Program-made: the position numbers and the translations under genes
In this document: positions 1 through 20,000 of the stretch, piece after piece
How the letters are laid out: every line of letters begins with the position of its first letter
Numbering within the stretch: position 1 is the stretch's first letter
Notes under the pieces: model-generated
What the model saw: the letters and a program-made list of their open reading frames with translations, nothing else
Told to the model about the DNA's origin: nothing
Databases searched by the model: none
Sequence record: SRR22947727_261
DNA: 20,000 bases
Direction: 5' to 3' (one strand)

Positions 1-620
1 ACAGTAAGTTTTATTCCATCAGCTCCATCTTTATAACGTTGCCTTACAGCAGTATATGCGTCATAAGGACCATTTATCACTCCATCTTCGGCTAAAGGGT
101 AATCATAAGAGTCAGAATTTTTTCCATTTGTGGGATCAGCATGACCTCCTGTAGTAGCAATACTTTTTCCCGATGTATAAATTCGGGGACCTTGAATCTG
201 AGAACTATTAATTAAATCTCTTAGAGAAATTGCTATTAAACCAGTATCGCCAACTTGTCGAACAGTAGTAAAACCAGCCTTTAGAGTTTTAAGAGCATGT
301 TTACTTGCTAAAATTGCACTTGTCTCGCGCTCAACTTTAACAGGTCGTTCAGATTTAGACTGATACTCTTGACCAAAATGTACATGCATATCCATTAACC
401 CAGGCATTAATGTTTTACCTCTTAGATCAAGCAGAACATCATCTTTTTCAATATCTATAAAACCTTTATCTATTGATGTAATTATTTTGTTATTAACTGT
501 AATAGAATAGTTTTTTTTGATGGTTCCAGAATTCACATCTATAAAGCCACTTGTATAGATAACTGTTTCCGAAAATAAAGATAATGATATTGAAAAGAGG
601 ATTGTATATATAAATTTCAT
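1..620 (-). CDS. Metal-dependent amidohydrolase superfamily protein (Xaa-Pro dipeptidase/prolidase-like), probably secreted; 3' end runs off the window
   Basis: Not in the ORF track; manual translation from ATG at 620: MKFIYTILFSISLSLFSETVIY...LDLRGKTLMPGLMDMHVHFG...AGFTTVRQVG...GPRIYTSGKSIATTGGHAD...KDGADGIKLT. Has the PG.DxHxH metal motif, GFTTVR and GGHAD, plus a signal-peptide-like N-terminus. Open to the window edge. Confidence 0.9.
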   Translation of the reverse strand, partial: MKFIYTILFSISLSLFSETVIYTSGFIDVNSGTIKKNYSITVNNKIITSIDKGFIDIEKDDVLLDLRGKTLMPGLMDMHVHFGQEYQSKSERPVKVERETSAILASKHALKTLKAGFTTVRQVGDTGLIAISLRDLINSSQIQGPRIYTSGKSIATTGGHADPTNGKNSDSYDYPLAEDGVINGPYDAYTAVRQRYKDGADGIKLT

Positions 621-644
621 ATATTTTATTCTACATGTCTATAT

Positions 645-673
645 AAAAAAAAATAGGGCTATAAAGCCCTATT
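645..673 (-). terminator. Rho-independent terminator of the etfBA operon
   Basis: Perfect 9-bp stem AATAGGGCT (652-660) / AGCCCTATT (665-673) with a 4-nt loop, followed on the minus strand by a T7 tract (A-run 645-651). It lies 46 nt downstream of the etfA stop. Confidence 0.85.
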
Positions 674-719
674 AATTAAAATATAAAAATATTTAACTCG
701 ATTGCTTGATTTATAAAGT

Positions 720-1649
720 CTAAAGTTTAGCTTCTAACTCAGGTAAAGCATCAAATAAGTCGCTGACGAGACCATAATCAGCCACCTGAAAAATAGGTGC
801 ATCTTCATCTTTATTTATAGCTACAATAACTTTTGAGTCTTTCATACCAGCTAAATGTTGGATAGCGCCTGAAATACCTACTGCTATGTAAAGATCAGGA
901 GCAACAATCTTACCAGTTTGACCTACTTGGTAGTCATTGGGAACAAAGCCTGCATCTACAGCAGCTCTTGAAGCGCCTACTGCTGCACCTAGCTTATCAG
1001 CGATTGAATCAAGTAGATGGAAATTATCTCCTGATTGCATCCCTCTTCCACCGGAAATAACAATATTAGCAGCAGTTAATTCAGGTCTATCACTTTTAGC
1101 TATCTCTTCAGAAACGAATTCACTAATATTGGATGCATCAACAGCATCGATTGATTCAACAGGTATATCATTATTATCAAGAGATACTGGATCAAAAGCA
1201 GTAGCTCTAACTGTAATTAATTTAACAGAATCGTTAGACTTTACTGTGGCTATACAACTTCCAGCATAAATAGGTCTTTTAAATGTGTCTTCTGATTCAA
1301 TTGAAATAATATCTGAAATCTGTTGAATATCTAGTTTGGCAGAAATTCTTGGCATTAAATTCTTACCAAATGTTGTTGCCGGCGCTAATATATAAGAATA
1401 CGAATCCGCAATACTTAGAACTAGTTTCGCAAAATCTTCAGCTAGAAAGTTTTTATATAATTCATGATCACAAGAAATTATTTTAGAAACTCCTGAGATT
1501 GTTTTAGCTTCATCTATAACTTTCGATATATCTAAGCCAGCAACCAATAATGTAACCTCATCATTTATGTTAGAAGCTGCTGCTATTGTGTTGAGGGTAG
1601 CTCCTTTTATTGAGGAATTATCATGTTCTGCAATTACCAATATACTCAT
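720..1649 (-). CDS. etfA: Electron transfer flavoprotein subunit alpha
   Basis: 309 aa with the FAD-binding C-terminal signature SGGRG...[11 protein letters not shown]...[29 protein letters not shown]. Overlaps etfB by ATGA. Confidence 0.98.
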
Positions 1650-2398
1650 GTGATCACCTTTGCTTCATTTTTAAGTTTTTCAACTAGCTCATCAACAGAC
1701 TCAACAATAATACCGGCATCTCTAGATGGCGGCAGTTCAACTGAAAGCAACTCCGTTCTTGGGTTAACATCTACACCTAGATCAGAAATACTAGTTACAG
1801 TTAAGTCTTTTTTCTTTGCTTTCATTATATTTGGTAATGAGGCATATCTTGGCTCATTAAGCCTAAGATCAGTTGTTACAACAGCAGGTTTATTTAATTG
1901 CAATGTTTGAAGACCGCCATCAATTTCTCTTGTTACAGTAACATTTGATTCATCTAGTTTAATTTCTGAAGCGTTCGTTGCTTGTGGATAATCAAGAAGA
2001 GCTGCAAGCATTTGACCTGTTTGATTATTATCACCATCTATGGCTTGCTTGCCTAATATTACTAGATCGGGATGCTCTTGTTCAACAACCTTTGCCAAGA
2101 CTTTTGCAATAGCTAAAGGTTCAAGCAATGAATCACTTTCAATCAAAATAGCTCTATCAGCCCCTAATGCCAGGGCTGTTCTTAATTGCTCTTGTGATTC
2201 AGTTTTGCCAACTGTAATAGCAATAACTTCTTCTGCATTACTAGCCTCTTTAATACGAACAGCTTCTTCCAAAGCAATCTCACAAAATGGATTAACAGAC
2301 ATTTTTGCATTATTTAAATCAACATTTGAGTTATCAGGCATTGGTCTGACTTTAACGTTGTAATCAACAACTCTTTTGATTGGAACTAATATTTTCAT
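1646..2398 (-). CDS. etfB: Electron transfer flavoprotein subunit beta
   Basis: 250 aa: [52 protein letters not shown]. Confidence 0.98.
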
Positions 2399-2434
2399 AA
2401 TTTATATATATATTTGTAGTAAATTTTGTGTCTT

Positions 2435-2492
2435 AGATTATAAATGATAGTTATAATCTGTAATACTGCACAATTGTAATTCCTTTTGTGCA
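2435..2492. promoter_or_regulatory. Divergent promoter region between etfBA and ETF-QO with back-to-back TATAAT boxes and two inverted repeats
   Basis: AGATTATAA(2435-2443)-N7-TTATAATCT(2451-2459) contains TATAAT on the minus strand (2437-2442) and on the plus strand (2452-2457). A second inverted repeat is TGCACAA(2467-2473)-N12-TTGTGCA(2486-2492). Confidence 0.5.
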
Positions 2493-2518
2493 TTTTACAA
2501 CAATATTTGAGGTTAAGT

Positions 2519-4150
2519 ATGGAAAGAGAAACTATGGAATATGATGTAGTTGTTGTTGGTGGTGGCCCTTCAGGGCTATCTACAGCAATTAAATTTGCTC
2601 AGATGAATAAGGAAAATGGTACCGATTATTCTATATGCTTACTTGAGAAAGGTTCTGAAATAGGAGCCCATATCTTATCGGGTAATGTATTTCAAACAAC
2701 TGCACTTGATGAATTAATTCCAAATTGGAAGGATTTAAATGCTCCATTAAATGTTCCAGTTAAAAAAGATAAACTTTTATTTCTTTTAGAAAAAATAAGC
2801 TTTCCAGTTCCTGCCTTTATTATGCCAACCATGAACAATCATGGAAATTATGTAATAAGTCTTGGTAATTTATGTAGATGGTTGGCTGAGCAAGCTGAAA
2901 ATCTTGGTGTGGAGATTTTTCCAGGCTTTCCTGCAAGTAAGTTAATTTATGAAGGGGATAATGTTGTAGGTGTTCAGACCGGAGATATGGGTATTGATGC
3001 AAATGGAGAGCTTAAGCCAGGTAATGAACCAGGAATTGAAATTAAAGCAAAATATACAATTTTAGGCGAAGGATGCAGAGGCCATTTAGGTAAAGAGGTT
3101 ATTGAAAAATTTAATCTATCTAAAGATAAAGATCCTCAACATTATGGAATAGGTTTTAAAGAAGTTTGGAAACTTCAAGAGGATAAACATGAAGAAGGTC
3201 TTGTTATTCATACTAATGGATGGCCAACCTCAACAGATACTCCTGCTGGATCATATTTCTATCATGGAGAAAATAAAGAAGCTTACATAGGCTTTGTAGT
3301 TCCTTTAGACTATAAAAATCCTCATCTAAGCCCTTTTGATGAATTTCAAAAATGGAAAACTCATCCATCAATAAAAAAATATCTTCAAGGAGCTGAAAGA
3401 ACATCCTATGGAGCTCGCGCATTAATTAAAGGTGGACTTCAATCTTTGCCAAAAATGGAATTCCCAGGTGGCCTATTGATTGGTGATAATGCAGGAACAC
3501 TTAATTTTTCAAAAATAAAAGGATCTCATACAGCAATGAAATCGGGTCTTATTGCAGGAGAACATGCTTATCAGAATCTCAATAATGAGATATCAACTGG
3601 AGTTTCTTATGATGATAAAATAAAAGATTCATGGTTGTATAAAGAATTATATAAGTCCAGAAATTTTGGCCCTATTTTTCATAAATTCGGAGCTTTAATT
3701 GGAGCTGCTTTTAATGTTATTGATCAATTTATATTTAGAGGAAATATGCCAATTACATTAAATCACCCTACTCCAGATTATGCATGTCTTAAAAAAGCTG
3801 ATGAGATGCCTAACATAGATTATCCAAAACCAGATGGAGTCTACTCATTTGATAAACTGTCTTCTGTATATTTATCAAATACCAATCATGAAGAAGATCA
3901 ACCGTGTCATCTTCAACTCAAAGACCCATCAATACCAATTAATGTTAATTTACCTTTATATGATGAACCTGCTCAACGATATTGTCCTGCAGGTGTTTAT
4001 GAGGTTGTTGAAAAGGATAATGAAAAAAAATTTGTAATTAATGCACAAAATTGTGTGCATTGTAAAACTTGTGATATTAAGGATCCATCTCAAAATATCA
4101 ATTGGGTAAGCCCTGAAGGGCCAGGCGGACCCAATTATCCAAATATGTAA
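2519..4150 (+). CDS. Electron transfer flavoprotein:ubiquinone oxidoreductase (ETF-QO)
   Basis: Start revised to ATG 2519 (MERETMEYDVVVVGGGPSG) with GAGG SD at 2509-2512. Has the FAD Rossmann motif, GAHILSG, IKGSHTAMKSG, and C-terminal [4Fe-4S] ligands CPAGVY...CVHCKTCDIKDP. Divergent from etfBA. Confidence 0.97.
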   Translation: MERETMEYDVVVVGGGPSGLSTAIKFAQMNKENGTDYSICLLEKGSEIGAHILSGNVFQTTALDELIPNWKDLNAPLNVPVKKDKLLFLLEKISFPVPAFIMPTMNNHGNYVISLGNLCRWLAEQAENLGVEIFPGFPASKLIYEGDNVVGVQTGDMGIDANGELKPGNEPGIEIKAKYTILGEGCRGHLGKEVIEKFNLSKDKDPQHYGIGFKEVWKLQEDKHEEGLVIHTNGWPTSTDTPAGSYFYHGENKEAYIGFVVPLDYKNPHLSPFDEFQKWKTHPSIKKYLQGAERTSYGARALIKGGLQSLPKMEFPGGLLIGDNAGTLNFSKIKGSHTAMKSGLIAGEHAYQNLNNEISTGVSYDDKIKDSWLYKELYKSRNFGPIFHKFGALIGAAFNVIDQFIFRGNMPITLNHPTPDYACLKKADEMPNIDYPKPDGVYSFDKLSSVYLSNTNHEEDQPCHLQLKDPSIPINVNLPLYDEPAQRYCPAGVYEVVEKDNEKKFVINAQNCVHCKTCDIKDPSQNINWVSPEGPGGPNYPNM

Positions 4151-5943
4151 TGTTTGAGAATCCTAAAAAAATAAATTTTTCAATTTTATCTATAATTTTA
4201 CTCTCATCATGTCAGAGCAATTATGAAGTTATTAAAGAGATTCCAGATTTCGCCATCGATGAAAATATAGAGTTTGAGAAGTATCTTTCAAATCAGTGGG
4301 AACAAAACTTAGAAGATAGTCCTATTTTTGCTTCACTTCTAGGAAATAAAAAATTTAATCAAGATATTACATCAAACAGTATTAAATCATTTGAAACTAA
4401 GAAACTTAAATTCAAGGAGAATTTAAAAAATCTAAATTCATTTGATTTTAAGCAACTAGATAGTGATAACAAATTAAATTATCAGCTAAAAGAAATAAGT
4501 CTCAAAAACTCCATAGAAGCATCAAACTATCCTTCTTATTATATGAGTCTTAATCAAAGAGGCGGAGTTCAAAGTTATTATGAAACTGGTGATAGGCTTG
4601 TTTATGAATCAAAGCAAGATTATGAGGATTGGTTAATAAGATTATCTAAATACGTTGATAACATAACTAATACGAAAAATAATCTTGAAGAGGGCTTGGA
4701 AAAAGGATATACACAGCCACAACTAGTTACTAAACAAGTTATCTCTCAAATTGACAATATGCTAAATTCAGATATTGAAAATAATCCTTATCTTAAAATT
4801 TTTTTAAAAGCCGATAATTCCTTTTTTAAAAAAGGTGAAAAAGAGGATTTAATAAATCGTGCTAAAGAATTAATTAAAATTAATATTATTCCCGCTTACA
4901 TTGACTTAAATAATTTTTTAAAAACTTATTATCTACCTAATTCAAGACAATCCATAGGGCTTAGTGCTGTTCCTGACGGAGCTTTATGGTATGAATATGC
5001 AGCAAGATATCACACAACAACAAATCTAACACCTGATGAGATACATAATATTGGTTTAAAAGAAGTTAAGAGAATCCGAGGTGAAATGGAACAAATTATT
5101 AAAGATTTGGTATGGGCTGGGGACTTTAAATCATTTCTTAATTATTTAAGGACAAGTCCAAGGTTTTATTTCGACAATCCTGACGATTTATTAAATGCAT
5201 ATCTAATAATGGCTAAATCAATAGATCCTTTATTGCCAAAAATTTTTAAGGTGTTTCCAAGAGCGCCATATGGTGTAATTCCAATACCAGCGGAATCAGC
5301 TCCCTTCACAACAACTGCATACTACAACTCTCCAGCTAAAGGCAGGCCTGGATATTTTTATGCAAATTTATATAAACCTGAATCAAGACCTAAGTATGAA
5401 ATACCTGTTTTAACAGTCCATGAGGCTGTACCAGGCCATCATTTTCAAATATCAATTGCTCAAGAACTAGAAAATGTACCTACATTTAGAAAATATCAAA
5501 GCTTTACAGCTTTTGTTGAGGGCTGGGGGTTGTATAGTGAAGAACTTGGTGAATTTATGAATTTATATGACGATCCATATGATAAATTTGGACAATTAAC
5601 TTATGACATGTGGAGAGCTATCAGGCTAGTTGTTGATACCGGGATTCATTATAAAAATTGGTCTAGACAGGATGCTATAGATCTTTTTTTAGAAAATACT
5701 GCTAAATCTAAACTTGATATAGAAAATGAAGTAGATAGATACATTGCTTGGCCTGGCCAAGCTTTGGCATATAAAATTGGCCAGCTAAAAATTCTTGAAT
5801 TACGTAATAAGGCTGAAAAAAAATTGGGTGATAAATACGATATTAAAGATTTTCATCATGAAGTTTTGAAAAGAGGCTCTCTTCCCTTAGATATTCTAGA
5901 ATTTTATATTAATGAGTGGATTGACGAATCTTTAAGTTCTTAG
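4150..5943 (+). CDS. DUF885 family lipoprotein (putative zinc metallopeptidase)
   Basis: 597 aa with lipobox LLSSC (Cys21) and motifs [48 protein letters not shown] typical of DUF885. Overlaps the ETF-QO stop by TAATG. Confidence 0.92.
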
Positions 5944-6067
5944 ATTTTTTACATCTCTCACTGCAATATTTAACATTACCCCAGTCCCTCTCCCATTTTT
6001 TTCTCCATTTAAATTCTTTCTGGCAAGCTGAGCAAATTTTAGATGGTAATGTAATTTTTTTATGCAA
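5909..6067 (-). CDS. Small Cys-rich DUF2256-like protein (52 aa)
   Basis: Manual translation from TTG at 6067: [52 protein letters not shown]. The pattern LPxKxCxxC...F.WRKKW...W..VKYCS.RC matches DUF2256 as I recall it. Start overlaps the upstream DUF1285 stop by 8 nt. Confidence 0.88.
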
Positions 6068-6593
6068 TTGTTCCTAGAGGGTAATGATTGGTTCCACTTC
6101 TAATATGAAGAACATTATCAATAATTATATTTTCCTTAAGTGCGATATCAACTAATTTATAGTAGGTTGCTCTATTAAAAAATCCTTCTATGGCATTTCT
6201 AACGTGTACTAGTGGAATGATATTATTTTCATAATTTATTAGTCTTGTCGAATTCTTATTATCTAATGCAAATGAGTAATCAAGATTAGTATGAAGAGTA
6301 ATAATATCATCACCAAGATCAAAGTCAGTAATAACATATGGTGCCAGATCGACGGATACAGGTACTTTTTCATGAGGAGTAATTAAGAAATATAATCCAT
6401 CATCATTTCTTAGGACTGAACTAAAAAGCTTAACTAATTTTATATTTTTTATAGGAGAGTTGTTGTAATACCAATCACCCTCTCTATCAATTGATATTTC
6501 TTGACCTTCGCACAACTGAGGATTCCAAAGATGGACAGGTGGAAAACCTGAATCATTAATTTTTATGTTATTAACTATTTTAGAAATACTCAT
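6060..6593 (-). CDS. DUF1285 family protein
   Basis: 177 aa with PPVHLWNP..C...[34 protein letters not shown], as in the DUF1285 family. Confidence 0.88.
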
Positions 6594-7185
6594 AGATTGA
6601 TTTTATAAAAATAAAAAGTCCAATAGAGCATAATATTAATGCCATTAGTTTATTTATTAGATTATTTCTTTCAATATTAAATGTATTAGAGCTTGATAAC
6701 AAATAACTCAAAAACATAAACCACAAAGCGGAGGTTATTGAAAAATATATAGGATAAATATAAAAAAATAATCCATCCATTGAATCAGTCAGTATAGAAA
6801 AAAGAGAAACAAAAAAAATAAAAGCTTTAATATTAAATATATTTGTTATTAATCCAGACGTGAAACTTCCGTAAAATGATGAAGAAGCAGCTTGATCATT
6901 TTCTTTGACGTTATTAGAAGGAAAAGCCATTCTAATACCTAGGTAGAAAATATAAATACTGCCTATTAAGCTTACTATTAGTTTATATAAATCATTTGTA
7001 ATAATAAAAAGTGAAATTCCATTGATTGCCAAAAGGCAATGTGCATAAATTCCAAAACCTATTCCAAATGCTGCATTTATACCCGCCCTTCTTCCATGAA
7101 GATTAACCTGCCTGATAATAATAGCTGTATCTGGGCCGGGACTAGTAAGAGCAATAAAATGCGCAATAGATGACCAGATAAACAT
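6580..7185 (-). CDS. LysE/RhtB family amino-acid exporter
   Basis: 201 aa, hydrophobic. Has N-terminal SPGPD, GRRAG...GI..G, G..Y..YLG and GLITNIFNIKA motifs. Confidence 0.9.
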   Translation of the reverse strand: MFIWSSIAHFIALTSPGPDTAIIIRQVNLHGRRAGINAAFGIGFGIYAHCLLAINGISLFIITNDLYKLIVSLIGSIYIFYLGIRMAFPSNNVKENDQAASSSFYGSFTSGLITNIFNIKAFIFFVSLFSILTDSMDGLFFYIYPIYFSITSALWFMFLSYLLSSSNTFNIERNNLINKLMALILCSIGLFIFIKSIYEYF

Positions 7186-7187
7186 GA

Positions 7188-8180
7188 TTAATTAATAATA
7201 TTTGGTTCTATTTCAAGGGATATGTTGAAGGTTTTGTAAACTATCTCATTTATATGAGATGCGAAATTTAAGACCTCTTGTTGAGTTGCCTTTCCGTTAG
7301 TTGTCAAAACTAATGAATGATTTTTATAAATTGAAACATTTTTAGGTAACGATAATTGATGTTGTATTAGCTCAATTAACCTTGCAGCACCAACTTTAAC
7401 TAAAGTATCAGAGTAGTCCCAAATTATTAATTTATCTTCACTAAAATACTCAAAATTAATTTGGTTTTTATGAATAATAGGATTTTTAAAAAAACTTCCA
7501 GCATTAAAAACATGATCTGGATTAGGTAAAGCTTTTGCTCTGACTTTAGATATTATCCTTGAAATATCTTGTTTATTTAAATTATCTGTATTGAAAGAAT
7601 TGTCATGCATGTATTTTTGTATGGATGCATAGTCAGGATTGATATTTTCTTTAAGATTAGATTTAAAGTTGAGGTTATAAATAAGATAATGTGAGTTTTT
7701 TAGAATAGAGTCTCTGTATGAAAATTTGCAATCTTTGTTATTAAGATTGATTTCCTTAAATGTTTTCAAACAAAAACAATCTATGCTCTCTATCAAACTT
7801 GAAACATCAGCACCATAAGCACCAATATTTTGAACAGGACTTGCACCAACGCTCCCTGGGATATCAATTAGGTTTTCAAAACCATTGATATCATTTTTGA
7901 TACAGAATTTAACTAGCTCTGTCCAATTGTATGCTGAGCCTACATTTAAGATGTTTTTATTAAGATTGATATGGTTAAAATCTGCTTTTAAAACTAGACC
8001 ATCATAAAAGGATGGAGGAACTATATTGGTGCCCTCTCCGTGAATAAAATATTTTTTATTAGATTTAATTAAATCGTGAATTTTATTTAGGTCTTCGATA
8101 TTTTGTAATTTTACTAAAAGCTTACACCTTGATTGAATACCAAGAGAGTTATCAATCAATGCATTTTCTTCAATTTTCAT
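7188..8180 (-). CDS. murB: UDP-N-acetylenolpyruvoylglucosamine reductase
   Basis: 330 aa: GEGTN (GxGSN-like), IPGSVGASPVQNIGAYG, FSYRDS, NAGSFFKNP (catalytic Ser), terminal LEIEP. Confidence 0.95.
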   Translation of the reverse strand: MKIEENALIDNSLGIQSRCKLLVKLQNIEDLNKIHDLIKSNKKYFIHGEGTNIVPPSFYDGLVLKADFNHINLNKNILNVGSAYNWTELVKFCIKNDINGFENLIDIPGSVGASPVQNIGAYGADVSSLIESIDCFCLKTFKEINLNNKDCKFSYRDSILKNSHYLIYNLNFKSNLKENINPDYASIQKYMHDNSFNTDNLNKQDISRIISKVRAKALPNPDHVFNAGSFFKNPIIHKNQINFEYFSEDKLIIWDYSDTLVKVGAARLIELIQHQLSLPKNVSIYKNHSLVLTTNGKATQQEVLNFASHINEIVYKTFNISLEIEPNIIN

Positions 8181-8892
8181 TAGTCAGCAAATAATTAATA
8201 GCTTGATCAACATCTTCTTGGGTATCGATGCCAGAGGGAATTTCATTTTTATAATGGGTCATATAAATTGAATAATTATTGTCCATAAATCTTAGCTGTT
8301 CTAGTTTATGAAATAATTCGTTTTTTGTTGGTTTTAGATTTACCAATTTTCTTAAAGTTTTCATTCTATATCCATAAATTCCTATGTGTCTCATAGATAA
8401 TTCATTGCTATTTAATGTTCTTTGAAAAGATTTTGCATAATTGTTTGAGTCACAATGAACTTTAACGCAATTAGAGTTTTTTAAGTCATCTGAGTTATTT
8501 ATTGGATGACAGGCACTTATAACATCACATGAGTTATTGTTAAAATCTTCTACAAGCTGAATCACTAAATCCTTGGGCATGAAAGGCTCATCACCTTGTA
8601 AATTTATTATAAGAGTATCATTGTTTATTTTAAGATTTTCAGCAGCTTCAAATACCCTATCAGTTCCTGATATATGTGCATCACTGGTCATAACAATATT
8701 TGTTGAAAAGGATTGGACATGTTCTAAAACTTCCTGAGAATCAGTTGCGATGTAAGTATTCTCTGTGATTGTTATTGAATTTTTAAAAACTCTTTCAATT
8801 AGGGACATGCCCTTAATATCTATTAGTGGTTTATTCTTTAATCTTGTCGAACCAATTCTTGCTGGAATAAGAATTGCAAAATTACTATTCAT
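8170..8892 (-). CDS. kdsB: 3-deoxy-manno-octulosonate cytidylyltransferase (CMP-Kdo synthetase)
   Basis: 240 aa: IPARIGSTRLKNKPL, SGTDR, INLQGDEP, RHIGIYGY, LEQLR, GIDT. Confidence 0.96.
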   Translation of the reverse strand: MNSNFAILIPARIGSTRLKNKPLIDIKGMSLIERVFKNSITITENTYIATDSQEVLEHVQSFSTNIVMTSDAHISGTDRVFEAAENLKINNDTLIINLQGDEPFMPKDLVIQLVEDFNNNSCDVISACHPINNSDDLKNSNCVKVHCDSNNYAKSFQRTLNSNELSMRHIGIYGYRMKTLRKLVNLKPTKNELFHKLEQLRFMDNNYSIYMTHYKNEIPSGIDTQEDVDQAINYLLTNEN

Positions 8893-11652
8893 TTAATTTA
8901 AAGATTTTAATTTTGTATCCAGCTCTTCAATAAACCTATCAGATACATCAGCTTCAATAGTTAAATACCAAATTTTATTATTGTCGAATTGTCTACATTT
9001 AGATGCATCCTTCTCAGTCATTATTATAGGTAAATGATCTAGATAAAATATATCTGATTCATCAAAATTATGGTGATCTGGAAAAGGATGTCTAATAATC
9101 TCAAATCCAAGTCTGGCTAGAAGATCAAAAAATCTACCAGGATTACCAAGACCAGCTACTGCATGAACCTGTTTGTGCATAGGCCATTTTTTTATAGGGT
9201 ATGATTTACCAGATTTTAAATGAACAAACTTAGCAGGGCTAACATTCATTAAATATTCATTTTCTTGAGTTGGACCTGAATTATTAACAATAAAATCAAC
9301 ACTATTTAGTCTTGTTTTCGTTTCCCTTAATGGGCCTGCTGGAAATGTTAAGTTATTTCCAAAGCGTCTCTTACCATCTATAACAACAATTTCAATGTCT
9401 CTATTCATATTATAATGTTGTAAACCATCATCTGATATGATCACATCACAATCGTGATTTTCTTCTAATGTTTTCACTGCTCTTACTCTATTTTTGTCTA
9501 TGTAAAATGGTAGGTTCAATTTAGATAATATTTGAGCCTCATCACCAGTTTGCCTAACAGGCGTGTCAGATGTTACATGAAGAGTTTCTCTAAACTTACC
9601 ACCATAGCCTCTGCTAACTAACCCAGGCTTATAGCCCTTCTTAGCGAGCTCAGAAGCAATATATGCAACTAATGGTGTCTTACCTGTGCCACCAATCGTT
9701 AAGTTACCAACAACGATTAGGGGTATTGAGGTTTTATGACTGGATTTTTTTGATTTAAGAAACTTTCTTCTTTTTCTGTTCGTTATGTAAGAAAATATTA
9801 AAGAGAAAGGCAAAAGTAAATATAACCATAAACTTTTTTTATACCAACTATCTACAACAAGACTTGAATTATATTCATCTTCAAACTCTGGTATATAAAG
9901 TTCTGTTGATTTAGAAATTTTTAATTTTTCTTTAGGTGAATCCTCAAATTTATTTTTATAGAGGGATTGATAAATGCCATCGTTATTTAATAATTCAGCA
10001 TGAGTACCCGTCTCAGAAATAACACCGTTATCAAGAACAACTATCCTTGATGCATTCTCAATAGTTGATAGTCTATGAGCTATAACAATAGTTGTTCTAT
10101 TTGTGATTAATTTCTCAAGAGCCTCTTGAACAATAAGTTCCGATTCAGTATCTAAAGAAGATGTGGCTTCATCTAGTATGATGATTGGTGAGTCTTTATA
10201 AAATGCTCTCGCAATAGCCAGCCTTTGTCTTTGACCTCCTGATAGAAGAACCCCATCATCACCAATTTCAGACTCAAAGCCCTCAGGAAGACTTTCAATA
10301 AATTCCGTGCAGCCTGCTTGATTTGCTGATTGTTTAAGCTTTTCAACATCTATTTCATCATTACCATAAGCAATATTTTTTGCAATTGTATCGTTAAATA
10401 GTGAAGGAGATTGGTTAACTATAGAAATAGAGGATCTAAGATGTTTCAAAGAATAGTCATTAACAGAAATACCATCTATCAAAATATCACCAGATGTGTG
10501 GTTGTAGAAGCGTGGTATTAAATTAGCAATAGTTGATTTACCAGAACCTGACTTACCAACTATTGCGATAGTTTCATTTTTAGCTATTGAAAAGGAAATA
10601 TTATTAATAATTAAACCGCCAGTATTATAAGAAAATGAAACATCCTTAAAATCAATATCACCAGAAATTGGTGCATCTAAGTCTCCAGAATTATTTTCAT
10701 TCTGTTGATCTAGCTGATCAAATATTTCATTAGCCGCAGCCAAACCTTTTTGAACAATGATATTTATATTAGATAGCTGCCTAATTGGTTTTGCCATCAA
10801 ACCTGCTGCAGTAAAAAATGCAACAAAAGTTTGAGCATCAAGTGTTATACCAAGCTGAGAACCTAATGCAAAATATGCCACTAGTGATAATGAAATTGAA
10901 ACAAGAATTTGTATTATTGGGGTTGCAAGATTTCCTGTAGCTTCTAGTTTTAAATTCTGATTTTTATTAGACGTATTGGCTTTAAAAAATCTGTTATTTT
11001 CATAATCTTCTGCATTAAAACTTTTTATTTCTACGTGACCGTCAACAGCCTCAGATGCAATATGAGTAACATCACCCATGGCTGTTTGGATTTTAGTAGC
11101 TAATTTTTTAAGTCTCTTGCCAGCCACATACACTATTAATGCTATTAGCGGTGCCGTTCCTACTAAAAGCAGAGTTAATTTAAAATTTAATATAGATAGG
11201 TATATAAATAAACCGACTAATAAAAAACCCTCTCTAACAAATGTTTTTACGGCATTAGAAGCTGCTCCAGAAACCTGAGTTGTGGTAAATGTTATTCTAT
11301 TTATTAGTTGACCTGATTGATTAGCGTCAAAATAGGATTTAGGAAGATCGTGAAGTTTTTGAAATAATTCAGCTCTTAAATCATGAACTATTCCAAAACC
11401 AACTCGCGACATAAAATAGTTCCCAATAAAAAAACCAAAACCTCTACCTATAGCAATGAATATTAAAGACATAGCTAGAAGCGTATTCAGGCTTTCATCA
11501 TTTGAATCTATGTAACTTATTATTCTTCTTATCCATTCAACTGCTGCAATATCAGCAGCTGCAAATGCAATAAAACCAAAAACGCTGATTAAAAATGACC
11601 ACCTATATCTATAGGTGTAGCCTAATATTCTTCTTAAACTACCTGATTTCAT
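8893..11652 (-). CDS. msbA-lpxK: Fused lipid A flippase MsbA (residues ~1-569) and tetraacyldisaccharide 4'-kinase LpxK (residues ~600-919)
   Basis: Single 919-aa ORF. N-terminal ABC TMD plus NBD (GKSGSGKST, LSGGQRQ, IIILDEATSSLD, IAHRLST). C-terminal LpxK motifs VVGNLTIGGTGKTP, SRGYGG, GDE, DDGLQH, PAGPLRE, GLGNP, FPDHH, MTEKDA. Joined by a ~30-aa charged linker. Confidence 0.93.
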   Translation of the reverse strand: MKSGSLRRILGYTYRYRWSFLISVFGFIAFAAADIAAVEWIRRIISYIDSNDESLNTLLAMSLIFIAIGRGFGFFIGNYFMSRVGFGIVHDLRAELFQKLHDLPKSYFDANQSGQLINRITFTTTQVSGAASNAVKTFVREGFLLVGLFIYLSILNFKLTLLLVGTAPLIALIVYVAGKRLKKLATKIQTAMGDVTHIASEAVDGHVEIKSFNAEDYENNRFFKANTSNKNQNLKLEATGNLATPIIQILVSISLSLVAYFALGSQLGITLDAQTFVAFFTAAGLMAKPIRQLSNINIIVQKGLAAANEIFDQLDQQNENNSGDLDAPISGDIDFKDVSFSYNTGGLIINNISFSIAKNETIAIVGKSGSGKSTIANLIPRFYNHTSGDILIDGISVNDYSLKHLRSSISIVNQSPSLFNDTIAKNIAYGNDEIDVEKLKQSANQAGCTEFIESLPEGFESEIGDDGVLLSGGQRQRLAIARAFYKDSPIIILDEATSSLDTESELIVQEALEKLITNRTTIVIAHRLSTIENASRIVVLDNGVISETGTHAELLNNDGIYQSLYKNKFEDSPKEKLKISKSTELYIPEFEDEYNSSLVVDSWYKKSLWLYLLLPFSLIFSYITNRKRRKFLKSKKSSHKTSIPLIVVGNLTIGGTGKTPLVAYIASELAKKGYKPGLVSRGYGGKFRETLHVTSDTPVRQTGDEAQILSKLNLPFYIDKNRVRAVKTLEENHDCDVIISDDGLQHYNMNRDIEIVVIDGKRRFGNNLTFPAGPLRETKTRLNSVDFIVNNSGPTQENEYLMNVSPAKFVHLKSGKSYPIKKWPMHKQVHAVAGLGNPGRFFDLLARLGFEIIRHPFPDHHNFDESDIFYLDHLPIIMTEKDASKCRQFDNNKIWYLTIEADVSDRFIEELDTKLKSLN

Positions 11653-12053
11653 TTTTCTATAGTTCTTATCTGAACCTCATTAAACCCATTTTTATTAAGA
11701 ATATCCATTATACCTACAATCCAGATATGAAGAGAGGCAGCTTCAGCACTTAAAATAATTGAATTATCAGAATTATTTAACTCAAAAATTGCTTGTTCTA
11801 TCTCCTTAACATCATTTATGTTGTAGATAACATCATTTATGTAAACACTTCCATCAGCTATTACAGATATTTCATACATAGATTCGACAATGTTATATTC
11901 AAAAGATTCAGTTTTGGGAAGATCCAAGGAAAGAAATTGAGAATCTCCCACCTTCGAAGTAACCACAAAAAATATAACTAATAAGAAAACAATATCTATC
12001 AAAGGAGTTATTTCTATTGAAAAAGAAGATTTTTGATTGTTTATAAACTTCAT
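11649..12053 (-). CDS. exbD: ExbD/TolR family biopolymer transport protein
   Basis: 134 aa with single TM segment IEITPLIDIVFLLVIFFVVT carrying the conserved Asp, followed by LDLP. Confidence 0.9.
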   Translation of the reverse strand: MKFINNQKSSFSIEITPLIDIVFLLVIFFVVTSKVGDSQFLSLDLPKTESFEYNIVESMYEISVIADGSVYINDVIYNINDVKEIEQAIFELNNSDNSIILSAEAASLHIWIVGIMDILNKNGFNEVQIRTIEK

Positions 12054-12649
12054 TTATTTATTACATCAATAAATCTAGATACTTCAATCTGAAGTGTAAT
12101 TAATAAAAAGGAAACTTTTTGCTCAAAGTATTTATGCAAAACTAAACCAGGTACCGCTATAAATAACCCAAAAGCTGTTGTAATTAAAGCTTGAGAAATA
12201 CCTGCAGCGAGAGCATCAGGATTAGCTCCTGTAACTTCACTAAGCCCTGTAAATGCTGTAATCATTCCTATTACTGTTCCAAGCAATCCAAGAAGTGGAC
12301 TTATTGTTGCAATTGTTCCTAGCATATTTAGATTACGTTCAAGAGAAAACTTAACTTCTATAGCTTTTTCCTCAATCTTAGATTCTAAATTTTCTCTAGG
12401 TAGGTCTTTATATTGAATACATGAAATTAATAAAAAACCAAGTGAGGATAATTCAGATATCTCATCTGCTTGTTTGTTATTTATTAATCCTTTGTTATAA
12501 AGATTTACAATTTGATTAGTTAAACCTTTAGGGGATACAAGCCTATTTTGAAGAAACCACACTCTCTCTATAGAAATAGTAATAATTAGAATACTGCAAG
12601 CTAATAATGGCCACATAAATGGTCCACCAGCTATTATAAATTCAGTCAT
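12050..12649 (-). CDS. MotA/TolQ/ExbB proton channel family protein
   Basis: 199 aa: GGPFMWPL...IER, LGTIATISPLLGLLGTVIGMI, GISQALITTAFGLFIAVP. Confidence 0.92.
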   Translation of the reverse strand: MTEFIIAGGPFMWPLLACSILIITISIERVWFLQNRLVSPKGLTNQIVNLYNKGLINNKQADEISELSSLGFLLISCIQYKDLPRENLESKIEEKAIEVKFSLERNLNMLGTIATISPLLGLLGTVIGMITAFTGLSEVTGANPDALAAGISQALITTAFGLFIAVPGLVLHKYFEQKVSFLLITLQIEVSRFIDVINK

Positions 12650-13315
12650 TTAGGCCTCTATTAATTTAAAGTCTTTTAAATAATAAATCTTATCAAAACT
12701 TTTTATAAAGGTATTATCATGAGTAGCTGTCACTAAAGCAATATTATTTCTTTTAGAAACATTCAATAATAAATTTTGAATAATTAAAGCATTCTCATCA
12801 TCTAAGTTGCCTGTTGGCTCATCCAGAAAAATAAAATCAGGACTGTTAATCAAAGCTCTTGCTATAGCGACTCTTTGCTTTTCACCGCCAGACAGCTTCC
12901 AAGGTAAATGATTTATTCTAGATGAAAGACCTACTTCTTCGATAATATCGTATGCATTCATGTGGTTATCATTATTTGCTAGTTGAGCAGGAATCATAAT
13001 ATTTTCAAGGACTGTAAGATCTTCTAATAAGTGATGAAATTGATAAACAAAACCAAAATTATTAAGGCGGATATTGCTTAGGGTTGCATTTGTATTATTT
13101 TCAATAGGATTATCATCGTAAATAATCTTGCCAGAAGAAGCTGAATCTAATGAAGCCATGATATGAAGAAGAGTAGATTTTCCAGCACCTGACTGTCCTG
13201 AAATTGCGACAAGTTCTCCTTTTTGTACAGATAGATTGATGTTATCTAAAACTTTAATGCTATTATTTTCAATAAAAAAAGTTTTTGAAACATTTATGCA
13301 GCTTATCTTATTCAT
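12650..13315 (-). CDS. lolD: Lipoprotein-releasing ABC transporter ATP-binding subunit
   Basis: 221 aa: GQSGAGKSTLLH, LolD motif GFVYQFHHLL, LSGGEKQRVAIARAL, DEPTGNLD. Adjacent to lolC/E. Confidence 0.93.
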   Translation of the reverse strand: MNKISCINVSKTFFIENNSIKVLDNINLSVQKGELVAISGQSGAGKSTLLHIMASLDSASSGKIIYDDNPIENNTNATLSNIRLNNFGFVYQFHHLLEDLTVLENIMIPAQLANNDNHMNAYDIIEEVGLSSRINHLPWKLSGGEKQRVAIARALINSPDFIFLDEPTGNLDDENALIIQNLLLNVSKRNNIALVTATHDNTFIKSFDKIYYLKDFKLIEA

Positions 13316-14531
13316 GTCTAAGAATTTCTATTGGATTTAGCTTTGTTACTCGCAGTGCAGGAAATAAAGATGCTAATAAACTAAAAATAAGTGATATCAA
13401 GCATATAAAACCAATCTGCTCGTAATCAATATAATACGGAAAATAATTTATGAAGTACGCTTCTAATAAGTTTCTTCCCATCACCCCTTCCAAGAAAGTA
13501 ATAAAATTATTTATGTTGAAAGTAACTATTAAACCCAGCAATAAACCCATCAACAATCCAATAAAACTAACCATTAAGCCTTGAAAGAAAAAAATCATTA
13601 CAAGCTGTTGGTTGTTAGCGCCAATAGTTTTTAATATACCGACTTCTCTTTCTTTGGATTTAACAGTCATAACTATTGTTGATAAAACAAGTATCGAAGC
13701 TACTGCTACTATTAAAAATAACATTAAGCTGATTAATAATTTCTCAAATTGAATCGCCTCAAACAAAGTTCCATGTGTCTCTTTCCATGATGACGACATC
13801 AAACTAGTATTGTCTGGTATTGCCAAATAAGCTATTTGGTCCGCAAGAAATAGATTAGATGTTTTTAGTCTAATTGATAGAGTCTCATCAGTTAGTGATT
13901 TAAATTTTTGAGCAAGTTCATGAGATATCAATACCAGAGACTGATCGATTTCAGCTCTAAGTTCAAAAATACCTACAACCTGTAAATTTATAGATCTTGG
14001 GTATGAGCCAATGATTGAACTTTTAATGTCTGAGGTTGTAATCGTAATTGAATCACCTACAAATATTCCAAGATAAGATGCAAGCCATGATCCTATTACA
14101 ATTGAATTATCTTTGCTTAAATCTTCTAAAGAACCATAAAGCATATAATCAGGAAGTATTGAAACTCTATCCTCATGATCTACATCAATACCATTAACAG
14201 AAACTCCCTTGCTTATGGAGTTAGAGGTAATTAATGCTTGAAAAGAAATATAAGGGACAGCTTCCTCAACTCCATCAGCTAATTTTAATTGATCAATAAG
14301 ACTCTCATAATCGTTAATTGGTTCATCTGAATAAATCACCGCATGAGGAACAACACCAAGAATCCTATCTTGAAGTTCTTTTTCAAAACCGTTCATAACT
14401 GACATCACTATGATTAGGCTAGAAACGCCTATAGTAAGACCAGTAATAGCTAAAAATGATGTAAAGGAAAATACTCCACCTTTATTAGATTTAAAATACT
14501 TAAACGCTAATCTAAGAGGAAGTTTGAACAC
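13308..14531 (-). CDS. Lipoprotein-releasing ABC transporter permease (LolC/E family; single copy here, possibly LolF-type)
   Basis: 407 aa, GTG start: LIIVMSVMNGFEKEL..RILGVVPH, KEREVGILKTIGA, FPALR..KLNPIEILRHE. Confidence 0.93.
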   Translation of the reverse strand: MFKLPLRLAFKYFKSNKGGVFSFTSFLAITGLTIGVSSLIIVMSVMNGFEKELQDRILGVVPHAVIYSDEPINDYESLIDQLKLADGVEEAVPYISFQALITSNSISKGVSVNGIDVDHEDRVSILPDYMLYGSLEDLSKDNSIVIGSWLASYLGIFVGDSITITTSDIKSSIIGSYPRSINLQVVGIFELRAEIDQSLVLISHELAQKFKSLTDETLSIRLKTSNLFLADQIAYLAIPDNTSLMSSSWKETHGTLFEAIQFEKLLISLMLFLIVAVASILVLSTIVMTVKSKEREVGILKTIGANNQQLVMIFFFQGLMVSFIGLLMGLLLGLIVTFNINNFITFLEGVMGRNLLEAYFINYFPYYIDYEQIGFICLISLIFSLLASLFPALRVTKLNPIEILRHE

Positions 14532-14535
14532 AAAA

Positions 14536-15966
14536 TTACTTTAATAGACTTTTTAAAAGACTCTCAATACTTTTTGTATATGGAGGTCTGATACCATCAA
14601 ATAATTTATCAAATTTAAAGCCAACATCTTTATAGAATGCTCTAGGGTTTGAGAAATTTTTAAAACCATCATAGGATTGATACCTGCCCATTCCTGAGGG
14701 TCCAACTCCACCAAAAGGGAGATCTTTTTGTTGAATGTGGCCAACTACATTATTGATAGTAACGCCACCTGATGAAGTTTTATTCATAATTTGAGATTCT
14801 TCAGATTTATCAGTACCAAAATAATACAGGCCTAAAGGTCTATCCTTTGAGTTAATTGTAGATAAGGCATCATCCAAGTCATCGAATTCTATTACAGGGA
14901 GAACAGGACCAAATATTTCCTCATTCATTATTTTCATATCATCTGAAGTATCTGTAACTATAGTTGGAGGTATTTTATAAAATTGTTGTTGAGAGAAATC
15001 TTCATTTGACGGGTTGATTTCATTAATATGAGCACCCTTCTCTTTTGCATCTTGGATTAAGGAATTAATTCTATTAAAGTGACGTTCATTAATGATTGAA
15101 GAATAATCATCGTTATCCTTGATTGACGGATAAAAATCTTTAACAGCATTCTCAACTTCTAAGATAAATTCTTCCTTTTTGTCTTTATGAACAATAACAT
15201 AATCAGGTGCTAGGCAAATTTGACCTGCATTTAAAGTTTTACCAAACATAATTCTTTTAGCAGAAACTTTCATATCTGCTGATTTACCAATAACTACAGG
15301 TGATTTTCCACCCAACTCCAGAGTAACAGGAACTAAATTTTGTGATGCTGACTGCATAACATGTTTACCAATATTGCCTGATCCTGTATATAAAAGATGA
15401 TCAAAATGTAGTTTTGTAAAAGCCTCACCAACTTCAGGTCCGCCTAAAAAAGTAGCAAATTCATTTTCATCATAGGTTTTATCACACAACTCTTTTATTA
15501 ATGATGCTGTTAGAGGTGTGAGCTCACTTGGTTTATGCATAACCTGATTGCCGGCTGCAAATATAGCTGCAAGTGGCTTAAAAGTAAGATTAACAGGAAA
15601 GTTCCATGGTGAAATCATGCCAACAGTCCCTAATGGTTCATGCCTTACATAAGATTTAGCACCAAGAAGACCAAAGGGAAAATTAGACAATCTTTTTTTG
15701 GGCTTCGTCCATTGTTTAATATTTTTAATGGCATTGTTGATATCAGGAATAACGCTATAGGCATCTGTCATTATTGATGTATTTTTTGATCTATTTCCAT
15801 AATCCTCATTTAATGCATCAACTAAATCATATCTATTATCCATTATTAATAATTTCAATCGATTTAACCTATCAACCCTTAACTTAATTGATGGTGAACC
15901 TTCCTTTATAAAATGTTTCTTTTGAGAATCAAGAACTCTTTGCATCTCTGTTATTGTATTTTCCAT
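14536..15966 (-). CDS. Aldehyde dehydrogenase (ALDH3/coniferyl-aldehyde dehydrogenase-like)
   Basis: 476 aa: SPWNFP, KPSELTP, TGSG, LELGGKSP (catalytic Glu), NAGQICLAPDY (catalytic Cys), EEIFGP, LPFGGVGPSGMGRY. AGAGG SD upstream. Confidence 0.93.
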   Translation of the reverse strand: MENTITEMQRVLDSQKKHFIKEGSPSIKLRVDRLNRLKLLIMDNRYDLVDALNEDYGNRSKNTSIMTDAYSVIPDINNAIKNIKQWTKPKKRLSNFPFGLLGAKSYVRHEPLGTVGMISPWNFPVNLTFKPLAAIFAAGNQVMHKPSELTPLTASLIKELCDKTYDENEFATFLGGPEVGEAFTKLHFDHLLYTGSGNIGKHVMQSASQNLVPVTLELGGKSPVVIGKSADMKVSAKRIMFGKTLNAGQICLAPDYVIVHKDKKEEFILEVENAVKDFYPSIKDNDDYSSIINERHFNRINSLIQDAKEKGAHINEINPSNEDFSQQQFYKIPPTIVTDTSDDMKIMNEEIFGPVLPVIEFDDLDDALSTINSKDRPLGLYYFGTDKSEESQIMNKTSSGGVTINNVVGHIQQKDLPFGGVGPSGMGRYQSYDGFKNFSNPRAFYKDVGFKFDKLFDGIRPPYTKSIESLLKSLLK

Positions 15967-15977
15967 ATTAACCTCTA

Positions 15978-16850
15978 CTAGTTTCTATCTGCTTTATCTT
16001 TGTTATTAGAAGACCTTATCATAGCTCTCATCTGTTCCCAATCTTCTTCACTTAAATTATCAAGTTTAGAAAAGGTTCCACCCCCAGTTAAATATTGTGC
16101 GCCGTCAATAGCTATGGTCTGACCTGTGAGGTAATCACAACCATCAGCCATCAAAAAAGTTGCTAGATTTTGCAATTCAGACATTTCACCAACTCTACCC
16201 AAAGGTATATCAGCCATATATCCAGAATCATTATCACCACCTGGATTAAGCCTCTCCCATGCTCCTTTTGTTGGAAATGGTCCAGGAGCTATAGCATTAA
16301 CCTTAATTCCATATTTGCCCCACTCAGCAGCTAAGGATTTAGTCATTGTATTTAATCCTGACTTAGACATTGCCGATGGAACCACATAAGGTGAGCCGGT
16401 CCATACCCATGTAGCTAAGATAGATATTATTGAGCCTTTATGACCTCTTTCAATCCATCTTTTTCCTACAGAATGAGTCATATAAAAAGTTCCATGAAAA
16501 ACAATATTCGCAATTGCATCAAAACCTTTTGCTGATAAATCTTTTGTAGGAGAAATAAAATTACCGGCTGCGTTATTTACTAAACCATCAAGAGGAGTCT
16601 TTTGAAAAATTCTATCAATATAATCATCAACATCTTGTGCAGCTCTGATATCTAATGTTTCATATGACACTGATGTACCATATTTATCTATAATCTCATT
16701 AGCAGTTTCTTTAAGAACAGTCTCACGTCTTCCGCATATAAATATATTTGCTCCATGTTTTGCATAGTGAGAGGCCATCTCTTTACCAAGTCCTGTTCCT
16801 CCACCTGTGACTAATATATTTTTATCTTTTAATAAATTATCTTTAAACAT
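15978..16850 (-). CDS. SDR family oxidoreductase, 2,4-dienoyl-CoA reductase (DECR)-like
   Basis: Start revised to ATG 16850 (MFKDNLLKDKNILVTGGGTGLG), 290 aa, 8-nt overlap with the hemH stop. Has CGRR (NADPH-type), NNAAGNFISP and VVPSAMSK..SLAAEWGKYG..NAIAPGP, and lacks the classical YxxxK. Confidence 0.85.
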   Translation of the reverse strand: MFKDNLLKDKNILVTGGGTGLGKEMASHYAKHGANIFICGRRETVLKETANEIIDKYGTSVSYETLDIRAAQDVDDYIDRIFQKTPLDGLVNNAAGNFISPTKDLSAKGFDAIANIVFHGTFYMTHSVGKRWIERGHKGSIISILATWVWTGSPYVVPSAMSKSGLNTMTKSLAAEWGKYGIKVNAIAPGPFPTKGAWERLNPGGDNDSGYMADIPLGRVGEMSELQNLATFLMADGCDYLTGQTIAIDGAQYLTGGGTFSKLDNLSEEDWEQMRAMIRSSNNKDKADRN

Positions 16851-17859
16851 CTTCTTTATCCAATTTTGTAATATTGATAATAGAATCAACCCATTCATCC
16901 GAATAATTAAGAGAAGGAACGTAATCAAGAGTTTCTCCACCGGCTTCAACGAATAGCTCTTGGTACTCATCTCCAATTTCTATAATTGTTTCAAGGCAGT
17001 CAGCTGTAAATGCAGGTGAAAAAACTAAAACTTTTTTATGATTTTGAGTTGGTAATTTTTCTAAAACATCATCAGTAAAAGGATCCAACCATTTGTTTGT
17101 TAATCTAGATTGAAAAGATACTATATATTGAGAACTATCTAAATTTAATCTATCTGCTATAAGCTTAGTGGTCTCATATACAGTAGCTTTATAGCAAAAT
17201 TTATTAGCCTCTGTTATTCCTAGCTCACAATCATTATCGCTACATAGTGAATCTGGATAAACATTATCAACATGGCTATTAGGTACGCCATGGTAGCTAA
17301 AAATAACTTTATCGTAAGAATGAACATCAAATTTAGCAGCCTTTGTTATCCAAGCATCAATAAAAGACTTATTGTCATAAAATTGATTGATAAAAGTAAT
17401 TTTTGGTACTACCCACTTATCAGCCAAACACCTTGATACTTCTTTATAAACAGACCCGGTTGTTGCAGCTGCGTAATGAGGAAATAATGGTAAGACAATT
17501 AATTCATCGGGATTTTGATCAAGCATACTATCAATAACTGATGAAATAGCCGGCGATTGATAACGCATTGCAAATTGCACATCAACATGGGGTAATTTTA
17601 CAGACAGAAGCTTAGTAAGTTCTTTCGTATTATGTAATAAAGGGGATCCGTAGTCTTTATGCCAAACTTTTTTATAGATTTTTGATGAACTAAAAGACCT
17701 AAACGGGCAGATAATAAAATTAACAAGAAAAAATCTTAATACAGGGTTTATATTTAAAACTTTCTCATCTGACAGAAATTCTCTTAGATATTTAAATACA
17801 TCAAAATATGATGGACTGTCAGGAGTACCAAGATTAATTATTAATAAACTTTTTTTCAT
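16843..17859 (-). CDS. hemH: Ferrochelatase
   Basis: 338 aa: NLGTP, YLREFLSD, GSPL, AMRY, LPLFPHYAAATTGS, FSYHGVP, FQSR, WLDPFT, PAFTADCLET..EI. Confidence 0.96.
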   Translation of the reverse strand: MKKSLLIINLGTPDSPSYFDVFKYLREFLSDEKVLNINPVLRFFLVNFIICPFRSFSSSKIYKKVWHKDYGSPLLHNTKELTKLLSVKLPHVDVQFAMRYQSPAISSVIDSMLDQNPDELIVLPLFPHYAAATTGSVYKEVSRCLADKWVVPKITFINQFYDNKSFIDAWITKAAKFDVHSYDKVIFSYHGVPNSHVDNVYPDSLCSDNDCELGITEANKFCYKATVYETTKLIADRLNLDSSQYIVSFQSRLTNKWLDPFTDDVLEKLPTQNHKKVLVFSPAFTADCLETIIEIGDEYQELFVEAGGETLDYVPSLNYSDEWVDSIINITKLDKEDV

Positions 17860-19046
17860 ATTGTAGATTCTTTCCTAAAAATAGGATGACTTATTATAAA
17901 TATAAAACAGATTAGGCACAGCATAGATGAGAAATAATATAAATATGATGGATTGATTGCATAGATAGGCATAGCTATTAATGGAGTTAATATATGTCCT
18001 ATCGGGTATACAGACCCCAAATATCCTGCTGCAGAGCCTTGGTGTTCAGGGGTTTGCGATAATGATAACGAAGATGAAATAGCTGGTCTTAACATACCAC
18101 CACCGAAACCATTTATTATTATTGATAGGTAATATATTGAAATTTTTGGAAATAAAGCCATGGTTAGGTATGAAAATAATAGTAAAAAAATACCGAATAT
18201 CAATAGTTTATTATTAGATAGAGGAAATGAATCTGTAAAGAGATATTGACTGACTATAGTAGAAATAGATAAAAGAGCAAAAGTCATGCTTATAATAATT
18301 GGTAAATCATCAACATCCGGAAATACATCAAATAGATAAAACCCTATTGTTTGAATCAATGAAGCAAGGCATAAACTAGAAATTGATGCTAACAACAAAA
18401 ATGGCCAAACAGTATTTGATTTCCAAGAAATTTTTTTTGTACTTTCACCTACATCCCTATCTTTAGATGTATTTTCAACATTTCTATAAATACCAACAGA
18501 AGATATTAGAGCTAGGATACTAAATACATAAAATGGGGTCTCTTTAGTAATTAGTATTAAAAATCCTCCAATCAGTGGTCCCGCAACTGTTCCAACAAGA
18601 AAACTCGACTCTAATCTAGCAAATTTTACAGTTCTTCTGTCTCTTGTTGATGTATCTGCTACATAAGCAAATGCTGCAGGTCTGGTTGCTGAACCTATCA
18701 AACCATTTAGCATTCTTCCAAATACCAATAACGGAAATAAAAAAACAATATCAAGTAGGTTTTTTTCAACTAAAAATAATGGGGTAATCATTGTTATAAG
18801 TGATGCTGAGTAGCCTACAAGACCAAGGACTGCGATATTACGCCTACCATATTTATCACTCGCTCTTCCCCATGCAGCACTTGTTAAAGCCCATGCTATT
18901 GCTGAGAAAGCAAATACAAGTGAGGTTTGAACTTCTGTTAAGCCTAAATCTCTTGCTAGTGGAGGAACAATAACAAAAACAAATGATTGGCCTAGACCAA
19001 CAGTAAATAAGCCGAATTTAAGCCATGATGAACCAGATGACTTCAT
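17856..19046 (-). CDS. Major facilitator superfamily transporter (DHA1/TetA-like)
   Basis: 396 aa with about 12 hydrophobic segments, motif A WGRASDKYGRR, motif B GR..G, and antiporter motif C GTVAGPLIGG. Confidence 0.9.
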   Translation of the reverse strand: MKSSGSSWLKFGLFTVGLGQSFVFVIVPPLARDLGLTEVQTSLVFAFSAIAWALTSAAWGRASDKYGRRNIAVLGLVGYSASLITMITPLFLVEKNLLDIVFLFPLLVFGRMLNGLIGSATRPAAFAYVADTSTRDRRTVKFARLESSFLVGTVAGPLIGGFLILITKETPFYVFSILALISSVGIYRNVENTSKDRDVGESTKKISWKSNTVWPFLLLASISSLCLASLIQTIGFYLFDVFPDVDDLPIIISMTFALLSISTIVSQYLFTDSFPLSNNKLLIFGIFLLLFSYLTMALFPKISIYYLSIIINGFGGGMLRPAISSSLSLSQTPEHQGSAAGYLGSVYPIGHILTPLIAMPIYAINPSYLYYFSSMLCLICFIFIISHPIFRKESTI

Positions 19047-20000
19047 TAAGAAATTTTATTAATGCCTATTGAACTTCTAATTGAATCAATCATTTCCTTG
19101 GCTATAGGCCTTACTTTTTTTGCTCCATCGCTAAGAAGATCATTAATTAAATCTTTATCATTAAGTAACTCTTCGTATCTTTTTCTTACAGGTTCTATAT
19201 CCTTATTTACAATTTCAAACAGTTTATTTTTAGCATCTCCCCAGCCAATGCCATTTATATAATCATCCTTAAGTTCTTCAATCATTTGCTTTGAAGCAAA
19301 ATATTTATATAGAGCAAAAACTGTGCAATTTGAATGATCTTTTGGATCTCCTGGTTCTAGAGAGTTTGTAATAATCTTAGCAATAGATTTCTTTAGTTGT
19401 TTTTCACTAGACAATAAAGGAATAATATTTCCATAAGATTTAGACATTTTTTGACCATCTATTCCTGGAACAGTCTCTTTTGAGGACTGAATAATAGCTT
19501 CAGGAAGGATAAAAGTTTTTTTATACAAATGATTAAATCTTCCAGCAATATCCCTTGTCATTTCAATATGTTGAATTTGATCTGCTCCAACCGGAACATG
19601 GGTTGCATTAAACATTAATATGTCAGCAGCCATTAATACAGGATATGAAAATAGTCCCATTGTGATGCCTTTATCTTCATCATCTGTATTTAAACTTGTT
19701 GCTGACTTATATGCATGAGAGCGATTCATTAATCCTTTTGCAGTAACACAATTCAATATCCAACTAAGTTCTAGTATTTCAGGTATATCTGATTGTCTAT
19801 AGAAAAATGATTTATTTGGATTAAGACCTGATGCAAGCCAAGCCAGAGCTACATTTTTAACTGACTCTGAAACTTCTATGTTTTTAGAATTTTTTATAAT
19901 TGCGTGATAATCAGCTAAAAAATAAAAAGATTCATCGTAATTTTTTGCTAATTCAAGGGCTGGTTTAATGGCACCTAAATAATTTCCTATATGAGGAGTA
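19046..20000 (-). CDS. trpS: Tryptophan--tRNA ligase; 5' end outside the window
   Basis: Frame is open from the window edge: TPHIGNYLGAIKP (HIGH-type motif), ADYHA, YRQSDIPE, then YPVLMAADIL, VPVGADQIQH, KMSKSYGN. The ORF-track start at 19756 is an internal TTG. Confidence 0.97.
   Translation of the reverse strand, partial: TPHIGNYLGAIKPALELAKNYDESFYFLADYHAIIKNSKNIEVSESVKNVALAWLASGLNPNKSFFYRQSDIPEILELSWILNCVTAKGLMNRSHAYKSATSLNTDDEDKGITMGLFSYPVLMAADILMFNATHVPVGADQIQHIEMTRDIAGRFNHLYKKTFILPEAIIQSSKETVPGIDGQKMSKSYGNIIPLLSSEKQLKKSIAKIITNSLEPGDPKDHSNCTVFALYKYFASKQMIEELKDDYINGIGWGDAKNKLFEIVNKDIEPVRKRYEELLNDKDLINDLLSDGAKKVRPIAKEMIDSIRSSIGINKIS

Follow-up and report, generated by a model that had tools for sequence, protein, structure and literature searches.

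The locus raises a simple question: does one reading frame that joins the lipid A flippase MsbA to the lipid A 4'-kinase LpxK represent a genuine single chain, and if so, what would such a join be for? Both proteins carry out essential steps in building the outer membrane and are antibiotic targets, and the two proteins and the adjacency of their genes are textbook knowledge. In the 20,000-nucleotide stretch of DNA analysed here (the window), a 919-aa ORF on the minus strand (8893–11652) starts with ATG and contains no internal stops. A named relative places the window in SAR86, which is among the most abundant bacterial orders of the ocean. An earlier note, made from the sequence alone, had read this ORF as a complete MsbA followed by a complete LpxK, a reading upheld by Pfam and TIGR family matches and by intact motifs. 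The Pfam domains on the chain are ABC_membrane (residues 21–286), ABC_tran (350–498) and LpxK (611–915).

The MsbA part consists of a transmembrane half (10693–11652, minus strand, residues 1–320; PF00664 at 21–286), which the AF2 model folds into a long bundle of helices, and a nucleotide-binding domain (9946–10692, minus strand, residues 321–569; PF00005 at 350–498). TIGR02203 (MsbA) matched along its full model at residues 7–570 with 622.8 bits against a cut-off of 602, and the stricter E. coli-type model NF008381 was not reached (518.8 vs 867). Pseudomonas aeruginosa MsbA was both the best PDB sequence match (9bd6/9bd7, E 4e-160) and the best fold match (9bd6, TM-score 0.89 by target length, 45% identity). 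This fused TMD–NBD half transporter has an intact Walker A, Q-loop, signature, Walker B, D-loop and H-switch. Its residues K372, Q414, S471, E495, D501 and H526, equivalent to E. coli K382, Q424, S482, E506, D512 and H537, do not vary across the 46 fused rows. The basic residues R70, R140, K288 and R291 stand at E. coli R78, R148, R296 and K299, which we take to be positions of the lipid A-binding pocket. The predicted role of this part is that of a homodimer flipping core-lipid A with ATP. It departs from the stand-alone chain of ~580 aa in that the frame stays open across the junction, giving 919 aa.

The LpxK part comprises N-terminal membrane-binding helices with a basic patch (9754–9861, minus strand, residues 598–633) and a catalytic core (8893–9753, minus strand, residues 634–919; PF02606, TIGR00682), and both families matched along their full models (PF02606, 321.9 vs 27 bits; TIGR00682, 239.8 vs 91.95 bits). 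The AF2 model places helices at 598–604 and 608–633, followed by a Lys/Arg-rich run; amphipathicity of the N-terminal helix was judged by eye, and W603 is invariant in 46 of 46 rows. In Aquifex LpxK, which this part matches (4ehw/4ehx, E 6e-25), the N-terminal helix is needed for activity, according to excerpts of PMC6286764. The same excerpts give a catalytic set (K51, T52, R72, D99, E100, R119, D138, D139, H143, R171, H261 and K280) that is present in the fusion, as mapped by motif via the 4ehw/4ehx match. K658, E705, R722, D741, D742, R776, D859, H860 and K881 are invariant in all 46 rows, and T659, R681, D704 and H746 are conserved in 42–45 of them. The predicted role is 4'-kinase activity on tetraacyl-disaccharide-1-P, and in the window genome, G000, the fused part is the sole LpxK match.

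An assembly error was ruled out by bridging contigs of independent runs and by the full-length open frame in 31 of 40 related genomes. Over the interval for which the earlier note had proposed a check (9840–9970), contigs of two DNA runs, X2 (9788–10209) and X9 (9788–11102), bridge the junction without a gap, as does a contig of the RNA-library run X16 (9708–10009), which spans the linker and, like other contigs of that library, is uninformative on transcription level or on a single transcript. None of the pieces listed for run X14 bridges the linker, and a contig of that run carries a 2-nt deletion at 10463, within msbA. The claim that the linker is free of stops and LpxK has no start of its own also stands, with the linker, a flexible acidic/proline-rich segment, now set at residues 570–597 (28 aa; 9862–9945, minus strand). 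Between codons 402 and 614 the window ORF has no in-frame ATG, GTG or TTG, and TTG614 sits in the first helices of LpxK, past the invariant W603; a hidden start of lpxK was thus rejected, there being none in the window ORF and none conserved among related loci. A consensus scan for internal promoters gave 44 sites where chance alone predicts 56.8 and is hence uninformative. Judged from its sequence, the MsbA–LpxK fusion is genuine: a single chain in which both proteins are complete with all catalytic motifs.

The gene sits in a tightly packed run of envelope genes. Upstream, exbD of an exbB–exbD pair (11649–12649, minus strand; PF01618, PF02472) overlaps the ATG of the fusion by 4 nt, and beyond it lie lolC/E-like and lolD-like genes (12650–14531, minus strand), named from their translations by ABC motifs and by features that we take to be those of LolCDE. 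Downstream, kdsB (CMP-Kdo synthetase; 8170–8892, minus strand; PF02348), named from its family and the E. coli order lpxK-ycaQ-ycaR-kdsB, adjoins the fusion stop codon with a gap of 0 and no ycaR in between, and is followed by murB (7188–8180, minus strand; PF02873, PF01565). The order exbB-exbD-msbA-lpxK-kdsB is found in other Gammaproteobacteria too. Elsewhere in the window, trpS is seemingly truncated, its real start lying just outside.

How common the arrangement is, a question left by the earlier note, can now be answered: it is order-wide in SAR86 and has several more origins in Gammaproteobacteria. The same full-length frame, at 45–95% identity, was found in 31 of 40 relatives, among them every one of the 16 that belong to the other three families. 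The remaining nine are 56–84% complete and gave no LpxK match, and no split msbA/lpxK copy was seen in the order. The LpxK matches listed from 266 genomes of the order number 150: 142 sit in frames no shorter than 889 aa, 6 extend to the edge of their contig, and the other 2, whose junction remains joined, are frameshifted further upstream, within msbA. The fusion is fixed in the order.

Because a long open frame misleads in GC-rich genomes, loci outside the order were counted as fused only when verified by domain HMMs. On this basis the fusion occurs in 4 of 144 other gammaproteobacterial families with LpxK, a tally in which G304 (an unpublished genome with a 641-aa frame) and G405 enter the denominator only. 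Family f123 has 12 loci (7 fused, 3 split, 2 unchecked), and f55 has 14 loci with frames of 945–1153 aa, three of them checked by HMM as fused. Several candidates were discarded: a 968-aa frame in G587 overlies a separate msbA in another reading frame, three frames of 746–814 aa from other classes contain only LpxK, and L072, fused by its tblastn range, is in fact split. A single clade of fused rows was rejected (AU p 4.1e-8), as was a clade uniting the window's order with Porisulfidus (AU p 9.2e-8). The tree requires five fused/split changes, at least three of them forced by well-supported branches. A single origin is thus rejected, and the fusion arose separately in several lineages.

The linkers show a length floor. 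Domain-to-domain spacing is 18–49 residues (median 28.5) in 44 fused rows versus 1.7–42.7 codons (median 10.7) in 39 adjacent split pairs, 32 of which fall below 18; among sisters, it is 33–46 in fused versus ~5 in split f123 loci, and 27–31 in fused Porisulfidus versus 6–26 in its split sisters. The window's linker is disordered in two AF2 models (pLDDT <50 over 569–594 in one and the same stretch in the second), and the pTM of these monomer models (0.53 and 0.54) leaves the MsbA and LpxK parts unplaced, so that an interface could still exist. Across 16 same-genus loci, non-synonymous differences per site are 0.42 at residues 571–584, 0.16 at 585–597 and 0.07–0.11 in the folded domains; only these fractions are usable, and no dN/dS, since synonymous sites are near saturation (0.67–0.75). 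The second half carries a family-conserved hydrophobic-proline motif. Linker sequences are unrelated from lineage to lineage; towards its distal end, the linker of each fused lineage conserves a short hydrophobic motif of its own, and none is common to lineages.

We favour, at a probability of about 0.5, a selected and functional tether that is flexible, permits reach, and provides 1:1 stoichiometry and co-location. The chain would dimerise via MsbA, giving two kinases per flippase; the earlier proposal of a homodimer with two tethered kinases follows from the known MsbA dimer as described in the accessible part of PMC6286764. Starting where the ATPase domain ends, the linker would return to the inner membrane face, where the amphipathic helix of LpxK would insert. 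LpxK would convert tetraacyl-disaccharide-1-P to lipid IVA and release this lipid to the inner leaflet, after which free WaaA and the two acyltransferases would complete lipid A and a nearby MsbA would flip the product, with neither a fixed MsbA–LpxK interface nor a hand-over of lipid IVA. The gain would be fixed 1:1 synthesis, delivery of LpxK to the membrane by the transporter, and late lipid A steps co-located at the exit. The tether is favoured by order-wide fixation, recurrence, the floor of at least 18 residues, disordered and unrelated linkers, and separate intervening enzymes; its reach argument is built on dimensions that we take MsbA to have. Against it, recurrence could merely reflect neighbouring genes, a tolerance filter, with short joins lethal, could account for the length floor without any advantage, and the conserved distal motifs could reflect genuine docking not captured by the models. 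Plain co-location of an active kinase also leaves unexplained a catalytically dead fused LpxK that G386 keeps beside an intact free LpxK.

The rival that we regard as possible is a neutral ratchet: co-transcribed neighbours fuse by chance, the product is tolerated without benefit if the spacer reaches the membrane, and, once the LpxK start is lost, the fused state is hard to reverse. Among the loci examined from the class, 39 have the two genes side by side, most families are split, and the linker's first half is fast-evolving; split row L072, nested among fused rows with low support, suggests that reversal may occur. However, linkers exceed the spacing of split sisters, so added sequence was needed at each origin; the fusion uses more DNA than the E. 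coli 4-nt overlap, so its length gives no streamlining, and genomes as large as 4.6 Mb (G419) retain it; and the linker's second half is under clear constraint. Processing into separate MsbA and LpxK, by cleavage or by internal re-initiation, is highly improbable: the linker is exposed and polar as well as disordered, and 13 of 30 related loci have an in-frame ATG, GTG or TTG somewhere within residues 566–612, but these codons are scattered and mostly Leu/Val codons of the first LpxK helix, no cleavage-like motif is conserved across families, and the frame stays open order-wide.

Two further readings concern function. The earlier note had suggested coupling or channelling; looser coupling, through stoichiometry, co-location and perhaps feedback, may hold, and channelling was not supported. 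Direct hand-over of lipid IVA from the tethered kinase into MsbA, for export with little more decoration, is very unlikely because WaaA and late acyltransferases work in between, as the pathway order in excerpts of PMC12444477 has it; WaaA has a gene of its own in the window genome and in 72 of the 76 genomes of the order that were examined, the window genome also has two late acyltransferases, and the adjoining kdsB points the same way. In E. coli, lipid IVA is reported to be a poor MsbA substrate (PMC8151780), which also speaks against channelling. Channelling would fit the finding, in the same paper, that E. coli MsbA can move lipid IVA slowly, and better with extra copies or suppressor changes. 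It would also fit an LPS that looks minimal in the window's family, where heptosyltransferases were found in 0 of 31 relatives and not in G000, which also gave no O-antigen ligase match. Yet family f2 combines the fusion with three heptosyltransferases (12 of 12), which also rules out the fusion as an outcome of minimal LPS, and suppressor-like MsbA residues gave no clear signal: the position of E. coli suppressor R310S is K/R in 31 of the fused rows without a shift to Ser, and P18 and P50 align poorly. That MsbA conformation or load tunes LpxK through the conserved distal motif, feeding export back on synthesis, is doubtful. Excerpts of PMC6286764 and PMC12444477 propose LpxK as a regulatory node and second control point, the latter stating its control as unknown; a query with E. 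coli LapB, one protein only, gave no full-length match in 38 order genomes (five weak partial matches), and the LapB Zn-ribbon and YejM families were not found in G000 (94.5% complete). The lineage-specific conservation of linker motifs and the dead LpxK of G386 agree with such feedback; the differences among these motifs and the unstructured linker do not, and full-length LapB in two other fused lineages (G384, G316) means that LapB loss is no common cause and rules out the fusion as a general LapB replacement. Equally speculative is the broader idea that the recurring fusion, in the manner of a Rosetta stone, betrays a physical and regulatory MsbA–LpxK link so far unrecognised, with MsbA state gating LpxK via the tether and its distal motif as direct feedback from export to synthesis. 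Were it true, the SAR86 fusion would take the place of the LapB/YejM circuit not found there, a looser link may exist between the unfused proteins of E. coli and its relatives, and the dead LpxK of G386 would be what is left of that link, in a regulatory or structural role.

The plain tether remains the likeliest mechanism, which limits the interest, but a natural fusion that evolved several times over offers a ready-made construct for probing physical coupling of synthesis and export, and a SAR86 isolate is available (PMC11582366, in the part accessible). Databases label the fused proteins MsbA alone or LpxK alone, which can lead pathway reconstructions to count one of the two genes as absent by mistake. 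We found no description of an MsbA–LpxK fusion in open-licence PMC and bioRxiv; supplements of the SAR86 paper, outside this search, could list it. What is new is the natural one-chain version, both parts and their adjacency being already known. E. coli ycaI-msbA-lpxK-ycaQ (b0914, 582 aa; b0915, 328 aa), followed by ycaR-kdsB, resembles the fusion in gene order and in the two activities, and msbA-lpxK are co-transcribed there (excerpts of PMC10328246); however, E. coli makes two proteins from genes overlapping by 4 nt, whereas the window encodes one chain with ~27 added residues and no separate start. With known MsbA (TIGR02203; 9bd6/9bd7) the window protein shares the ABC motifs but adds a 350-residue C-terminal extension, and no solved chain with this extension appeared in the PDB sequence or fold search. 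With Aquifex LpxK (4ehw/4ehx) it shares the N-terminal helix and catalytic residues, but its N-terminus is tied to an ABC exporter instead of being free. Another pair of adjacent envelope-lipid genes fused throughout whole lineages is lpxC/fabZ of Bacteroidetes, Chlorobi and Verrucomicrobia (PMC3087551, whose main text leaves msbA unmentioned and gives waaA-lpxK as a gene cluster only); unlike MsbA–LpxK, it unites two soluble enzymes at a branch point.

The ORF at window positions 8893-11652 (-) comprises 919 stop-free codons, within which Pfam models delimit ABC_membrane (residues 21-286), ABC_tran (residues 350-498) and LpxK (residues 611-915). Its scores exceed the curated thresholds of TIGR02203 for MsbA (622.8 vs 602) and of TIGR00682 for LpxK (239.8 vs 91.95), bearing out the earlier note's description of a single ORF with the domains of flippase and kinase. 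The linker occupies residues 570-597 (window 9862-9945 (-)), and no in-frame ATG, GTG or TTG occurs from codon 403 to codon 613, leaving LpxK without an obvious start of its own, as had been proposed. An assembly error at the junction had been raised as a concern; the linker is spanned without gaps by contigs from three runs of three different studies, two of DNA and one of an RNA library, and no bridging contig was present among the pieces listed for a fourth run. The surrounding gene order is tightly packed (lolC/E-lolD-exbB-exbD-[msbA-lpxK]-kdsB-murB-lysE-family-DUF1285). The kdsB start directly adjoins the fusion stop codon (window 8892-8893), and ycaR, a small gene ahead of kdsB in E. coli and in the fused loci L035 and L036, is absent between them. 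Further along (window 15978-17859), the ORFs called for a short-chain dehydrogenase and a ferrochelatase-like protein, both named by translation, share 134 nt; a later ATG is the probable start of the dehydrogenase. The trpS gene (window 19046-20000) looks truncated in the ORF list yet is intact, its start lying just outside the window.

Flippase and kinase both appear to be active. In the MsbA half, the ABC motifs correspond to K382, Q424, S482, E506, D512 and H537 of the E. coli protein and are invariant in 46/46 fused rows, and P. aeruginosa MsbA is the best structure match of the fusion. Residues important for the Aquifex LpxK, as set out in PMC6286764, map by motif to K658, T659, R681, D704, E705 and R722 of the fusion, with D741, D742, H746, R776, H860 and K881 as further motif-mapped positions; the mapped residues are retained in 42-46 of the 46 rows. 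The N-terminal helices of LpxK are present in the AF2 model, and the fused copy is the sole LpxK match in its genome.

The order to which this genome belongs comprises four families and 22 genera with small, AT-rich genomes from marine sources. These counts agree with those given for SAR86 in PMC11582366, and a member protein (P0121) at zero branch length to locus L022 carries the source name 'SAR86 cluster bacterium', so the order fits SAR86. The earlier note had asked whether close relatives all have split genes; instead, one full-length alignment to the fusion was found in 31/40 relatives, including 16/16 from the other three families (45-51% identity). In the nine relatives without it, whose completeness is 56-84%, LpxK likewise had no match. 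LpxK is present in 212/266 genomes of the order. Among the 150 matches listed (68 others are not among them), 142 belong to open frames of 889 aa or more, 6 reach a contig end, 2 keep the junction but show frameshifts in msbA upstream of it, and none is a split msbA/lpxK copy. At the sequence level, the fusion is fixed in the order and defines the lineage. Loci L031 (G074) and L033 (G141) carry several frameshifts over msbA and neighbouring genes, most simply explained as sequencing or assembly errors; the junction is joined in both.

As the earlier note had anticipated, similar fusions occur in other taxa. A draw of one genome per family covered 149 further families of the class (144 with LpxK); in it, domain checks identified fusions in at least four (G384, G316, G325 and G386), seven matches being unlisted and one 641-aa frame left out. 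The family of G384 is mixed (12 genomes: 7 checked fused, 3 split, 2 unchecked). That of G316, Ca. Porisulfidus, has long frames in 14/14 genomes, 3 of them domain-checked; its two sister families (26 genomes) have LpxK matches in frames of 321-574 aa, and 8/8 checked loci are split. No fusion was found among the matches listed for other classes of the phylum (113 genomes, 105 with LpxK; 13 matches unlisted). In protein databases, at least 18 checked matches among 50%-identity representatives are fusions, and 1,815 of the 8,000 proteins scored (505-1,609 aa) match the LpxK part, all three Pfam domains being present in 119 of the 120 best. Among 30 Atlas matches, 9 clusters have the architecture of the fusion. 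Database sources call the fused proteins MsbA only or LpxK only. One candidate, a 968-aa frame with lpxK (L150, G587:C3), was rejected as msbA lies beneath it in another frame, a caution against length-based fusion screens in GC-rich genomes.

A tree was built from the joined MsbA and LpxK domain alignments without the linker, using 50 rows that we selected from 86. On it, the fused state requires 5 changes, at least 3 of them forced by well-supported branches. AU tests rejected a single clade of all fused rows (p 4.1e-8) and a clade uniting the order with Porisulfidus (p 9.2e-8); these tests used a quick search under LG+G4 with uneven composition, and the tree is unrooted, so that gains are not strictly separable from losses. 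Linker sequences have nothing in common between lineages, but every lineage has conserved a short hydrophobic motif of its own close to LpxK. By these sequence comparisons, the fusion evolved repeatedly, with several origins.

Spacing was taken as the distance between the last position of the MsbA model and the first position of the LpxK model. It is 18-49 residues in 44 fused rows (median 28.5) vs 1.7-42.7 codons in 39 adjacent split pairs (median 10.7; 32/39 under 18); lpxK-alone loci and five pairs with about 370-390 codons between the genes are not included. Ten lineage medians differ from the split pairs (p 5e-6, with non-independent kin and groups drawn by us from the tree), and both sister contrasts agree in direction. 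This difference implies that fusion was not mere stop-codon loss: either every fusion gained sequence, or fusion was open only to pairs with long spacers. A likely reason for the length floor is that the MsbA C-terminus, on the ATPase domain, would lie well away from the bilayer, whereas the first helix of LpxK has to sit in the membrane. In AF2 models of the full length (46 rows) and of ATPase-linker-LpxK (30 rows), both parts are well folded (mean pLDDT 81.8 and 81.4), the linker stays below pLDDT 50, and the two parts are not positioned relative to each other (pTM 0.53 and 0.54). Across 16 loci of one genus, the linker varies freely in its first half (0.42 non-synonymous differences per site) and far less in its second (0.16, vs 0.07-0.11 in the domains).

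These features are most consistent with a flexible functional tether providing 1:1 synthesis, membrane delivery and co-location (probability about 0.5). A full-length fused protein would be made, its dimer would bear two kinases, and the linker would reach from the MsbA end to the membrane, to the presumed benefit of the cell. Direct channelling of the LpxK product into MsbA, suggested earlier, is very improbable. PMC12444477 places WaaA, LpxL and LpxM between lipid IVA, the product of LpxK, and the finished core-lipid A flipped by MsbA, and lipid IVA is a poor substrate of E. coli MsbA according to PMC8151780. The genome encodes lpxC, lpxB, lptD and two late acyltransferases and carries waaA as a gene apart from the fusion; WaaA is stand-alone in 72/76 genomes of the order. 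At L043 (G000:C1:256557-260084), waaA and a late acyltransferase gene diverge from start codons only 47 nt apart, and a P-II (glnK-like) gene comes next. Heptosyltransferase (GT9) was found neither in 31 genomes of the window's own family (f1) nor in the genome of the window, which also has no O-antigen ligase match, so LPS in that family may consist of Kdo-lipid A with little else; a second family (f4) has a weak GT9 match in only 1/12 genomes. Gene content suggests that LPS may be heptose-free and near-minimal in most of the order. Family f2, however, joins the same fusion with three heptosyltransferase copies in 12/12 genomes, making the fusion independent of a short pathway and further disfavouring channelling. 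That the ORF encodes a polyprotein is, if anything, slightly less probable still.

Regulatory coupling is doubtful, although some observations point towards it. LapB had no full-length match in 38 genomes of the order (one query), and neither the LapB Zn-ribbon nor YejM/PbgA was found in the window's genome; the E. coli-type LpxC control circuit thus seems to be missing, and a fixed stoichiometry or direct feedback might be of greater importance in these genomes. In an intact 955-aa frame (L040:1304-4171), G386 keeps a fused LpxK that has lost Walker A, Walker B and further catalytic motifs, alongside a free intact lpxK (L095:3649-4656); as it is the only genome in its family, a function of the dead domain is not separable from slow decay. 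Against coupling, the fused G384 and G316 retain LapB. A neutral ratchet, in which the fusion would bring no benefit, is the least unlikely of the alternatives to the tether, at roughly half the weight of the latter.

No description of an MsbA-LpxK fusion was found in open-licence PMC and bioRxiv, and no chain among solved structures matches the joined form. Each half is nevertheless a member of its known family by score and motifs, and the msbA-lpxK pair of E. coli works alike, there as separate genes with a 4-nt overlap. The fusion is a real, repeatedly evolved variant built from known parts.
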